Positions 1 to 64,000 are shown, counted from the stretch's first letter. The stretch is 64,000 nucleotides of DNA from Alphaproteobacteria bacterium (GCA_965205265.1 CBDBGH010000003.1:2048001-2112000); one strand, 5' to 3'. The notes: a model not told the origin generated them from the letters alone. Numbers and translations: made by a program.

Positions 1-470
1 GGGTGGAAGAGCTGCTGGAGCAGATCGAGATGGAGCCGGACCTCTACATAGACCGGCTGCCGTCCGAGCTTTCGGGCGGGCAGAAGCAGCGCATCGGCAT
101 AGCGCGCGCGCTCGCGGCGGATGCGCAGTTTATCATCTGCGACGAGGTGACCTCCGCGCTCGACCAGCTTGTCGCGGAGGGCATCCTGAAACTGCTCGAC
201 CGGCTCCAGAACGAGCTCGACCTCGCCTACATGTTCATCACCCACGACCTCGCCACGGTGCGCGCCATCGCCGACGAGGTGGTGGTGATGAAGGACGGCC
301 ATGTCGTGGAAGCAGGGCCGAAGACGGAAATGTTTACCCCGCCGCACCACGACTATACCGACCTGCTGCTGAGCTCCGTGCCGGAAATGGACCCGGACTG
401 GCTCGACCGGCTGCTGGAGCAGCGCGGCGTGGACAATATCGGGGAGGCGGCGCGCGTTAGGCTCGACTAG
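1..470 (+). CDS. Peptide/nickel ABC transporter ATP-binding protein, C-terminal part (truncated by window edge)
   Basis: LSGGQKQR signature, IICDE Walker B, FITHD H-loop; stop TAG at 468-470. Confidence 0.9.
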   Translation, partial: VEELLEQIEMEPDLYIDRLPSELSGGQKQRIGIARALAADAQFIICDEVTSALDQLVAEGILKLLDRLQNELDLAYMFITHDLATVRAIADEVVVMKDGHVVEAGPKTEMFTPPHHDYTDLLLSSVPEMDPDWLDRLLEQRGVDNIGEAARVRLD

Positions 471-519
471 AATACAGGGCAGATTTGCACAAATACCGAA
501 ACTCTCTCAGGGAGGCTTT
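471..519 (+). repeat. 49-bp target-site duplication, left copy (IS1634 copy 1)
   Basis: AATACAGGGC...CAGGGAGGCTTT is identical to 2436-2484 and abuts the left TIR. Confidence 0.95.
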
Positions 520-676
520 CCTGACTTCGACGGTTGGGCTGACTTCTGACCGATCTCGCGTCTGGAGTTTTCAGTAAAGCCAATGAGTTGGCAGTTGCGG
601 TGCGGTCAAGCTGCGTTGTAGTGCCTAGTAAATCTTTGAGACTGTCAATGCCTCCGCCACGCGCTACACTCCCCCC

Positions 677-2332
677 ATGTTCGTGCGCATCAAGACCTCC
701 CCCAACAGCCCGCGACGCTCGGTCCAGATCGTCGAGGCCGTGCGCGACGGCGGCAAGGTCCGACAGCGCATCGTCCGCCATGTCGGCGTGGCCATGGACG
801 AGGACGAGCTCGAGCGCCTGAGGCAGCTCGGCGAGTACGTCAAGGCGAAGCTGGAGGACGAGCGTCAGCCGGCATTGTTTGCGCCCGAGAAGATCGCTGA
901 GCAGGCGATCCGTGTCGGCCGCCGGGGGGACGGCAAGGAGGAACTCCCGGTCGACCTCAAGCAGCTTGAAGAGGAGCAGCGCCTGATCACAGGCATCCAC
1001 GAGGTCTATGGCGAGATCTACCGGCTGCTGGGCCTCGACGCGCTGCTGCCGCGCTCGCGCTACCGGGCCTCCCATGACGCGCTGTTCCATGTGGTGATGG
1101 CGCGGGTAGCCAACCCCGACAGCAAGCGGGGCAGCGTGCGCCGGCTCGAGGAGGACTTCGGCGTGAGTCTTCCGCTCGAGAAGGTCTACCGGATGATGGA
1201 TCAGCTCGACGCGACGGTGATCGAGCGACTGCGCACGCGCGTCGGCGAGGCGAGCCGGTCGCTGCTGCCGGAGCCGGTCGCGATCCTCTTCTTCGATTGC
1301 ACCACGCTCTACTTCGAGACGGCCGCCGAGGACGAGCTTCGCCAGCACGGCTTCAGCAAGGACGGCAAACACAAGGACTCGCAGGTTCTGCTGGCGCTGA
1401 TGGTGACGCGCGAAGGGCTGCCGATCAGCTACGAGGTCTTCCCCGGCGCCACCTACGAGGGACACAGCATGGTCCCGGTCCTGCAGGACATGCAGCGCCG
1501 CCACCAGGTGGAGCGCACGGTATGCGTGGCCGACCGGGGCATGCTGAGCGCCGACAACCTCGACGCCATGGACGCCATCGGCGGCGAGTATGTCGTCGGC
1601 GCGCGGCTGCGCAAGCTGCCGCTCGCGCTGCTGGGGCAGGTTCTCGACCCCGGGACCTATGCCCCGCTGGAGGGCTCACAGGACCGCCGGGTCGGCGAGT
1701 GGGAGTACAAGGGCCGTCGCCTGATCGTCGTCTTCTGCCCCCAGCGCGCACGCAAGGACGCGCACGAGCGCCGCCATCAGGTGGAACGCCTGCTCGACAG
1801 GCTGGCCCGCAGCGACAATCCCAGGGAACTGCTCTCCAATCACGGGGCGAAGCGCTTCATCGCCGTCGAGGGCGACGCACGGCTCACGGTGAACCCGGAG
1901 AAGATCGCCGAGGCCGCACGATGGGACGGGCTCACCGGCGTCATCACCAATCTGCGCGACGCGCGCGTCACCGAAGTGATGGCTCACTACCAGGGGCTCT
2001 GGCAGGTCGAGGAGAGCTTCCGGATCACCAAACACGACCTGAAGATACGTCCCATCTGGCACTGGAACCCGGACCGGATCCGCGCTCACATCGCCATCGC
2101 CTTCCTGGCCTTCGCCTGCGTTCGACACCTTGCGTACCGCGTCGCCATCCAGAAGCGGCGGATGTCCCCGGAGGTCATCCGCTCCGCCCTCGTCCACCGC
2201 CAGTGCTCCCTGCTGCGCTGTCGGCAATCGGGCAACCGCTACGTCATCCCCTCGAAGCCGACACCGGCGGCGGAGCAGATTTACGCAACCATGGGGCTGC
2301 CCCTGACGATCACCCCGTATCAACTCGCCTGA
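677..2332 (+). CDS. IS1634-family DDE transposase (551 aa)
   Basis: FFDCTTLYFE, GFSKDGK, VADRGM, YQGLWQVEESFRITK and PIWHW..RIRAHIAIAFLA motifs typical of IS1634/IS4 superfamily. Confidence 0.92.
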   Translation: MFVRIKTSPNSPRRSVQIVEAVRDGGKVRQRIVRHVGVAMDEDELERLRQLGEYVKAKLEDERQPALFAPEKIAEQAIRVGRRGDGKEELPVDLKQLEEEQRLITGIHEVYGEIYRLLGLDALLPRSRYRASHDALFHVVMARVANPDSKRGSVRRLEEDFGVSLPLEKVYRMMDQLDATVIERLRTRVGEASRSLLPEPVAILFFDCTTLYFETAAEDELRQHGFSKDGKHKDSQVLLALMVTREGLPISYEVFPGATYEGHSMVPVLQDMQRRHQVERTVCVADRGMLSADNLDAMDAIGGEYVVGARLRKLPLALLGQVLDPGTYAPLEGSQDRRVGEWEYKGRRLIVVFCPQRARKDAHERRHQVERLLDRLARSDNPRELLSNHGAKRFIAVEGDARLTVNPEKIAEAARWDGLTGVITNLRDARVTEVMAHYQGLWQVEESFRITKHDLKIRPIWHWNPDRIRAHIAIAFLAFACVRHLAYRVAIQKRRMSPEVIRSALVHRQCSLLRCRQSGNRYVIPSKPTPAAEQIYATMGLPLTITPYQLA

Positions 2333-2398
2333 CCGTCGACGAAGCACGGCTCGAAGAAATGCCGGATGTAGTGCCTAGCCGAAATGAGAACCAGGCAA

Positions 2399-2411
2399 TA
2401 TCAACTACTTA
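2399..2411 (+). promoter_or_regulatory. Putative IHF-binding site in IS right end (also 56873-56885)
   Basis: TATCAACTACTTA matches the WATCAANNNNTTR consensus exactly, 7 bp inside the right TIR. Confidence 0.55.
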
Positions 2412-2435
2412 TGCGAATCAACCGTCGAAGTCAGG

Positions 2436-2484
2436 AATACAGGGCAGATTTGCACAAATACCGAAACTCTCTCAGGGAGGCTTT
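2436..2484 (+). repeat. 49-bp target-site duplication, right copy (contains RBS of downstream gene)
   Basis: Identical to 471-519; GGAGG precedes ATG at 2488. Confidence 0.95.
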
Positions 2485-2487
2485 GCC

Positions 2488-4032
2488 ATGAACGTTAAAC
2501 TGGACAGACGAACGCTGCTCAAGGCGAGCGCCGCAACGGCGCTTGCCGCCGGCGTGGGGACAGGGCCGGCAGCCGCTGCCGGGCCGAAGGTAGGCGGCAG
2601 GCTGCGGCTCGGCCTCTCCGGCGGCAACACCACGGACAGCTGGGACGGACGCACCCATTCCGATGTGTTCATGCAGGTCGCAGCCCAGGGCGGCGTGTTC
2701 GACTGCGTCACCGAGGTCGCCGCCGACGGCTCGCTGGTCGGCGAGCTTGCAGAAAGCTGGGAGCCCTCGGCCGACCTCGTGACCTGGACCTTCAACCTGC
2801 GCAAGGGAGTCGAGTTCCACAACGGCAAGAGCTTCGGCGCGGACGATGTGATCGAGTCGCTGCAGCTGCATGTGGCGAAGGGCGCCAAGTCGCCCGCCAA
2901 GCCGCTCGTCGAGCCCATTGTCGAAATGAAGAAGATGAACGACCACCAGGTCCAGTTCGTCCTCAATGCCGGCAATGCGGACTTCCCCTACCTGCTCGCC
3001 GACTACCACATCCTGATCCATCCGGCCGGCATGGTGGACGAGAGCATCCGCAAGGGTATCGGCACGGGCGCCTACCGCAATCTCGGCTTCGACCCGGGCG
3101 TGCGCCTGGAGCTGGAGCGCAATCCGAACGCCCACAAGCAGACCTGGTTCGACGAGGTCGAGGCGATCTCGATCACCGACCCGGCGGCGCGCGTCAGTGC
3201 GCTGATGACCGGCGAGGTGGACGCGATCAGCCGCATCGACGCCAAGTCGGTGCGCCTGCTGGACCGCAATCCGGGCGTGGAGGTGTCGGAGGTCACGGGC
3301 AATCAGCACTACACCTTCCCGATGATCACCACGGCCGCGCCCTTCGACAGCAACGATGTGCGCCTCGCGCTGAAATACCTGTTCGACCGCGAGGACCTGG
3401 TCCGCAAGATCCTGCTGGGCCACGGCAAGGTCGGCAACGACCACCCGATCGGGCCGGCGAACCGCTTCTATTATGCGGATCTGGAGCAGCGGGTTTACGA
3501 CCCCGAGAAGGCGAAATTCCACCTGAAGAAGGCCGGGGTGGACAGCCTGCAGCTCGACCTCTCGGCCTCCGACGCCGCCTTCGCGGGCGCGGTGGACGCC
3601 GCGCAGCTCTTCCAGGAATCGGCGAAAGCCGGCGGCGTGAGCATCAATGTCATCAAGGAGCCGGCGGACGGCTACTGGTCCAATGTGTGGATGAAGAAGC
3701 CGTTCTGCGCCTGCTTCTGGTCCGGCCGCGCGACCGAGGACCTGATGTTCTCGACCGCCTATGCGGCCGGCCAGCCCTGGAACGACAGCTATTGGGAGCA
3801 TGAGCGCTTCAACAAGCTGCTCGCCGAGGCGCGGACCGAAGTGGACGAGGCCAGGCGCCGGGAGCTCTATTACGAGATGCAGGTCATCACCCGCGACGAA
3901 GGCGGCGTGGCCGTGCCGATGTATGCGAACTGGATCGACGCCAAGTCCAAGAAGCTGGCCCATGGCGAGCATCTGGGCAATGTCTGGGCGCTCGATTCCG
4001 CGCGCATCATGGAGCGCTGGTGGTTCGCCTGA
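2488..4032 (+). CDS. Peptide/nickel ABC transporter substrate-binding protein (family 5), Tat-exported
   Basis: True start ATG 2488 after GGAGG; DRRTLLK twin-arginine signal; LAESWE...WTFNLRKGVEFHNG family-5 motif. Confidence 0.9.
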   Translation: MNVKLDRRTLLKASAATALAAGVGTGPAAAAGPKVGGRLRLGLSGGNTTDSWDGRTHSDVFMQVAAQGGVFDCVTEVAADGSLVGELAESWEPSADLVTWTFNLRKGVEFHNGKSFGADDVIESLQLHVAKGAKSPAKPLVEPIVEMKKMNDHQVQFVLNAGNADFPYLLADYHILIHPAGMVDESIRKGIGTGAYRNLGFDPGVRLELERNPNAHKQTWFDEVEAISITDPAARVSALMTGEVDAISRIDAKSVRLLDRNPGVEVSEVTGNQHYTFPMITTAAPFDSNDVRLALKYLFDREDLVRKILLGHGKVGNDHPIGPANRFYYADLEQRVYDPEKAKFHLKKAGVDSLQLDLSASDAAFAGAVDAAQLFQESAKAGGVSINVIKEPADGYWSNVWMKKPFCACFWSGRATEDLMFSTAYAAGQPWNDSYWEHERFNKLLAEARTEVDEARRRELYYEMQVITRDEGGVAVPMYANWIDAKSKKLAHGEHLGNVWALDSARIMERWWFA

Positions 4033-4060
4033 CCGCGAGGCCGCATAGCAGCCGGTAATG

Positions 4061-4094
4061 GGGCCGCCGCGGCATCGCGCGGCGGCCCTTTCTT
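4061..4094 (+). terminator. Rho-independent terminator
   Basis: GGGCCGCCGCG-gcatcg-CGCGGCGGCCC stem followed by TTTCTT, right after the SBP stop. Confidence 0.75.
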
Positions 4095-4104
4095 GTCAGC
4101 CGCG

Positions 4105-4605
4105 TTACTCCACCGGAGTGTCGATGCAGTCGAGCGCCCAGATGTCGTAGACCGGGTGCTCCAGCGCCGACATGGCGGGGCTCGACGCGAACATCCACCC
4201 CTGGAAGAGCCGGACCGGCGGGGCGTCCCGGCGGCGTTCGACGATGGTGAGGAAGACCGCGCTTTCCGGCGGCTCCTCGGGCGGGCGCTTCCGGCAGGCC
4301 CAGACGCTGACCTCCAACGTGCCGAAGCGCTCCGTGCGCTCCAGCGGGATCGTCAGGGTGGAAATCCGCGCGGTGACCTTGTCGAGCCCCTGCAGCACCG
4401 CCATCCCCATCTCGCGATAGGTGAATGTCGCCCCCTGCCCGGCCGCCGGGGCCGCCGCGGCCAGCAGCAGCGGAAGCGCCAGGGCCCCGCACAGGCGGGA
4501 TCGCCACAGGAGGAAAGCCTTGCGGCGGCGGGCCCTAGCGTCCCCGGCTGCTTTCTCGTCATGCCCGGACTCGTTCCGGGCATGACGGAGAGCGCGCTCA
4601 GGCAT
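4105..4605 (-). CDS. DUF2155 family protein (start uncertain)
   Basis: LQGLDKVTAR, FGTLEV..AC, LFQGWMFASSPAMSALEHPVYDIW motifs; usual position downstream of mlaD; the listed ATG lies within a REP-like element. Confidence 0.8.
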   Translation of the reverse strand: MPERALRHARNESGHDEKAAGDARARRRKAFLLWRSRLCGALALPLLLAAAAPAAGQGATFTYREMGMAVLQGLDKVTARISTLTIPLERTERFGTLEVSVWACRKRPPEEPPESAVFLTIVERRRDAPPVRLFQGWMFASSPAMSALEHPVYDIWALDCIDTPVE

Positions 4606-4614
4606 GACGGAGAG
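4557..4614. repeat. REP/RIME-like extragenic palindrome
   Basis: CGTCATGCCCGGA-ctcgt-TCCGGGCATGACG hairpin plus duplicated GGCATGACGGAGAG; same stem as 21273-21319. Confidence 0.7.
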
Positions 4615-4643
4615 AAACGGCGGCCGGCCGTCGGCCCCGGGCC

Positions 4644-5099
4644 TCAGCCCTTCTTGTCATCGGCGCCGCCGAAGATGAAGCGGCCGATCAGGTCCTCGAG
4701 GCTGACCGAGGACTGCGCGAAGCGGATGCTGCCGCCCGGCGGGATGGTGTCGTCCTCGGCGCCGGGCGTCAGCTGCGCATACTTGCCGCCGAGCAGGCTT
4801 TCGCTCGCGATCTTGACGGAGCTGTCGGTCGGCAGCTTGACGGAGGGGTCGATGGAAAAGGTGACCAGCGCGGTAAAGGTCTCCTTGTCGAGCCGCTGGC
4901 CGGACACCGTGCCGACCTTGATGCCGCTCATCCGCACGTCGTCGCCGACGGCGAGCCCGCCGATATTGTCGAACTCGGCCGTGATCTCGTAGCCGCCGCC
5001 GCGGCCGAGATCGGCGGTCGAATAGGCGAAGAACACGAAAGCCGCCGCGGCCAGCAGCACCGCCGCCCCCGTCAGTGTCTCCAGCACGCTGCGCCGCAT
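4644..5099 (-). CDS. mlaD: Outer membrane lipid asymmetry maintenance protein MlaD (MCE domain)
   Basis: Start MRRSVLETLTG; F.NIGGL..GDDVRMSGIKVGTV and SLLGGKY MCE motifs. Confidence 0.88.
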   Translation of the reverse strand: MRRSVLETLTGAAVLLAAAAFVFFAYSTADLGRGGGYEITAEFDNIGGLAVGDDVRMSGIKVGTVSGQRLDKETFTALVTFSIDPSVKLPTDSSVKIASESLLGGKYAQLTPGAEDDTIPPGGSIRFAQSSVSLEDLIGRFIFGGADDKKG

Positions 5100-5101
5100 C
5101 G

Positions 5102-5455
5102 TCAGGGCGTCCAGGCCTCGTAGTCGCCCGTCGCCGCCGCCCGGCGCCCGCCGGCGAAATCGTGTCCGGGCGGGCGGTAGGCTTCCGGCGTGCCGGTCAT
5201 GTTCGGCTCGTGCGGGCGCTGCCAGGGATAGCGCGGCCGGTCGGCGGCCGGCGGCTCGTCCGCCATGCGGTGCAGCCAGGCATGCCATTCCGGCGGCACG
5301 CGCGAGGCCTCCACCGGCCCGTCATAGACGACCCAGCGCCGCTCGCGCCCGTGCAGGCGGCCCCGGCGGCTGCGGTAGTAGCGGTTGCCCTGCCCGTCCT
5401 CGCCGACGAACTCGCCCTGCATCCAGGTGTAAAGCCGCGTCCCGATGGAAGTCAC
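5102..5455 (-). CDS. NADH:ubiquinone oxidoreductase subunit NDUFA12 (17.2 kDa) family
   Basis: VGEDGQGNRYY, RRWVVY, ASRVPPEWHAWLH, PNMTGT..AY, DYEAWTP. Confidence 0.92.
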   Translation of the reverse strand: MTSIGTRLYTWMQGEFVGEDGQGNRYYRSRRGRLHGRERRWVVYDGPVEASRVPPEWHAWLHRMADEPPAADRPRYPWQRPHEPNMTGTPEAYRPPGHDFAGGRRAAATGDYEAWTP

Positions 5456-5560
5456 GAGCCGGGTCCCTCCGGAATCTCCGGCCCTTATCGCACTACCCGG
5501 TTGGCCGGGTCAATGTCCTGTGAAAGCGCCGCTTTCTGCCCGGGGCGTCGCGAACGGCAG

Positions 5561-5607
5561 ATACTGCCAATAGTGTTTTTCACAACATTCGCTACAAAAT
5601 CTGGCAA
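5561..5607 (+). promoter_or_regulatory. Putative tandem NrdR boxes upstream of nrdJ
   Basis: ATACTGCCAATAGTGT (5561) and CTACAAAATCTGGCAA (5592) are degenerate matches to acaCwAtATaTwGtgt, spaced 31 bp as usual for NrdR pairs. Confidence 0.5.
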
Positions 5608-5653
5608 TTTTCGGTTAGGCTGAGGGTTCGTTGGCCGTTTAACCGATTCGAGG

Positions 5654-8600
5654 ATGACTCGCTTGCATTTCCAGCGTCACCACACCGGCGGATGCGCCTC
5701 GGCCTATGACGGCGTTGCGTTCGTTCGCAGAAACAGCGAAATCCGTAATCCCGACGGCACCCCCGTTTTCATTGCCGACGACATCATGGCGCCGCAGGAG
5801 TGGTCGCAGGTCGCCGTCGATGTGCTGGCGCAGAAATACTTCCGGAAAGCCGGCGTCCCGGACCGGACCGAGCCCGTCGCCGAGGACGGCGTGCCGGAGT
5901 GGCTCCGGCGCCGCCGGCCGGCCGAGGGCGCCGCTCTCGGCGGGGAGCGCGACGCCCGCCAGGTCTTCCACCGGCTCGCCGGCGCCTGGACCTATTGGGG
6001 CTGGAAGGGCGGCTATTTCTCCGGCGAGGAGGACGCGCGCGCCTATTACGACGAGATGCGCGCCATGCTCGCCCGGCAGATGGCGGCGCCGAACTCGCCG
6101 CAATGGTTCAACACCGGCCTCCACTGGGCCTATGGCATAGACGGCCCGGCCCAGGGCCATTACTTCGTCGATCCCGCCACGGGCGAGTGCCGCGCGTCCG
6201 CGTCCGCCTATGAGCGGCCCCAGCCCCATGCCTGCTTCATCCAGTCCGTCTCCGACGACCTGGTGAACGAAGGCGGCATCATGGACCTCTGGCAGCGCGA
6301 GGCGCGGCTGTTCAAATACGGCTCCGGCACCGGCACCAATTTCTCGAAGCTGCGCGGCGAGGGCGAGCCGCTTTCCGGCGGCGGGCGCTCCTCCGGGCTG
6401 ATGAGCTTCCTCAAGATCGGCGACCGCGCGGCGGGCGCCATCAAGTCAGGCGGCACCACGCGCCGGGCCGCCAAGATGGTCACGCTCGACATCGACCACC
6501 CCGACATCGAGGAATATATCGACTGGAAGGTCGTGGAGGAGCAGAAGGTCGCCGCGCTGGTGGCCGGCTCGAAGGCCTGCGAGAAGCACCTGGGCCGCGT
6601 GATCGCCGCCTGCGCTCCCGGTAACGGGGCCGGCGGGGCGGATGAGGCGGACCGCTTCGACCCGAAGCGCAACCGGGCACTGCGCAAGGCGGTGGTCGGC
6701 GCGCGCGAGGCCGCGATCCCGGAAAGCTATATCCAGCGGGTGATCCAGTTCGCCCGCCAGGGATTCACGGCCATCGACTTCCGCACCTACGACACCGACT
6801 GGGACAGCGAGGCCTACCGCACCGTCGCCGGCCAGAATTCCAACAACTCCGTGCGACTGACGGACGAGTTCCTCCGGACCGTCGAGGCGGACGGCGAGTG
6901 GGCGCTCACGCAGCGCACGGACGGCGCGGTGGCGAAGACCGTTTCCGCGCGCCGCCTGATGGACAAGGTGGCCCATGCCGCCTGGGCCTCGGCGGACCCC
7001 GGCGTCCAGTTCGACACGACCGTCAACGACTGGCACACCTGCCCGGCGGAAGGGCGCATCGACGCCTCCAACCCGTGCTCGGAATACATGTTCCTGGACG
7101 ACACGGCCTGCAACCTGGCGTCGATCAACCTGATGGCGTTCCGGCAGGAGGACGGCGAATTCGACATCGAGGGCTTCCGGCACACCGTCCGGCTGTGGAC
7201 GGTCGCGCTCGAAATCTCGGAGTCGATGGCGCAGTTCCCCTCGCGGCGCATCGCCGAGAGGTCCTACCGCTACCGCCCGCTCGGCCTCGGCTTCGCCAAT
7301 GTCGGCGGGCTGCTGATGGCCTCCGGCATCGCCTACGACAGCGAGGAGGGCCGCGCGGCGGCCGGCGCCATCACCGCGCTGATGACCGGCACGGCCTATG
7401 CGACATCGGCGGAGATCGCGGGCGAGCTCGGCCCCTTCGACGGCTACCCCGCCAATGCCGAATCCATGCTGCGCGTGATCCGCAACCACCGCCGCGCCGC
7501 GCAGGGCTGCACGGAGGGCTATGAGGGGCTGAACACGAAGCCGCAGCCGCTCGACGCCGGGGCGTGCCCCTTCGACGGCCTCGCCGGCGCTGCGGGCGCC
7601 GCCTGGGACGACGCGCTCGCCGCCGGCGAACGGCACGGCTACCGCAATGCCCAGGCCACGGTCATCGCGCCCACCGGCACGATCGGCCTGGTGATGGACT
7701 GCGACACCACCGGCATCGAGCCGGATTTCGCGCTGGTGAAGTTCAAGAAGCTCGCCGGCGGCGGCTATTTCAAGATCATCAACAGCCTGGTGCCGGCGGC
7801 GCTGACCGCGCTCGGCTACGACTCCGGGCAGATCGAGGCCATCGAACGCCATGCGGTCGGCCGCGGCACGCTGAAGGATTCGCCCGCCATCGGCCATGAG
7901 GCGCTGGCTGCGAAGGGCTTCACGCCCCAGATGATCGATGCGCTGGAGGCCGCGCTGCCGGGCGCCTTCGACATCCGCTTCGTCTTCAACCGCTGGACGC
8001 TCGGCGAGGAGGCTTGCCGCGAGGCGCTCGGTCTGGACGGGGAGCAGCTGGAGAGCGCCGACCTGCTGGGCGCGCTCGGTTTCTCCAAAGAGGAGATCGA
8101 GGCCGCCAACCTCCATTGCGGCGGCGCGATGACCGTCGAGGGCGCGCCGGAGCTCCGCGACGAGCATCTGGCGGTGTTCGACTGCGCCAATCCCTGCGGC
8201 CGGAACGGCACCCGCCACCTCTCGACCGAGAGCCATATCCGGATGCTGGGCGCGGTGCAGCCTTTCATCTCGGGCGCGATTTCCAAGACCGTGAACATGG
8301 CGAACGGCGCAACCGTCGAGGACTGCATCGAGGCCTACCGCCTCTCCTGGAGCCTCGGCCTCAAGGCGAACGCGCTTTACCGCGACGGCTCGAAGCTCTC
8401 GCAGCCGCTCGCGGCGACGGCGCTCGGCGGCGACCTCGCCGAGGAGGTCGCCGAGATGCCGGCGGCGGCGCGCGCGCCCGTCCTGGCGGAGCGTATCGTC
8501 GAGCGCCGCCTGATCGAGCGCAAGCGCCTGCCGGACCGCCGCAAGGGCTACACGCAGAAGGCCACGGTCGGGAACCACAAGGTCTATCTGCGCACCGGCG

Positions 8601-9241
8601 AATACGATGACGGCAAGCTCGGCGAGATCTTCATCGACATGCACAAGGAGGGCGCGGCCTTCCGCAGCCTGATGAACAATTTCGCCATCGGCATCTCCAT
8701 CGGCCTGCAATACGGCGTGCCGCTGGAGGAATATGTCGAGGCCTTCACCTTCACGCGCTTCGAGCCCTCCGGCCTGGTGGAGGGCAATGACGCGATCAAG
8801 ATGTCCACCTCGATCCTGGATTATCTCTTCCGCGAGCTTGCGATCTCCTATCTCGGGCGCGGCGACCTCAGCCATGTCATGCCGGACGACGTCCGGCCGG
8901 ACAGCCTGGGCGGCGGCGAGAACGAAGCGGCGCTGGCGGACCGCGAGATGGGCCAGCCGATCCCGACGGCGACCAGCCGCGGCTTCGTGCGCGACAACCT
9001 CTATGTGGTCTCGGAGTGGCAGAACGAGACCGCGCTCAGAGCGCAGGACGACGCCGAGGAAGATGTGATCGCCGAGCCGGTCCGGGCATCGGCCGCCGGC
9101 GGCAGCGCCACGGCGATCAGCCGGGCCCGGATGATGGGCTATGAGGGCGACGCTTGCGGCAGCTGCGGCAACTTCACCATGGTCCGCAACGGCACCTGCA
9201 TGAAATGCATGACCTGCGGCCAGACGGACGGGTGCAGCTGA
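5654..9241 (+). CDS. nrdJ: Vitamin B12-dependent class II ribonucleotide reductase with C-terminal TSCPD and Zn-ribbon domains
   Basis: [23 protein letters not shown] catalytic motif, [14 protein letters not shown], terminal CxxC..CxxC..GCS. Confidence 0.95.
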
Positions 9242-9281
9242 CGGGTCCCGCCGGCAGCGTTTCGGAACGACAGGCCGTTCT

Positions 9282-10073
9282 CTACCGCCCCGAGAAGACG
9301 GGCTTGCGCTTTTCGACGAAGGCCCTGGCGGCTTCGAGATGGTCTTCCGTCAGGCCGGAGCGGGAGTGGTTGCGGGCTTCCATGTCGAGCGTCTCGGAGA
9401 GCGAGGCGGTGACGGCGCCGTTCAGCGTCTGCTTCATGTAGGCAAGCGTGATGCGCGGGCCGGCGGCGAGGCTCTCCGCGAGCTTCGCGGTCTCCGCTTC
9501 CAGCACATCGTCGGCAACGACCCGGTTGAGAATGCCCAGCGCCAGCGCCTCTTCCGCGCCGAGCCGCGCGGCCGTCATGTAGAGTTCCTTCGCCTTCGCC
9601 GGGCCGACCAGCCGCGTCAGGAACCAGGACCCGCCGAAATCGCCCGATAGCGCCACCTGCGCGAAGCCCGTGGTAATCAGCGCCGTCTCGCTGGCGATCC
9701 GCATGTCGCAGGCAAGCGCGACTGAGAGGCTGGCCCCGGCCGCCGGGCCGCGGATCATGGCGATGACCGGCTTCGGCATCTCGTGGATGACCCGGCTCAC
9801 TTCCATGCGGCGGCGGAGCGACTGCGTGCGCCCTTCCAGCGTGTCGTCCTGGTGCGATCCCTGCGCCATGCCCTTCACATCGCCCCCGGCGGAGAAGCCG
9901 CGTCCGGCGCCCGACAGCACGATGCAGCCGATCTCCCGGTCCTCCGAGAGGCGCTGCATCGCCGCGAGCAGCCCGTCCAGCATCCCGTCGGTCAGCGCAT
10001 TCAGCCGCTCCGGCCGGTTGAGCGTGAGCCAGGCGACGCCGTTCTCCCGGCGCTCCAGCAGATGGTCGGACAT
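9282..10073 (-). CDS. Enoyl-CoA hydratase/isomerase family protein
   Basis: LTLNRPERLNAL, FSAGGD, KPVIAMIRGPAAGA crotonase motifs. Confidence 0.9.
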   Translation of the reverse strand: MSDHLLERRENGVAWLTLNRPERLNALTDGMLDGLLAAMQRLSEDREIGCIVLSGAGRGFSAGGDVKGMAQGSHQDDTLEGRTQSLRRRMEVSRVIHEMPKPVIAMIRGPAAGASLSVALACDMRIASETALITTGFAQVALSGDFGGSWFLTRLVGPAKAKELYMTAARLGAEEALALGILNRVVADDVLEAETAKLAESLAAGPRITLAYMKQTLNGAVTASLSETLDMEARNHSRSGLTEDHLEAARAFVEKRKPVFSGR

Positions 10074-10081
10074 AGGCCGCC

Positions 10082-11164
10082 CTACTCCGCCGCCTCGGGG
10101 CGTGGCGGCGCGCCGAAACCGGCGAGCGGCCCGAGTTCCTTTTCCACCATGGGCCGAATGTCCGTCACCAGCTTCTCCATGCTGTCGAGCGCCGCGCGGT
10201 GCGAGGAGCCGCCGACCTGGAAATGGAACATGATGTGCGCCGGCCGCGCCGCGCGGATTTCGGCCGTCAGCCGCTCCGCGATGGTCTCGGGGTCGCCGAC
10301 CAGCAGATTGTCCGCGATCTCCTCCAGCGTCAGCTCCTCCGGCATCGGCACCTCGGTCATCATCGCCCCGTCCATGACCTCGGCGCGCCGTCGGAGCGCC
10401 GAGGCGAGGCGCATCTGGTGGCGGGCATTGTCGACATAGGCGAGCGTCTCAGCCCGGCTTTCCGTCACGCAGAGGAAGCGCTGGAAGCCGAGCCGCATCG
10501 TCTCCGGGTCGCAGCCCTCCGCCCGGTAGGCCCCGGCGATGCGCTCGCGCATCCCGGCCAGGTAGTCTGCGCCGAGCCACCGGCCGGTGAACATGGGCGC
10601 ATAGCCGCGCCGGGCGCAAAGGCGGTGCCCGATCTCGCCGTCGCCCGCAACCCAGATGTCCGGGCAGCCATCGACCGGACGGGCGCTGATATGGGTCTCG
10701 GGCATGGTGTAGTAGTCGCCCTCATAGCTGAAGGTCTCGTTGGCGAAGGCAAGCTCCAGAATGTCGAGAAACTCTTCCAGCCTGGGCCGCGCTTCGGCGA
10801 GGTCCTGGCCGAAGCGCTCGAACTCGTAGGGCTGGTAGCCGCTGCCGACGCCGAGCACGAGCCGGCCGCCGGAGAAGGCGTCCACCATGCCGATCTCGGC
10901 GAGCAGCCGCGCGGGCTGGTAGAGCGGCGTCACCACGACGGCGGGGGCGAGCTTGATGTTCCGGGTCTCGCCGGCGCAGCGCGCGGCCATCAGCAGCGGC
11001 GAGGGGCAGATGCAGTAGTTGGAGAAGTGGTGCTCCGCAAACCAGGCTGTGGCGAAGCCGAGCCGGTCCGCCTGGCGCACCTGCTCGATATGCTCCTCGA
11101 ACACGCGCTGCGGCGGCGTGCCCCGCTCCCGGTAGCCCATCAGGCCGAAATAACCGAAGTCCAT
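10082..11164 (-). CDS. Luciferase-like (LLM class) flavin-dependent monooxygenase
   Basis: Start MDFGYFGLM; WFAEHHF, GRLVLGVGSGY..EF motifs. Confidence 0.88.
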   Translation of the reverse strand: MDFGYFGLMGYRERGTPPQRVFEEHIEQVRQADRLGFATAWFAEHHFSNYCICPSPLLMAARCAGETRNIKLAPAVVVTPLYQPARLLAEIGMVDAFSGGRLVLGVGSGYQPYEFERFGQDLAEARPRLEEFLDILELAFANETFSYEGDYYTMPETHISARPVDGCPDIWVAGDGEIGHRLCARRGYAPMFTGRWLGADYLAGMRERIAGAYRAEGCDPETMRLGFQRFLCVTESRAETLAYVDNARHQMRLASALRRRAEVMDGAMMTEVPMPEELTLEEIADNLLVGDPETIAERLTAEIRAARPAHIMFHFQVGGSSHRAALDSMEKLVTDIRPMVEKELGPLAGFGAPPRPEAAE

Positions 11165-11207
11165 CGCTCGCCTCCCCTCGCCTGTCCGGCCGGGAGCATA
11201 GCAGCCG

Positions 11208-11972
11208 TCAGGCGAGGCGGAACCGCATGCCCCCGAGCGCGATAACCCCGTCATCGACCGGCAATCCCGCAGCCCGCGCATTGGCGAAGGCGGCGTCCGG
11301 GTCCTCGGCCTTGAGGTCGAGGCCCGCCAGCCCCTCGCCGCGCCCGTCCCTGGCCTCGACGAAGCGCAGCCGGGCATTGTCGAGCGGCAGCGCGAGGGCG
11401 CCCCTGCCGTCTGCCTCCAGCGGGATTTCGGCGATGCCGCTCCAGCGCCGGGCCAGCCGTTCCGGGTCCGGGCCCTGCAGCTCGGCCGCCAGGATCGCGG
11501 ATACGACGCCCGTGCGGACATGCGGCTTCCAGTCCGGCCCGGCCGGGTGCCATGGCCCGTCCTCCGCCTCGCCGCCCTGCTGGCAGTCGATCTCGAAGAA
11601 GGCCCCGCCGGTGTCCTTCGGATGAAGCTGCATCCCCTGGAAACCGCCGTGCTCCAGCGGGTTGGCGATACGCACGCCGAGTTCGGCGGCGCGCCGGCGG
11701 CGCGCTTGCAGATCCGGGCATTGCGTGATGACCATGTAGCCGCCGTCGCCGCCGTGCCGGTCCAGATAGCGCCCCGCCGCCGTTCCCGGCCCGGTCGGCG
11801 CGACGACCTCAAGGAATTGGTTTCCGACCGGCAGCAGCGCATTCACCAGCCCGTAGGCCGCCACCGCCGGATCGACATAGCAGACCTCCAGCCCGAAGAC
11901 GCGCTTCAGGCCGGCGACGACAGGCTCAAGGTCATGCGCGACGAGACAGATCTGCCTGAGGCGCAGGCGCAT
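11208..11972 (-). CDS. VOC/glyoxalase-like family protein
   Basis: MRLRLRQICLVA, FLEVVAP, GDGGYMVI, QLHPKDTGG. Confidence 0.8.
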   Translation of the reverse strand: MRLRLRQICLVAHDLEPVVAGLKRVFGLEVCYVDPAVAAYGLVNALLPVGNQFLEVVAPTGPGTAAGRYLDRHGGDGGYMVITQCPDLQARRRRAAELGVRIANPLEHGGFQGMQLHPKDTGGAFFEIDCQQGGEAEDGPWHPAGPDWKPHVRTGVVSAILAAELQGPDPERLARRWSGIAEIPLEADGRGALALPLDNARLRFVEARDGRGEGLAGLDLKAEDPDAAFANARAAGLPVDDGVIALGGMRFRLA

Positions 11973-12123
11973 GGACGGTTCCTCCCCCTTCGACCGCCCC
12001 ACTCTGCCGCGCCGGCGCGCCGCCCCGCAAGCGGATTGACTTCCCCGCCGCTGCCGCCCGATATTCCGCGAATCCGCTTTTCGCTGCACGCCCCCTGTAT
12101 GCGGGCGAGGAGACAACCTGCCC

Positions 12124-13332
12124 ATGCCGACCCCCCTGCCCCTGGAGGGCGTCAAGGTCTTCGACGCCACCCAGGGCGTCGCCGGCCCGCACAGCACCAT
12201 GCTGCTGGCCCAGCACGGCGCGGAAGTCACCAAGCTGGAGCCGCTCGACGGCGACTGGGGGCGCACGCTCGGCAAGGCCTATGGCGACCAGTGCGCCCAT
12301 TCCGTCGTGTTCAACCGCGGCAAGAAATCGCTCGCCATGGACATGAAGAACGAGGCCGCGCAGAAGGTCGCCTTCAAGCTCGCCTCCGAGGCCGACATCG
12401 TGGTGGAGAGCTTCCGCCCCGGCGTGATGGCGCGCTTCGGCATCGGCTACGAGCAGGTGAAGGCCGTCAATCCGGAGGTCATCTACCTCTCGGTCACGGG
12501 CTTCGGCCAGGACGGCCCCTATAACCGCCTGCCGGTGACGGACTCGGTGATCCAGGCGTTTTCGGGCTGGATGTCGATCAACCGCGACGCCGCCGGCACG
12601 CCGCAGCGCATCGGCATGATCGCCATCGACGTGATGACCGGCCTCTACGCCTACCAGGCCATATCGTCGGCGCTGCTCCGCAAGTTCCGGTTCGGCAAGG
12701 GCGGCTATATCGACTGCTCGCTGATGCAGGCGGCGGCGGCGTTCCAGTCCGCCAAGGTGATGGAGCATTACCTGGAAGGCGGCGCGCCGCAGGTGCTCTA
12801 TGTGCCGGTCGGCACGATGCAGACCGCCGACGGCTACATCAACATCACCGCCATGCGCGAGCGCCACTACGTCTCGCTCTGCAAGGTGCTGGGGCGCGAC
12901 GACCTCGCCGACGACCCGCGCTACAACAGCCGCGAGAAGCGCATCGAGCGCGAGGCGGAGCTGATGCCGGTCATCCGCGAGGCGTTCCTGAAGCGCACAA
13001 CCGCCGAATGGGCCGAGGCGCTGACCGGGGAAGGCGTGATGAACGCGCCCGTCTCCACCTACAGCCATTTTCTCGACGACGAGCATGTGAAGGCGGTGGA
13101 GAGCGTCGCCTGGATGGAGCATCCCGGCATGCCGGGCGCGCTGCCGGTCACCAACATTCCGGGGCTTGCGAAGGCCGGGTCCGGCGGTGCGCTCGATCTG
13201 GCCCCGCATATCGGCGAGCACTCGCGCGAAATCCTGCTGCGCGAAGGCTGGACGCCGGCAGAGGTGGAAGAACTCGTGGCCGCCGGAGCGGTCGGCGAGA
13301 TGACGGAAACAACGGCCGAAGCCGCGGAGTAG
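12124..13332 (+). CDS. Family III CoA-transferase (CaiB/BaiF)
   Basis: PLEGVKVFD, AGP, NRGKKSL, ADIVVESFRPG, SVTGFGQDGP. Confidence 0.9.
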   Translation: MPTPLPLEGVKVFDATQGVAGPHSTMLLAQHGAEVTKLEPLDGDWGRTLGKAYGDQCAHSVVFNRGKKSLAMDMKNEAAQKVAFKLASEADIVVESFRPGVMARFGIGYEQVKAVNPEVIYLSVTGFGQDGPYNRLPVTDSVIQAFSGWMSINRDAAGTPQRIGMIAIDVMTGLYAYQAISSALLRKFRFGKGGYIDCSLMQAAAAFQSAKVMEHYLEGGAPQVLYVPVGTMQTADGYINITAMRERHYVSLCKVLGRDDLADDPRYNSREKRIEREAELMPVIREAFLKRTTAEWAEALTGEGVMNAPVSTYSHFLDDEHVKAVESVAWMEHPGMPGALPVTNIPGLAKAGSGGALDLAPHIGEHSREILLREGWTPAEVEELVAAGAVGEMTETTAEAAE

Positions 13333-13335
13333 AAG

Positions 13336-14196
13336 ATGAAATTGTTGCGTTACGGCCCGAGGGGCCAGGAGAAGCCGGGCCTGCTGGACGCGGGCGGCGC
13401 CATTCGCGACCTGTCCGGGGTCGTCTCCGACCTCGGCCCCGGGGAGATTTCGCCCGCGGGCCTCGAGCGCCTTGCAGGCCTCGACGCTGCGAGCCTGCCG
13501 GAAGTCTCCGGGTCGCCGCGCCTCGGCCTGCCGGTCGCCGGCACGGCCAAGGTGCTCTGCGTCGGCCTCAACTACATCGACCACGCCAATGAGGTGGGCG
13601 CATCGATCCCCGAGGACGCGATCTACTTCCAGAAGCCGGTCACGGCGCTGACGGGGCCGAACGACCCCATCGTCAAGCCGGTCGATTCGACCATGCTCGA
13701 CTGGGAGGTCGAGCTGGTTGTCGTCATGGGCTCGAAGGCGCAATATATCGCCGAGAGCGAGGTCATGGACCATGTCGCCGGTTTCGCGCTCGGCAACGAT
13801 GTCTCCGAGCGCGAGTTCCAGACCCGGCGGTCCGGCCAGTGGACCAAGGGCAAGAGCCATGACAGCTTCGCGCCCATCGGCCCCTGGCTGGTGACGAAGG
13901 ACGAGATCGCCGACGTGCAGAACCTCGACATGTTCCTGAATGTGAACGGCGAGCGGATGCAGACCGGCAATACGGCCAAGATGATCTTCTCGGTCGTCGA
14001 GGCGGTCGCCTATGCGAGCCGCTTCATGACGTTGATGCCCGGCGACGTCGTCATGACCGGCACGCCGCCCGGCGTCGGCAGCGCCATGAAGCCGCCGCGC
14101 TTCCTCGATGTCGGCGACGAGGTCCATCTCGGCATAGAAGGCCTCGGCGAAGCCCGCCAGACGGTCGTCTCCTGGGAGGACAGGCCGCAGGACTAG
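13336..14196 (+). CDS. Fumarylacetoacetate hydrolase family protein
   Basis: CVGLNYIDH, DWEVEL, NDVSER, KGKS.D.F.PIGP, TGTPPGVG. Confidence 0.92.
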   Translation: MKLLRYGPRGQEKPGLLDAGGAIRDLSGVVSDLGPGEISPAGLERLAGLDAASLPEVSGSPRLGLPVAGTAKVLCVGLNYIDHANEVGASIPEDAIYFQKPVTALTGPNDPIVKPVDSTMLDWEVELVVVMGSKAQYIAESEVMDHVAGFALGNDVSEREFQTRRSGQWTKGKSHDSFAPIGPWLVTKDEIADVQNLDMFLNVNGERMQTGNTAKMIFSVVEAVAYASRFMTLMPGDVVMTGTPPGVGSAMKPPRFLDVGDEVHLGIEGLGEARQTVVSWEDRPQD

Positions 14197-14328
14197 GCCA
14201 CGATCCGTTCCGGTTGGATCGGCCTCATTTACCGTCGGAACGGATTGCGCGTTATATGGCGTCGTGCGCCGACGGTCCGAGGCCGGCGGCGCGCATCGGC
14301 GCAAGAACGCCGAAAGCTGTTCCCGCCT

Positions 14329-14982
14329 TTACGGCGCGGCCCCGTCTTCCGCATCGAGCAGGGCGCGCAATTGCGGCAGCAGGGCGGGGATGTGTATGCA
14401 GACGATGTTCCACACAATGTCGCCGTCCACATCGTTATATTCGTGCACGATGACGTTCCGCGCGTCCCGGATGCGCTGCCATTCGATTTCCGGATGGGCG
14501 TCGCGGATGCCCTGCGGGATGCGGCCCGCCGCCTCGCCGATGCGCACGATATTGAATTGCGCCATATCGTATATGGGATTGCTCCCGAGAAATTGCTCCA
14601 GGCCCATCCCGGCGGTTTCCGCCAACACCCTCTCGCCGAACCCGATCATGTCGCGCACGGGGATGCGCCAGTCCTTTGCGGGCCGGTCGGAGTCGTCCAT
14701 GGCGATGTCCTTCTCCACATAGGCGCGGTATTCGGGGCGCAGCCGCTCGGCGGGCACAAGATCGACCGGGCGGCCGAGCAGGCCCTCGAGATAGTCCTGC
14801 ATCTCCGCTTTGCGGGAGAGACAGGCCGGCCCCTCGAAGCGCACCAGCAGGTCGATGTCGCTGTCCTCCCGCGCCTGCCCGCGGGCGAAGGAGCCGAACA
14901 GGTCCAGCGACACGACGCCGAAACGCCGCTCCAGCTCCGGCCGATGCGCCTCCAGCACGCTCAGCACATAGTCCCGGTCCAT
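14329..14982 (-). CDS. Fused MNT (MntA-like nucleotidyltransferase) - HEPN/DUF86 (HepT-like RNase) protein, 217 aa
   Basis: N-half LFGSFARG...SDIDLLV; C-half IGEAA, HPEIEW, RNVIVHEY (RxxxxH); one continuous frame. Confidence 0.85.
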   Translation of the reverse strand: MDRDYVLSVLEAHRPELERRFGVVSLDLFGSFARGQAREDSDIDLLVRFEGPACLSRKAEMQDYLEGLLGRPVDLVPAERLRPEYRAYVEKDIAMDDSDRPAKDWRIPVRDMIGFGERVLAETAGMGLEQFLGSNPIYDMAQFNIVRIGEAAGRIPQGIRDAHPEIEWQRIRDARNVIVHEYNDVDGDIVWNIVCIHIPALLPQLRALLDAEDGAAP

Positions 14983-15069
14983 GCCCGCACTATCGCCCCC
15001 GCCGCGCCTGCCCGCAAGCCCGGCCGAAAACCCTTCCATGCGAATCTTTTGTGTCCTAATATATAGGCG

Positions 15070-15558
15070 ATGAACTATGAGGATACGAACATGGAGGGCG
15101 CGGCGGGGCTGGAGAGCGATCATCGCTTCGGCCTGAAGCTTGCGGAGCTGTCGCGGCTCTGGCGCCAGGCGCTCGATGCGCGGCTCCGGCCGCTCGGCCT
15201 CTCGCAGGCGCGCTGGGCGGCGCTGATCCATCTCAGCGCCTATCCCGACGGGCTGACGCAGGGCCGCCTTGCGCTCAGGGTGGGCATCAGGGACTCGACG
15301 CTCGTGCCGCAACTCGACGCGCTCGCCCGCGACGGGCTGATCGAGCGGCGCGACTCCCCCGAAGACCGCCGCGCCAAGACGGTCCGGCTGACACCGGCCG
15401 CCCTGCCGTTGCTGGAGGAGATCGACCGGGTCGGCAGGGAGCTGCGCCAGGAACTCACGCAGGATATCGACCCGCAGCATCTCGACCTCTGCCTCCATGT
15501 CTTCAACGCGATACGGAACCGTCTCGAAGGGCTGAACGGGGACAGGAACAATGGCTGA
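15070..15558 (+). CDS. MarR/SlyA family transcriptional regulator
   Basis: LGLSQARW, LTQ..LA, GLIERR..EDRRAK..LT wing motif; precedes efflux genes. Confidence 0.88.
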   Translation: MNYEDTNMEGAAGLESDHRFGLKLAELSRLWRQALDARLRPLGLSQARWAALIHLSAYPDGLTQGRLALRVGIRDSTLVPQLDALARDGLIERRDSPEDRRAKTVRLTPAALPLLEEIDRVGRELRQELTQDIDPQHLDLCLHVFNAIRNRLEGLNGDRNNG

Positions 15559-16687
15559 AACGCCCGAGACCGCCGCCCCGGCCCCGCCGCCGGCGCGGCG
15601 CGGTGGCGCCATGCGGCGGCTTCGCTATCTCGCAATCGCCCTCATCGCCCTGGCGGCGCTGGCTTACGGCGCGCGCGAGGTGTGGGACCGCTTCACCCAT
15701 GTCCACGAATACGACGCGCGCATCAAGGCGAACATGGTGACGCTGGCGAGCAAGGTGGACGGCGTGATCCTCGAACTCGCGGTCGAGGAGGGCGACCGCG
15801 TGGAGGCCGGACAGGTGCTGGCGCGGCTCGACGACCGCATTCCGAAACTCAGGGTGCAGGGCCTCGAGGCCCAACTCGCCGGGCTGGAGGCCGAGCGCCG
15901 GCGCCTGCTCGTCGAGCGCGGCGTGATGGACGCGCAGACTTCCACCAGGATGCGCACGCGCGAGAGCGGCGTGCAGGCAAGCCGGGCGGGCCGTTCGGTG
16001 CTGCTGGCGGACCTCGAACTCGCGCGCTCCGAACTCCGCCGGGCCCAGGCGCTCTACAAGCGCCGGGTGGTCTCCAGGCAGGCTCTCGACCAGGCGAGCG
16101 CCAGGGTCGATCGCATCCAGGCGGACCTGAAGAAGGTCGATGCCGAGACGCAGGCGGCGCGCGCCCAGATGGCCGAGGCCGAGGCCGAACGACAACGCCT
16201 CGACGTGATCGATTCCGAACTGGCCATGCTGGACCACCGCACCGCCAGATTGCAGGCTGAACTCGACCAGCAGCGGGTCGATGTCGATGACCGGCTGCTG
16301 CGCGCGCCCGGCGACGGCCTCATCGACCGCATCTTCGTCGAGACCGGCGAATTCGTGAACGACGGCCAGCGCATGCTGCTGCTCCACGACCCCGACGACC
16401 TCTGGATCGAGGCCAATATCAAGGAGACCGAGCTCAGCCGGCTCCGGGTCGGCCAGGCCGTGGCGGTCTCTGTGGACGCCTATCCGGAGACCGCGTTCAC
16501 GGGCACGGTCGAGCGCATCGGCAGCACGACCACGGCCAATTTCGCCCTCCTCCCCACCCCGAACCCGAGCGGCAATTTCACCAAGATCACCCAGCGCGTG
16601 CCGGTGCGCATCGGTCTGGAGCGCAACGGCATGACGCTTCTGCCGGGCATGATGGTGGAAGTGAACATTGACGTCCGAGACCGTTGA
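15551..16687 (+). CDS. EmrA/HlyD family efflux periplasmic adaptor
   Basis: N-terminal TM, lipoyl half motifs, NPSGNFTKITQRVPVRI. Confidence 0.9.
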   Translation: MAETPETAAPAPPPARRGGAMRRLRYLAIALIALAALAYGAREVWDRFTHVHEYDARIKANMVTLASKVDGVILELAVEEGDRVEAGQVLARLDDRIPKLRVQGLEAQLAGLEAERRRLLVERGVMDAQTSTRMRTRESGVQASRAGRSVLLADLELARSELRRAQALYKRRVVSRQALDQASARVDRIQADLKKVDAETQAARAQMAEAEAERQRLDVIDSELAMLDHRTARLQAELDQQRVDVDDRLLRAPGDGLIDRIFVETGEFVNDGQRMLLLHDPDDLWIEANIKETELSRLRVGQAVAVSVDAYPETAFTGTVERIGSTTTANFALLPTPNPSGNFTKITQRVPVRIGLERNGMTLLPGMMVEVNIDVRDR

Positions 16688-18251
16688 GGTCCTGACGGAG
16701 CGCTTCGGCGCGCAATATCGCTGGTGGGCGAGCGGCACGGCGCTGATCGCCATGATCGCCATGGTGCTTTCGTCGACGAGCGTCACCGTGGCCGTACCGC
16801 ACATCATGGGCGCGTTCGGCGTCGGGCAGGACCGGGCGCAATGGGTCGCGACCGGCTATTTCGCCGCCATGACGGCCGGCATGCTGCTCAATGCCTGGCT
16901 CGTCCGCCATTTCGGCGCGCGCATCGTGCTGACCGCAACCCTCGCCGCCTTCACCGTTGCGTCCTTTGCAGGCGCAGCGGCGCCCAGCCTCGATGTCGTC
17001 ATCCTCTCGCGCGTCGTGCAGGGCGCCTGCGGCGGGCTGCTGCAACCGCTTTCCATGCAGATCCTGTTCCGCGTGTTCCCGCCGGACCGGCGCGGCACGG
17101 CAATGGGGCTGTTCGGCCTGGGCGTGGTGCTGGCGCCGGCGTTCGGCCCCGCGCTCGGCGGGCTCGCCATTGACGGCTTCGACTGGCGCTGGGTTTTCCT
17201 GATCCCGCTTCCGGGCGTGGCGGCGGCCCTGCCCCTCGGCCTCCTCTTCATGCCCGAGCGCGAAGACGCCGGGCCGCGCGCCGCTTTCGACTGGCCGGGT
17301 TTCGCGCTGCTGGTCACGGCAATCGTGGCGCTGCTCGACGGGCTTGCGAGCGGCCAGCGCATCGGGTGGCACTCGGACCGCATCGTGTTCGAGCTCGCCC
17401 TGGGCGCGGCCGCCACGGCAGGCTTCATATTCCGCCAGCTGACCGCGCGCGCCCCGCTGCTCGACCTCTCGCTGTTCCGCAACGGGCGCTTCGCCTCGGC
17501 TTTCGCGGTCGGCTTCATCTTCGGCTTCAGCATGTTCGGCTCGATCTACCTCATCGCCGTCTTCGTGCAGGAAGTGCAGGGCTACACGGCGACGCGGGCG
17601 GGGCTGCTGATGGTGCCGGCGGGCCTGTTGATGGCCGTCATGTTCCCGGTCGCCGGGCGGATCAGCGACATGGTGCCGGCGCACTGGCCGATCATGGCGG
17701 GGCTCGCGGTATTCGGGGCGGGCTTCCTGCTCATGTCCACGGCCGATGCCGACACGCCCTTCTGGACCTTCGCGCTCTTCATCATGATCAACCGGTTCGG
17801 GCTCTCCTTCGTCATTCCCTCGCTCAACACCGGCTCGCTGAGGGCGCTGCGCCCGGACCAGGTGCAGCAGGGCTCGGGCCTCGTGAACTTCACCCGCATG
17901 CTGGGCGGCGCCTGCGGCATCAACCTGCTGGTGGTTCTGCTGGAAATGCGCACCGGCGTCTTCGCCGAGGCCTTCACCGCGACGCAGACCGCCGCCAACG
18001 CCGCCAGCATGGCGATGCTGGAGGGCATCGGCCGGCTGGCGGCGGCCGGCGGCCTCGGGCCCGGAGAGGCGAGCGCAGCGGCGGAACGCTATCTCGGCGA
18101 GGTCATGCTGGCGCAGGCCGAGGCGCAGGCCTTCCAGGATGTGTTCGTGGCCGTCGGCCTGCTTGCATTTGCCGCGCTGCTGCCGGCTTTCGTCATGGCG
18201 CGCGCCGGCTTGCAGGAACCGGCCGCATCGGCGAGGCTGCAATCGGCATGA
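16668..18251 (+). CDS. DHA2 (EmrB/QacA) family MFS efflux transporter
   Basis: RVVQG, APAFGPALGG, WRWVFLI, PLLDLSLF; multiple TM segments; TTG start. Confidence 0.9.
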   Translation: MTSETVEVLTERFGAQYRWWASGTALIAMIAMVLSSTSVTVAVPHIMGAFGVGQDRAQWVATGYFAAMTAGMLLNAWLVRHFGARIVLTATLAAFTVASFAGAAAPSLDVVILSRVVQGACGGLLQPLSMQILFRVFPPDRRGTAMGLFGLGVVLAPAFGPALGGLAIDGFDWRWVFLIPLPGVAAALPLGLLFMPEREDAGPRAAFDWPGFALLVTAIVALLDGLASGQRIGWHSDRIVFELALGAAATAGFIFRQLTARAPLLDLSLFRNGRFASAFAVGFIFGFSMFGSIYLIAVFVQEVQGYTATRAGLLMVPAGLLMAVMFPVAGRISDMVPAHWPIMAGLAVFGAGFLLMSTADADTPFWTFALFIMINRFGLSFVIPSLNTGSLRALRPDQVQQGSGLVNFTRMLGGACGINLLVVLLEMRTGVFAEAFTATQTAANAASMAMLEGIGRLAAAGGLGPGEASAAAERYLGEVMLAQAEAQAFQDVFVAVGLLAFAALLPAFVMARAGLQEPAASARLQSA

Positions 18252-18832
18252 CCGACCGTCTCGTCATCGGCATCAGCGGCGCCTCGGGCGTCGTTTACGG
18301 CGTCCGCCTGCTGGAGCTGCTGGCGGAGGCGCCCGTCGAAACGCATCTGGTGATGACCCCGTCCGCAGAGGTCACGCTCGCGCATGAAACCGACCGCAAG
18401 GCGGCGGATGTAAAGGCGCTCGCCGACCGGGTTTACAACCCGCGCGACATTGCGGGCGCCATAGCCTCCGGCTCCTTCCGCACGCGCGGCATGGCGGTTG
18501 CGCCCTGCTCGGTCCGCTCGCTCTCGGAGATCGCCTGGGGCACGACGACCAACCTGCTCACCCGCGCCGCCGACGTGACGCTCAAGGAACGCCGCCGGCT
18601 GGTGCTGCTCGTGCGCGAGACGCCGCTGCATACCGGCCATTTGCGCGCCATGGCGGCGGCGAGCGAGAACGGCGCCGTGGTGATGCCGCCGGTCCCGGCC
18701 TTCTATGCCCGCCCGCAGAGCCTGGACGAGATGATCGACCACACGCTCGGCCGCGCGCTGGACCTGTTCGACATCGACCTCGGCACCGTCCGCCGCTGGC
18801 GCGAGCCGGCTTCCGGCTCCTCAGACGCTTAG
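18248..18832 (+). CDS. ubiX: Flavin prenyltransferase UbiX
   Basis: GISGASG, IASGS, APCS, RAADVTLKERR.LVL..RETP, PVPAFY. Confidence 0.93.
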   Translation: MTDRLVIGISGASGVVYGVRLLELLAEAPVETHLVMTPSAEVTLAHETDRKAADVKALADRVYNPRDIAGAIASGSFRTRGMAVAPCSVRSLSEIAWGTTTNLLTRAADVTLKERRRLVLLVRETPLHTGHLRAMAAASENGAVVMPPVPAFYARPQSLDEMIDHTLGRALDLFDIDLGTVRRWREPASGSSDA

Positions 18833-19648
18833 CACCATGCCTTCCCGCGCGGCCTGCGTGCCCGGCCGGCCTTCGGCCGCTTCCGCGGCAAGCCGGTCCA
18901 TCGCCTCGTCGCCGCGGCGCGGATCGTGGTGGAACAGCACCAGCCTGTCCGCCCCCGCCGCCTCGCAGAGCCTTGCGCCCTCGTTCCAGGTCGAATGCCC
19001 CCAATGCGGATGGCGCGCGAACTCCTCCTCGGTGAACATCGCATCGTAGATGACGACATCCGCGCCTTCGATGAGACCGAGGATGTCCCGATTGGGCGCG
19101 CCGGGCCTGTGGCCGGTATCGCAGACATAACAGACGGACCGGCCCTCGAAGTCCACCCGGTAGCCTGTGGCGCCGCCCGGATGGTCGAGCGGCGCGGTGC
19201 GCACATGCACGCCGCCCGCAAGCGCGAAATCCTCCCCGGCGCGGAAGTCGATGCAGCGCAGCTCGGCCGCAAAGCCCTCCAGCGGCACCGGGAACAGCTC
19301 GGGCGAGAGCATCCGCTCCAGAACGGGGCGCAGGCCGCCGCGCCCGGCCAGATGGCCGGCGCGGAGCGCAATGCGGTTGCGCGCGTCGAAGAGCGGGGCG
19401 AAGAAGGGCAGGCCGACCACATGGTCGAGATGCGTGTGGCTCAGCAATATGTCGGCGTCGAGAGGCGCTTCGCCCGCGAGCGCCGCGCCCAGCCCCCGAA
19501 GCCCGGTCCCCGCATCGATAACGATGAGCCGGTCCCCGCAGCGCAGCTCGATGCAGGATGTATTGCCGCCGTAACCTGCCGTTGCCGGCCCCGGACAGGC
19601 GATGCTGCCGCGCACGCCGCGGAAGCGGACTTCGAAGGAGCCGGACAA
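18821..19648 (-). CDS. MBL-fold metallo-hydrolase
   Basis: GVRGSI, YGGNTSC, DAGTG, SHTHLDH, WGHST, LFHHDP. Confidence 0.88.
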   Translation of the reverse strand: MSGSFEVRFRGVRGSIACPGPATAGYGGNTSCIELRCGDRLIVIDAGTGLRGLGAALAGEAPLDADILLSHTHLDHVVGLPFFAPLFDARNRIALRAGHLAGRGGLRPVLERMLSPELFPVPLEGFAAELRCIDFRAGEDFALAGGVHVRTAPLDHPGGATGYRVDFEGRSVCYVCDTGHRPGAPNRDILGLIEGADVVIYDAMFTEEEFARHPHWGHSTWNEGARLCEAAGADRLVLFHHDPRRGDEAMDRLAAEAAEGRPGTQAAREGMVLSV

Positions 19649-19649
19649 G

Positions 19650-20333
19650 TCAGGACGCCAGCCGGTATCCGCCGGGCTCCGTCACCAGGAGCCGCGTGTG
19701 GGGCGGATCGCGCTCGATCTTCTGCCTCAGGCGGTAGATATGCGTTTCGAGCGTGTGCGTGGTTATGCCCGGCCGATAGCCCCAGACCTCCCGCAGCAGC
19801 GTCTCCCGGCTGACGGTCGCCCCGCCGGCGCGGTACAGATATTGCAGGATGGCCGTCTCCTTCTCGGTCAGGCGCACCGTCCTGCCGTCCTCTCCGTTGA
19901 GGAGCTGCTTGTACGCGGGCCGGAACTTGTAGCCGCCGATATCGAGGGCGGCGTCGTGGCTCCGCTCGTGCTGGCGCAGATGCGCCCGGAGCCGCGCCAG
20001 CAGCACCTCGAACCGGAACGGCTTGGAGACATAGTCGTTCGCACCCGCATCGAAGCCGCGAACCGTGTCTTCGTCCGTATCCACCCCGGTCAGCATGACG
20101 ATGGGAACCTTCACCCCCCGGCTCCGCATCGTCCGGCACAACTCGCGGCCGTCCATGTCCGGCAGGCCGACATCGAGGATCACGGCGTCGAATTGCCTCG
20201 ATTCCAACGCCTCCACCGCCTCTTCGGCGGTGCCGGCCTCGCCGGTATCGAATTCCTCGTGCAGCCGCAACTGCTCGGCGAGCACGCTGCGCAGCGTTTC
20301 GTCGTCGTCCACGAGCAGAATCGTCCGCGCCAT
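19650..20333 (-). CDS. OmpR-family response regulator
   Basis: LLVDDD, ILDV, KPF receiver; LETHIYRLRQKIE and GGYRL winged helix. Confidence 0.92.
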   Translation of the reverse strand: MARTILLVDDDETLRSVLAEQLRLHEEFDTGEAGTAEEAVEALESRQFDAVILDVGLPDMDGRELCRTMRSRGVKVPIVMLTGVDTDEDTVRGFDAGANDYVSKPFRFEVLLARLRAHLRQHERSHDAALDIGGYKFRPAYKQLLNGEDGRTVRLTEKETAILQYLYRAGGATVSRETLLREVWGYRPGITTHTLETHIYRLRQKIERDPPHTRLLVTEPGGYRLAS

Positions 20334-20410
20334 CCGGTCGGTCTCCGGGAGCGAGAGTCCAAGCGGACGCTACCATAACTCCGGCGCCGGCGCGATTCCG
20401 GCGCGGACTC

Positions 20411-21091
20411 TCAGCCCCGGGCCCCGAAAACGGCGCTGCCCACCCGGACATGCGTCGCGCCGAAGCGGATCGCGGTCTCGAAATCGGCGCTCATGCCCAT
20501 CGACAGCCCGGCCAGCCCGTGGCGCCGGGCGGCCTCGCGCAGGAAGGCGAAATGCGGGCCCGGCAGGTCCTCGGCCGGCGGAATGCACATCAGCCCGACC
20601 ACATTGAGACCGTATTCCGCCCGGCACCGGTCGAGAAAGCCGCCCAGCGCGGCCGGCGCCACGCCGCCCTTTTGCGGTTCGTCGCCGGTATTGACCTGCA
20701 CGAAGCACGGCAGCGTCCTGCCCGTCCGCTCGAACTCCCGCGCCAGCGCCGCGGCCAGACGGGGCCTGTCCACCGTTTCGATAACATCGAAGAGCCGCAC
20801 GGCGGCCCGGACCTTGTTGGTCTGCAAGCCGCCGATCAGGTGCAGCGCGATGTCGGGAAACCGTTCCCTGAACGCCGGCCAGCGCGCCTCGGCTTCCTGT
20901 ACGCGGTTCTCGCCGAAGAGCCGGTGACCGGCTTCCAGCGCGCCCTCGATCCTCCCTTCCGGCTGCAGCTTCGACACAGCCACCAGCCGGACGGAGGAGG
21001 CATCGCGCCCGGCAGCCTCCGCGGCTGCCCGGATGCGGTCCGTCACTGCCGCCAGGCGCCCGGCGGCCTCCCGATTTTCCGGACGTTCCAT
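20411..21091 (-). CDS. yggS: PLP homeostasis protein YggS
   Basis: LVAVSK, FGENRVQE, HLIGGLQTNK, LSMGMSADF, VRVGSAVFG. Confidence 0.95.
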   Translation of the reverse strand: MERPENREAAGRLAAVTDRIRAAAEAAGRDASSVRLVAVSKLQPEGRIEGALEAGHRLFGENRVQEAEARWPAFRERFPDIALHLIGGLQTNKVRAAVRLFDVIETVDRPRLAAALAREFERTGRTLPCFVQVNTGDEPQKGGVAPAALGGFLDRCRAEYGLNVVGLMCIPPAEDLPGPHFAFLREAARRHGLAGLSMGMSADFETAIRFGATHVRVGSAVFGARG

Positions 21092-21272
21092 CCCGGAACG
21101 CTACCAGAGCACGCGGTCCGGGTTAAGCCGCGCCGGGGCGGACCGGTTCCGCTTTCGTGAAACCGCAATACCAGGGCGCTCTCCCGCCAGGGCAATCGCT
21201 TTTGAAGATTTGCGAGCAGGGCGCATGGGACGGACCGGGGCCCGGCGTCCCCGCCTCCTTCCCATCCCTCTT

Positions 21273-21319
21273 CCCGTCATGCCCTGAGCCGGTCGAAGGG
21301 GCCGTTCGGGCATGACGGG
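21273..21319. repeat. REP-like extragenic palindrome
   Basis: CCCGTCATGCCC...GGGCATGACGGG stem enclosing TGAGCCGGTCGAAGGG; stem shared with the 4557 element. Confidence 0.65.
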
Positions 21320-21471
21320 GGTGTTCACGCATGACAAATCCGAAAGCGATTGCCTTGGCCCTCCCGCCCGACAGGCCGCCGGCGCGTCGTCCGGAGTGGC
21401 GGCAAGGTCATGCAGAGTGCGGCGAGAGAAGCGAATTGTTCCTATATTCGAGTAATATTTCTCTATATGAC

Positions 21472-21498
21472 TTGCATTTTCAGAAAATGTGCTATGAT
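21472..21498 (+). promoter_or_regulatory. Putative sigma70 promoter with overlapping palindrome
   Basis: AT-rich island; TTGCAT...TGcTATGAT; CATTTTC-A-GAAAATG palindrome at 21475-21489. Confidence 0.5.
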
Positions 21499-21776
21499 GG
21501 TCCGAGGGAGTGGAGTCCGCGCGGACCGCTTCCCGCCCGCGCCGGCCCGGTGCGGAACGACCCCGATTCAGCCGACAGGCGAAGTGCGTCCTGTGCCCGC
21601 CTCGCGCGCGGGCAATCAGGCGCGCGAACCGCGCCGCCGCGAAACGCGCCCGCCCGCGCACAGGCGCCCGCGCAGGATGACGCGCGAATAAGGGTCGCTC
21701 CGGTGCCGGGACGGTCTGTCTGCAAACCCGCGCCTGCGTCCGCGCCGGACGCAAGCCGAACCGAGGAGCCGCACCC

Positions 21777-22700
21777 ATGCCCGTGCTCGACCCGACCCTC
21801 TCCCTCTCCTCCCGCCAGGAAGCCTTCTGCCGCCACTACACAGCCTCCGGCAATGCCGCAGACGCCGCAAGGCGCGCCGGCTATGCCGAACGCTCCGCAA
21901 GGCAGACCGGCTCCGCCCTGCTGGAACGCCCCTGGATCGTCGAGCGGGTGCGGCGCATCCGCATGTCGTGGCGGCGCACCGAGAGGGACGAGGCGCAGAT
22001 CGTGCTCGCCCGCCTGGAGCAGGCCTGGGATGCGGCGGTGGCGAGCGGCTCTGCCTACATGATGGTCCGGATCGTCCGCTTCCAGGCGGAGATTGCGGGG
22101 CTGACGCAGCCGGCCAACCGGGCGGCGCTCTGGTCGATGCCGGAGGAGGACGAGTTCGGGGAGATCGAGGCCGGCGAGGCGCAGGAGGCCGGCACCGTGC
22201 CGGGACCCCTCGCCGAAGCCGTGCGCCACGGCCGTGCCCGCGCCGAACGCGCCCTTGCCCGCCATTGCGGGAACAGGGAGGCGATGGAGGCAGGGGAAGG
22301 CTTCGACGGGGCCGCCCATGCGCAGGTTGCCGCAAGGCTCATGGCGGCCGTCGAGGAGCGCGAGAGCCTGCCCGTCTGCTTCGACCCGCCGCCGCCCCCG
22401 GCAAACGACCTTCCCCTCGCTGACGACCCGCCCGAAGACACCTACGACCCCGAGCGGTTCCCCGGCGAGTGGGCCGACGGCGACCGCCCGGGCGAGGAGG
22501 AACGCGCCGAGGGCGCGGAAACCGACTGGCTCTACCAGCGCCGCAACGACTATGCCGAGATCCACGACCCCTGGTCGCCGGAGAACATCGAACGCCGCCA
22601 GGCCGACAGCCTCAACCGGCTCGAGAATGGGCCGCCCCCTTCGACCCGCCCGACAATGCCGGTTTCGCTCCCGACCATGACATTTCATGACATCCCATGA
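21777..22700 (+). CDS. Orphan terminase-small-subunit-like HTH protein with acidic C-terminal extension
   Basis: RQEAFCRHY..SGNAADAARRAGYAERSARQTGSALLERP resembles the Terminase_2 N-terminus; GAGGAG RBS. Confidence 0.7.
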   Translation: MPVLDPTLSLSSRQEAFCRHYTASGNAADAARRAGYAERSARQTGSALLERPWIVERVRRIRMSWRRTERDEAQIVLARLEQAWDAAVASGSAYMMVRIVRFQAEIAGLTQPANRAALWSMPEEDEFGEIEAGEAQEAGTVPGPLAEAVRHGRARAERALARHCGNREAMEAGEGFDGAAHAQVAARLMAAVEERESLPVCFDPPPPPANDLPLADDPPEDTYDPERFPGEWADGDRPGEEERAEGAETDWLYQRRNDYAEIHDPWSPENIERRQADSLNRLENGPPPSTRPTMPVSLPTMTFHDIP

Positions 22701-22702
22701 CA
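22676..22702 (+). repeat. Three CATGACA direct repeats at exact 10-bp period
   Basis: catgacattt catgacatcc catgaca at 22676, 22686, 22696. Confidence 0.8.
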
Positions 22703-22779
22703 CGCAGAGGGTCGTCCCCGCCCGTCCCGACCTTGCCGGGACGACGCAAAAGGGCCAATTGGGCGGACCGCCTGTGTGC

Positions 22780-23592
22780 ATGGACCGCCGGAAAACGCCG
22801 CCTTTGCCGTTCTTGCCCGCCCGCCGCCGCCCGATCGGGCTCGCCGCCGCCCTCGCCTTCGGCCTGGGGCTCGCCGCGCCCGGCTTCGGCGCGGACAGGA
22901 TTACGGTGTTCGCCGCGGCCAGCCTGAAGAACGCGATGGACGAGATTGCCGCCGGCTTCGCGCGCGAGACCGGCCATGCCGCAACCGTCTCGCTCGCGGG
23001 CTCGTCCGCGCTTGCCCGCCAGATCCGGCACGGCGCGCCTGCGGACATCTTCATCTCAGCCAATCCGGACTGGATGGATGCGCTCAAGCGGGAGGGCCTC
23101 ATCGATCCGGCGAGCCGTTTCGACCTCCTGACCAACAGCCTCGTGCTGGCGGCGCACGGGCGGCGTGCGCCGCCGGTCCGGATCGCGCCCGGTCTCGACC
23201 TTGCCGCCATGCTTGGCGACGGCCGCCTCGCCATGACGCTTGTCGATGCGGTACCCGCCGGCATTTACGGCAAGGCGGCGCTCGAATGGCTGGGCGCCTG
23301 GGAGGCCGCGGCGCCGCGGGTCGCGCAGGCGGACAATGTGCGCGCCGCGCTGGCGCTGGTCTCCTCCGGCGAGGCGCCGCTCGGCATCGTCTATGCGACC
23401 GATGCGGCAGCGGACGACAATGTGACGGTCATCGGCACCTTCCCCGCAGGCGCGCATCCGCCCATCGTCTATCCCGCCGCTGCGGTCGCCGCGAGCCGCA
23501 ACCCGCACAATTCGCGCTTCCTCGCCTGGCTCCGGGGCCCGGCGGCGAGGAAAGCGTTCGAGCGGCAAGGCTTTGTCACCGCCTTCGAGTAG
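22780..23592 (+). CDS. modA: Molybdate ABC transporter substrate-binding protein
   Basis: VFAAASL, GSSALARQI..GAPADIFISA, VPAGIYG, NVRAAL, GIVYATDA. Confidence 0.93.
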   Translation: MDRRKTPPLPFLPARRRPIGLAAALAFGLGLAAPGFGADRITVFAAASLKNAMDEIAAGFARETGHAATVSLAGSSALARQIRHGAPADIFISANPDWMDALKREGLIDPASRFDLLTNSLVLAAHGRRAPPVRIAPGLDLAAMLGDGRLAMTLVDAVPAGIYGKAALEWLGAWEAAAPRVAQADNVRAALALVSSGEAPLGIVYATDAAADDNVTVIGTFPAGAHPPIVYPAAAVAASRNPHNSRFLAWLRGPAARKAFERQGFVTAFE

Positions 23593-23601
23593 AATTGCGG
23601 C

Positions 23602-24294
23602 ATGGACTGGCTGAGCCCCGAGGAATGGCAGGCGGTCGCGCTGTCGCTCCGCGTCGCGTTCTGGGCAACGCTCGCGAGCCTGCCGCTCGGCGTGCTGACC
23701 GCCTATGCGCTCGCCCGCTGGCGCTTTCCGGGCCGGCAGCTCCTGAACGGGCTGGTGCATCTGCCGCTCATCCTGCCCCCGGTGGCGACGGGCTACCTGC
23801 TGCTGCTGGCGTTCGGGACGCGCGGCCCCCTCGGCGGTCTTCTCCAGGAGGCAGGCATCGTCTTCGCCTTCCGCTGGACGGGCGCGGCGCTGGCAGCGGC
23901 GGTCATGGCGTTCCCGCTCATGGTCCGCGCCATCCGCCTTTCCATCGAGGCGGTGGACCCGAAACTCGAACAGGCGAGTGCGACGCTCGGCGCCTCCGGC
24001 CCCTGGGTCTTCGCGACCGTGACCCTGCCGCTGGTGCTGCCGGGTATCGTCGCAGGCGCGATTCTCGCCTTCGCCAAGGCAATGGGCGAGTTCGGCGCGA
24101 CGATCACTTTCGTCTCGAACATTCCCGGCCAGACGCAGACCCTGCCGACGGCGATCTACGCCTTCCTCCAGGTGCCGGGCGGCGAGGCGTCCGCGCTCCG
24201 CCTTGTCGTCATCGCCGTCGCGGTCTCCATGGCCGCGCTGCTGCTGTCGGAGCTCGTTGCGCGGCGCGTGGCGAAAAGGGTGGCCGGCGCATGA
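23602..24294 (+). CDS. modB: Molybdate ABC transporter permease
   Basis: HLPLILPPVATGY, FAKAMGEFGATI. Confidence 0.93.
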   Translation: MDWLSPEEWQAVALSLRVAFWATLASLPLGVLTAYALARWRFPGRQLLNGLVHLPLILPPVATGYLLLLAFGTRGPLGGLLQEAGIVFAFRWTGAALAAAVMAFPLMVRAIRLSIEAVDPKLEQASATLGASGPWVFATVTLPLVLPGIVAGAILAFAKAMGEFGATITFVSNIPGQTQTLPTAIYAFLQVPGGEASALRLVVIAVAVSMAALLLSELVARRVAKRVAGA

Positions 24295-25376
24295 CACTCT
24301 CCGTCGCCATCCGCCACGCCTTCCCCGGCTTCGAGCTCGACATCGCCTTCGAGGCGCCGCCGGGCGTGACCGTGCTGTTCGGCCGCTCGGGCTCCGGCAA
24401 GACCACGACCGTCAATGCCGTTGCGGGGCTGCTGAGACCGGAGGCCGGGCGCGCGGTCGCGGACGGCTGGGTGCTGTTCGATACGGAGCGCGGCGCGTGG
24501 CTGCCGCCCCACCGCCGCCGGCTCGGCTACATCTTCCAGGAAGGGCGGCTCTTTCCGCATCTGACCGTGCGGCAGAACCTGCTCTACGGACGCTGGTTCG
24601 CGGCGAAGGGGGGGCCGGGCGAAGACATGGGGCGCATCGTCGAAATGCTCGGCATCGGGCATCTGCTGGGCCGCCGCCCCGGCGCGCTGTCGAGCGGGGA
24701 GAAGCAGCGGGTCGCCATCGGGCGCGCGCTGCTCGCGAGCCCCCGGCTCATCCTCGCCGACGAGCCGCTGGCCTCGCTGGACGAAGCCAGGAAGGCCGAA
24801 ATCCTGCCCTATTTCGAACGGCTGAGGGACGAGGTGTCGGTGCCCGTGCTCTATGTCAGCCACTCGGCGGCCGAGGTGGCGCGGCTTGCGACCACGGTGA
24901 TCGCGCTCCAGGACGGGCGCGTGCTGCGCCAGGGGCCGGCGGTCGAGGTGCTGGGCGATCCGACGGTCACGCCGCTCGGCGCGCGCGGCGCGGGCGCGGT
25001 GCTGGAAGCGGCGGTCCTGCGCCACCATGCCGACGGGCTGTCGGAAATCGAGGCGGGCGGCGTGCGCCTGTTCCTGCCGAGGGTGCCGCATGCGCCCGGC
25101 AGCCGGATCCGGGTCCGGATCGCGGCGCATGAGGTGCTGCTGTCCAGAAAGGAGCCGGAAGGCCTCTCGGCGCTGAACATCCTGCCGGGCACGGTCGAAT
25201 CGGTCCGGGCGGGCGAAGGGCCGGGCGCCATCGTCTCCGTCCGCACGGCCGCCGGCACGATCCTCTCCCGTTCGACCCGCCGTTCGACCGAGGCGCTGGG
25301 GCTGGCGGAGGGCATGTCCTGCCATGCCGTCATCAAGACCGTCGCCATCGCCCCGGAAGGCGTGGGCGGCGCCTGA
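24291..25376 (+). CDS. modC: Molybdate ABC transporter ATP-binding protein with TOBE domain
   Basis: GRSGSGKT, LPPHRRRLGYIFQEGRLFPHLTV, SALNIL, C-terminal AVIK. Confidence 0.93.
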   Translation: MTLSVAIRHAFPGFELDIAFEAPPGVTVLFGRSGSGKTTTVNAVAGLLRPEAGRAVADGWVLFDTERGAWLPPHRRRLGYIFQEGRLFPHLTVRQNLLYGRWFAAKGGPGEDMGRIVEMLGIGHLLGRRPGALSSGEKQRVAIGRALLASPRLILADEPLASLDEARKAEILPYFERLRDEVSVPVLYVSHSAAEVARLATTVIALQDGRVLRQGPAVEVLGDPTVTPLGARGAGAVLEAAVLRHHADGLSEIEAGGVRLFLPRVPHAPGSRIRVRIAAHEVLLSRKEPEGLSALNILPGTVESVRAGEGPGAIVSVRTAAGTILSRSTRRSTEALGLAEGMSCHAVIKTVAIAPEGVGGA

Positions 25377-25395
25377 GCCGCAGCGCTCCTGCGGA

Positions 25396-26535
25396 TTATC
25401 CGCCGCTATGCGTGGAACCGGGCCGATGCCTGCGCCGGATATAGACCCGCATTGCTTCCGCAGCCAGGCCCGTGAGCAGGCCCGCCAGCGCACCCAGGAA
25501 TACCGTCGCCAGTGCAGCCGCGGCGATGACGGGGCGGCAGTCCGGGCGGGCGTCGAGCAGTCTCGGACTCAGGATCAGGTCGGCCGCCGCATAGATCAGC
25601 AGCGCACCGACGACGGCCGGCGGAATCGTCATGAGCAGCCCGACGGTCTCGGGCCCCATCGCCACGACGGCGCCGCAGGAGGCCGCCATGATCAACGGCG
25701 CGCCCATGCCGCGCGCGCCGAACCTTCTGTGCGCGGCAATACCGCCGGCCCCGTGGCACATCGGCATGGCGCCCAGCGGCGCAAGCAGGAGATTCATCAG
25801 TCCGTTCGTGGCTGCGAGCCTCCGCTCGTTCACGCGCGCGGCCCGGTCGGGATAGAGCGAACGGGCGACCGCAGCGGCAACCACCACGGCGTTGAGCAGG
25901 GTGAGCGGCAGCTGCGCCAGCACGCCCGAAAGCACCGCATGGACGGTGTCGATGCCGCCGGCGGGAGACGCCGGGGGAACCGGCGGCCCGGCATGGGGAA
26001 CCAGAAGCACGGCGCCTATGACGACAAGCGGAACCCACGGGCCCCTCGGCAGGAGAAAGGCGAGCGAGAGCACGGCAAGCGAAGCCAGGGCCATAACCCA
26101 GTCATGGCTCAGCAGACCGAAGGCCACCGTTCCCAGCATCAGGCCGAGCCCCGCCTGGAGGCCCGTGACAACCGATTGCGGAATTGCGCGCGCAGCCCTC
26201 TCGAACGACGGTATGGCCGCGAGCAGCAGCAGGACCGCGCCGACGATGCCGCCTGCCCAGGCGGTTTCGACCGCGGTGAGGCCGCCCGCGATGATGACGG
26301 CGCCGAGAGCCTTCATCGGCTGGACGGATACGGGCATGCGATAGACGACGGCGACGAGGACATATCCGGCCGCAAAGCCGGCGAAGACCGGCGTCGGCGC
26401 CAGAATGCCCGCGCCCACCGCGGCCACGACATAAGGCAGGAAGGTGCCGAGATCGCCGAACGCGCCCGACAACTCCCCGCTGGCCGAGCGCAGGCGCTCC
26501 AGGCGCCCGGCGTCTTGTGCTCCGAATCCAGGCAT
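25396..26535 (-). CDS. MOT1-type putative sulfate/molybdate transporter
   Basis: ELSGAFGDLGTFLP, PVSVQPMKAL, MPMCHGAGG.A...FGAR are the MOT1 family motifs. Confidence 0.85.
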   Translation of the reverse strand: MPGFGAQDAGRLERLRSASGELSGAFGDLGTFLPYVVAAVGAGILAPTPVFAGFAAGYVLVAVVYRMPVSVQPMKALGAVIIAGGLTAVETAWAGGIVGAVLLLLAAIPSFERAARAIPQSVVTGLQAGLGLMLGTVAFGLLSHDWVMALASLAVLSLAFLLPRGPWVPLVVIGAVLLVPHAGPPVPPASPAGGIDTVHAVLSGVLAQLPLTLLNAVVVAAAVARSLYPDRAARVNERRLAATNGLMNLLLAPLGAMPMCHGAGGIAAHRRFGARGMGAPLIMAASCGAVVAMGPETVGLLMTIPPAVVGALLIYAAADLILSPRLLDARPDCRPVIAAAALATVFLGALAGLLTGLAAEAMRVYIRRRHRPGSTHSGG

Positions 26536-26705
26536 TATCGTTATCTTGTTGTTTTTTGCGCCTGTCTTGCACCGAAGCCTACAGGCGCGGGACGCCCTGC
26601 GAAAGGCCGAGCGGACGCCATTGCGGAACCGGAAACTTCCTGCTGATTTTGTCGATTTAATGCTCTTTTTATGCAAATCTTCCGAATCGCGGAAGGAATT
26701 GCAGG

Positions 26706-27413
26706 GTGGAAAGCTTCTGGAGGATACTCGGAGAGGCGGTCGGCCTGATCCTTGCCTGGGACTCCGACCTCGTCGAAATCGTCGGCCTGTCGCTTCGCGT
26801 CACGCTGAGCGCCGTCGCCATTTCCTGCCTCATCGGCCTGCCGCTCGGCGCGGCGGTCGGCGCCTTCCGCTTCCCCGGGCGGACGGCGGTCATCGTCGTG
26901 CTGAATTCGCTGATGGGGCTGCCGCCCGTCGTGGTGGGGCTGATCGCCTATCTCATGCTCTCGGCCGCCGGCCCGCTCGGCCCGCTGGAGCTGCTCTACA
27001 CGCCGGCGGCCATGATTATCGCCCAGACGATCCTCGTCACCCCCATCGTGGCGGCGTTGAGCCGGCAGGTGGTGGAGGACTGCTACCGCGAATATGCCGA
27101 GCAGTTCGACTCGCTCGGCGTCGGTCCGTTCGACCGGGTCGCCGCGCTCCTGTGGGACGCCCGCTACAGCCTGCTCACCGTGGCGCTCGCCGGCTTCGGC
27201 CGCGCGGTGGCGGAGGTGGGCGCCGTCATCATCGTCGGCGGCAACATCAACCATGTCACGCGCGTGATGACCACGACGATTGCGCTTGAGACCTCGAAAG
27301 GCAATCTCGAACTCGCGCTGGCGCTCGGCGTCGTGCTTCTCGCCATTGCCGTGGCGGTAAACGGGGCCGTCATGACGCTCCGGGCCTCGGCCGTCCGGAT
27401 GGCCTATGTTTGA
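26706..27413 (+). CDS. tupB: Tungstate ABC transporter permease
   Basis: NSLMGLPPVVVGL, GFGRAVAEVGAVIIVGGNI, TRVMTTTIALETSKG. Confidence 0.9.
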   Translation: MESFWRILGEAVGLILAWDSDLVEIVGLSLRVTLSAVAISCLIGLPLGAAVGAFRFPGRTAVIVVLNSLMGLPPVVVGLIAYLMLSAAGPLGPLELLYTPAAMIIAQTILVTPIVAALSRQVVEDCYREYAEQFDSLGVGPFDRVAALLWDARYSLLTVALAGFGRAVAEVGAVIIVGGNINHVTRVMTTTIALETSKGNLELALALGVVLLAIAVAVNGAVMTLRASAVRMAYV

Positions 27414-28197
27414 GGCGGCGTTCCATGCGGCTGCGCCGGGGACCCCGGCAGCAGCAGACGCCCCGGCCCTGCTGAGCGCGCGGGGCCTGTGTTTCGATAC
27501 CGGCGGCAAGCGGCTGATCGACGGGGTCGATATCGACATCCGCCCCGGCAGGCGCACGGTGGTCATGGGCGCCAACGGCGCCGGCAAGAGCTTGCTGCTG
27601 CGCCTTCTGCACGGCCTGATCCGCCCGACCGCCGGCGAGGTGCTCTGGCGGGGGCGGCCCCTCGACCGCGAAGGCCGCCTCGCGCAGGCGATGGTGTTCC
27701 AGCGCCCGGTGCTGCTGCGCCGCTCGGTGCTCGCCAACCTCCGCTTCGCGCTTTCGGTGCGCGGGCTTTCGGGACCGGAACGCGCAGAACGGGAGGCCGA
27801 GGCTATGGAGCGGTCCCGCCTCGGCGGTCTGGCGAACCGGCCGGCGCGCGTGCTCTCGGGCGGCGAGCAGCAGCGGCTTGCGGTGGCGCGCGCGCTTGCC
27901 TGCCGGCCGCGCGTGCTCTTCCTCGACGAACCGACGGCCAGTTTGGACCCAGGTTCGACCCACGCCATCGAGCAACTGGTCCTCGAAGCGCATGAGAGCG
28001 GCGTCGCCATCGTGCTCGTCACGCACGACACCGGCCAGGCGCGGCGCCTCGGCGGCGACGCGGTCTTCCTGCATGGCGGGCGGGTGGTGGAGACGGGACA
28101 CGCACCGGAGGTTCTGGATGCGCCGCGCTCCGAAGCCGCCCGCGCCTGGCTCGAGGGCCGGCTCTATCTCGACGCTCCCGCCGCGCCCCGGGCCTGA
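27406..28197 (+). CDS. tupC: Tungstate ABC transporter ATP-binding protein
   Basis: GANGAGKS, VFQRPVLLRRSV, LSGGEQQR, FLDEPT; lies between tupB and tupA. Confidence 0.85.
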   Translation: MFEAAFHAAAPGTPAAADAPALLSARGLCFDTGGKRLIDGVDIDIRPGRRTVVMGANGAGKSLLLRLLHGLIRPTAGEVLWRGRPLDREGRLAQAMVFQRPVLLRRSVLANLRFALSVRGLSGPERAEREAEAMERSRLGGLANRPARVLSGGEQQRLAVARALACRPRVLFLDEPTASLDPGSTHAIEQLVLEAHESGVAIVLVTHDTGQARRLGGDAVFLHGGRVVETGHAPEVLDAPRSEAARAWLEGRLYLDAPAAPRA

Positions 28198-28216
28198 ACC
28201 CGGATCGAAGCGCGAC

Positions 28217-29041
28217 ATGGCCGGACGCATCCTCCCTTCGCTCGCTGCCCTTGCATTCATCGCTCTGGGCGTTATCCATCCGGCGGCGGCGGACCGTTTC
28301 ATCGTCGTCCAGTCCACCACTTCGACCCAGAACTCCGGCCTCTACGACCACATCCTGCCGCTGTTCCGGGAGCGGACCGGCATCGAGGTGCGGGTCGTCG
28401 CGGTCGGCACCGGCCAGGCGCTTCGGAACGCCGCCAATGGCGACGGCGACGTGCTCCTCGTCCACGCCCGGTCGGCCGAGGAGCGCTTCGTTTCCGACGG
28501 TCACGGCATCGGCCGGGCCGATGTCATGTACAACGATTTCGTCATCGTCGGACCTGCCGAAGACCCTGCCGGCGTGGCGGGCATGAACGACGCCGTGGCG
28601 GCGCTGGCCTTGATCGCCTGGGCCGAAGCGCCCTTCGTTTCGCGCGGCGACGACAGCGGCACGCACAAGACGGAACTCGCGCTCTGGAAGGCGGCGGGTG
28701 TCGATGTCGCGGCCGCTTCGGGCGGCTGGTATCGCGAGACCGGTTCGGGCATGGGCGCGGCGCTCAACACCGCCAGCGGCATGGGCGCCTATGCGATGAC
28801 CGACCGCGCCACCTGGACGGGCTTCGCCAACAGGAACGGCCAGCGGATCCTGGTCGAGGGCGACCCGAGGCTCTTCAACCAGTACGGCATTGTGCTGGTG
28901 AATCCCGAACGGCACCCGAATGTGAAGGCCGGCCTCGGCCGGCTGTTCGTCGACTGGGTGCTCTCCGAGGAAGGACAGGCAGCTATTGCGTCCTACAGGG
29001 TGGATGGCCAGCAGGTCTTCTTTCCGAACGCCGGCGGCTGA
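28217..29041 (+). CDS. tupA: Tungstate ABC transporter substrate-binding protein
   Basis: STTSTQNSGL (TTTS-like motif), VGTGQAL, MYNDF, SRGDDSGTH. Confidence 0.92.
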   Translation: MAGRILPSLAALAFIALGVIHPAAADRFIVVQSTTSTQNSGLYDHILPLFRERTGIEVRVVAVGTGQALRNAANGDGDVLLVHARSAEERFVSDGHGIGRADVMYNDFVIVGPAEDPAGVAGMNDAVAALALIAWAEAPFVSRGDDSGTHKTELALWKAAGVDVAAASGGWYRETGSGMGAALNTASGMGAYAMTDRATWTGFANRNGQRILVEGDPRLFNQYGIVLVNPERHPNVKAGLGRLFVDWVLSEEGQAAIASYRVDGQQVFFPNAGG

Positions 29042-29516
29042 CGGATGCGAACCCGCCGGCATGAGGATTGCGGCATGACACGGCTCCTGCGGTCCCTGCT
29101 GGCGATTGCGCTGGTCGGCCTCGCCATGCCGGGCGAGGCGCGCAGCGTCCGCGACTCCGCCGGGAGGGTCGTCGAAATCCCGGACCGGGTGGAGCGCGTG
29201 TTTGCTGCCGGGCCGCCCGCCTCGATCCTCGTCTATGCGCTGAAGCCCGGCGCGCTGCTCGGATGGCCGCGCGCGCTGCGGGACTACGAGAAGCCCTACA
29301 TCGCCCGACCCTGGCGCGACCTTCCCGAGACCGGGCGGCTCACCGGGCGCGGCGGCGACGCGAACCTCGAACGGGTGATCGCGCTGGAGCCCGACCTCAT
29401 CGTCGATTTCGGCTCCGTGCGGGATACCTATATCGACCTCGCGAACCGCGTCCAGGACCGGACCGGCATCCCCTATGTCCTGGTCAACGGGCGCTTTTCC
29501 GAAGGGGATTATATAC

Positions 29517-29545
29517 TTGACGGCGCAAACCGGAGCGCCTATATT
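29517..29545 (+). promoter_or_regulatory. Sigma70 promoter of IS1595 operon
   Basis: TTGACG-17 bp-TATATT, followed by AGGGAGG RBS and ATG 29569. Confidence 0.75.
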
Positions 29546-29568
29546 CATCCTTACAGGGAGGATCCACT

Positions 29569-30534
29569 ATGGCGAAAGCACCGGGTAAGGCACACCGCGA
29601 AGGCATCACGCTCTTGCAGGTTGTGGAGATGTTCCCGACCGAGGAAAGCGCCCATGACTGGTTCGCGGATATGCGCTGGGGCCGCACCGGCCGTTTCTGC
29701 CCGCGTTGCGGTAACACCGAGACGACGCAGAAGGGCTTGACCTTTTGGTGCGGCGGTTGCCGCCGTCGGTTCACGGTCCGCACCGGCACGGCGATGGAGC
29801 GGTCGAAGATTCCGCTGCGCAAGTGGGTCATCGCCATCTACTTGAGCGTGACAAGCCTCAAAGGCGTGTCGTCGATGAAGCTGCACCGCGACCTTGGCAT
29901 TACGCAGAAGAGCGCATGGTTCATGGCGCACCGCATCCGGGAAGCCATGATGGGCGAGCCGGGCGGGTTCTTCGGCCCTGCCGAGGCGGACGAAACCTAC
30001 TTTGGAGGCAAACGGAAGAACATGAGCAACCGGAAGCGGAAGGAGCTTGCCGGGACGGGCCGGGGCACGGTCGGCAAAGCCGCCGTGGCCGGTGTGAAGG
30101 ACCGGGACAGCAACAAGGTCGCGGCCCGCGTCATGGAAGCGACGAAGGCGGACGACCTGCAACGCTTCGTCCGGGACAATGTGCAGCCCGGCGCCACCCT
30201 CTATACGGACGAAGCGGCCGCCTACAAGGGAATGCCCGAATTCGATCACGAGGCGGTCAATCACTCGGTTGCCGAGTATGTGCGCGGGCAGGCGCACACG
30301 AACGGGATGGAAAGCTTCTGGTCGATGTTGAAGCGGGCCTACGCCGGAACCTTTCACAAGTTTTCGCATAAGCACCTTCAGCGGTATGTCGATGAATTCT
30401 CGACGCGCCACAATCTCCGCGACATGGACACGGCGGACATGATGGCGGCGCTCGCCGCTGGCATGGTCGGCAAGCGCCTCCTTTACAGCGACTTGATTGC
30501 GGACAACGGCCTGTCCTCCGGCGCTCGAAGCTGA
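29569..30534 (+). CDS. IS1595-family transposase
   Basis: CPRC..CGGC zinc ribbon, KSAWFMAHRIR, EADETY, YTDE, HTNGMESFW, HLQRYVDEF..RHN. Confidence 0.93.
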   Translation: MAKAPGKAHREGITLLQVVEMFPTEESAHDWFADMRWGRTGRFCPRCGNTETTQKGLTFWCGGCRRRFTVRTGTAMERSKIPLRKWVIAIYLSVTSLKGVSSMKLHRDLGITQKSAWFMAHRIREAMMGEPGGFFGPAEADETYFGGKRKNMSNRKRKELAGTGRGTVGKAAVAGVKDRDSNKVAARVMEATKADDLQRFVRDNVQPGATLYTDEAAAYKGMPEFDHEAVNHSVAEYVRGQAHTNGMESFWSMLKRAYAGTFHKFSHKHLQRYVDEFSTRHNLRDMDTADMMAALAAGMVGKRLLYSDLIADNGLSSGARS

Positions 30535-30535
30535 C

Positions 30536-31549
30536 ATGGCGCTGCAAACGGTCATTCCGCCGACCGACCTAAGCGCGGAAGCCCTCGCCCGCCGCCTGCT
30601 GAATGAGGGATGGATGGAGGACGGCCGCCATCCCCTGCACCTCCGCAAGGCGCGTTTCCTCGACCGGCTGCGCAGCACCGGCAAGCTGGACTACAAGCGG
30701 TATCTGGCCTCGCCGCTGCGCTACGCGGGCGGCAAGAGCCTCGCCGTCGGCATGGTCGTGGAACTCATGCCCGATGTCGTGGAGCGCGTCGCGTCGCCTT
30801 TCATGGGCGGCGGCTCCGTCGAGATCGCTCTTGCCCGCGAACTCGAACTGCCGGTCGCGGCCTACGATGTCTTCGACATTCTCTGCGCCTACTGGCAAGA
30901 GCAGTTGCAGCGCCCGGCCGCACTGGCGAAGCGGCTCCGGGCCTTCACGCCGGATCGGCCCACCTTCGCCGCCGTCAAAGCCCGGCTGGAAGCGCACTGG
31001 AAGCGCGGGGAGGCGTTGAACCGCTACGACCTCGCCGCTCACTACTACTTCAACTCGAACACCTCCTACGGGCCGCATTTCCTCGGCTGGCCGTCCGATG
31101 TGTATCTGGCACCGGATCGTTACGGGAAGACGGTGGAGAAGGTCGAGGCGTTTCGCGCGCCGGGGCTGACCGTGGAGTGCGCGGGCTTCGAGGAGTCGAT
31201 ACCGCATCACGCGGCGGACTTCCTCTACTGCGACCCGCCCTACTACCTCGAAGAGGGCAAGACTTTCGTGGGGATGTATCCGCACCGGAACTTCCCGATT
31301 CACCATGACGGCTTCCGGCATGAGGCGTTGCGCGATTTGCTCTTGCGCCACCGGGCCGGATTCATCCTGTCCTACAACGACTGCCCGACGATCCGCGACT
31401 GGTATTCCGACTGCAATATCGAGACGCCGGAATGGCAATACACCTTCGGGCAGGGCGATACGCGCATCGGCGAGAACCGGCGCGAGCGCAACGGCGGGTC
31501 GCATGTGAAGAAGTCGCACGAACTGCTTATCTGGCGGCATCCCCGGTGA
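30536..31549 (+). CDS. DNA N6-adenine methyltransferase (Dam/D12 class)
   Basis: SPLRYAGGKS, SPFMGGGSVE (SAM-binding), YCDPPY catalytic motif, FILSYND, ELLI. Confidence 0.9.
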   Translation: MALQTVIPPTDLSAEALARRLLNEGWMEDGRHPLHLRKARFLDRLRSTGKLDYKRYLASPLRYAGGKSLAVGMVVELMPDVVERVASPFMGGGSVEIALARELELPVAAYDVFDILCAYWQEQLQRPAALAKRLRAFTPDRPTFAAVKARLEAHWKRGEALNRYDLAAHYYFNSNTSYGPHFLGWPSDVYLAPDRYGKTVEKVEAFRAPGLTVECAGFEESIPHHAADFLYCDPPYYLEEGKTFVGMYPHRNFPIHHDGFRHEALRDLLLRHRAGFILSYNDCPTIRDWYSDCNIETPEWQYTFGQGDTRIGENRRERNGGSHVKKSHELLIWRHPR

Positions 31550-32313
31550 ACGCTCGCCGCGCAAGCACGACCGAGGCAGCCCGCGAATACCGGCAACGCG
31601 GCCATGACGACGCGCTGCTGTTCGCGCTCGCCATCGGGCTTGAGGATGACTACCGCCGCGACCAAGCGGCGAAGAAGGATGTCATCGACCCGGCCGGAGA
31701 CGCGCACTCGGTCAAGTCCGGGCGCATCAAGTGGCAGGTCTTCCTCTACCGGCGAAACCGCTTCCTCGACGACGACGGGTTCCAGGCGCTCAATGGGGTC
31801 GGCTCGCTCCTGGTCCACTGCATTGACGCCTTCCCGCCGCGCTACAGCGACTATGAGGACAACAAGGAACCGGCCAAACTCCGCCTGCAAGCGCCCATGC
31901 GGGAGCTCAAAGACCGCTTCCAGCGCAAGGCTCTCCTGCGGGCCTTCCTGCGCAAGTCGCTCTTCAACGGCGCGGAGGTGCAATATCTGACGGTGCTGCG
32001 GGACGGCGTCTTCTGCGTCTATTGGAGCGACGATGTTGTCACGGCGATGGCGGACGGCTTCGAAGTCGTGAACTCGACGGCTCGTCGGCCCGGAGAATTC
32101 GACGCACAGAAGGTGCTCTTCCGGCATGAGGGCCGCAATGTCGGGGAACTCGAAATGCGGAACTCCAGCCCCGGCCATTACGGCGAGGTGCTGTTCAACA
32201 TGAACCGGGAACCGTGCCTTGCGCTCTTGGACGCGGCCGGCTTGGAGACTGCCGAGTGGTCGTCCGAAGTCCGGCTATACGGACAGGCGCGGCGGACCTT
32301 CGGTCGCTGGTAG
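31546..32313 (+). CDS. Putative type II restriction endonuclease (255 aa)
   Basis: GTGA overlap with the MTase stop; KKDVID...HSVKS resembles a PD-(D/E)xK core; function inferred from context. Confidence 0.55.
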   Translation: MNARRASTTEAAREYRQRGHDDALLFALAIGLEDDYRRDQAAKKDVIDPAGDAHSVKSGRIKWQVFLYRRNRFLDDDGFQALNGVGSLLVHCIDAFPPRYSDYEDNKEPAKLRLQAPMRELKDRFQRKALLRAFLRKSLFNGAEVQYLTVLRDGVFCVYWSDDVVTAMADGFEVVNSTARRPGEFDAQKVLFRHEGRNVGELEMRNSSPGHYGEVLFNMNREPCLALLDAAGLETAEWSSEVRLYGQARRTFGRW

Positions 32314-32931
32314 TTTGCGCAAGCATGTATATAATCCCCTTTCCGAAACGGCGGCCTCGCTCCGCCTTCTGGGCGAGGCGCTCGGCGCCCCGGACCGCGG
32401 AGAAGCGCTGGCGGCCGACGTGGAGGCGACCTTTGCGGAACTCCGGGCCGCTCTCGGCGCCGTACCCGTGAAAGACCGGCCGCGCGTCTATCTCGCCCGC
32501 GGCCCGGACGGGCTCGAGACCGGGCTGAAGGGCTCCATCAACACGGAGATCATCGAGCTCGCCGGCGGTCGAAACGTCGCCGACGCGCCCGGCCGCTACG
32601 GGCTCGTGCGGGCGTCGCCGGAGCAGGTGATTGTGGCCGATCCCGACACCATCGTCACCTGGGACCGGACCTTCTACGACCGCGTCTGGCGCGACCCGCT
32701 CTGGCAGGGGATAGCGGCGGTCCGCCGGGGCCGGGTCTATCTCTCGCCGACCGCGCCGTTCGGCTGGATCGACCGCCCGCCCTCGATCAACCGGATGATG
32801 GGCCTGAAATGGCTTGCCGGCCTCTTCTATCCCGATCTGTGGCCGGGCGAACTGCGCGCCGAGACGCGCGCCTTCTACAGGCTCTGGTATCATGTCGATC
32901 TCGACGGGCCGGACCTCGACCGGCTCCTCGA

Positions 32932-33966
32932 ATGGACAAAGGGACGCGCGCCCTGAACTCCATCGGCAAGCGCGGGGAAACGGGGGCCGGAACGGCGCTC
33001 TGGCTCGCCGGCGCGCTGGTCCTCGGCAGCTTCGCCGCGCTCCTGATCGGGCCCTATCCGCTCGGGCTTGTCGAGGCGCTGTCGGTGCTGACGGGCGGCG
33101 AGACCGCCGCCCGGGCGGAAACCGTGCTGCTGGCGATCCGGCTTCCGAGGGTGGCGGCCTCGCTGCTGGTCGGCGCGGCGCTGGCGGCGGCGGGCGCATG
33201 CTACCAGACGATCTTCCGCAACCCGCTCGTCTCGCCCGACATTCTCGGCGTGTCCGCCGGGGCGGGTCTGGGCGCCGTGCTCGGGATCTTCCTGTCGCTT
33301 CCTGTCGCGGCGATCCAATTGCTGGGCTTCGCCGGCGGGCTCGGCGCGGTCGCTCTCGTCGGTTTCGTCGCCGCTGCGGTGAAGACGGGAGACCGCACCC
33401 TCATCCTCGTGCTGGCGGGCGTGGTGGTCGGGGCGCTCGCCGGCGCGGCGACCTCGCTGCTCAAGGTGCTGGCCGACCCGTACGACCAGCTTCCCGCCAT
33501 CACTTTCTGGCTGCTCGGCAGCCTCGCCGGGGTGCAGGCGGCGGACCTCGTGCCCGCCGCGCCGGTCGTGGCCGCCGGGTTCCTGCCGCTGGTCCTGCTG
33601 CGCTGGCGAATCAACGTGCTGGCGCTCGGCGACGAGGAGGCGCGCGCGCTCGGCGTCGAGGCCGGGCGGCTCCGCCTTGTCGTCATCTTCTGCGCCACGC
33701 TCATCACGGCAAGCGTCGTGGCGGTGGCCGGCGTCGTCGGCTGGGTCGGGCTCGTCATCCCGCATATCGCCCGGATGCTCGTCGGGCCCGGCTTCGGGCG
33801 GCTCCTGCCGGCGGCGGCCCTGCTCGGCGCCGGATACATGCTGGCGGTCGATACGCTCGCGCGCACGATTTCGGCCGCCGAGGTGCCGCTCGGTATATTG
33901 ACGGCCGTGGTGGGCGCGCCCTTCTTCCTCTGGCTGCTCGCACGGGGCCGGCGCGCATGGGCATGA
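32932..33966 (+). CDS. FecCD/BtuC-family ABC permease (start uncertain)
   Basis: IRLPR, QTIFRNPLVSPDILGVSAGA, FWLLGSL, GWVGLVIPHIAR, GAPFF. Confidence 0.9.
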   Translation: MDKGTRALNSIGKRGETGAGTALWLAGALVLGSFAALLIGPYPLGLVEALSVLTGGETAARAETVLLAIRLPRVAASLLVGAALAAAGACYQTIFRNPLVSPDILGVSAGAGLGAVLGIFLSLPVAAIQLLGFAGGLGAVALVGFVAAAVKTGDRTLILVLAGVVVGALAGAATSLLKVLADPYDQLPAITFWLLGSLAGVQAADLVPAAPVVAAGFLPLVLLRWRINVLALGDEEARALGVEAGRLRLVVIFCATLITASVVAVAGVVGWVGLVIPHIARMLVGPGFGRLLPAAALLGAGYMLAVDTLARTISAAEVPLGILTAVVGAPFFLWLLARGRRAWA

Positions 33967-34778
33967 CCGTCGAGACCCGCGATCTGGCGATCGGCTATCC
34001 GGGCCATGAGGTCGGGTCCGGCATCACGCTCGCCGCCGGGCCGGGCGCGGTGCTCTGCCTGCTCGGCCCGAACGGGTCCGGCAAGACGACGCTGTTCAGG
34101 ACGCAGCTCGGCCTCATTCCGGCGCGGGGCGGGCAGGTGCTCCTGGAAGGCCGGCCGCTCGACCGCCTCTCGCGCGCGGAGATCGCGCAGCGCGTCGCCT
34201 ATGTGCCGCAGGCGCATGCGCCGCCCTTCGCCTGGTCCGCCTTCGAGGTCGTGCTGATGGGCCGGACGGCGCGGCTCGGGCTCTTTTCGCAGCCGGGCGA
34301 GGCCGACCGCGAGGCCGCGCGGGCCGCGCTGGAGCGCCTGCGCATCGGCGGTCTGGCGGAAGCGGACTACACCCGGCTTTCCGGCGGCCAGCGCCAGCTC
34401 GTGCTGGTTGCCCGGGCGCTCGCGCAGGAAACGCCGGCGCTCATCATGGACGAACCGACCGCCAGCCTCGATTTCGGCAATCAGGCGCTGGTGCTCCGCG
34501 AGATTGCCGGGCTTGCCGCAGACGGACTCACGGTCATTCTCTCGACCCAAGATCCCGACCACGCCTTCGCCGTCGGCACCGATGTCGCCCTGCTGCACGA
34601 GGGGCGCGTGAGGGCGGCCGGTCCACCCGCCGCGGCGCTCACCGAAGAGGCGCTGTCGGCCGTTTACGGGGTCGATGTCCGGGTGGAACGCCTCGCCGAC
34701 GGCAGGACGGTCTGTGTGCCGTCACTCTCGCGTCAGGGCGAGAGCCAGCGCACCGACCCGGCTTCGGACAAATCGTAG
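33963..34778 (+). CDS. FecE/BtuD-family ABC ATP-binding protein
   Basis: GPNGSGKTT, YVPQ, LSGGQRQ, MDEPTASLDFGNQ; H-loop reads STQD. Confidence 0.88.
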   Translation: MTVETRDLAIGYPGHEVGSGITLAAGPGAVLCLLGPNGSGKTTLFRTQLGLIPARGGQVLLEGRPLDRLSRAEIAQRVAYVPQAHAPPFAWSAFEVVLMGRTARLGLFSQPGEADREAARAALERLRIGGLAEADYTRLSGGQRQLVLVARALAQETPALIMDEPTASLDFGNQALVLREIAGLAADGLTVILSTQDPDHAFAVGTDVALLHEGRVRAAGPPAAALTEEALSAVYGVDVRVERLADGRTVCVPSLSRQGESQRTDPASDKS

Positions 34779-35626
34779 CCGCCCATCGCGGCGGCCTTGC
34801 GCCGGAACGCGTCGCCGCCCGCGAAGACCAGGAGCGCCTGCACCCGGCCGGTGAAATAGGCCCGCCGGTCGATCAGCAGGTCGAACCGCTCGCTGACCAG
34901 CGGCAGGAAGGACAGATGGAACTGCCGCGCCATCGCCTCGATGCCGGGGGCCGCATCCGCTTCGCCCGCGGCGACCGCCGCCGCCGCATCGCTCTCGGTC
35001 CGCGCCAGCTCCGCGGAAGGAACGAGGTCCGACGCCGTCAGCCCTTCCTTCGCGAGCAGCGCCTCGAAGAGCGCCGCCGCGCCCGCGCCGGGCTGGCGCA
35101 TGACGACCCGCCTGCCCCGGAGGTCGGACATGCAGCGCACCTGGCTGCGCATGGCCTCCGAGAGCACGAGCCCCCGCGCCCGGCCGGCCCAGGCGATCAG
35201 CACCGAGCCGCGCAGGCCGCGCGCGGCGACGGTGCGGAGATTCCAGTCCGCCTCTTCCGGAATATGAAGCCCGGCAAGCGCGGCGCGGCCGCCGGCGAAG
35301 GAGTCCAGGCCGTCGAGGCTGCCGTTCCAGAGCGTCGCCAGGCCCGAGCCGGATTCGCGCACGGCCCAGTCGAGCAGCGGGTCGTGCGAGCCGGTCAACA
35401 CCTCGGGCCGCTCCGGGGACGCGGCCTCGCCGCCGCCCTCGATCCACGCCAGGATCTCCGCGCGCGGGAAGAGCAGCTTGCCGGTGATCCGCCGGTGCGG
35501 AATCCCGCCGGCGGCGGCGAGGTCGTACACCTTGCGTTCGCGCACGCGCAGCAGCGCCGCCACCTCCTTCGTCGTGAGGTAGGGCGGCTGCCCGCCGCCG
35601 GCTTCTTCGAGAGCGTCCTGAGCCAT
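34733..35626 (-). CDS. Excisionase-type HTH + periplasmic molybdate-binding-like (PBP) transcriptional regulator
   Basis: YLTTKEVAALLRVRERKVYDL..IPH...GKLLFP HTH; GSHDPLL, GSLDGL, RQPGAG, ERFDL PBP motifs. Confidence 0.85.
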   Translation of the reverse strand: MAQDALEEAGGGQPPYLTTKEVAALLRVRERKVYDLAAAGGIPHRRITGKLLFPRAEILAWIEGGGEAASPERPEVLTGSHDPLLDWAVRESGSGLATLWNGSLDGLDSFAGGRAALAGLHIPEEADWNLRTVAARGLRGSVLIAWAGRARGLVLSEAMRSQVRCMSDLRGRRVVMRQPGAGAAALFEALLAKEGLTASDLVPSAELARTESDAAAAVAAGEADAAPGIEAMARQFHLSFLPLVSERFDLLIDRRAYFTGRVQALLVFAGGDAFRRKAAAMGGYDLSEAGSVRWLSP

Positions 35627-35751
35627 CGCCCATACCAATAACATGGCCCGCGGGACGATGCTTGCCGGTGGCGCTCCGGAGCGCGGTTGAGGACGGCCAG
35701 CGGCAGGGGCAAGATGGACGCCGTATCCGGAGCGGTCGGCGGGCGTGAACG

Positions 35752-36552
35752 ATGAGGCTGAAGGACAAGGCGGCGCTGGTGGTCGGCGCCGGACAGCAGG
35801 AGGGCGATACCGTCGGCAACGGCCGCGCGGCGGCGATCCTGTTCGCGCGGGAGGGCGCGAAGGTGGTGGCGGTGGACAGCAACCTTTCGTCGGCCGAGGA
35901 GACCGCCGCCATGATCCGCGCCGAGGGCGGCGACTGCGTGGCGGTGCGGGGCGATGTGACCGACAACGAGGACTGCGCCGCCTTCGTCCGCGCCTGCACC
36001 GACCGGCACGGGCGCATCGATATCCTTCACTACAATGTCGGCATCACCGGAGACGGGCTGGACAACGACCCGATGACGCTGCCGGAAGAGGTCTGGGACC
36101 GGGTGATGGACGTCAACCTGAAGGGCCTCTACCGCACGGCCCGGCTGGTCGTGCCGATTATGCGCGAGCAGCGGTCCGGGGCGATTGTCGCGGTCTCCTC
36201 GATCATTGCGGTCTGTGCGGCGGACCGCGTGATCTACAAGGCGTCCAAGGCCGGCGTGAACGCCTTCTGCCACATGCTCGCCAGCACCAATTGGGACTAC
36301 GGCATACGCTGCAATGTCATCATGCCCGGCCTGATGGACACGCCCATCTCCATCGGCTACCGGGTCCGCAGAAGCGGCGTCTCCGCCGAAGAGGTGCGCG
36401 CGTCCCGCGACGCCCAGATCCCGCTGAACCGGAAGATGGGGACGGGCTGGGACACGGCCCATGCCGCCCTGTTCCTCGCCTCGGACGAAGCCCGGTTCAT
36501 CACCGGCGTCAACCTGCCGGTCGATGGCGGCATGACCGCCCGCATCGGCTGA
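35752..36552 (+). CDS. SDR family oxidoreductase
   Basis: Gly-rich N-terminus, YKASK, PGLMDTP, LFLASDEA.FITG..LPVDGG. Confidence 0.92.
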   Translation: MRLKDKAALVVGAGQQEGDTVGNGRAAAILFAREGAKVVAVDSNLSSAEETAAMIRAEGGDCVAVRGDVTDNEDCAAFVRACTDRHGRIDILHYNVGITGDGLDNDPMTLPEEVWDRVMDVNLKGLYRTARLVVPIMREQRSGAIVAVSSIIAVCAADRVIYKASKAGVNAFCHMLASTNWDYGIRCNVIMPGLMDTPISIGYRVRRSGVSAEEVRASRDAQIPLNRKMGTGWDTAHAALFLASDEARFITGVNLPVDGGMTARIG

Positions 36553-36574
36553 CCGGCGCCGGCCGGGCAACGCC

Positions 36575-39500
36575 ATGACAGGCAAGGGAGCCCCCTACCG
36601 GATCGGCGTCGATGTAGGCGGCACTTTTACCGACTTCGTGCTCCGCGACGAGGAGACGGGACGGGTCGCGGTCCACAAGGTTCCCTCCACGCCCGCCGAC
36701 CCCTCCGAAGCGGTCCGGAACGGCCTGCCGGCGCTGCTCGAAAAGGCGGGAGCGGGTCCGGGCGGCATAGGGCAGCTTCTCCACGCGACGACCGTTGCGA
36801 CCAACGCGATCATCCAGCGGCGCGGGGCGAAGACGGCGCTGATTACCACGCGCGGCTTCCGCGATGTGCTCATCCTCGGCCGGCAGAAGCGCTACGAGAC
36901 CTACGACCTGCACATGCTGAAGCCGGACCCGCTGATTCCCCGCGAGCGGATCTTCGAGGTGCCGGAGCGGGTGAGCTTCGAGGGCGAGGTGCTGGAGCCG
37001 CTCGATGAGGAAGAGCTTGCGCCGGTGCTGGAGCGCATCGCGGCGGGCGGCTACGAGGCGGTGGCGGTGGCCCTGCTCCACGCCTATGCCAACCCCGCGC
37101 ATGAGCGGGCCGTGGGCAGGGCCGTTGCCGCGCGCCTGCCGGGCGCGGCGCTCAGCCTGTCGGTCGATGTCTCGCCGAAGCTCAGGGAATATGAGCGTAC
37201 CAACACCACGGTGGCGAACAGCTTCGTGAAGCCCCTGGTCGGCGCCTATGTGCGGCGGCTGGCGGAGGATTTCGCGGCTGCCGGGGCAACGGCCGAGCTT
37301 TCCATCATGCAGTCGAACGGCGGGCTCGTCTCGCCCGCGCTGGCCGGCGACTATCCCGTCCGCATCGTCGAGAGCGGCCCGGCTGCGGGCGTGCTGCTTG
37401 CGGGGCGGATCGGCCGGGACATCGGCGCGGACCGCGTGCTCAGCTTCGACATGGGCGGCACCACGGCCAAACTCGGCGCCATCGACGGCGGCGAGCCGGC
37501 GATTGCGCCCGTCTTCGAGGTCGATCCGGTCAGATTCAAGAAGGGCTCCGGCCTGCCGATCAACGTGCCGGCGGTTGAGCTGATCGAGATCGGCGCGGGC
37601 GGCGGCTCCGTCGCCGCGGCCGTGGACGGCGCCATCCGGGTGGGGCCGGAAAGCGCGGGCGCGGACCCCGGCCCCGCCTGCTACGGCACCGGCGGCGAGC
37701 GGCCTACGGTGACGGACGCGAACCTCGCGCTCGGCTACCTCAACCCCGCCTATTTCAACGGCGGCGCGATGGCGCTCGACCCGGCCGCGGCTGAGGCGGC
37801 GCTCCAAGAGCATGTCGCCGGGCCGCTCGGCCTCTCCGCGGCGGAGGCCGCCTGGGGCATCCATCTGGTCGCGACCGGCAATATGGAGCACGCGCTGCGG
37901 GTCGTTTCGGTGGAGCGCGGCCGCGACCCCCGCAAATACGCGCTCGTGGCCTTCGGCGGGGCCGGGCCGATCCATGCGGCGAGGATCGCGCGCACGCTCG
38001 GCGTCCGGCAGGTCGTGGTGCCAAGGGCCGCGGGCGTCGGCTCGGCCATCGGAATGCTGGCCGCGGAGGGCCGGCTGGATGCCTCCGTCACCCGCCTGCT
38101 GCGCCTGGACGAGGCGGCGCCCGGAGACATCGCGGCCATCTATGCGGGGCTGGAGGCGCGGCTCAAGGAGGACCTCGCCCGCCTGCCCGGGGCCTCGGAG
38201 CCGGAGTTCCGGCGCTTCGCCTATATGCGCCACACCGGCCAGGGCTTCGAAATCCATGTGGACCTGCCGGCGGGCGAGATCGGCGAAGGCTATACCGCCG
38301 CCTGCGAGGCCGCGTTCCGCGCCGCCTACAGGGCCCGCTACCGCACGGAAGACCCGGCAAGCGCGGTCGAGGGCGTCGACTGGGCGCTGGCCGCCGTGGT
38401 TCCGGGCTCGCGGGACGTATCGGCCGGGGACGCCGGCGCAGCGCCGATCGGCGAGCCGCCGGGCCGGAGGCAGGCCTGGTTCCCGGAGGCGGGCGGCATG
38501 ACCGAGACGGCGGTCTGGCGGCGCGAGGCTATCGGCCCGGACGCCGTGATCGAGGGACCGGCCATCGTGGAGGACGCCGAGGCGACGACCGTCATCCCGC
38601 CGGGCGACCGCGCGCGGCCCGGGCCGGGCGGCCACCTGCTGATCGACATCCAGCAGGCGGCACCCGGACAGGAAGCGGACGACCGGGCCGGGTCCGCCGG
38701 CCCCGGTCCGTGCGGCGGCGGCAGGACGGCAGAGGCGTCCATCGACCCCATCGCCTTCACCGTCATCTGGAACTCGGTCGTCTCCATCGCCGAGGAACTG
38801 GGCACCACCATGCGGCACACGGCCTTCAGCGAGGCGGTGCGCGAGGGCGACGACTTCTCCACCGCCGTGTTCGACGCGAAGGGCCGGATGATCGCCCAGG
38901 GCAATTTCTCGCCCGGCCATCTGGGCTCCATGCCCTTCGTCATCCGCCATGCGACGGAGGTTTATCCGCCCGAAACGCTGCGCCCCGGCGATAGCATCCT
39001 GATGAACGACAGCTGGATGGGCTCGGGCCACTTCCCCGACTTCTTCCAGGTCATGCCGGTGTTCGAGGGAGGGGAGCTGCTGGGCTATGTCGCGGCCTCG
39101 GCCCACCAGATGGACGTGGGCGGCGCGGCGCCCGGCTCGCAGAAGGTCCACGGCGTGACCGAATCCTTCCAGGAAGGATTCCGCATCCTGCCGGTGCGCT
39201 TCTGCCGGGAGGGCGAGATCGACCGCGACATCCTCTCCATGGTGCTCGCCAACACCCGCGTGCCGGACAAGGTGCGCGGCGACGTGATGGCCCAGCACAC
39301 CGCCAACCTGACCGCCGCCGAGCGCTTCCGCCAGCTTTTCCGGGACCACGGCCGGGCCGTTGTCGAGCAGGCCTTCGACGACATTCTCGACCGCAGCGAA
39401 GCACGCATGCGCGCCGCGCTGGCGCGTGTGCCGCCGGGCACATACAGCTTCGACGACCGGATGGACGATTACGGGCCCGGCACGAGGCCGATCCATTTCG

Positions 39501-40321
39501 GCGTCGATATCACCTTCGCCGAGGGGCCGGAGGGCGCGCAGGTGACGGTCGATTTCTCCCGCTCCTCGGACCAGGTGCCGGCCGCCATCAACAGCTATAT
39601 CAACTACACCCGCGCCTACACCTACTTCGCGGTCAAGGTGTTCTGCGACCCGTTCAGCCCGCAGAATGCGGGCGCGATGCGGCCGATAAGGCTGGTGGCG
39701 CGGGAGGGCAGCTTCTTCAACCCGAAGTTCCCGGCACCCTCGGGAGGCCGGGCCGCGCTGCAGGTCCGCATTTTCGACACGATCAACGGCGCGATGGCGC
39801 AGGCCATGCCAGAGCGCGCGATGGGCGCCTTCAGCCACTGGTCCAACCCCAATATCGGCGGGATCGACGACCGCACGGGCAAGCCCTATGTCTTTTACGA
39901 CCTGATCCTGGCCGGCTATGGCGGCCGGGCGGACAGCGACGGGCCGGAGGGCCTGAGCCCCGTGATGAACTGCTCCAACATCCCGGTGGAAGTGCATGAG
40001 ACCAATCTGCCGGTGCTGATACACCGGGTGGAACTGCTGGACGGCACCGGCGGCGCGGGCCGGCACAAGGGCGGTAGCGGCCTGCGCAAGGATATCGAAC
40101 TGCTGGCCGGCGAAGGCGTGCTGACCTTGCTCGGCGACCGGCATGAGAGCCGGCCCTACGGCGTGTTCGGTGGCGAGCCCGGCGCGCTCGGGGAGACGGT
40201 GCTCAACCCCGACGGCAACGGCGAGCGGCTCGGCTCCAAGGAAATCCGCACGCTGAAGCGCGGCGACGTGCTGAGCATCCGCACCAGCGGCGCCGGCGGC
40301 TACGGAACGCCCGACGGATAA
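36575..40321 (+). CDS. Fused hydantoinase A/B (5-oxoprolinase-like) protein
   Basis: DVGGTFTD, SGPAAG, DMGGTT, GPESAGADPGP (HyuA) then DPI..VIW, H.PD, H.MDVGG, GGAGRHKGG (HyuB). Confidence 0.9.
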   Translation: MTGKGAPYRIGVDVGGTFTDFVLRDEETGRVAVHKVPSTPADPSEAVRNGLPALLEKAGAGPGGIGQLLHATTVATNAIIQRRGAKTALITTRGFRDVLILGRQKRYETYDLHMLKPDPLIPRERIFEVPERVSFEGEVLEPLDEEELAPVLERIAAGGYEAVAVALLHAYANPAHERAVGRAVAARLPGAALSLSVDVSPKLREYERTNTTVANSFVKPLVGAYVRRLAEDFAAAGATAELSIMQSNGGLVSPALAGDYPVRIVESGPAAGVLLAGRIGRDIGADRVLSFDMGGTTAKLGAIDGGEPAIAPVFEVDPVRFKKGSGLPINVPAVELIEIGAGGGSVAAAVDGAIRVGPESAGADPGPACYGTGGERPTVTDANLALGYLNPAYFNGGAMALDPAAAEAALQEHVAGPLGLSAAEAAWGIHLVATGNMEHALRVVSVERGRDPRKYALVAFGGAGPIHAARIARTLGVRQVVVPRAAGVGSAIGMLAAEGRLDASVTRLLRLDEAAPGDIAAIYAGLEARLKEDLARLPGASEPEFRRFAYMRHTGQGFEIHVDLPAGEIGEGYTAACEAAFRAAYRARYRTEDPASAVEGVDWALAAVVPGSRDVSAGDAGAAPIGEPPGRRQAWFPEAGGMTETAVWRREAIGPDAVIEGPAIVEDAEATTVIPPGDRARPGPGGHLLIDIQQAAPGQEADDRAGSAGPGPCGGGRTAEASIDPIAFTVIWNSVVSIAEELGTTMRHTAFSEAVREGDDFSTAVFDAKGRMIAQGNFSPGHLGSMPFVIRHATEVYPPETLRPGDSILMNDSWMGSGHFPDFFQVMPVFEGGELLGYVAASAHQMDVGGAAPGSQKVHGVTESFQEGFRILPVRFCREGEIDRDILSMVLANTRVPDKVRGDVMAQHTANLTAAERFRQLFRDHGRAVVEQAFDDILDRSEARMRAALARVPPGTYSFDDRMDDYGPGTRPIHFGVDITFAEGPEGAQVTVDFSRSSDQVPAAINSYINYTRAYTYFAVKVFCDPFSPQNAGAMRPIRLVAREGSFFNPKFPAPSGGRAALQVRIFDTINGAMAQAMPERAMGAFSHWSNPNIGGIDDRTGKPYVFYDLILAGYGGRADSDGPEGLSPVMNCSNIPVEVHETNLPVLIHRVELLDGTGGAGRHKGGSGLRKDIELLAGEGVLTLLGDRHESRPYGVFGGEPGALGETVLNPDGNGERLGSKEIRTLKRGDVLSIRTSGAGGYGTPDG

Positions 40322-40335
40322 GCCCCGATCGGCGT

Positions 40336-40761
40336 TCAGGGCGCCAAGATCGCAAACCTCTCCCGGGACGCCGCTTCGTTCAAACGTGTATCGAAGCACA
40401 CGAACCCGACACCGGAAGGATCCTCTTCCGCGCTTGCCAGCGCTGCCGCGAGCTGGAGGCTGTCGGCGGCCCGGAGCGGATGCACGCGGAGCAGACGCTG
40501 CGCCAGATCCTTGACGCGCCGGCCCGGCTGGACTTCGTACCACTGCTGCGAGAGAGCATGGAGGCGTTGGATAGCTCCGGACGCTTCGGCCGTCGTCAGG
40601 CTTCCTTCGCGTTCCCGGCGTGAGATCGCCCCGACATACTCAACCGTCGATCCCCACCAGACGGCCATGCGGTCATCCGCCTCCAGCAAGCGGACAGCGA
40701 ACTGCCGGTGTCTTTCATCCACACCGAGAGCGACGAGGGCGGAGGTGTCCCAGAAGTTCAA
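40336..40761 (-). CDS. VapC-like PIN-domain toxin
   Basis: FWDTSAL, LRAADSLQLAAAL, FVCFDTRL. Confidence 0.88.
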   Translation of the reverse strand: MNFWDTSALVALGVDERHRQFAVRLLEADDRMAVWWGSTVEYVGAISRREREGSLTTAEASGAIQRLHALSQQWYEVQPGRRVKDLAQRLLRVHPLRAADSLQLAAALASAEEDPSGVGFVCFDTRLNEAASRERFAILAP

Positions 40762-41084
40762 CGATTGCCTTCCCGATACTCTTCCTCACGTTCTTCGAGC
40801 AGTGCATCCAAAATCCTGGCGTCCGCCCGGAGGGGTGACCCCAGGACTGTCAAGGGACTCTCCGCCCTGCGTCGCAGTAGTATTCCGGCGCGCTCCAGCC
40901 GGGCAATCCTGGCATCGTCGTCTGCCTCGTTCGTCCCGCCCGTGCTGTCCGCGCCCCGTCCGACAGGGACGATACGCGCCACGGGGGTCGTGCGGTCGAG
41001 CACCAGCACCGTCTCACCCGCTCGAACCCGGCGGAGATAGGCGCTCAGGCCGTTCTTTGCTTCGGAAACCGTAACCCGGATCAT
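40758..41084 (-). CDS. Phd/YefM family antitoxin
   Basis: VTVSEAKNGLSAYLRRVRAGETVLV..R..PVARIVP; 4-nt overlap with toxin. Confidence 0.88.
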   Translation of the reverse strand: MIRVTVSEAKNGLSAYLRRVRAGETVLVLDRTTPVARIVPVGRGADSTGGTNEADDDARIARLERAGILLRRRAESPLTVLGSPLRADARILDALLEEREEEYREGNR

Positions 41085-41115
41085 GAGTTTATCCCCGGTT
41101 CCGTATCTATCCATG

Positions 41116-41137
41116 ATAGCCAGATAAATCAGGCTAT
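41116..41137. promoter_or_regulatory. Putative TA autoregulatory operator
   Basis: ATAGCCAGAT-AA-ATCAGGCTAT inverted repeat (1 mismatch) just upstream of the antitoxin. Confidence 0.6.
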
Positions 41138-41281
41138 ACAAGATACAATTGGCCGTTCAAGACCGGCAGGCTTCAACCTGTGTCTTTGCCCTCTATTAAG
41201 CGCGGCTGCCTTTTCGCTGATCGCCACCTCGATTCATGCTTTATACCCTTCCCCACCGGAACCGCGCAGGAAGGACCCGGA

Positions 41282-41890
41282 ATGCCGTTGCAGAATCGCG
41301 TGACGCCTTTCGGAGACATCGTCGCCGCGCCGGAGCGGGGGACGATGATGGGCAATCGCGGCATCCTGCATGACGGGCACCGGGCGCTCGGCCGGCGGCG
41401 CTGGACGCACAAGGCCTGGATCTGCTGCGTCACCGAGTTCCGCGGCCGGAAGCGGCAGGTGATGGCGCCGGGGCGCTATACGGAGCTCTTCTTTCTCGAC
41501 GAAGCGGTGGCGCTCGCCGCCGGGCACCGGCCCTGCTTCGAGTGCCGGCGCGAGGCCGCCAGGACCTATGCCGCCTGCTGGGGCGGCAGCCCGCGGGCCG
41601 GAGAGATGGATCGCGCGCTGCATGCCGAACGCCTCGACGGACGCCTCCGGCGCACCCACATCCGCGACTTCGCGGAACTTCCCGACGGTGCCTTCGTAAG
41701 CCGGGACGGGGCCGCCTGGCTGGTCAGGGGCCCGCTGCTGCTGCGCTACACGCCCGGCGGATACGATGCCGCGACCGAGCGCCCCGCCGGCGCAGTCGAG
41801 GTGCTGACGCCGCCCGCCACGCTCAGGGCGCTCAGGGCCGGCTACGCCCCGCAGATCCACCCGTCGGCCGAAGCTCCATCTGCGCCTTGA
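41282..41890 (+). CDS. Conserved hypothetical protein with Ada-like Cys motif
   Basis: QNRVTPFG, MGNRG.LH, YTELFFLDEA.ALAAGHRPCFECRR; AGGA RBS. Confidence 0.7.
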   Translation: MPLQNRVTPFGDIVAAPERGTMMGNRGILHDGHRALGRRRWTHKAWICCVTEFRGRKRQVMAPGRYTELFFLDEAVALAAGHRPCFECRREAARTYAACWGGSPRAGEMDRALHAERLDGRLRRTHIRDFAELPDGAFVSRDGAAWLVRGPLLLRYTPGGYDAATERPAGAVEVLTPPATLRALRAGYAPQIHPSAEAPSAP

Positions 41891-42719
41891 ACACGAGGTC
41901 CGCAATGCCCGAGGCCGCGCCCTCGGCTGCCGCAGCGGCAAGCGATGTCCACGCGCCCTCCAGCCATGCGGCCGGCACGGCATTGGCCTGATCCACCCTG
42001 CCGACCTCGTTCCCGTCCGACCAGACGACGGACCAGCCGAGCCGCAGCTCCCGGAGGCCTGCAAGGGCCGGGCCGGCCTCCACGTCGCCGAAGACATGCA
42101 GGTGGCTCGGCGCGGCGGGCGGCACGACATCCAGCCCGCGGCCCGCAAGCGCCGCTTCGAGCGCGCGCAACAGCGGGTCCGTCGCTTCGGGGGCGGCGCC
42201 GGAAATCGGCGCGATGGAGATTTTGAGCCGGACAGAACCGCCTTCGCCCGGGCTTTCGGCGCGAACCCGCCGGGCGACCTCGTCCGCCAGCTCTTCGAGA
42301 CGCGCGGCCAGCGCCTCCGGCCGGCCGGCCTCGACCTCCTGCTCGAAACGCCCGGCCAGCCGGCCGTCCCAGTCGCGGAGTTCCCAGACGAGGGCGGACG
42401 GAGCGAATCCGTCCGGCATTGCGGCAAGTTCGACGCGCCCGGTCACCCAATAGCTGAGTCGATTGCCCTCATGCCGGCTGGCCGGCAGTCCGCGTCGATG
42501 CAACGCTCCCTCGAGGTCCCGACGCAGCCGGTCCTCGAGTTCCGGCGGCGCCCCTTCGATTCGCCCCACCTGGACGCCGACGCTTTCCGGGAGCGCCAGA
42601 AGGGCGCTCGCCTTGTCGCGTTCCATGACCTGCGGCAGGGGCTGGCAGGCCACCGCGAACAGCGCCGCCGCGAGAAGGCCGGCCACCCTAGACAAGGATG
42701 CAGCCCACGAGAAGGCCAA
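41832..42719 (-). CDS. Hypothetical lipoprotein
   Basis: Hydrophobic N-terminus ending in VAC lipobox; internally duplicated beta-rich halves; start uncertain. Confidence 0.6.
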   Translation of the reverse strand: MAFSWAASLSRVAGLLAAALFAVACQPLPQVMERDKASALLALPESVGVQVGRIEGAPPELEDRLRRDLEGALHRRGLPASRHEGNRLSYWVTGRVELAAMPDGFAPSALVWELRDWDGRLAGRFEQEVEAGRPEALAARLEELADEVARRVRAESPGEGGSVRLKISIAPISGAAPEATDPLLRALEAALAGRGLDVVPPAAPSHLHVFGDVEAGPALAGLRELRLGWSVVWSDGNEVGRVDQANAVPAAWLEGAWTSLAAAAAEGAASGIADLVFKAQMELRPTGGSAGRSRP

Positions 42720-42780
42720 GCAGGCAAAGCCCGAGGAAGATCACCAGATGCGGCATCTCCGCAGCGGCCCCGTTCTCACA

Positions 42781-42814
42781 CAGAAAGAAGCCCGCGCCGG
42801 GACGACGCGGGCTT
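42781..42814 (-). terminator. Rho-independent terminator
   Basis: AAGCCCGCG...CGCGGGCTT stem followed on the minus strand by CTTTCTG, downstream of the SBP. Confidence 0.6.
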
Positions 42815-42855
42815 GCAATTCTCCGGCACGGCCGTTTCGGACCGTCCGGCAGGGA

Positions 42856-44547
42856 CTACTTGTCGAGCCAGAAGGTGTCGAACCGTCCGACGTCGTAGAG
42901 GCCGAAATAGTTGTAAGGGTTGTGGCCCTTGACGTAGTTGTACCAGCCGTCGTTGATCTTCTCCCAGGAGATCGGCAGCACCGGCGGGTTCTCCTCCATC
43001 ACCATCTCGGCCGCGGTAATCGCCTCCTGCCGCTTGACCGGATCGACCTCGCTGTGGATGGCCGCCAGCAGTTCAGTGAAGCGCGGGTCTTCCCACTGCG
43101 AGTAGTTCTGCGGGCCGTTCGGGCCGTACCAGGTGTTGAAGTAATCCGACGGATCGATCAGGGTCGAGACGATGGCACCGACCGACAGGTCGAACTTGCC
43201 GTTATTGGTGTCGTCGAACCAGACCGACTCCACGACCGTGCGCAGCTCGCACTCGATATTGAGCGCCTGCGCCAGCATGGCCTGGATCGCCTGCGACCAG
43301 ATCTTGAAGGTCGCCACATCGCGCACCACGAAGTCGAGCCCCTTGATGCCGCCGCCGTGGCCTGCGGCCTCCAGCAGCGCCCTGGCTTCCTTGATGGAGG
43401 CCGTGGTATCCGGCTGGTAGCCGAGGCGCTTGGAGAGCTGGTCCGTCGGCGTCGCCACATCCGAGAACGGATAGATGAAGCCGCCGACCAGCATCGGCGC
43501 CACATCCTTGACGGCTTCCACCAGCACCGGCCGGTCGAAGACCAGATGCATGGCCCGGCGCACCCTCGGGTCGTTGAAGGGCTCGCGGTCGGCGTTGAGC
43601 CAGACCGCCTGGATGACGCTCTGGTAGTAGTCTGTCGCCGTCATGTCGTCGCGGCTGTCGGCTTCCTTGCGCGTCACCGGGTCGATCAGCCGGGCATAGT
43701 CCGTCCGCCCGGCCAGGAAGGCCGAGCCGAGCTCCGGCGAGAACGGCAGGCCGTGGTAGAACTCGATGCCGTCGAGATAGGGCAACCCTTCCATCCAGTA
43801 GTCCGGGTTCTTCTGCATCACCCAGATTTCCTGCTCGACGCGCCGCACGCTGCGGAACGGCCCGGTGCCGGGGACATCGAGGGTCTTGCGCAGGTTGTAG
43901 TTGTTGTCCTCAAGCGTCTTCTTGCGGACGATGCCGTTCCAGCCGCTGGCGATGGCACCCATGATGAAGGCCGGCGGCCGCGGCACGGCCAGCTTGAACT
44001 GGACGGTGTGCTTGTCGGGCGCGGTGACCTCCTCGACCGAGGTGAAGAGCGCGCTGCGCGGAATGTTGATGCCCTCCGGCGGCTTGGTGATGCGGTCGAA
44101 GGTCGCCTTCACGTCCGCAGAGGTGAGCTCGGCGCCGTCCGAGAAATGCACGCCCTTGCGCAGGAAGAAGGTGTAGGTCTTGCCGTCCGGGGCGATCTCC
44201 CAGCTATGGGCGAGGTCGGGAATGATCGTCTGGCCGCTGTCGCGCGGGTCGCGGCGGATCAGGTTGTCGTACATGCAGGCCTGACTGCCGAGATTGTTGA
44301 TCGTGCCCGACTGGTGGAAGTCGAGATGCGGCGGGCGCATGGTGATGCCGTAGCGCAGCACGCCGCCCGATTTCGGGTTCGGCTCGGTCGCCGCAAGCTG
44401 GAACTTGGAGCCGTCATATTCCATCGGCACGGCCGCGGCAGCCTTGCGCGAAGACAAGCCATAGGCGCCCGCAGCTGCCAGCGCCGCGCTTCCCTGAAGG
44501 AAGTGCCGCCTGGACCAATGCGGGTTCAGAAATCCTTTTCGAGCCAT
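42856..44547 (-). CDS. Peptide/nickel ABC substrate-binding protein (family 5), Tat-exported
   Basis: SRRHFLQ twin-arginine signal; PDLAHSWE..DGKTYTF.LRKGVHFSDG. Confidence 0.9.
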   Translation of the reverse strand: MARKGFLNPHWSRRHFLQGSAALAAAGAYGLSSRKAAAAVPMEYDGSKFQLAATEPNPKSGGVLRYGITMRPPHLDFHQSGTINNLGSQACMYDNLIRRDPRDSGQTIIPDLAHSWEIAPDGKTYTFFLRKGVHFSDGAELTSADVKATFDRITKPPEGINIPRSALFTSVEEVTAPDKHTVQFKLAVPRPPAFIMGAIASGWNGIVRKKTLEDNNYNLRKTLDVPGTGPFRSVRRVEQEIWVMQKNPDYWMEGLPYLDGIEFYHGLPFSPELGSAFLAGRTDYARLIDPVTRKEADSRDDMTATDYYQSVIQAVWLNADREPFNDPRVRRAMHLVFDRPVLVEAVKDVAPMLVGGFIYPFSDVATPTDQLSKRLGYQPDTTASIKEARALLEAAGHGGGIKGLDFVVRDVATFKIWSQAIQAMLAQALNIECELRTVVESVWFDDTNNGKFDLSVGAIVSTLIDPSDYFNTWYGPNGPQNYSQWEDPRFTELLAAIHSEVDPVKRQEAITAAEMVMEENPPVLPISWEKINDGWYNYVKGHNPYNYFGLYDVGRFDTFWLDK

Positions 44548-44656
44548 AATGCTCCTCCCTGCCTGAATCCGGGGCCGTTGCGGCCCCTAATGCGATATGC
44601 TGTCGGCCGAGTGCCGCCCTCGCATAGGCTTACCGCATTCTTAAGGAGCTTCGATT

Positions 44657-45702
44657 ATGGACCTAACCGAGCCGCTCGAACAAGAGGCCCCGGCGGTGTC
44701 GGCCGACAATGTGCTGGAAGTCGAAGACCTGCAGACGCACTTCTTCACCAATGACGGCGTGGTGCGCGCGGTGGACGGCGTCTCCTACAGCGTGCGCCGG
44801 GGCGAGACCCTTGGAGTGGTCGGGGAATCCGGCTGCGGCAAGAGCGTGACGGCGCTTTCGATCCTGCGCCTGGTGGCGAACCCGCCGGGGCGCATCGTCG
44901 GCGGCGCCGTCCGGCTGGAGGGACGGGACCTCCTCGAAGCGACCGAGACCGAAATGGAGGATGTCCGGGGCAACGAGATCTCCATGATCTTCCAGGAGCC
45001 GATGACCTCCCTCAATCCGCTGTTCACGGTCGGCAGGCAGATCGGGGAAGCCATCGCGCTCCACCAGGGCCTTTCGAAACGCGACGCGATGGACCGGGCC
45101 ATCGAGATGCTGCGCGAGGTCCATATCCCCGAGCCCGAGCGCCGTGCGCACGAATATCCGCATCAGCTTTCCGGCGGCATGCGCCAGCGGGTGATGATCG
45201 CCATGGCGCTTTCCTGCAACCCGAAAGTGCTGATCGCCGACGAGCCGACGACCGCGCTCGACGTCACCATCCAGGCGCAAATTCTCGACCTGATGCGCGA
45301 GACGCAGCGCTCCCAGGGCCAGGCCGTCATCCTGATTACCCACGACATGGGCGTGGTCGCCGAAAACGCCGACCGGGTGGTGGTGATGTATGCGGGCCGC
45401 AAGGTCGAGGAGGCCGAAGTGGACGAGCTGTTCGACCATCCGGGCCATCCCTATACGGAGGGCCTGCTGGGCGCCATTCCGAGCCTGGAGACCGCGGCGC
45501 ACACGGAGAGCGGCAGAGGACGCCTGAACGAGATCGAGGGCATGGTGCCCTCGCTTGCCAACCTGCCGCCGGGATGCACCTTCGCGCCGCGCTGCCGCTA
45601 TGCGAGCGAGCAGTGCCGGCAGGAATTTCCGCCGCTCGAAAGCTACCGTCCGGGCCACTGGGTCGCCTGCTGGCACGCGGACCGCCTGCTGGGAGGAACG
45701 GC

Positions 45703-45706
<4 letters not shown>
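44657..45706 (+). CDS. Oligopeptide ABC ATP-binding protein (DppD-like)
   Basis: [41 protein letters not shown]-terminus. Confidence 0.92.
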
Positions 45707-46737
<1,031 letters not shown>

Positions 46738-46756
46738 GACGAAGAGCCGGGCCGCG

Positions 46757-47668
46757 TCACACCGAGCCGCGCAGGCGCGGGTCGAGCACGTCGCGGATGC
46801 CGTCGCCGAACAGGTTGAAGGCGAGCACGGTGATGGTGATCGCCACGCCCGGGAACAGCACCAGCCACCAGGGCGGGACGATGCCGGCATTGAGCGCGTC
46901 CGCCAGCATGTTGCCCCAGGTCGGCGCTGGCGGCGGAATGCCGACGCCGAGGAAGCCGAGCGAGGCCTCGATGATGATCGCAACCCCGAGATGGGTCGTG
47001 GCGAGGATCAGGTAGGGCGCCACGCATTGCGGCAGGATGTGGAAGAGCATGATGCGCATGTCGGAGGCGCCGAGGCTGCGCGCCGCCTCCACGAAGGACA
47101 TTTCCTTGAGCGACAGCACGACGGAGCGGATCACGCGCCCGCCGAACGGTATTCGCGTGATCGCAATGGCGATGATGACCGTCACCGTGCCGGAGCCGAG
47201 CGCCATGGCGATCGCCATGGCGAGTATCAGGTCCGGGAAGGATTGCAGGAACTCGATGATGCGCTGGCTGACAATATCGAACCGCCCTCCCAGAAAGCCG
47301 CAGGCCAGGCCCCAGAGCGAGCCGAGCGTAGTGCCGAGCAGCACTGCAGCGAAGGCGACGATGAGCGAGGTGCGGCTGCCGTGGATGACGCGGCTCAGCG
47401 TGTCGCGGCCGATCTGGTCCGTGCCGAACAGATGTTCGTCATAGGGCGCCTTCTGCATGCTCCGGAAGTCGGACTTGAGCGGCGGATAGGGCGAAATGAC
47501 CGGCGCGGCCACCGCCATGGCCACGATCAGGAGCGCGACGCAGCCCCAGAATGCCGACAGCGGCGAGCGCCGCCCGAAATGCCTGAGGCCGCCCCACATG
47601 CGGGCAGGCAGCGACTGCGCAGGCCGGCGGGCCTCTTCCGCGGTCGGGGTTTCGGGCTGCGCGGTCAT
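46757..47668 (-). CDS. Peptide ABC permease (DppC-like)
   Basis: FGTDQIGRD.LSRVIHG, FVEAARSLGA, EASLGFLGVG, FNLFGDGIRDVLDP. Confidence 0.92.
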   Translation of the reverse strand: MTAQPETPTAEEARRPAQSLPARMWGGLRHFGRRSPLSAFWGCVALLIVAMAVAAPVISPYPPLKSDFRSMQKAPYDEHLFGTDQIGRDTLSRVIHGSRTSLIVAFAAVLLGTTLGSLWGLACGFLGGRFDIVSQRIIEFLQSFPDLILAMAIAMALGSGTVTVIIAIAITRIPFGGRVIRSVVLSLKEMSFVEAARSLGASDMRIMLFHILPQCVAPYLILATTHLGVAIIIEASLGFLGVGIPPPAPTWGNMLADALNAGIVPPWWLVLFPGVAITITVLAFNLFGDGIRDVLDPRLRGSV

Positions 47669-48627
47669 TGGTATCTGATCCTCGGGTCGATCCAGGCGAT
47701 GATGATATCCACGGTGATATTCAGCATCACGAACACCACGGCATAGAGGAAAACGAGGTTCTGCATGACGAAGATGTCGCGCTCATTGACTGCCGTGAAC
47801 ATGGCGTAGCCGAGGCCCGGCGTGCCGAAGGCGCGCTCCACCGGGATCGAGCCCGCCAGCACGAAGCCGAGCAGGATGCCCGACAGCGTGATGACCGGGA
47901 GCAGCGCATTGGGCAGCGCGTGGAGGCTGACCACGAGCCGCCCGTTCAGCCCCTTGGCCCTGGCGGTGCGCACATAGTCCTCGCGGATCACCTCCAGCAG
48001 GCTGGAGCGGGCCATGCGCGCGATATAGGCGGCCTGGCCGAGCGCGAGCACGAAGGCGGGCCCGATAATGATCTGCAGCACGGTTCCGGGGTCCTCGAAC
48101 AGGCCCGCCCCGCCGGCGGTCTGCGGCGCGCGGTAGCCGAAGCCGAACAGGAGGCCCAGCACGATCAGCATGCCGAGCCAGAACCCCGGCACGGCGAGGC
48201 AGGTGATCGAGATCACGCGGGCGGTGTTGTCGGCGGCGGTGTTGGGCCTGAGCGCGCTCACGATCGCCACCGGGATGCCGAGGATCCAGGAGAGGACGAC
48301 CGACAGGATGGCGATCTGCGCCGTCAGCGGTCCGCGCCGCAGCACCATCTCGCCGACGCTCTCCGCGCGGAAGAAGGAGCGGCCGAGCTCGCCCCTCGCG
48401 ATGTCCCAAAGCCAGTTGAGATACTGGACGATCAGCGGGTCGGCGAGGCCGAGCTCCTCCATGTAGCTCTGCCGCTGGGCCTCGGTGAGCTTGGTCATGC
48501 CCTCCGGGCCGAAGATCGCGGTCAGCGGATCGCCCGGCATGATCCGCATGATGAGGAACACGATGATCGACACGCCGAACACCGTGATCCCGCCGAACGC
48601 CAGCCGGCGCACGATATAGCTATACAT
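47665..48627 (-). CDS. Peptide ABC permease (DppB-like)
   Basis: PGDP, EDYVRTARAKGL, HALPNALLP, IDPRIR. Confidence 0.92.
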   Translation of the reverse strand: MYSYIVRRLAFGGITVFGVSIIVFLIMRIMPGDPLTAIFGPEGMTKLTEAQRQSYMEELGLADPLIVQYLNWLWDIARGELGRSFFRAESVGEMVLRRGPLTAQIAILSVVLSWILGIPVAIVSALRPNTAADNTARVISITCLAVPGFWLGMLIVLGLLFGFGYRAPQTAGGAGLFEDPGTVLQIIIGPAFVLALGQAAYIARMARSSLLEVIREDYVRTARAKGLNGRLVVSLHALPNALLPVITLSGILLGFVLAGSIPVERAFGTPGLGYAMFTAVNERDIFVMQNLVFLYAVVFVMLNITVDIIIAWIDPRIRYQ

Positions 48628-48735
48628 CCGGTTCTCGCCGGCGGCTCATCGTCAAAGACGCCTTCCCCTCGCTCCGCCGGGCAGACTGCTTGCCGGGAGG
48701 CGGCGCTGTCAAGGCGCTGACGGCCCGGGCACCGC

Positions 48736-49725
48736 TCAGCGCAGGTGGCAGGCGACCGTGTGGCCGGGCGCGATTTCGCGCAGCGCCGGAGATTCGACCC
48801 GGCAACGTTCCTCCGCATAGGGGCAGCGCGTGTGGAAATGGCAGCCCGACGGCGGGCTGATCGGGCTCGGCACGTCGCCCTGGAGCACCATCTTCTTCCG
48901 GCGGAGCCGCGGGTCGGGCACCGGCACGGCCGACAGCAGCGCTTCGGTATAGGGATGCTGCGGGTCGGTGAAGAGGGTCCGCTTGTCGGTGTATTCCACA
49001 ATGCGCCCGAGATACATGACCGCGATCCGGTGGCTGATATGCTCGACCACCGCCAGGTCGTGGGCGACGAACAGATAGGAGAGCCGGAACTCCTTCTGGA
49101 GGTCCATCAGCAGGTTGATGACCTGCGCCTGGATGGACACGTCGAGCGCCGAGACCGGCTCGTCCCCGACGATCAGCTTCGGATTGAGCGCGAGCGCGCG
49201 CGCAATGCCGATGCGCTGGCGCTGGCCGCCGGAGAACTCGTGCGGGAAGCTCTTCATCTGGGCGCGGCTGAGGCCCACCCGCTCGAACAGCTCCGCTACC
49301 CGTTCCTCCCGCTCGGCGGCGTTGCCGAGGCCGTGGACCCGCAGCAGCTCGCCCACGATATCGCCCGCCGACATGCGCGGATTGAGCGAGGAATAAGGGT
49401 CCTGGAAGATGATCTGCATCTCGCGGCGCACTGCGCGCATGTCGGTCTTGCCGAGATCGGTCACATCGCGACCGTTGAGGCGGATCGTGCCCTCGGTCGG
49501 GTCGATCAGGCGGAGCACGGTGCGCCCGACCGTGGACTTGCCGCAGCCGGATTCGCCGACCAGCCCGAGCGTCTCGCCGGGGCCGATATGGAAGCTCACG
49601 CCATCGACGGCATAGACCTTGCCGGCATGGCGGGAGAGCAGCCCCTTCTTGACCGGGAAGTGCTTTTTCAGCCCCTCCACTTCCAGCACCGGGGGCTGGA
49701 CGGCATTCTCTGCAGGGGTGTTCAC
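48736..49725 (-). CDS. Oligopeptide ABC ATP-binding protein (DppF-like)
   Basis: Walker [10 protein letters not shown]; close paralogue of 45703-46737. Confidence 0.92.
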
Positions 49726-50792
49726 GAGGCGGCCCCGAACAGGCGCTCGGAATGCCAGCAGGCGGCCCAGTGGCCGGGCTGCTTCTCCTGGTAAGGCGGA
49801 TATTCCGCGCGGCAGCGGTCGTCCGCAAAGCGGCAGCGGGGCGCGAAGGCGCAGCCGGGCGGCAGGTTGTTCAGCGGCGGCACGATGCCCGGAATTTCCT
49901 CGAGGCGTTCGGCGGCCGCGGTGTCCTCGCCGCTCATGATGGCGAGGCGCGGCACGGAAGCCATCAGGCCGTGGGTGTAGGGATGCATCGGGTTGGAGAA
50001 GAGCGGCACGACATCCGCCTCCTCCACCTTCCGGCCCGCATACATGACGATGATGCGCTGGGTCGTTTCCGCCACGACGCCAAGATCGTGGGTAATCAGG
50101 ATGACGGCCGTGCCGAGCTCCTGCTGCAGGCGCACGATGAGGTCGAGTATCTGCGCTTGGATGGTGACATCGAGCGCGGTGGTCGGCTCGTCGGCGATCA
50201 GCACCTTCGGGTTGCAGGCGAGCGCCATCGCGATCATCGCCCGCTGGCGCATGCCGCCGGAAAGCTGGTGCGGATATTCCCTTGCGCGCTGCGCCGGCTC
50301 GGGAATGCGCATCATGTCGAGCATCTCGACCGCCCGCGACAGCGCCTCGGCCCGGCTCATGTCCCGGTGCAGGATCAGCGCCTCGGCGATCTGGTAGCCG
50401 ATGGTCAGCACCGGGTTGAGCGAGGTCATCGGCTCCTGGAAGATCATGGAGATATCGTTGCCGCGCACGAGGCGCATCTCGGCCTCGTCGAGGTCCAGAA
50501 GGTCCCTTCCGTCGAGCGTCACCCGGCCGCCGATGATGCGCCCCGGCGGGTCCGGCACGAGGCGCATGACGGACAGCGCGGTGATGCTCTTGCCGCAGCC
50601 GGACTCGCCCACGATCCCGAGCGTCTCGCCCTTGCGCAGGTTGAAGGAGACCCCGTCCACGGCCTTGACGATTCCCTGGCGCGTGTAGAACCAGGTTTGC
50701 AGGTCCTTCACGTCCAGCGCGATGTCCCCGGCCGGCGCTTCCGCGGACGCGACCGCCCCGTCATCGAGGGCGGTCATCGTGTCGGAGGTCAT
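49722..50792 (-). CDS. Oligopeptide ABC ATP-binding protein (DppD-like)
   Basis: Walker [10 protein letters not shown]; paralogue of 44657-45706. Confidence 0.92.
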
Positions 50793-50814
50793 GTCTCGCA
50801 CCCCATGTTCCGGC

Positions 50815-51708
50815 TCAACTCCGCTGCCGCGGGTCGAGGATGTCGCGAACCGCATCCCCGAACAGGTTGGTACCGAACACGGCGAGGCTGATCGCAATGC
50901 CCGGGAAGATCACCAGCCAGGGCGCGACGCGCACATATTCCGCCGCCGATTCCGACAACATCCGCCCCCAGGAGGGGTGCGGCTCCGGCACGCCGAGGCC
51001 GAGGAAGGAGAGCGAGGCCTCGACCAGGATCGCGGAGCCCAGCTGCGCCGTGAACAGCACGATCAGCGGCGCCAGCGTATTCGGCAGCACATGGCGCACC
51101 GCGACCCGGAGCTCGCTCATGCCCGCCGCCCGCGCCGCCTCCACGAAAGGCATCTCCCGGAGCGACAATGTGCTTGACCGCACCACGCGCGCCACATTGG
51201 GCACGAGCGGTATCGAAATCGCGATGATGGTGTTCTCCAGCGACGGCCCGAGCGAGGCCGCCATGACGAGCGCCAGCACGAGCAGCGGCAGGGCCTGCAT
51301 GATGTCGATCAGGCGCTGCATCAGCAGGTCGAACCAGCCCATCAGGTAGCCCGACATGAGGCCGATCACGATGCCGATCACGCCGCCAAGCAGGATCGAG
51401 GCGACGCCCACGGTCAGCGAGATGCGCGCGCCGTGGATGATGCGGCTCAGCACATCCCGGCCCATCATGTCGGCGCCCATGACGAATGTCGCATCGGGCG
51501 CCTTCAGGGAATCCGGCGCTGAGGTGTGCAGCGGATCGTGCGGCGCCAGCACGTTGGCGAACAACGCCGAGAACACGAAGACGACCACGATGGCAGCGCC
51601 GACCGCGCCGAGCGGATGCTGGCGCATGTAGAAGACCAGCCGACTCCAGTGGCCGGAGACATTCGCGCCGGCGCGCGAGAGTTCCGCCTGATGGTCGATT
51701 TCAGCCAT
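50815..51708 (-). CDS. Peptide ABC permease (DppC-like)
   Basis: [38 protein letters not shown]. Confidence 0.92.
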
Positions 51709-51743
51709 CGTCTCGCTTTCCGGACTGCAGCACGGTGCGTCGG

Positions 51744-52691
51744 TCAGTCGGCATATTTGATCCTCGGGTCGAGCACCGCGTAGAGCATGTCCACCAGGAA
51801 ATTGATGAGCACGGTGACAAGCGCGATCAGCATCACCAGGTTCTGCACGATCGGGTAGTCGCGCATCAGGATCGCCTCGACAAGGAAGTGGGCGACGCCG
51901 GGAATGTTGAAGACCGTCTCGGTGATGATGAGCCCGCCGATCAGGAAGGCGGCCTCGATGCCGATGATGGTCGTCACCGGCAGCACCGCGTTCTTGAGCG
52001 CGTGGTGGTAGTTGACGGAGTTGTCGGTCGCCCCCTTGGAGCGCGCCGTGCGGATATAGTCCTGGCGCATTACCTCCAGCATGGAAGAGCGCGTAAGCCG
52101 CATGATGAGGGCGGACGACCGGAAGCCGACGGCGGCGGCAGGAATGCTGTAGAGCAGCAGCTCGTCCCAGAGATTGTCCGGCGGGTTCATGTAGATCGGG
52201 ATTGTCCCGGTGTATTGCACGAAGGCCATCAGGATCAGCAGGGCGAGCCAGAAGGACGGCAGCGAGAGGCCGCTCAACGAGATGCAGCGCAGCACGTAGT
52301 CCATGCCCGAGTTCTGGCGCACGGCGCTGATGACCCCGAGCGGCAGTCCGAACAGGACCGAGAAGAACAGCGAGAGCGCTGCCAGCTTGGCGGTAATCGG
52401 TATCCGGGGCTGGATTTCGTCCACCACCGGCATTTCGGACACATAGGAGAAGCCGAGGTCCCAGACGATCAATCCCCGGATCCACTCGTAGTACTGGACC
52501 GGTATCGGCTGGTCGAGGCCAAGTTCCCGTTCGATATTGGCCTTCTCCTCCGGGTCCACGAAGCCGGCGGAGTCGAACATGATGTCGGCGATATTGCCGG
52601 GCATCAGCCGCAGCAGCACGAAGATGATGATCGACATCCCGACCAGGGTCAGGATCATCAACAGGAAGCGCTTGACGATATAGGCGCTCAA
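51744..52691 (-). CDS. Peptide ABC permease (DppB-like)
   Basis: QDYIRTARSKG, HALKNA, RDYPIVQ, LDPRI; TTG start. Confidence 0.92.
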   Translation of the reverse strand: MSAYIVKRFLLMILTLVGMSIIIFVLLRLMPGNIADIMFDSAGFVDPEEKANIERELGLDQPIPVQYYEWIRGLIVWDLGFSYVSEMPVVDEIQPRIPITAKLAALSLFFSVLFGLPLGVISAVRQNSGMDYVLRCISLSGLSLPSFWLALLILMAFVQYTGTIPIYMNPPDNLWDELLLYSIPAAAVGFRSSALIMRLTRSSMLEVMRQDYIRTARSKGATDNSVNYHHALKNAVLPVTTIIGIEAAFLIGGLIITETVFNIPGVAHFLVEAILMRDYPIVQNLVMLIALVTVLINFLVDMLYAVLDPRIKYAD

Positions 52692-52792
52692 GGCCCGATC
52701 CCTTCTTCCCGCGCCTCTCGCGGCGAGTTGCGTGCAGGGAAACCGGGGCGCCTCAGAAGACGCCCCGGCTCGTCATCGTCGAAAGGGTCCGG

Positions 52793-54391
52793 CTATTTGT
52801 CGAGCCAGACGTCTTCCAGGCGCCAGTTGTTGTAGAGGCTGTTCACATGCGTGACAAAGCCCTTGACATAAGGCTGCCAGCACTGGGCCGCCTTCGTGTG
52901 GTAGATCATCGGCCGGGCCGCGTCCTCCTGCAGCTTCTTGTCGATCTCCCAGACGAGCTTCTTGCGCTCTTCCTGGTCGGTCATCATCGACTGCTTTTCG
53001 AACAGCGCCTCCATCTCCTCCTTGCAGTAGCCCGTGTAGTTCCGCTGCGAGCCGCAGGAGTAGTTCTCGTAGAGGTTGGCGTCCGGATCGTCCACGCCGA
53101 TGCCGGTCAGGTTCAGGCCGACCATGTAGTCCTTGCGGGCGACCTTGGCGTGCCAGTTGCTGGTCTCGACCGTGTCGAGCTCGGCATCGATATAGATGTG
53201 CTTCAGGTGGTCGATCAGGATGACCGCCGGGTCGCGATAGACGGCGATGTTCCGCGTCGAGACCTTAACTGCGAGCCGGTTGTCCGGCCCGTATCCGAGG
53301 CCCTCCATGATCTTCCGTGCTTCGGCCCGGTTCGCCTCGATATCGGGATTGTAGCCCGCGACCGTCTTCAGGAACTCCGGAGGCATGCCCCAGACGCCCG
53401 ACGGCGGCGGCATCATCGCCCCGCCCTGCAGGGTTTCGCCATGGCCCAGGATATCGATGAAGGCCTGCCGGTCGATGGCGAACACCATGGCCTTGCGGAT
53501 ATCCGCATTGTCGAAGGGCGGATTGTCCTGGTTGACGATCAGGTTGACGCTGACATTGGTCGTGACCAGCTCGCAGACCGCGTCCGGCGCCTGAGACTTG
53601 ACGTCCTTCAGCAGCGGAATGGTGACATCGACATTGAAGGTCATGTCGAACTCGCCGGCGATGAAGGCCAGCACGCGGGTCGAGCGGCTCTTGATGATCG
53701 TCCACTCATGCCCGTCGAGATGCGGCTTGCCTTCCTTCCAGTAGTTCTCGTTCTTCGTGAACTTCACATGCTCGTTCTGCTTGAGGCTGACGAACTTGAA
53801 CGGGCCGGTGCCGATGGGCGCCGTGCGCATCTTCTTCGGCGGCACATGGCAAGGATAGACCGGTGAATAGCCCGAGGCGAGCAGCGCGATGAAGGCCGGC
53901 TGGCGGCGCTTCAGGTGGAAGGTGGCCTCGTGGTCGCCGTTCGTCGTCACTTCCTCGAGGTTCTTGTACCAGGCCTTGCGCGGGTTCTTGCGCAGCTTCG
54001 CCTTGCGCTTGCCGAGCAGAAGGTCCCAGGTGCATTTCACATCGGCGGAAGTGAACGGCTTGCCGTCGTGCCACTGCACGCCCTGGCGCAACTTGAAGGT
54101 GAGCTCGGTGCCGTCGCCGTTCCAGCTCCAGCTCTCCGCCAGATCCGGCACGATGGTCTCGAGGCTGTTCCTCGCGATGCCATGGTCGTACATGATGAGG
54201 TTGTTGAAGACGCCCATGTAAGGCGACAGCGTCGAGTTGGTCGCCTCCTCGTGGATCGAGCCGCTCGGCGGCGTGCCGCGGTGGTAGAATTTCAGGATGC
54301 CGCCGTCCTTCTGCGCGAGCGCCGTCCCGGCATAGCCCGCGAGCATTGCCACGCCGAGGCCGAGCGCCGCGGCGCGTGTGAGATTACCCAT
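52793..54391 (-). CDS. Peptide/nickel ABC substrate-binding protein (family 5)
   Basis: Signal peptide; PDLAESWSW..DG.ELTFKLRQGVQWHDG; GGGAGG RBS. Confidence 0.92.
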   Translation of the reverse strand: MGNLTRAAALGLGVAMLAGYAGTALAQKDGGILKFYHRGTPPSGSIHEEATNSTLSPYMGVFNNLIMYDHGIARNSLETIVPDLAESWSWNGDGTELTFKLRQGVQWHDGKPFTSADVKCTWDLLLGKRKAKLRKNPRKAWYKNLEEVTTNGDHEATFHLKRRQPAFIALLASGYSPVYPCHVPPKKMRTAPIGTGPFKFVSLKQNEHVKFTKNENYWKEGKPHLDGHEWTIIKSRSTRVLAFIAGEFDMTFNVDVTIPLLKDVKSQAPDAVCELVTTNVSVNLIVNQDNPPFDNADIRKAMVFAIDRQAFIDILGHGETLQGGAMMPPPSGVWGMPPEFLKTVAGYNPDIEANRAEARKIMEGLGYGPDNRLAVKVSTRNIAVYRDPAVILIDHLKHIYIDAELDTVETSNWHAKVARKDYMVGLNLTGIGVDDPDANLYENYSCGSQRNYTGYCKEEMEALFEKQSMMTDQEERKKLVWEIDKKLQEDAARPMIYHTKAAQCWQPYVKGFVTHVNSLYNNWRLEDVWLDK

Positions 54392-54490
54392 GCTTGTATC
54401 CCTCCCGGTTCGCATGACGCGGCAGGGATTATGTCGCCACCGTGCCGTTCTGCCAACCCGGCGCCGCAGAGGCGGCAGCGCAGGCGCCCG

Positions 54491-54829
54491 TCAGTTCTCC
54501 ACCGCGTCCAGAGCTTCGCCTTCGGACCCGTGAATCTGGATGATCTTGTCGAAGCCGGAAAGCTGGACAATCTCCCGGACGGTGTCGGGCAACGCGCATA
54601 GCGAGAAGCTGGCATCGCGCCGCCACAGGCCCTTGGCGATCACCAGGACAGCCCGGAGGCCGGCGCTGCTGATATAGGACAACTGGGACAGATTCACGAC
54701 AACGGCGCGGTCGTCGTCCTGGATCGCGGCCTTCATCTTGCTCTCGAAATCGCGAGCCGTGGCGCTGTCGATGCGGCCTTCCGGCACCGCGAGCAAGGCA
54801 CCGCCGCGCCGTTCCATCCTCACTTCCAT
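54491..54829 (-). CDS. STAS-domain anti-sigma factor antagonist (112 aa)
   Basis: GRIDSATA, NLSQLSYISSAGLR, V.EIVQLSGFDKI; AGGAGG RBS. Confidence 0.9.
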   Translation of the reverse strand: MEVRMERRGGALLAVPEGRIDSATARDFESKMKAAIQDDDRAVVVNLSQLSYISSAGLRAVLVIAKGLWRRDASFSLCALPDTVREIVQLSGFDKIIQIHGSEGEALDAVEN

Positions 54830-54832
54830 CCC

Positions 54833-54993
54833 AATTCCTCCTGACCTCGCTTGACGGATTCCGGCACTGCCCAAGCGCCCGTCCCATCGCATTATAGCGG
54901 CTGTTCCCTGCATTTTTGCACGATCCCGCCGCCGGACATAGCCTCCGTTGTAGGCAATTCGCAGAGACTGGAGGTTACAACGGTCCGGGAGAG
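54833..54993 (+). repeat. 161-bp target-site duplication, left copy (IS1634 copy 2)
   Basis: AATTCCTCCTGACC...CCGGGAGAG is identical to 56910-57070. Confidence 0.95.
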
Positions 54994-56909
54994 CCTGACT
55001 TCGACAGTTGGGCTGACTTCTGACCGATCTCGCGTCTGGAGTTTTCAGTAAAGCCAATGAGTTGGCAGTTGCGGTGCGGTCAAGCTGCGTTGTAGTGCCT
55101 AGTAAATCTTTGAGACTGTCAATGCCTCCGCCACGCGCTACACTCCCCCCATGTTCGTGCGCATCAAGACCTCCCCCAACAGCCCGCGACGCTCGGTCCA
55201 GATCGTCGAGGCCGTGCGCGACGGCGGCAAGGTCCGACAGCGCATCGTCCGCCATGTCGGCGTGGCCATGGACGAGGACGAGCTCGAGCGCCTGAGGCAG
55301 CTCGGCGAGTACGTCAAGGCGAAGCTGGAGGACGAGCGTCAGCCGGCATTGTTTGCGCCCGAGAAGATCGCTGAGCAGGCGATCCGTGTCGGCCGCCGGG
55401 GGGACGGCAAGGAGGAACTCCCGGTCGACCTCAAGCAGCTTGAAGAGGAGCAGCGCCTGATCACAGGCATCCACGAGGTCTATGGCGAGATCTACCGGCT
55501 GCTGGGCCTCGACGCGCTGCTGCCGCGCTCGCGCTACCGGGCCTCCCATGACGCGCTGTTCCATGTGGTGATGGCGCGGGTAGCCAACCCCGACAGCAAG
55601 CGGGGCAGCGTGCGCCGGCTCGAGGAGGACTTCGGCGTGAGTCTTCCGCTCGAGAAGGTCTACCGGATGATGGATCAGCTCGACGCGACGGTGATCGAGC
55701 GACTGCGCACGCGCGTCGGCGAGGCGAGCCGGTCGCTGCTGCCGGAGCCGGTCGCGATCCTCTTCTTCGATTGCACCACGCTCTACTTCGAGACGGCCGC
55801 CGAGGACGAGCTTCGCCAGCACGGCTTCAGCAAGGACGGCAAACACAAGGACTCGCAGGTTCTGCTGGCGCTGATGGTGACGCGCGAAGGGCTGCCGATC
55901 AGCTACGAGGTCTTCCCCGGCGCCACCTACGAGGGACACAGCATGGTCCCGGTCCTGCAGGACATGCAGCGCCGCCACCAGGTGGAGCGCACGGTATGCG
56001 TGGCCGACCGGGGCATGCTGAGCGCCGACAACCTCGACGCCATGGACGCCATCGGCGGCGAGTATGTCGTCGGCGCGCGGCTGCGCAAGCTGCCGCTCGC
56101 GCTGCTGGGGCAGGTTCTCGACCCCGGGACCTATGCCCCGCTGGAGGGCTCACAGGACCGCCGGGTCGGCGAGTGGGAGTACAAGGGCCGTCGCCTGATC
56201 GTCGTCTTCTGCCCCCAGCGCGCACGCAAGGACGCGCACGAGCGCCGCCATCAGGTGGAACGCCTGCTCGACAGGCTGGCCCGCAGCGACAATCCCAGGG
56301 AACTGCTCTCCAATCACGGGGCGAAGCGCTTCATCGCCGTCGAGGGCGACGCACGGCTCACGGTGAACCCGGAGAAGATCGCCGAGGCCGCACGATGGGA
56401 CGGGCTCACCGGCGTCATCACCAATCTGCGCGACGCGCGCGTCACCGAAGTGATGGCTCACTACCAGGGGCTCTGGCAGGTCGAGGAGAGCTTCCGGATC
56501 ACCAAACACGACCTGAAGATACGTCCCATCTGGCACTGGAACCCGGACCGGATCCGCGCTCACATCGCCATCGCCTTCCTGGCCTTCGCCTGCGTTCGAC
56601 ACCTTGCGTACCGCGTCGCCATCCAGAAGCGGCGGATGTCCCCGGAGGTCATCCGCTCCGCCCTCGTCCACCGCCAGTGCTCCCTGCTGCGCTGTCGGCA
56701 ATCGGGCAACCGCTACGTCATCCCCTCGAAGCCGACACCGGCGGCGGAGCAGATTTACGCAACCATGGGGCTGCCCCTGACGATCACCCCGTATCAACTC
56801 GCCTGACCGTCGACGAAGCACGGCTCGAAGAAATGCCGGATGTAGTGCCTAGCCGAAATGAGAACCAGGCAATATCAACTACTTATGCGAATCAACCGTC
56901 GAAGTCAGG
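54994..56909 (+). mobile_element. IS1634-family insertion sequence, copy 2 (1916 bp)
   Basis: Same as 520-2435; the only difference noticed is G>A at position 13 of the left TIR. Confidence 0.93.
55151..56806 (+). CDS. IS1634-family DDE transposase (551 aa)
   Basis: Translation identical to 677-2332. Confidence 0.92.
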   Translation: MFVRIKTSPNSPRRSVQIVEAVRDGGKVRQRIVRHVGVAMDEDELERLRQLGEYVKAKLEDERQPALFAPEKIAEQAIRVGRRGDGKEELPVDLKQLEEEQRLITGIHEVYGEIYRLLGLDALLPRSRYRASHDALFHVVMARVANPDSKRGSVRRLEEDFGVSLPLEKVYRMMDQLDATVIERLRTRVGEASRSLLPEPVAILFFDCTTLYFETAAEDELRQHGFSKDGKHKDSQVLLALMVTREGLPISYEVFPGATYEGHSMVPVLQDMQRRHQVERTVCVADRGMLSADNLDAMDAIGGEYVVGARLRKLPLALLGQVLDPGTYAPLEGSQDRRVGEWEYKGRRLIVVFCPQRARKDAHERRHQVERLLDRLARSDNPRELLSNHGAKRFIAVEGDARLTVNPEKIAEAARWDGLTGVITNLRDARVTEVMAHYQGLWQVEESFRITKHDLKIRPIWHWNPDRIRAHIAIAFLAFACVRHLAYRVAIQKRRMSPEVIRSALVHRQCSLLRCRQSGNRYVIPSKPTPAAEQIYATMGLPLTITPYQLA

Positions 56910-57070
56910 AATTCCTCCTGACCTCGCTTGACGGATTCCGGCACTGCCCAAGCGCCCGTCCCATCGCATTATAGCGGCTGTTCCCTGCATTTTTGCACGA
57001 TCCCGCCGCCGGACATAGCCTCCGTTGTAGGCAATTCGCAGAGACTGGAGGTTACAACGGTCCGGGAGAG
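56910..57070 (+). repeat. 161-bp target-site duplication, right copy
   Basis: Identical to 54833-54993 and abuts the right TIR. Confidence 0.95.
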
Positions 57071-57095
57071 CGCCGAAGCCGGCCTCCGTGCGATA

Positions 57096-60000
57096 TCAGC
57101 GATCGCCCGCAAACAGCGCATCGACATGCCTCGCGGCGCGGGCGGAGACCTCCTCGACCGAGCGGGAGAGGGCTTCCAACACCAGTTTGCCGCCGGACCG
57201 GCCAATCGCGCCGGCCAGCGCCAACCCCGTCGCCTCTTCGGCAAGCTCTCCGTCCGCAGCCAATTGCGCGAGACCCCAGAGGTTGCGCCAGAGACGCGCG
57301 GCTTCCATGAGGTCTTCCGCCGCTGCTGCGCCGATGGACCCCAGGGCATGTGCGGTCTCGAAGACCTCCACCGCAGCGCCCTGCAGGATCGCCGGGCGCT
57401 CGGCAGCGTGGAGCAGCCGCAGGAAATCCGCCGCCGCGGCCACGTCCCGCAGGCCGCCCGGCCGGTGCTCGATGGCCCGGACGCCGTCGCCGGCGTCGGC
57501 TCCCCGGCCGCGCATGGCAGCCAGCCCGGCGGCCAGCGGGCCCGCCAGACGGGGCGCAGCCAGCGCGGCGCGCTGCGCTTCCTCGAACCGGTCTGCTAAT
57601 CCACCCTCGGACCGCACGACCCGGGCGCGCCGCAGCGCCGCGAGTTCGGGGGCCCCGGCGCGTCCGTGCGGATAGTCCAGAAAGGCCCGCAGCGAACAGG
57701 CGAGCGGACCGCTGGTTCCCGTTTCCCGCGGGCGCATGTCGGTCCGGTAGAGACCGCCTTCCGCGGTTTCCGCGGTCAGCGCGGCCATCAGGCGGCGGCA
57801 GAGCCGCGCATAATAGGTGTCCGGGTCCAGGGGCCTCGGGCCGTCCGATGCCGCGCCCTCATGATCGTAAAGCAGCATGAGGTCGAGCTCGGAGCTGACT
57901 GTCATCTCGCGGCACCCGAGGTCGCCGAACGCGAGCACCGCCGCCCGTCCGCCCGGCACGCGCCCGTGGGCTGCCGCAAACGCTTCCTGCACGGCTGGCA
58001 TCAGCGCGCCGACGCACGCATCGGCAATGTCGGCCAATGGCGGCGCGGCCTCTTCCGGAGAAAGCCGCCCGCGCAGCATATGGGCGCCGATCTGGAACAG
58101 GCGGTCGTTCGCCCAGCGCCGCACGGCATCGAGCAGGTCCGGAAGATCGCCGGCGCGGCCGGCCGCCTCCAGTTCCGCCTGCATTTCCGCCCGGCCGAAC
58201 TCCCGCGCGTAGAAAAGCCGCACCAGCCCCCGCCGGGCGGCCTCCGCCATTTCCGGCTCCAGCCCCTCCTCGTCCGGCAGGTCGAGATCGGTGAAATCGC
58301 GGCTGAGCGCGCTTTCCAGCAGCAGTGGACGGCGCGTCATCCAGCCGGCAAGCAGGGGCGCGGACCCGACGACATCCGTGACGATGCCGAGCAGTTCGGG
58401 CCGTGCTGCCAGCAGGGAAAACAGCCGCCGGTCGGGCGGCAGCCCGGCCAGGAACCGGTCGAAGCGCGACAGGGCCGCATCGGGGTCGGGCGCCGCCGCA
58501 AAGGCCGCAAGGATATTCGGCAGCAGCCTCGCGAGCAGCGCGCGCGCCTCGTCGCTTCGCAGCACCGGCGCTCCGCCTGCGAGCCAGCGCCGCACCAGCG
58601 CCGCAGCCTCTCCGGCGTCGGCATAGCCCATGCCCGCCAGCGCCGTTTCCGCCGCGCCATCCGCGCGAAAGTCCACACCTTCGGCGTCAGCGGCATCCAG
58701 CGGGTCCTCGAACAGCGCACCGTAATGGCGTTCGACCGCCGCGATATGCGCGTTCAGCCGGTCTTCGAACGCGCCGGCGGAGGGAAAGGCCAGGAAGGCT
58801 GCGATTCCGGCGATGCCCGAGTCGCTGTCGGGCAGGCTGTGGGTCTGCCGGTCGTCCACCATCTGCAGCCGGTGCTCCACGCCGCGCTGGAAGCCGTAGG
58901 CGGCGCGCAGCTCCGCCGCCGCGCCGGGATCGACATGGCCCGCCGACACGAGCGCCGCCAGCGACTCAAGCGTGGCGCATCCGCGAAGGCCGGAATCCCG
59001 TCCGCCCCAAAGAAGCTGCTGCGCCTGCACGAAGAACTCGATCTCGCGGATACCGCCGCGGCCGAGCTTGACATTGTGTCCCTCGAGACCCCGGCCGCCC
59101 GCGCCGCGCGCGGCGTCGATCTGCTCCTTGATCGCCCTGATGTCCTGCGCCGCGTCGAAATCGAGATGGCGGCGCCAGATGAAGGGCTGCAGGGTCTCCA
59201 GAAACGCCTCGCCCGCCTCGATGTCGCCTGCGACCGGACGGGCCTTTATCATCGCCGCGCGCTCCCAGTTGCGCCCGGCCGTGCGGTAATAGACCTCCGC
59301 CGAGCGGACCGAGACGGCGGGCGGGGTGGAGCCCGGATCGGGGCGCAGCCGGAGGTCGGTGCGGAACACGTAACCCTGCGCGGTCTGCTGGCCCATGATG
59401 CGCACGAGCTCCTGCGCGAGCCGCGCAAAGACCCGCTGCACGCCGCGTCTGCCGACATAAGGCGTCCGGTCCTGGTCGTAGAACAGGATCAGGTCGATAT
59501 CGCTCGAATAGTTGAGCTCCCGGGCCCCGAGCTTGCCCATGCCGAGCGCGAACAGGCCGGAATCGCGCTCCGGATCGCCGGGCTCCGGCAGCGCCAGCTC
59601 GCCCGCTTCGTGCAGGCCGCGCAGCAGGTGCCGCAGGGCCGCGCCGAGCGCCGCCGCCGCAAACCCGGAAAGCGCGTCCGTCACCTTCTCCAGCGGCCAG
59701 ACGCCGGCGATGTCCCCGAGCGCAATGGCGAGCGCCGCGCGCCGCTTGGCCCGGCGCAGGCGAAGCATGATGTCGGCGAGCGATTCCTCCGCGAAGCCCG
59801 CGCGGTCGGCAGCCCCTTCCTGCGCCGCGCAGAAGGCCGCGTCCGGCCCGGCCTCCAGCGCCAGCCGCGCGAAGCCGGGATCGGAGATCAGGCTCTGGCT
59901 GAGATAAGGGCTGTTCGCAAACACCGAGGAGAGCAGCCGCCCGGCCGCCGCATCCCCCTCTGCCTCCAGCATGAAGGCGCGCAGCCCGTCGTCTACCGCC

Positions 60001-60110
60001 TCCTGCGCCGCTTCGCGCCAGCGCCGCCAGCAGGTTTCCGCCGCCTCGGCATCGGCTGCAATCGGCAGCCGCGCTTCACTGTCGAACCAGTCTCCCGCCA
60101 GACCCGCCAT
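57096..60110 (-). CDS. glnE: Glutamine synthetase adenylyltransferase/adenylyl-removing enzyme
   Basis: GMGKLGARELNYSSDIDL, FRTDLRLRPDP, WERAAMIKAR, VKLGRGGIREIEF; second NT domain degenerate. Confidence 0.9.
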   Translation of the reverse strand: MAGLAGDWFDSEARLPIAADAEAAETCWRRWREAAQEAVDDGLRAFMLEAEGDAAAGRLLSSVFANSPYLSQSLISDPGFARLALEAGPDAAFCAAQEGAADRAGFAEESLADIMLRLRRAKRRAALAIALGDIAGVWPLEKVTDALSGFAAAALGAALRHLLRGLHEAGELALPEPGDPERDSGLFALGMGKLGARELNYSSDIDLILFYDQDRTPYVGRRGVQRVFARLAQELVRIMGQQTAQGYVFRTDLRLRPDPGSTPPAVSVRSAEVYYRTAGRNWERAAMIKARPVAGDIEAGEAFLETLQPFIWRRHLDFDAAQDIRAIKEQIDAARGAGGRGLEGHNVKLGRGGIREIEFFVQAQQLLWGGRDSGLRGCATLESLAALVSAGHVDPGAAAELRAAYGFQRGVEHRLQMVDDRQTHSLPDSDSGIAGIAAFLAFPSAGAFEDRLNAHIAAVERHYGALFEDPLDAADAEGVDFRADGAAETALAGMGYADAGEAAALVRRWLAGGAPVLRSDEARALLARLLPNILAAFAAAPDPDAALSRFDRFLAGLPPDRRLFSLLAARPELLGIVTDVVGSAPLLAGWMTRRPLLLESALSRDFTDLDLPDEEGLEPEMAEAARRGLVRLFYAREFGRAEMQAELEAAGRAGDLPDLLDAVRRWANDRLFQIGAHMLRGRLSPEEAAPPLADIADACVGALMPAVQEAFAAAHGRVPGGRAAVLAFGDLGCREMTVSSELDLMLLYDHEGAASDGPRPLDPDTYYARLCRRLMAALTAETAEGGLYRTDMRPRETGTSGPLACSLRAFLDYPHGRAGAPELAALRRARVVRSEGGLADRFEEAQRAALAAPRLAGPLAAGLAAMRGRGADAGDGVRAIEHRPGGLRDVAAAADFLRLLHAAERPAILQGAAVEVFETAHALGSIGAAAAEDLMEAARLWRNLWGLAQLAADGELAEEATGLALAGAIGRSGGKLVLEALSRSVEEVSARAARHVDALFAGDR

Positions 60111-60150
60111 CCGGAGCCGCCTCGCGATCGGGGGTCCGGAAAGGCTGCGC

Positions 60151-61302
60151 TCATTTCCCCTGGATGTCGAGCGTGCGCGTCTCCTCCAGTACCCGATCCA
60201 CCACGGCGCGGAGCGCCTCACGGTGGTCCGCGCCCTCCAACCGGCTGACTTCGTAGCATTCGAGCTGCCGGTCCGCCGACGCGCCGTCATACAGGATTGC
60301 CGAAATCCGGCGGAGGTCCTCCTCGCAGCCGAGCGCGCGGGCGTCCTCCGCAACATCCTCCACCAGCGCCTCGACACAGTCCGCGATATCGACGCGCCCG
60401 CCCCGCTCCGCGTCGCCGATGAATGCGAGCGTACCGTAGCGCTGGGCCAGCCAGCAGTTCTCGGCGATGATTTCCGTCGGCGGCTCGGGCGGCAGCCCCT
60501 CCGCTTTGTCCTGCCGCGACAACCGCCGCAGCAGCGCGGCGTAGAGAGCCGCCAGGGCTATCGACTCGTCCATGTGCGGGCAGATGTCGCAGCTCCTGAG
60601 CTCGATGGTCGGATAGGCGTGGGACGGGCGGATGTCCGGGCGCATCTCGCTGCTGTCCCGGAGCGCGCCGATGCGCCGGTAATCCTCAACGAGGCGGTCG
60701 AATTCGGCCTGCGACCGGAACGGACGGGGAAGCCCGGTGCGCGGCAGCGCCCCGATGATGATGGGCCTGTAGGACTTGTAGCCGGTGAAGCCGCCGTCGT
60801 TGAAAGGAGAGGACGCCGAGAGCGCGATGAACGCCGGCAGATGGCGCCGGATCGCCGTCATCACGCGTATGCGCGAATCCGGGTCGCCGAAACCGGCATG
60901 GATGTGCATGCCGCCGACCATGAAGCGGCGGACGGCCTCCTGCATCGCTATCTCGAATTCGCGGTAGCGCACCTTCGGCGTCACCTGCTGCTCGCGCCAG
61001 GCTGCGAAGGGATGCGTCGAGGCCGCCATCGCCCGCGCGCCGTAAGCCTCCGCCGATTCGACGACCAGGCGGCGGGTTTCGGCAAGCGCGGCGCGCAGGT
61101 CCGCTATGGAGGCGCACACCCGCGTGTTGGTCTCGACCTGGGAGCGCAGCAGTTCCGGCACCACCTTGTGCGGGCCGCTCTCCCGCTCGCAGCGCTCCAT
61201 GATCCCCGGATCGGGATCGGCGATGATGTCGCGCGTTTCGGGATCGACCAGGAAGAACTCCTCCTCGATGCCGAAGGTGAATGTCAGGCCGGCTTCCGTC
61301 AT
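60151..61302 (-). CDS. Carboxylate-amine ligase (YbdK/GCS2 family)
   Basis: TFGIEEEFFLVD, QVETNT, GMHIH, ALSASSPF, DIRP..YPTIELR.CD. Confidence 0.9.
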   Translation of the reverse strand: MTEAGLTFTFGIEEEFFLVDPETRDIIADPDPGIMERCERESGPHKVVPELLRSQVETNTRVCASIADLRAALAETRRLVVESAEAYGARAMAASTHPFAAWREQQVTPKVRYREFEIAMQEAVRRFMVGGMHIHAGFGDPDSRIRVMTAIRRHLPAFIALSASSPFNDGGFTGYKSYRPIIIGALPRTGLPRPFRSQAEFDRLVEDYRRIGALRDSSEMRPDIRPSHAYPTIELRSCDICPHMDESIALAALYAALLRRLSRQDKAEGLPPEPPTEIIAENCWLAQRYGTLAFIGDAERGGRVDIADCVEALVEDVAEDARALGCEEDLRRISAILYDGASADRQLECYEVSRLEGADHREALRAVVDRVLEETRTLDIQGK

Positions 61303-61344
61303 CGCTTCGCTCCGCGCGACCGGTGTGGCGCATCGTCCGTCTTC

Positions 61345-62475
61345 TTAGGGCAGCGGCGGCTCCATTTGAAGCGTGAGGCACACCCGCCGCGCAGCGCTCC
61401 ACTCTTCCTCGTCCATGGCCTGTCGAAGCCCCGGAAGTCCGGCAGCACGGATATGCGCCAGCCTTTCGGCAGTCGCCGGATGGGTGGAGAGCAACCCGAA
61501 GAGCGGCCCGTTCTCTTTCCCGTGCTCTTCCTCAAGACGGGCGAAGAAGTCCGCGAGCCCCTCTGTCCCGATACCCGCGGCCTTGAGCCGTTCGAGCGCG
61601 AAGGCGTCCGCGTCGCGCTCCGTGTCGCGCGAATAGCCGGTGTTGACCAGCCATTCGGCGAGCCCGCCGGCCAGGGTGCCGCCCGTCAGATCGCCGAACA
61701 GCACGCCGATCAGCAGCGCGACGGCGAAGGAGCGGTAGAGGGCGCGGGTGGAATCGTCGTGCGCGAGGTGGCCGAGTTCATGCGCGGCGACGCCCGCGAC
61801 CTCCTCCGGGCTGCGGGCATGGACCAGCAGTCCCCGGGTGAAGACCATGATTCCTCCGGGCAGCGCAAAGGCGTTGACCAGAAGGGTATTCACCACGACC
61901 ACCCGCACGGTCGGCGGGTCCGGTAGGTCCGCGGCGAGACGGTCCGCAAGGCGCTGCAGCGCAGCCCGACCGTTGCCGTAGGAACAGAAGCGGCGGCGGC
62001 TTGCCGGCCCGGCCGGCCCCGGCAGCAACTCGGCGACATGGACGAGAACCGTCCGGCCGAGCCGGTATTTGGCGGAGTCGGGAGTGACGGCCGCAAGCTG
62101 GGCCGACAGCAGCGGGATGAGCACCAGGACGATGCCGGCCAGCGACCCGGCGGCAAGCACGGCCCAGAGCGCGATTCGCGCAACCGTCCTTCGGGAAGTC
62201 CGGTGCCGCCGCAACAGATGCGGTGCCGCCTGCCGGAGCGGCGCGACGATTCCCGGATCGTCCACGATGAGCCGCGCCGTCGTGCCCGCGAGGCCCAGCC
62301 GCACCGGCTCCCCCTCGCGCGGCTTCTCCACCAGCCGCACAGCCTCGCCCGGCCAGGACCCGACAATGGGGCCCGCCTCTTCGAAGATCGCAAGCCCGGT
62401 CGCCGCAATCTCGACCTCGACCGGCCGGGAGCGCGCCGTCAGCCCGTCATAGTAGCGCGCCGGATACCGCGCCAT
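61345..62475 (-). CDS. M48 family metallopeptidase
   Basis: NAFALPGG, AHELGH, YSR..E..AD, LSTHP. Confidence 0.9.
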   Translation of the reverse strand: MARYPARYYDGLTARSRPVEVEIAATGLAIFEEAGPIVGSWPGEAVRLVEKPREGEPVRLGLAGTTARLIVDDPGIVAPLRQAAPHLLRRHRTSRRTVARIALWAVLAAGSLAGIVLVLIPLLSAQLAAVTPDSAKYRLGRTVLVHVAELLPGPAGPASRRRFCSYGNGRAALQRLADRLAADLPDPPTVRVVVVNTLLVNAFALPGGIMVFTRGLLVHARSPEEVAGVAAHELGHLAHDDSTRALYRSFAVALLIGVLFGDLTGGTLAGGLAEWLVNTGYSRDTERDADAFALERLKAAGIGTEGLADFFARLEEEHGKENGPLFGLLSTHPATAERLAHIRAAGLPGLRQAMDEEEWSAARRVCLTLQMEPPLP

Positions 62476-62478
62476 GCC

Positions 62479-63672
62479 TCAGAACCCGCCGACATCCAGT
62501 GCCTCCGCCGTCCCCTCGCCGTAGCCCGGCACGACAGCGGAGGACTGCGCGACCTCGTCGAGCGCCCCCGCATTCGAGATTTCCAGCGTCTCGCAGGCGT
62601 GTCTCAGGAGAGGGATATCCAGCAGCAGGGTTCTGAGGATGCCCAGGAATAGCGTCAGCAGAATGGCCGGGATGAACAAGACGATTGCGGCTTCGGGCGA
62701 GGTGCCTGCGAAACCGAACCCTATCGACGCCATGGCGACCACTGAAAGCGCCAGGGCTGCGAATACGGCCAGAACGAAAATCAGGAGTCGCCAAAAAGCG
62801 TATTTCGGTCGAACGAGGGAGACAAACCCGGTGTCGCCAATGGCGAGGCAGCTGAGCATGTGCCGGAATTCGACCGCCCGATACCAGATCCAGGCAAGAA
62901 TCGCGACCGGGCAGAAAGCGAGGGGCCAGAAGGCCACGCGGAGCATGGCATGGCCGGCACTCCTGTTATTTCCCTGGTCCATGAAGAACTGGATGTTTCC
63001 GAACTGCTCCAGATTAAGCGCGACAAAGAGACCGATTCCCGCGATCAGCGGCGCAACAACCGCCAGCCACCGCCGGAACAACCAGCGGGAATTCGGCGCA
63101 AGGGCGAGACCGGCCGTGCCGAAATGCGCGTGGCGGGCGAAATAGCCCAGCGTCGCGACGCGCATCCACGGATAGGCGAGACCGAAGGTTGCAGCCGTCA
63201 GCAGGCCGTAGCCGAACGCGATGCGGGCATAGACGAATGACGAGCCGTGGAGCCCGAAGCGGACGCCGCGCCAGGCCGTGCGCGTCAGCCGGTAGCGCCG
63301 CATGCGGTGGATCGCGATCTGGACCAGGAAGAACAGCACCAGATAGTAGAGCGCTTCGAGCGCGAGCAGCGCATGGTCCGACCCGTCCGCGAACAGGAAT
63401 TGCAGTAGCGAGTAGGCGGCGAACACGGGGAGCAGCACGGCGACGGCGATCAGGAAACCGATGAACAGCTCCCCGCCGGTGCCGAGATATTCGAGCGAAT
63501 CGTCCAGCACAGCGGTGTGCCGCCACACGAACCGCCGGACATGCGTGCGCCCCCAGAAGCGGTAGATGCCGAGCGTCAGGATCGAGAGCAGCAGATTGCG
63601 CAGCATCAGCGCGCCGAGGGCGTCGCGCCGGCCGTCGAACCGCGCTTGCCCGCCCGCTATGCCGTTCGCCAT
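62479..63672 (-). CDS. DUF898 / YjgN family membrane protein
   Basis: N.LLSILTLGIYRFW, LEYLGTGGELFIG, TAWRGVRF; typically paired with an M48 peptidase. Confidence 0.85.
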   Translation of the reverse strand: MANGIAGGQARFDGRRDALGALMLRNLLLSILTLGIYRFWGRTHVRRFVWRHTAVLDDSLEYLGTGGELFIGFLIAVAVLLPVFAAYSLLQFLFADGSDHALLALEALYYLVLFFLVQIAIHRMRRYRLTRTAWRGVRFGLHGSSFVYARIAFGYGLLTAATFGLAYPWMRVATLGYFARHAHFGTAGLALAPNSRWLFRRWLAVVAPLIAGIGLFVALNLEQFGNIQFFMDQGNNRSAGHAMLRVAFWPLAFCPVAILAWIWYRAVEFRHMLSCLAIGDTGFVSLVRPKYAFWRLLIFVLAVFAALALSVVAMASIGFGFAGTSPEAAIVLFIPAILLTLFLGILRTLLLDIPLLRHACETLEISNAGALDEVAQSSAVVPGYGEGTAEALDVGGF

Positions 63673-63768
63673 TCCTGCCTTCCCCGGCCTTCGAACCGCC
63701 CGAAAGAGGCTATAGCATGCGCCGTTGCGGCTCCGTAAGCTTGGCGGCGATTGGAGGACGGCTTCCCG

Positions 63769-64000
63769 ATGAGTGCGGTCGCAACCGGCGGCAGGAGCTT
63801 CTACGGCGCCCGGCTCGGGCTGCTGGTGCGGCGGACGTGCTTTCCCCGCCTTCCCGGCGACCCGGCCAATGCCCGCAGTTTTCCCTTCAGCGTGCGCTAC
63901 GCCGTGCTGGAAGAGGCCGACCGGACGACGGCGCTCGAAGCCGCCGAACGCCTGCTGGACGAGGGTGCGGAAGGCATTGGCCTTGCCTTCAATGCGGAGT
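63769..64000 (+). CDS. Aspartate/glutamate racemase-like protein, N-terminus (truncated by window edge)
   Basis: GGAGG RBS; MSAVATGGRSFYGARLGLL...FPRLPGD..NA.SFPF.V.Y. Confidence 0.65.
   Translation, partial: MSAVATGGRSFYGARLGLLVRRTCFPRLPGDPANARSFPFSVRYAVLEEADRTTALEAAERLLDEGAEGIGLAFNAE

Follow-up and report, generated by a model that had tools for sequence, protein, structure and literature searches.

The window, by which we mean the whole 64-kb stretch of DNA that was analysed, carries at positions 29504-32339 a 2836-bp element made up of three tightly packed and co-oriented genes, in the order transposase, methylase and ORF3 (Table 1). An earlier note on this DNA had described an IS1595 element with terminal inverted repeats and a perfect 8-bp target-site duplication around three genes, and all of these structural features were re-found. 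The repeats are imperfect and, as read from the alignment of the two ends, 27 nt long, with differences at position 14 and positions 17-19, all inside the -35 hexamer of the promoter listed in Table 1; a repeat finder returned longer arms (29502-29530 and 32313-32341, 29 nt, 86%). Within the window the 13-mer GGGGATTATATAC has just two occurrences, 29504-29516 (+) and 32327-32339 (-), compared with an expectation of 0.11 and with two or more matches in 3 of 100 shuffles. The element end, GGGGATTAT, may fit the consensus of the ISNwi1 group (ISfinder). Both copies of the 8-bp duplication are perfect, and the window holds one copy of the element, whose GC content (0.638) is lower than the flank mean (0.686), yet inside the range of same-sized windows (minimum 0.622).

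Table 1. Positions of the element, its genes and signals and the interrupted host gene in the window.
Feature	Position	Strand	Basis or remark
Host gene, 5′ part (periplasmic substrate-binding protein of a FecCD-type ABC importer)	29045..29503	+	4pag_A and 2etv_A matches
Target-site duplication TTTCCGAA, left copy	29496..29503		Read from sequence
IRL, left terminal inverted repeat	29504..29530	+	Begins GGGGATTATATAC; 23/27 identical to IRR
Sigma70-like promoter, TTGACG-17-TATATT	29517..29545	+	-35 hexamer inside IRL; consensus scan
Shine-Dalgarno-like AGGGAGGA	29555..29562	+	6 nt 5′ of transposase ATG; inferred from sequence
IS1595-family DDE transposase, 321 aa, apparently intact	29569..30534	+	PF12762, PF12760, NF033547
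D12-class N6-adenine DNA methyltransferase, 337 aa	30536..31549	+	PF02086, PADLOC MTase_II; FMGGG and DPPY
ORF3, putative type II restriction endonuclease, 255 aa	31546..32313	+	Linkage, fold; GTG start overlaps methylase stop (GTGA)
IRR, right terminal inverted repeat	32313..32339	-	13-mer match and repeat finder
Target-site duplication TTTCCGAA, right copy	32340..32347		Read from sequence
Host gene, 3′ part	32348..32956	+	PF01497 Peripla_BP_2 and 4pag_A matches

The two parts of the interrupted host gene match consecutive stretches of one solved periplasmic binding protein, 4pag_A: the 5′ part residues 2-97 (E 1.7e-6, with a further match to 2etv_A) and the 3′ part residues 131-319 (E 1.2e-39), the latter also matching profile positions 98-232 of 235 of PF01497 Peripla_BP_2 (E 8.6e-15). 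A FecCD permease gene and an ABC ATPase gene lie 3′ of the host gene. When the element and one copy of the duplication were cut out (2844 bp, a multiple of 3), a 356-codon ORF with a terminal stop only was obtained, in agreement with the previous claim that the host gene rejoins perfectly. Since the duplication is perfect and the host halves are undecayed, the insertion would appear to be recent.

The three genes are separated by 1 nt (transposase-methylase, the methylase ATG sitting 1 nt after the transposase TGA) and by -4 nt (methylase-ORF3), and the last base of the ORF3 TAG, 32313, is also the innermost one of the right repeat, so that the GTGA coupling, the 1-nt gap and the position of the last stop are all as first described. 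The scan of the region 29300-32600 identified exactly one sigma70-like site, in the left repeat, against a shuffle mean of 0.3, and no terminator-like site. This agrees with the proposal of one promoter for the three genes, a single-operon claim which depends on that scan and its E. coli-type consensus. The absence of a controller (C-protein) gene was likewise borne out within the element, where the three ORFs fill the available space and the ORF3 stop abuts the right repeat.

The transposase matches PF12762 over profile positions 4-153 of 153 (E 7.3e-38), the N-terminal zinc ribbon PF12760 (E 4.4e-6) and NF033547 over positions 1-215 of 215 (E 3.9e-58, 196.8 bits for a cut-off of 75). In an alignment of six transposases, D141, D214, E248 and K255 are invariant, and so are the zinc-ribbon cysteines C44, C47, C61 and C64. 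A transposase recognised by the family model, with zinc ribbon and D-D-E-K residues, together with the terminal repeats and the 8-bp duplication, assigns the element to the IS1595 family, and on its assignment as a member of this family with passenger genes all these lines of evidence agree with the earlier note.

The methylase matches PF02086 (E 2.7e-29), and the glycine-rich SAM-binding motif FMGGG and the catalytic motif DPPY can be read in its sequence. Its best PADLOC model is the type II model MTase_II PDLC03281 (E 5.9e-103), while the best orphan-methylase model reaches only 1.5e-12; its relatives in the PDB are 7m6b_B, DpnM (2dpm) and Dam. With Dam and DpnM it has in common the PF02086 fold and the two motifs, and it differs from them by an N-terminal extension of about 57 residues ahead of the Pfam domain and by a score of 50.7 bits against the Dam subfamily model of GATC methylases (TIGR00571), under the cut-off of 114.85, so that GATC specificity is not to be assumed. 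Of the initial description as a Dam-class m6A methylase, the D12-class m6A part holds and the Dam assignment does not.

ORF3 had no match at E≤1 in Pfam, NCBIfam or PADLOC, and searches of the PDB by sequence, with the single sequence and with a profile, returned chance-level matches only. For this reason the locus does not give a PADLOC RM_type_II call, which takes matches to both MTase_II and REase_II models; the methylase alone is recognised. The family to which ORF3 belongs comprises no fewer than 562 proteins (E≤1e-3, out of 2841 candidates), or 327 representatives at 50% identity with E≤1e-3, all of them unnamed or labelled hypothetical. The families matched by 40 close relatives of ORF3 at E≤10 do not include PF11463 (R.HinP1I), and 40 distant representatives gave no bridge to it at E≤0.01; the distant set comprises two methylase-nuclease fusions and one weak match to DUF6602. 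An Atlas feature search with ORF3 placed the R.HinP1I (PF11463) cluster at rank 15 (score 0.95, 189 shared features).

A methylase homologue lies directly upstream of the ORF3 homologue in all 19 related loci for which upstream DNA is available, a 20th locus having been left out as an edge fragment. In 18 of the 19, the nearest in-frame start of the nuclease gene lies at most 23 nt inside the methylase gene or at most 1 nt beyond its stop; an ATGA overlap is seen in eight of the 18, the element in the window having GTGA.

The AlphaFold model of ORF3 (pLDDT 90.1) found HinP1I as its best PDB match in Foldseek (2fkc_A, E 9.3e-3, prob 0.99, TM 0.46), followed by MspI (1sa3_A, 1.8e-2) and HinP1I again (1ynm, 2.0e-2), with HhaI at rank 6. 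No PDB match of this model reached E≤0.001, and the stronger match came from the model (pLDDT 95.4) of P0139, a relative 40% identical to ORF3, which matched HinP1I at 1.5e-5 (TM 0.53/0.57), 1ynm at 4.4e-4 and MspI at 9.9e-3. In both searches the PDB matches under E 0.01 are restriction endonucleases only. TM values of 0.46-0.57 indicate a common fold class, not close equivalence. HhaI, HinP1I and MspI have been placed together (PMC7026639) as monomeric PD-(D/E)XK enzymes that form a single structural group, in which one sheet is catalytic and another serves recognition. ORF3 resembles the group in its size of about 250 aa and in its N-terminal helix followed by two beta-sheet domains; it differs in having no detectable sequence similarity, no PF11463 match and a non-canonical catalytic triad, and was not filed as a member of PF11463, with which it has the fold alone in common. 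In addition, the sites cut by the known enzymes consist of G and C only, and their partners are m5C methylases; ORF3 pairs with an m6A D12 methylase, and therefore its site must contain A. A homodimer prediction for two copies of ORF3 (alignment A1) scored 0.00 against a mark of 0.42, which is uninformative either way.

No canonical (D/E)xK triad was found in ORF3, and the invariant F66 occupies the position equivalent to the lysine after Q64. Conserved polar or charged residues on adjacent strands (D45, D48, S55, K57, Q64, E201, E203 and R205) offer candidates, and the catalytic residues may be D45 with S55-V-K57 on adjacent strands, Q64 and an acidic residue on helix 1; the 'SxK' variant is presumably of the Cfr10I type. 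On the second sheet, E201, E203, R205, Q188 and K189 might serve in catalysis or in base recognition. D52 was weighed as the catalytic 'PD' aspartate; it fits the close relatives and was rejected, since it is not conserved across the wider family. Methylase linkage, the overlapping stop and start and two independent fold models together suggest that ORF3 is very probably the cognate endonuclease of the methylase and that, on these predicted structures, its family is an unannotated sequence family inside the known monomeric HinP1I/MspI/HhaI structural group. The Foldseek comparison suggested in the earlier note returned a restriction-nuclease fold for two independent models; the note's idea of a possible new endonuclease with a weak PD-(D/E)xK-like motif is borne out as an unannotated family with a HinP1I/MspI-like fold, and not as a new fold.

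Four of the related loci carry complete transposase-methylase-nuclease elements that have the same repeat core and are flanked by 8-bp duplications. Two of them, L017 and L018, are copies of 3055 bp at different sites in one contig, 99.967% identical, both beginning GGGAATTATATAC and flanked by different 8-bp duplications (AAACTTTG and ATATTTAT); the others are L011 (2909 bp, duplication TTAATTAA) and L003 (4264 bp). In all four the duplications lie outside the nuclease gene or outside a small ORF 3′ of it. The same design is found in relatives from Pseudomonadota and Chloroflexota. Judging from these sequences, elements that combine the transposase with the pair form a lineage that recurs and is not confined to this genome.

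We consider it likely that the element is an autonomous IS1595-family 'transporter IS' (tIS) carrying a two-gene type II restriction-modification system, of which the separate methyltransferase is present and the adjacent endonuclease gene is recognised by fold and linkage alone. The transporter IS concept, reportedly due to Siguier, Gagnevin and Chandler (2009) and cited from their work in PMC3129680 and PMC2853133, denotes IS1595-family elements with passenger genes. With such elements the present one has in common a DDE transposase that bears a zinc ribbon at its N terminus, terminal repeats that are short and imperfect, the 8-bp duplication and co-oriented passengers inside the repeats, downstream of the transposase. 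The passengers in the present case are a complete methylase-nuclease pair. A close precedent is the transposon-like restriction-modification unit of Neisseria gonorrhoeae NCCP11945 (Furuta, Abe and Kobayashi, 2010; PMC2853133), in which, according to that account, restriction-modification genes and a COG3677-type (IS1595-like) transposase lie within 26-bp terminal inverted repeats with an 8-bp duplication. In the same account, however, the genes of the unit are a truncated Type IIG gene, one for a homologue of a specificity subunit and one for a transposase that is likely inactivated, whereas the present element has a type II pair of the classic kind, with two enzymes, and a transposase that is apparently intact, and its lineage recurs across phyla, including a two-copy case. 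Toxin-antitoxin pairs, reported as integral parts of Tn3-family transposons (PMC7157771), are similar in that an addiction-type module sits in a transposon beside transposition genes; the transposon family and the type of module are different, and the present pair may have a stabilising role.

A different view, which we regard as unlikely, is that the pair is real and that the element here is immobile or its nuclease silent, the fixed insertion being an ordinary chromosomal system or a solitary methylase. It would accommodate the single copy in the window, the repeats identical at only 23 of 27 positions, the loci L001 and L004, which keep a truncated transposase only and no left repeat, and the 13 of 19 related loci in which the pair occurs without a transposase homologue. 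Against this, all three ORFs are full length with the family-invariant residues, the element has a promoter and a Shine-Dalgarno-like sequence, the duplication is perfect and the host gene halves show no decay, and the related L017/L018 element exists in two near-identical copies.

It is still less probable that the cargo is not a restriction system, with ORF3 as a partner of the methylase that binds DNA or confers specificity and does not cut, and the element spreading an epigenetic or regulatory module. The lack of any nuclease model for ORF3 and of a canonical triad, and the moderate fold similarity, would be in keeping with such a partner, but neither fold search gave a PDB match below E 0.01 other than restriction endonucleases, the E-value of the methylase is about 90 orders of magnitude better for the type II model than for any orphan one, and ORF3 has conserved polar and charged residues on neighbouring strands. 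Moreover, L019 has a frameshift in the nuclease gene and an intact methylase gene next to it, the decay pattern expected of a toxic nuclease. That an ordinary IS merely landed beside a resident pair, the right repeat being fortuitous, is very improbable: pairs without a transposase homologue and a nuclease tree that needs at least three changes of the transposase-linked state speak for it, but the 8-bp duplication brackets the whole three-gene unit with the host gene rejoining exactly across it, the 13-mer end is at just two places in the window, and four other complete elements keep the gene order, the repeat core and duplications beyond the nuclease gene.

As a transporter IS with a type II system, the element would work as follows. 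The three genes would be transcribed as one message from the promoter in the left repeat, and the methylase would mark adenine in a short site, protecting the host chromosome. The nuclease, HinP1I/MspI-like, would cut the same site if unmethylated, and would probably do so as a monomer that nicks a single strand at a time. ORF3 has a GTG start, a 4-nt overlap with the methylase stop and no evident ribosome-binding site of its own, and because of these features its translation may depend on, and lag behind, that of the methylase; such a lag would stand in for a controller protein at establishment. Transposition within the cell would land in DNA already methylated, incoming unmethylated DNA would be restricted, and upon loss of the element methylation would dilute out and the cells would be cut, so that the element would be stabilised. 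Cleavage, addiction and antiphage activity are thus what we infer for the predicted pair. More tentatively, and with slightly less than even confidence, we propose that the unit is one of an old and still active lineage of 'defence transposons' in several phyla, in which the integral, translationally coupled pair addicts the host and restricts competitors, and that its nuclease founds a new sequence family of HinP1I-like monomeric enzymes, the first to have an adenine methylase as partner, in which the active site is non-canonical and the specificity is new and includes A.

The question of how restriction-modification systems pass from one genome to another is an old one, and to our knowledge most of these systems lie beside mobility genes, not inside a minimal autonomous transposon. 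A complete methylase-nuclease pair inside a 2.8-kb insertion sequence would make a small bacterial defence system apparently self-mobile, and the element offers a compact, clonable model for asking whether a restriction system stabilises its transposon, how it is established without a controller and whether it brings the host cost or benefit. The element belongs to known kinds, and its nuclease family is new to the libraries searched (Pfam, NCBIfam and PADLOC); a family of this size being invisible to them, defence surveys based on these models would therefore score such loci as solitary methylases. If active, the nuclease may offer a new enzyme specificity.

A search of the window and the 20 loci for depleted palindromes put CTAG, GGCC, GTAC, ACGT and GATC lowest among the 4-mers, with CGATCG and GTGCAC among the lowest 6-mers; depletions of this kind are common in bacteria generally, and they were taken as no specific recognition-site signal. 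The plasmid collection gave no match for the element DNA or for ORF3, and its closest transposases are at most 43.9% identical; elements with the same repeats and different cargo were not established from this search. On plasmids, two IS1595 genes have co-oriented genes behind them, in Methylocystis for two hypothetical proteins and in Entomospira for an AAA ATPase, with no convincing repeats found around either unit. Against viral models, Foldseek with ORF3 matched uncharacterised phage proteins only, the best being from Synechococcus phage S-CAM22 (E 7.6e-6).

The analysis supported the reading put forward in the earlier note, that of an IS1595-family element carrying a restriction-modification pair, with a function predicted from sequence and structure models: the unit is a transporter IS combined with a type II restriction-modification system whose nuclease is HinP1I-like in fold, kinds that are already known. 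The term 'transporter IS', for an IS that carries passenger genes, was coined for members of IS1595 (Siguier et al., 2009, as cited in PMC3129680), and restriction-modification genes lying inside inverted repeats with 8-bp duplications are described in Furuta et al., 2010 (PMC2853133); one N. gonorrhoeae unit there contains a homologue of a specificity subunit besides a truncated Type IIG gene, and its COG3677 transposase is probably inactive. Searches of full-text literature, a body outside REBASE, ISfinder and subscription papers, turned up neither an intact IS1595 element with transposase, methylase and nuclease nor the nuclease family of the third gene, ORF3. Two points are of added value: the copies of Pfam, NCBIfam and PADLOC used in the analysis lack this nuclease family, and the three-gene design recurs.

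The anatomy claimed for the element, with its repeats, 8-bp duplication, three packed genes and one promoter, was found again in the sequence. Within the 64-kb window the 13-base end GGGGATTATATAC is present at just two places, the two ends of the element, on opposite strands (expected count 0.11; at least two matches in 3 of 100 shuffles). A repeat finder returned inverted-repeat arms of 29 nt at 86%, and end-to-end alignment gave 27-nt repeats with 23 identical positions; the window holds one copy of the element. The last base of the ORF3 TAG is the innermost base of the right repeat. Positions 14–19 of the left repeat (29504-29530) form the -35 hexamer TTGACG (29517-29522), and all four mismatches between the two repeats (14 and 17–19) fall inside it, so that the promoter exists only at the transposase end. 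The consensus scan that located this promoter found no terminator-like site in 29300-32600. Transposase binding at the left repeat could also repress the promoter there.

Coordinates of the features of the element and of the small ORF found in related elements
Feature	Coordinates	Remarks
Whole element	29504-32339	2836 bp
8-bp flanking duplication TTTCCGAA	29496-29503 and 32340-32347	read from sequence
Sigma70-like site TTGACG-17-TATATT	29517-29545	sole one in 29300-32600 (consensus scan)
AGGGAGGA		6 nt 5' of transposase ATG; read from sequence
Transposase	29569-30534	co-oriented with the other two ORFs
Methylase	30536-31549	ATG one base past transposase TGA
ORF3 (nuclease candidate)	31546-32313	GTG overlaps methylase TGA as GTGA
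Small ORF, L003	6773-6919	
Small ORF, L004	6766-6933	
Small ORF, L011	6140-6301	
Small ORF, L017	6760-6981	L018 same

The left and right flanks code for the N-terminal and C-terminal parts, respectively, of one periplasmic binding protein. The left part matched residues 2–97 of 4pag_A (E 1.7e-6) and the right part the consecutive stretch, residues 131–319 (E 1.2e-39), as well as Pfam Peripla_BP_2 from profile position 98 on. The rejoining of the interrupted host gene was confirmed, as in silico removal of the element with one copy of the duplication yielded a 356-codon ORF with no internal stop. Since the gene is followed by those of a FecCD permease (E 1.4e-84) and then an ABC ATPase, the importer that lost its binding protein through the insertion is of the iron-siderophore/cobalamin type. 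The GC content of the element (0.638, compared to 0.686 in the flanks) is inside the spread of same-sized windows, and its third-position GC (0.82–0.85) is near that of the host genes (0.855–0.915). Because no terminator-like site follows ORF3, transcription may exit the element into the binding-protein 3' remnant, the permease and the ATPase (window 32313-33966).

The transposase matched the IS1595 DDE domain (7.3e-38), the zinc ribbon of the family and, over its whole length, the NCBI IS1595 model (3.9e-58). When it was aligned with three transposases from related elements and two plasmid IS1595 transposases, the four zinc-ribbon cysteines, D141, D214, E248, K255 and R256 were invariant, and the sequence gives no sign of inactivation. 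Its relatives on plasmids reach 43.9% identity at most. On a Methylocystis rosea plasmid (L021:3483-5390) an IS1595 transposase gene (44% identity to that of the window) is followed by two co-oriented hypothetical proteins, and on an Entomospira culicis plasmid (L022:3486-6488) another (41%) is followed by a co-oriented AAA ATPase. Repeats were looked for around the transposase and neighbour genes of both loci and not found; these may be further passenger-carrying relatives.

The methylase belongs to the D12-class N6-adenine enzymes (PF02086, 2.7e-29; FMGGG and DPPY motifs), and in PADLOC it matched a type II methylase model at 5.9e-103, compared to 1.5e-12 for the best orphan-methylase model. 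Its description as a 'Dam-class' m6A methylase holds for the fold class and does not imply GATC specificity, as it scored 50.7 bits for the Dam subfamily, under the curated cut-off of 114.85. Its relatives of solved structure, 7m6b_B, DpnM and Dam, are remote (E 1e-8 to 6e-4).

ORF3 gave no model at E ≤ 1 in Pfam, NCBIfam or PADLOC and only chance-level sequence matches in the PDB. Homology searches indicate that its family is real and widespread: at least 562 proteins among 2841 candidates are homologues at E ≤ 1e-3, and the 50%-level representatives number 327 at E ≤ 1e-3 and 106 at E ≤ 1e-30. Among the 120 homologues listed, identity is 61–100% and any name given is 'hypothetical protein'. 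A locus search with ORF3, with one genome per species, returned 20 loci (L001–L020), and in all 19 having upstream DNA the gene just before it, in the same orientation, is a homologue of the window's methylase (57–78% identity). In 18 of these 19 loci, the one left out being L009, the ORF3 homologue has its nearest in-frame start in a stretch running from 23 nt within the methylase gene to 1 nt past its stop, with ATGA overlaps in eight. The hosts of the pair are Pseudomonadota, Chloroflexota, Ca. Poribacteria, Ca. Entotheonellaceae, Saccharibacteria, Spirochaetota and Calditrichota, several of which are typical sponge-associated lineages. At L019:5545-6287 the nuclease homologue is broken into two frames (residues 5–131 and 133–255) beside a full-length methylase homologue, the decay pattern expected if a toxic nuclease goes first. 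In two library proteins, P0174 (406 aa) and P0243 (392 aa), a D12 methylase domain continues into the beginning of a nuclease of this family; they may be genuine fusions, or gene calls that read through the stop/start overlap.

The AlphaFold model of ORF3 (pLDDT 90.1) had as its best PDB match HinP1I with DNA (E 9.3e-3, prob 0.99, TM 0.46), followed by MspI (1.8e-2) and apo HinP1I (2.0e-2), with HhaI sixth and nothing among the PDB structures at E ≤ 0.001. As this match was borderline, P0139, a relative 40% identical to ORF3, was modelled as a second test (pLDDT 95.4), and it matched HinP1I at 1.5e-5 (TM 0.53/0.57), apo HinP1I at 4.4e-4 and MspI at 9.9e-3. On the question raised in the earlier note, whether 31546-32313 has a nuclease fold, the predicted structures of both ORF3 and P0139 thus best match HinP1I. 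The HhaI structure paper (PMC7026639) groups HhaI, HinP1I and MspI together by structure, as monomeric PD-(D/E)XK enzymes in which the catalytic sheet precedes the recognition sheet. Independently, a language-model feature search returned, at rank 15 with a score of 0.95, a cluster that carries the annotation R.HinP1I and has PF11463 on 27% of its members, which is a lead short of proof; by sequence the ORF3 family does not match PF11463. In the BFVD viral structure models, the closest to the ORF3 model were uncharacterised marine cyanophage proteins (S-CAM22, E 7.6e-6, TM 0.57/0.67; ACG-2014f; metaG-MbCM1), suggesting that such a fold may be common and unannotated in phages.

Many residues are invariant among 40 close ORF3 relatives. 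In a wider alignment of 48 sequences, with identity down to 27%, the sole invariant residues are Q64 and K189; at least 90% conserved are G19, H20, K43, D45, D48, S55, K57, F66, L67, Y68, Q188, V190, E201, E203 and R205, and D52 is lost. In the predicted structure D45 begins one strand and S55-V-K57 lie on the next, followed by the strand 62–68 with Q64, an arrangement that we take to resemble the PD...SxK variant of the PD-(D/E)XK site. An acidic residue on helix 1 (D21/D22 in ORF3, E in distant members) would join this candidate active site. The lysine position after Q64 is occupied by an invariant phenylalanine, so the candidate site is not canonical. On the second sheet of the model, the strand E201-x-E203-x-R205 and Q188-K189 may serve catalysis or base recognition.

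Beyond what the element's anatomy, its family assignments, the gene linkage and the predicted fold show, we infer a mechanism in which all three genes would be co-transcribed from the left-repeat promoter and the nuclease would be translated only via coupling to the methylase, because ORF3 has a GTG start and a 4-nt overlap without an evident ribosome-binding site of its own. Through this coupling the methylase would come before the nuclease and exceed it, standing in for the missing controller protein. The nuclease would cut an A-containing site when unmethylated, incoming DNA would be restricted, and cells losing the element would suffer cleavage, by which the element would be stabilised. 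Several palindromes are below Markov expectation in the 64-kb window (observed/expected: GTAC 27/70, ACGT 51/114, GTCGAC 8/54, CGATCG 12/51, CTAG 9/60), and in this stretch no depleted palindrome could be tied to the methylase-nuclease pair.

In six of the 19 loci the gene directly 5' of the methylase codes for a homologue of the transposase in the window, and four of these six are complete elements (L017, L018, L011 and L003). L017 and L018 are two copies of 3055 bp on one Dehalococcoidia contig, 99.967% identical, with perfect 26-nt repeats both beginning GGGAATTATATAC and with different 8-bp duplications (AAACTTTG and ATATTTAT). The L011 element measures 2909 bp with the duplication TTAATTAA, and that of L003 4264 bp (3940-8203) with a duplication of 7/8. 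Judged from these sequences, the three-gene design recurs and in one relative has evidently transposed. The elements of L018 and L017 differ only in a G5/G6 run (L018 ~5160, L017:5161), which puts the methylase gene out of frame in one of them; protection could come in trans from the other, or the difference may be a homopolymer assembly error. L001 and L004 keep the right repeat, with a truncated transposase and no left repeat, and at L004:2931-4625 the gene of a 565-aa ankyrin-repeat protein adjoins the decayed element. The other 13 loci have the methylase-nuclease pair alone, mostly amid housekeeping genes; an OLD-type ATPase (L007) and an Mrr-type nuclease (L009) are the defence genes near such pairs. 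Nuclease and methylase trees were built with 17 rows, omitting L012, L018, L019 and L020 (truncated, duplicate, frameshifted or fragmentary). The window groups with L001 in the trees, with support under the starred level, and the nuclease tree places them in a clade of good support (98/99) together with L003, L004 and L002, the last of which lacks a transposase. Linkage to the transposase must have changed at least three times according to the nuclease tree and at least twice according to the methylase tree, and host phyla are mixed across the trees, so the transposase was captured or lost more than once and the pair moves horizontally.

In L003, L004, L011 and L017/L018 a small ORF (49–74 aa) comes after the nuclease gene, on the inner side of the right repeat; it is missing from the window element and from L001. 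Its products have a basic N-terminus, with (R)GRP, the AT-hook core, in three of four, and a common I-(D/N)-x-(T/S)-P-E motif; that of L017 has an added CxxC...CxxC tail. Those of L017 and L011 gave no match in Pfam. The small protein could bind the AT-rich repeats of the element or be a regulator. The L003 element, from Arenicellales, has extra cargo at L003:7280-8105 (minus strand), namely a SocA/Panacea-domain antitoxin gene (PF13274, 3.5e-19) overlapping a 107-aa ORF with a hydrophobic stretch seen by eye, and from their sequences the two look like a second addiction-type module in one transposon.
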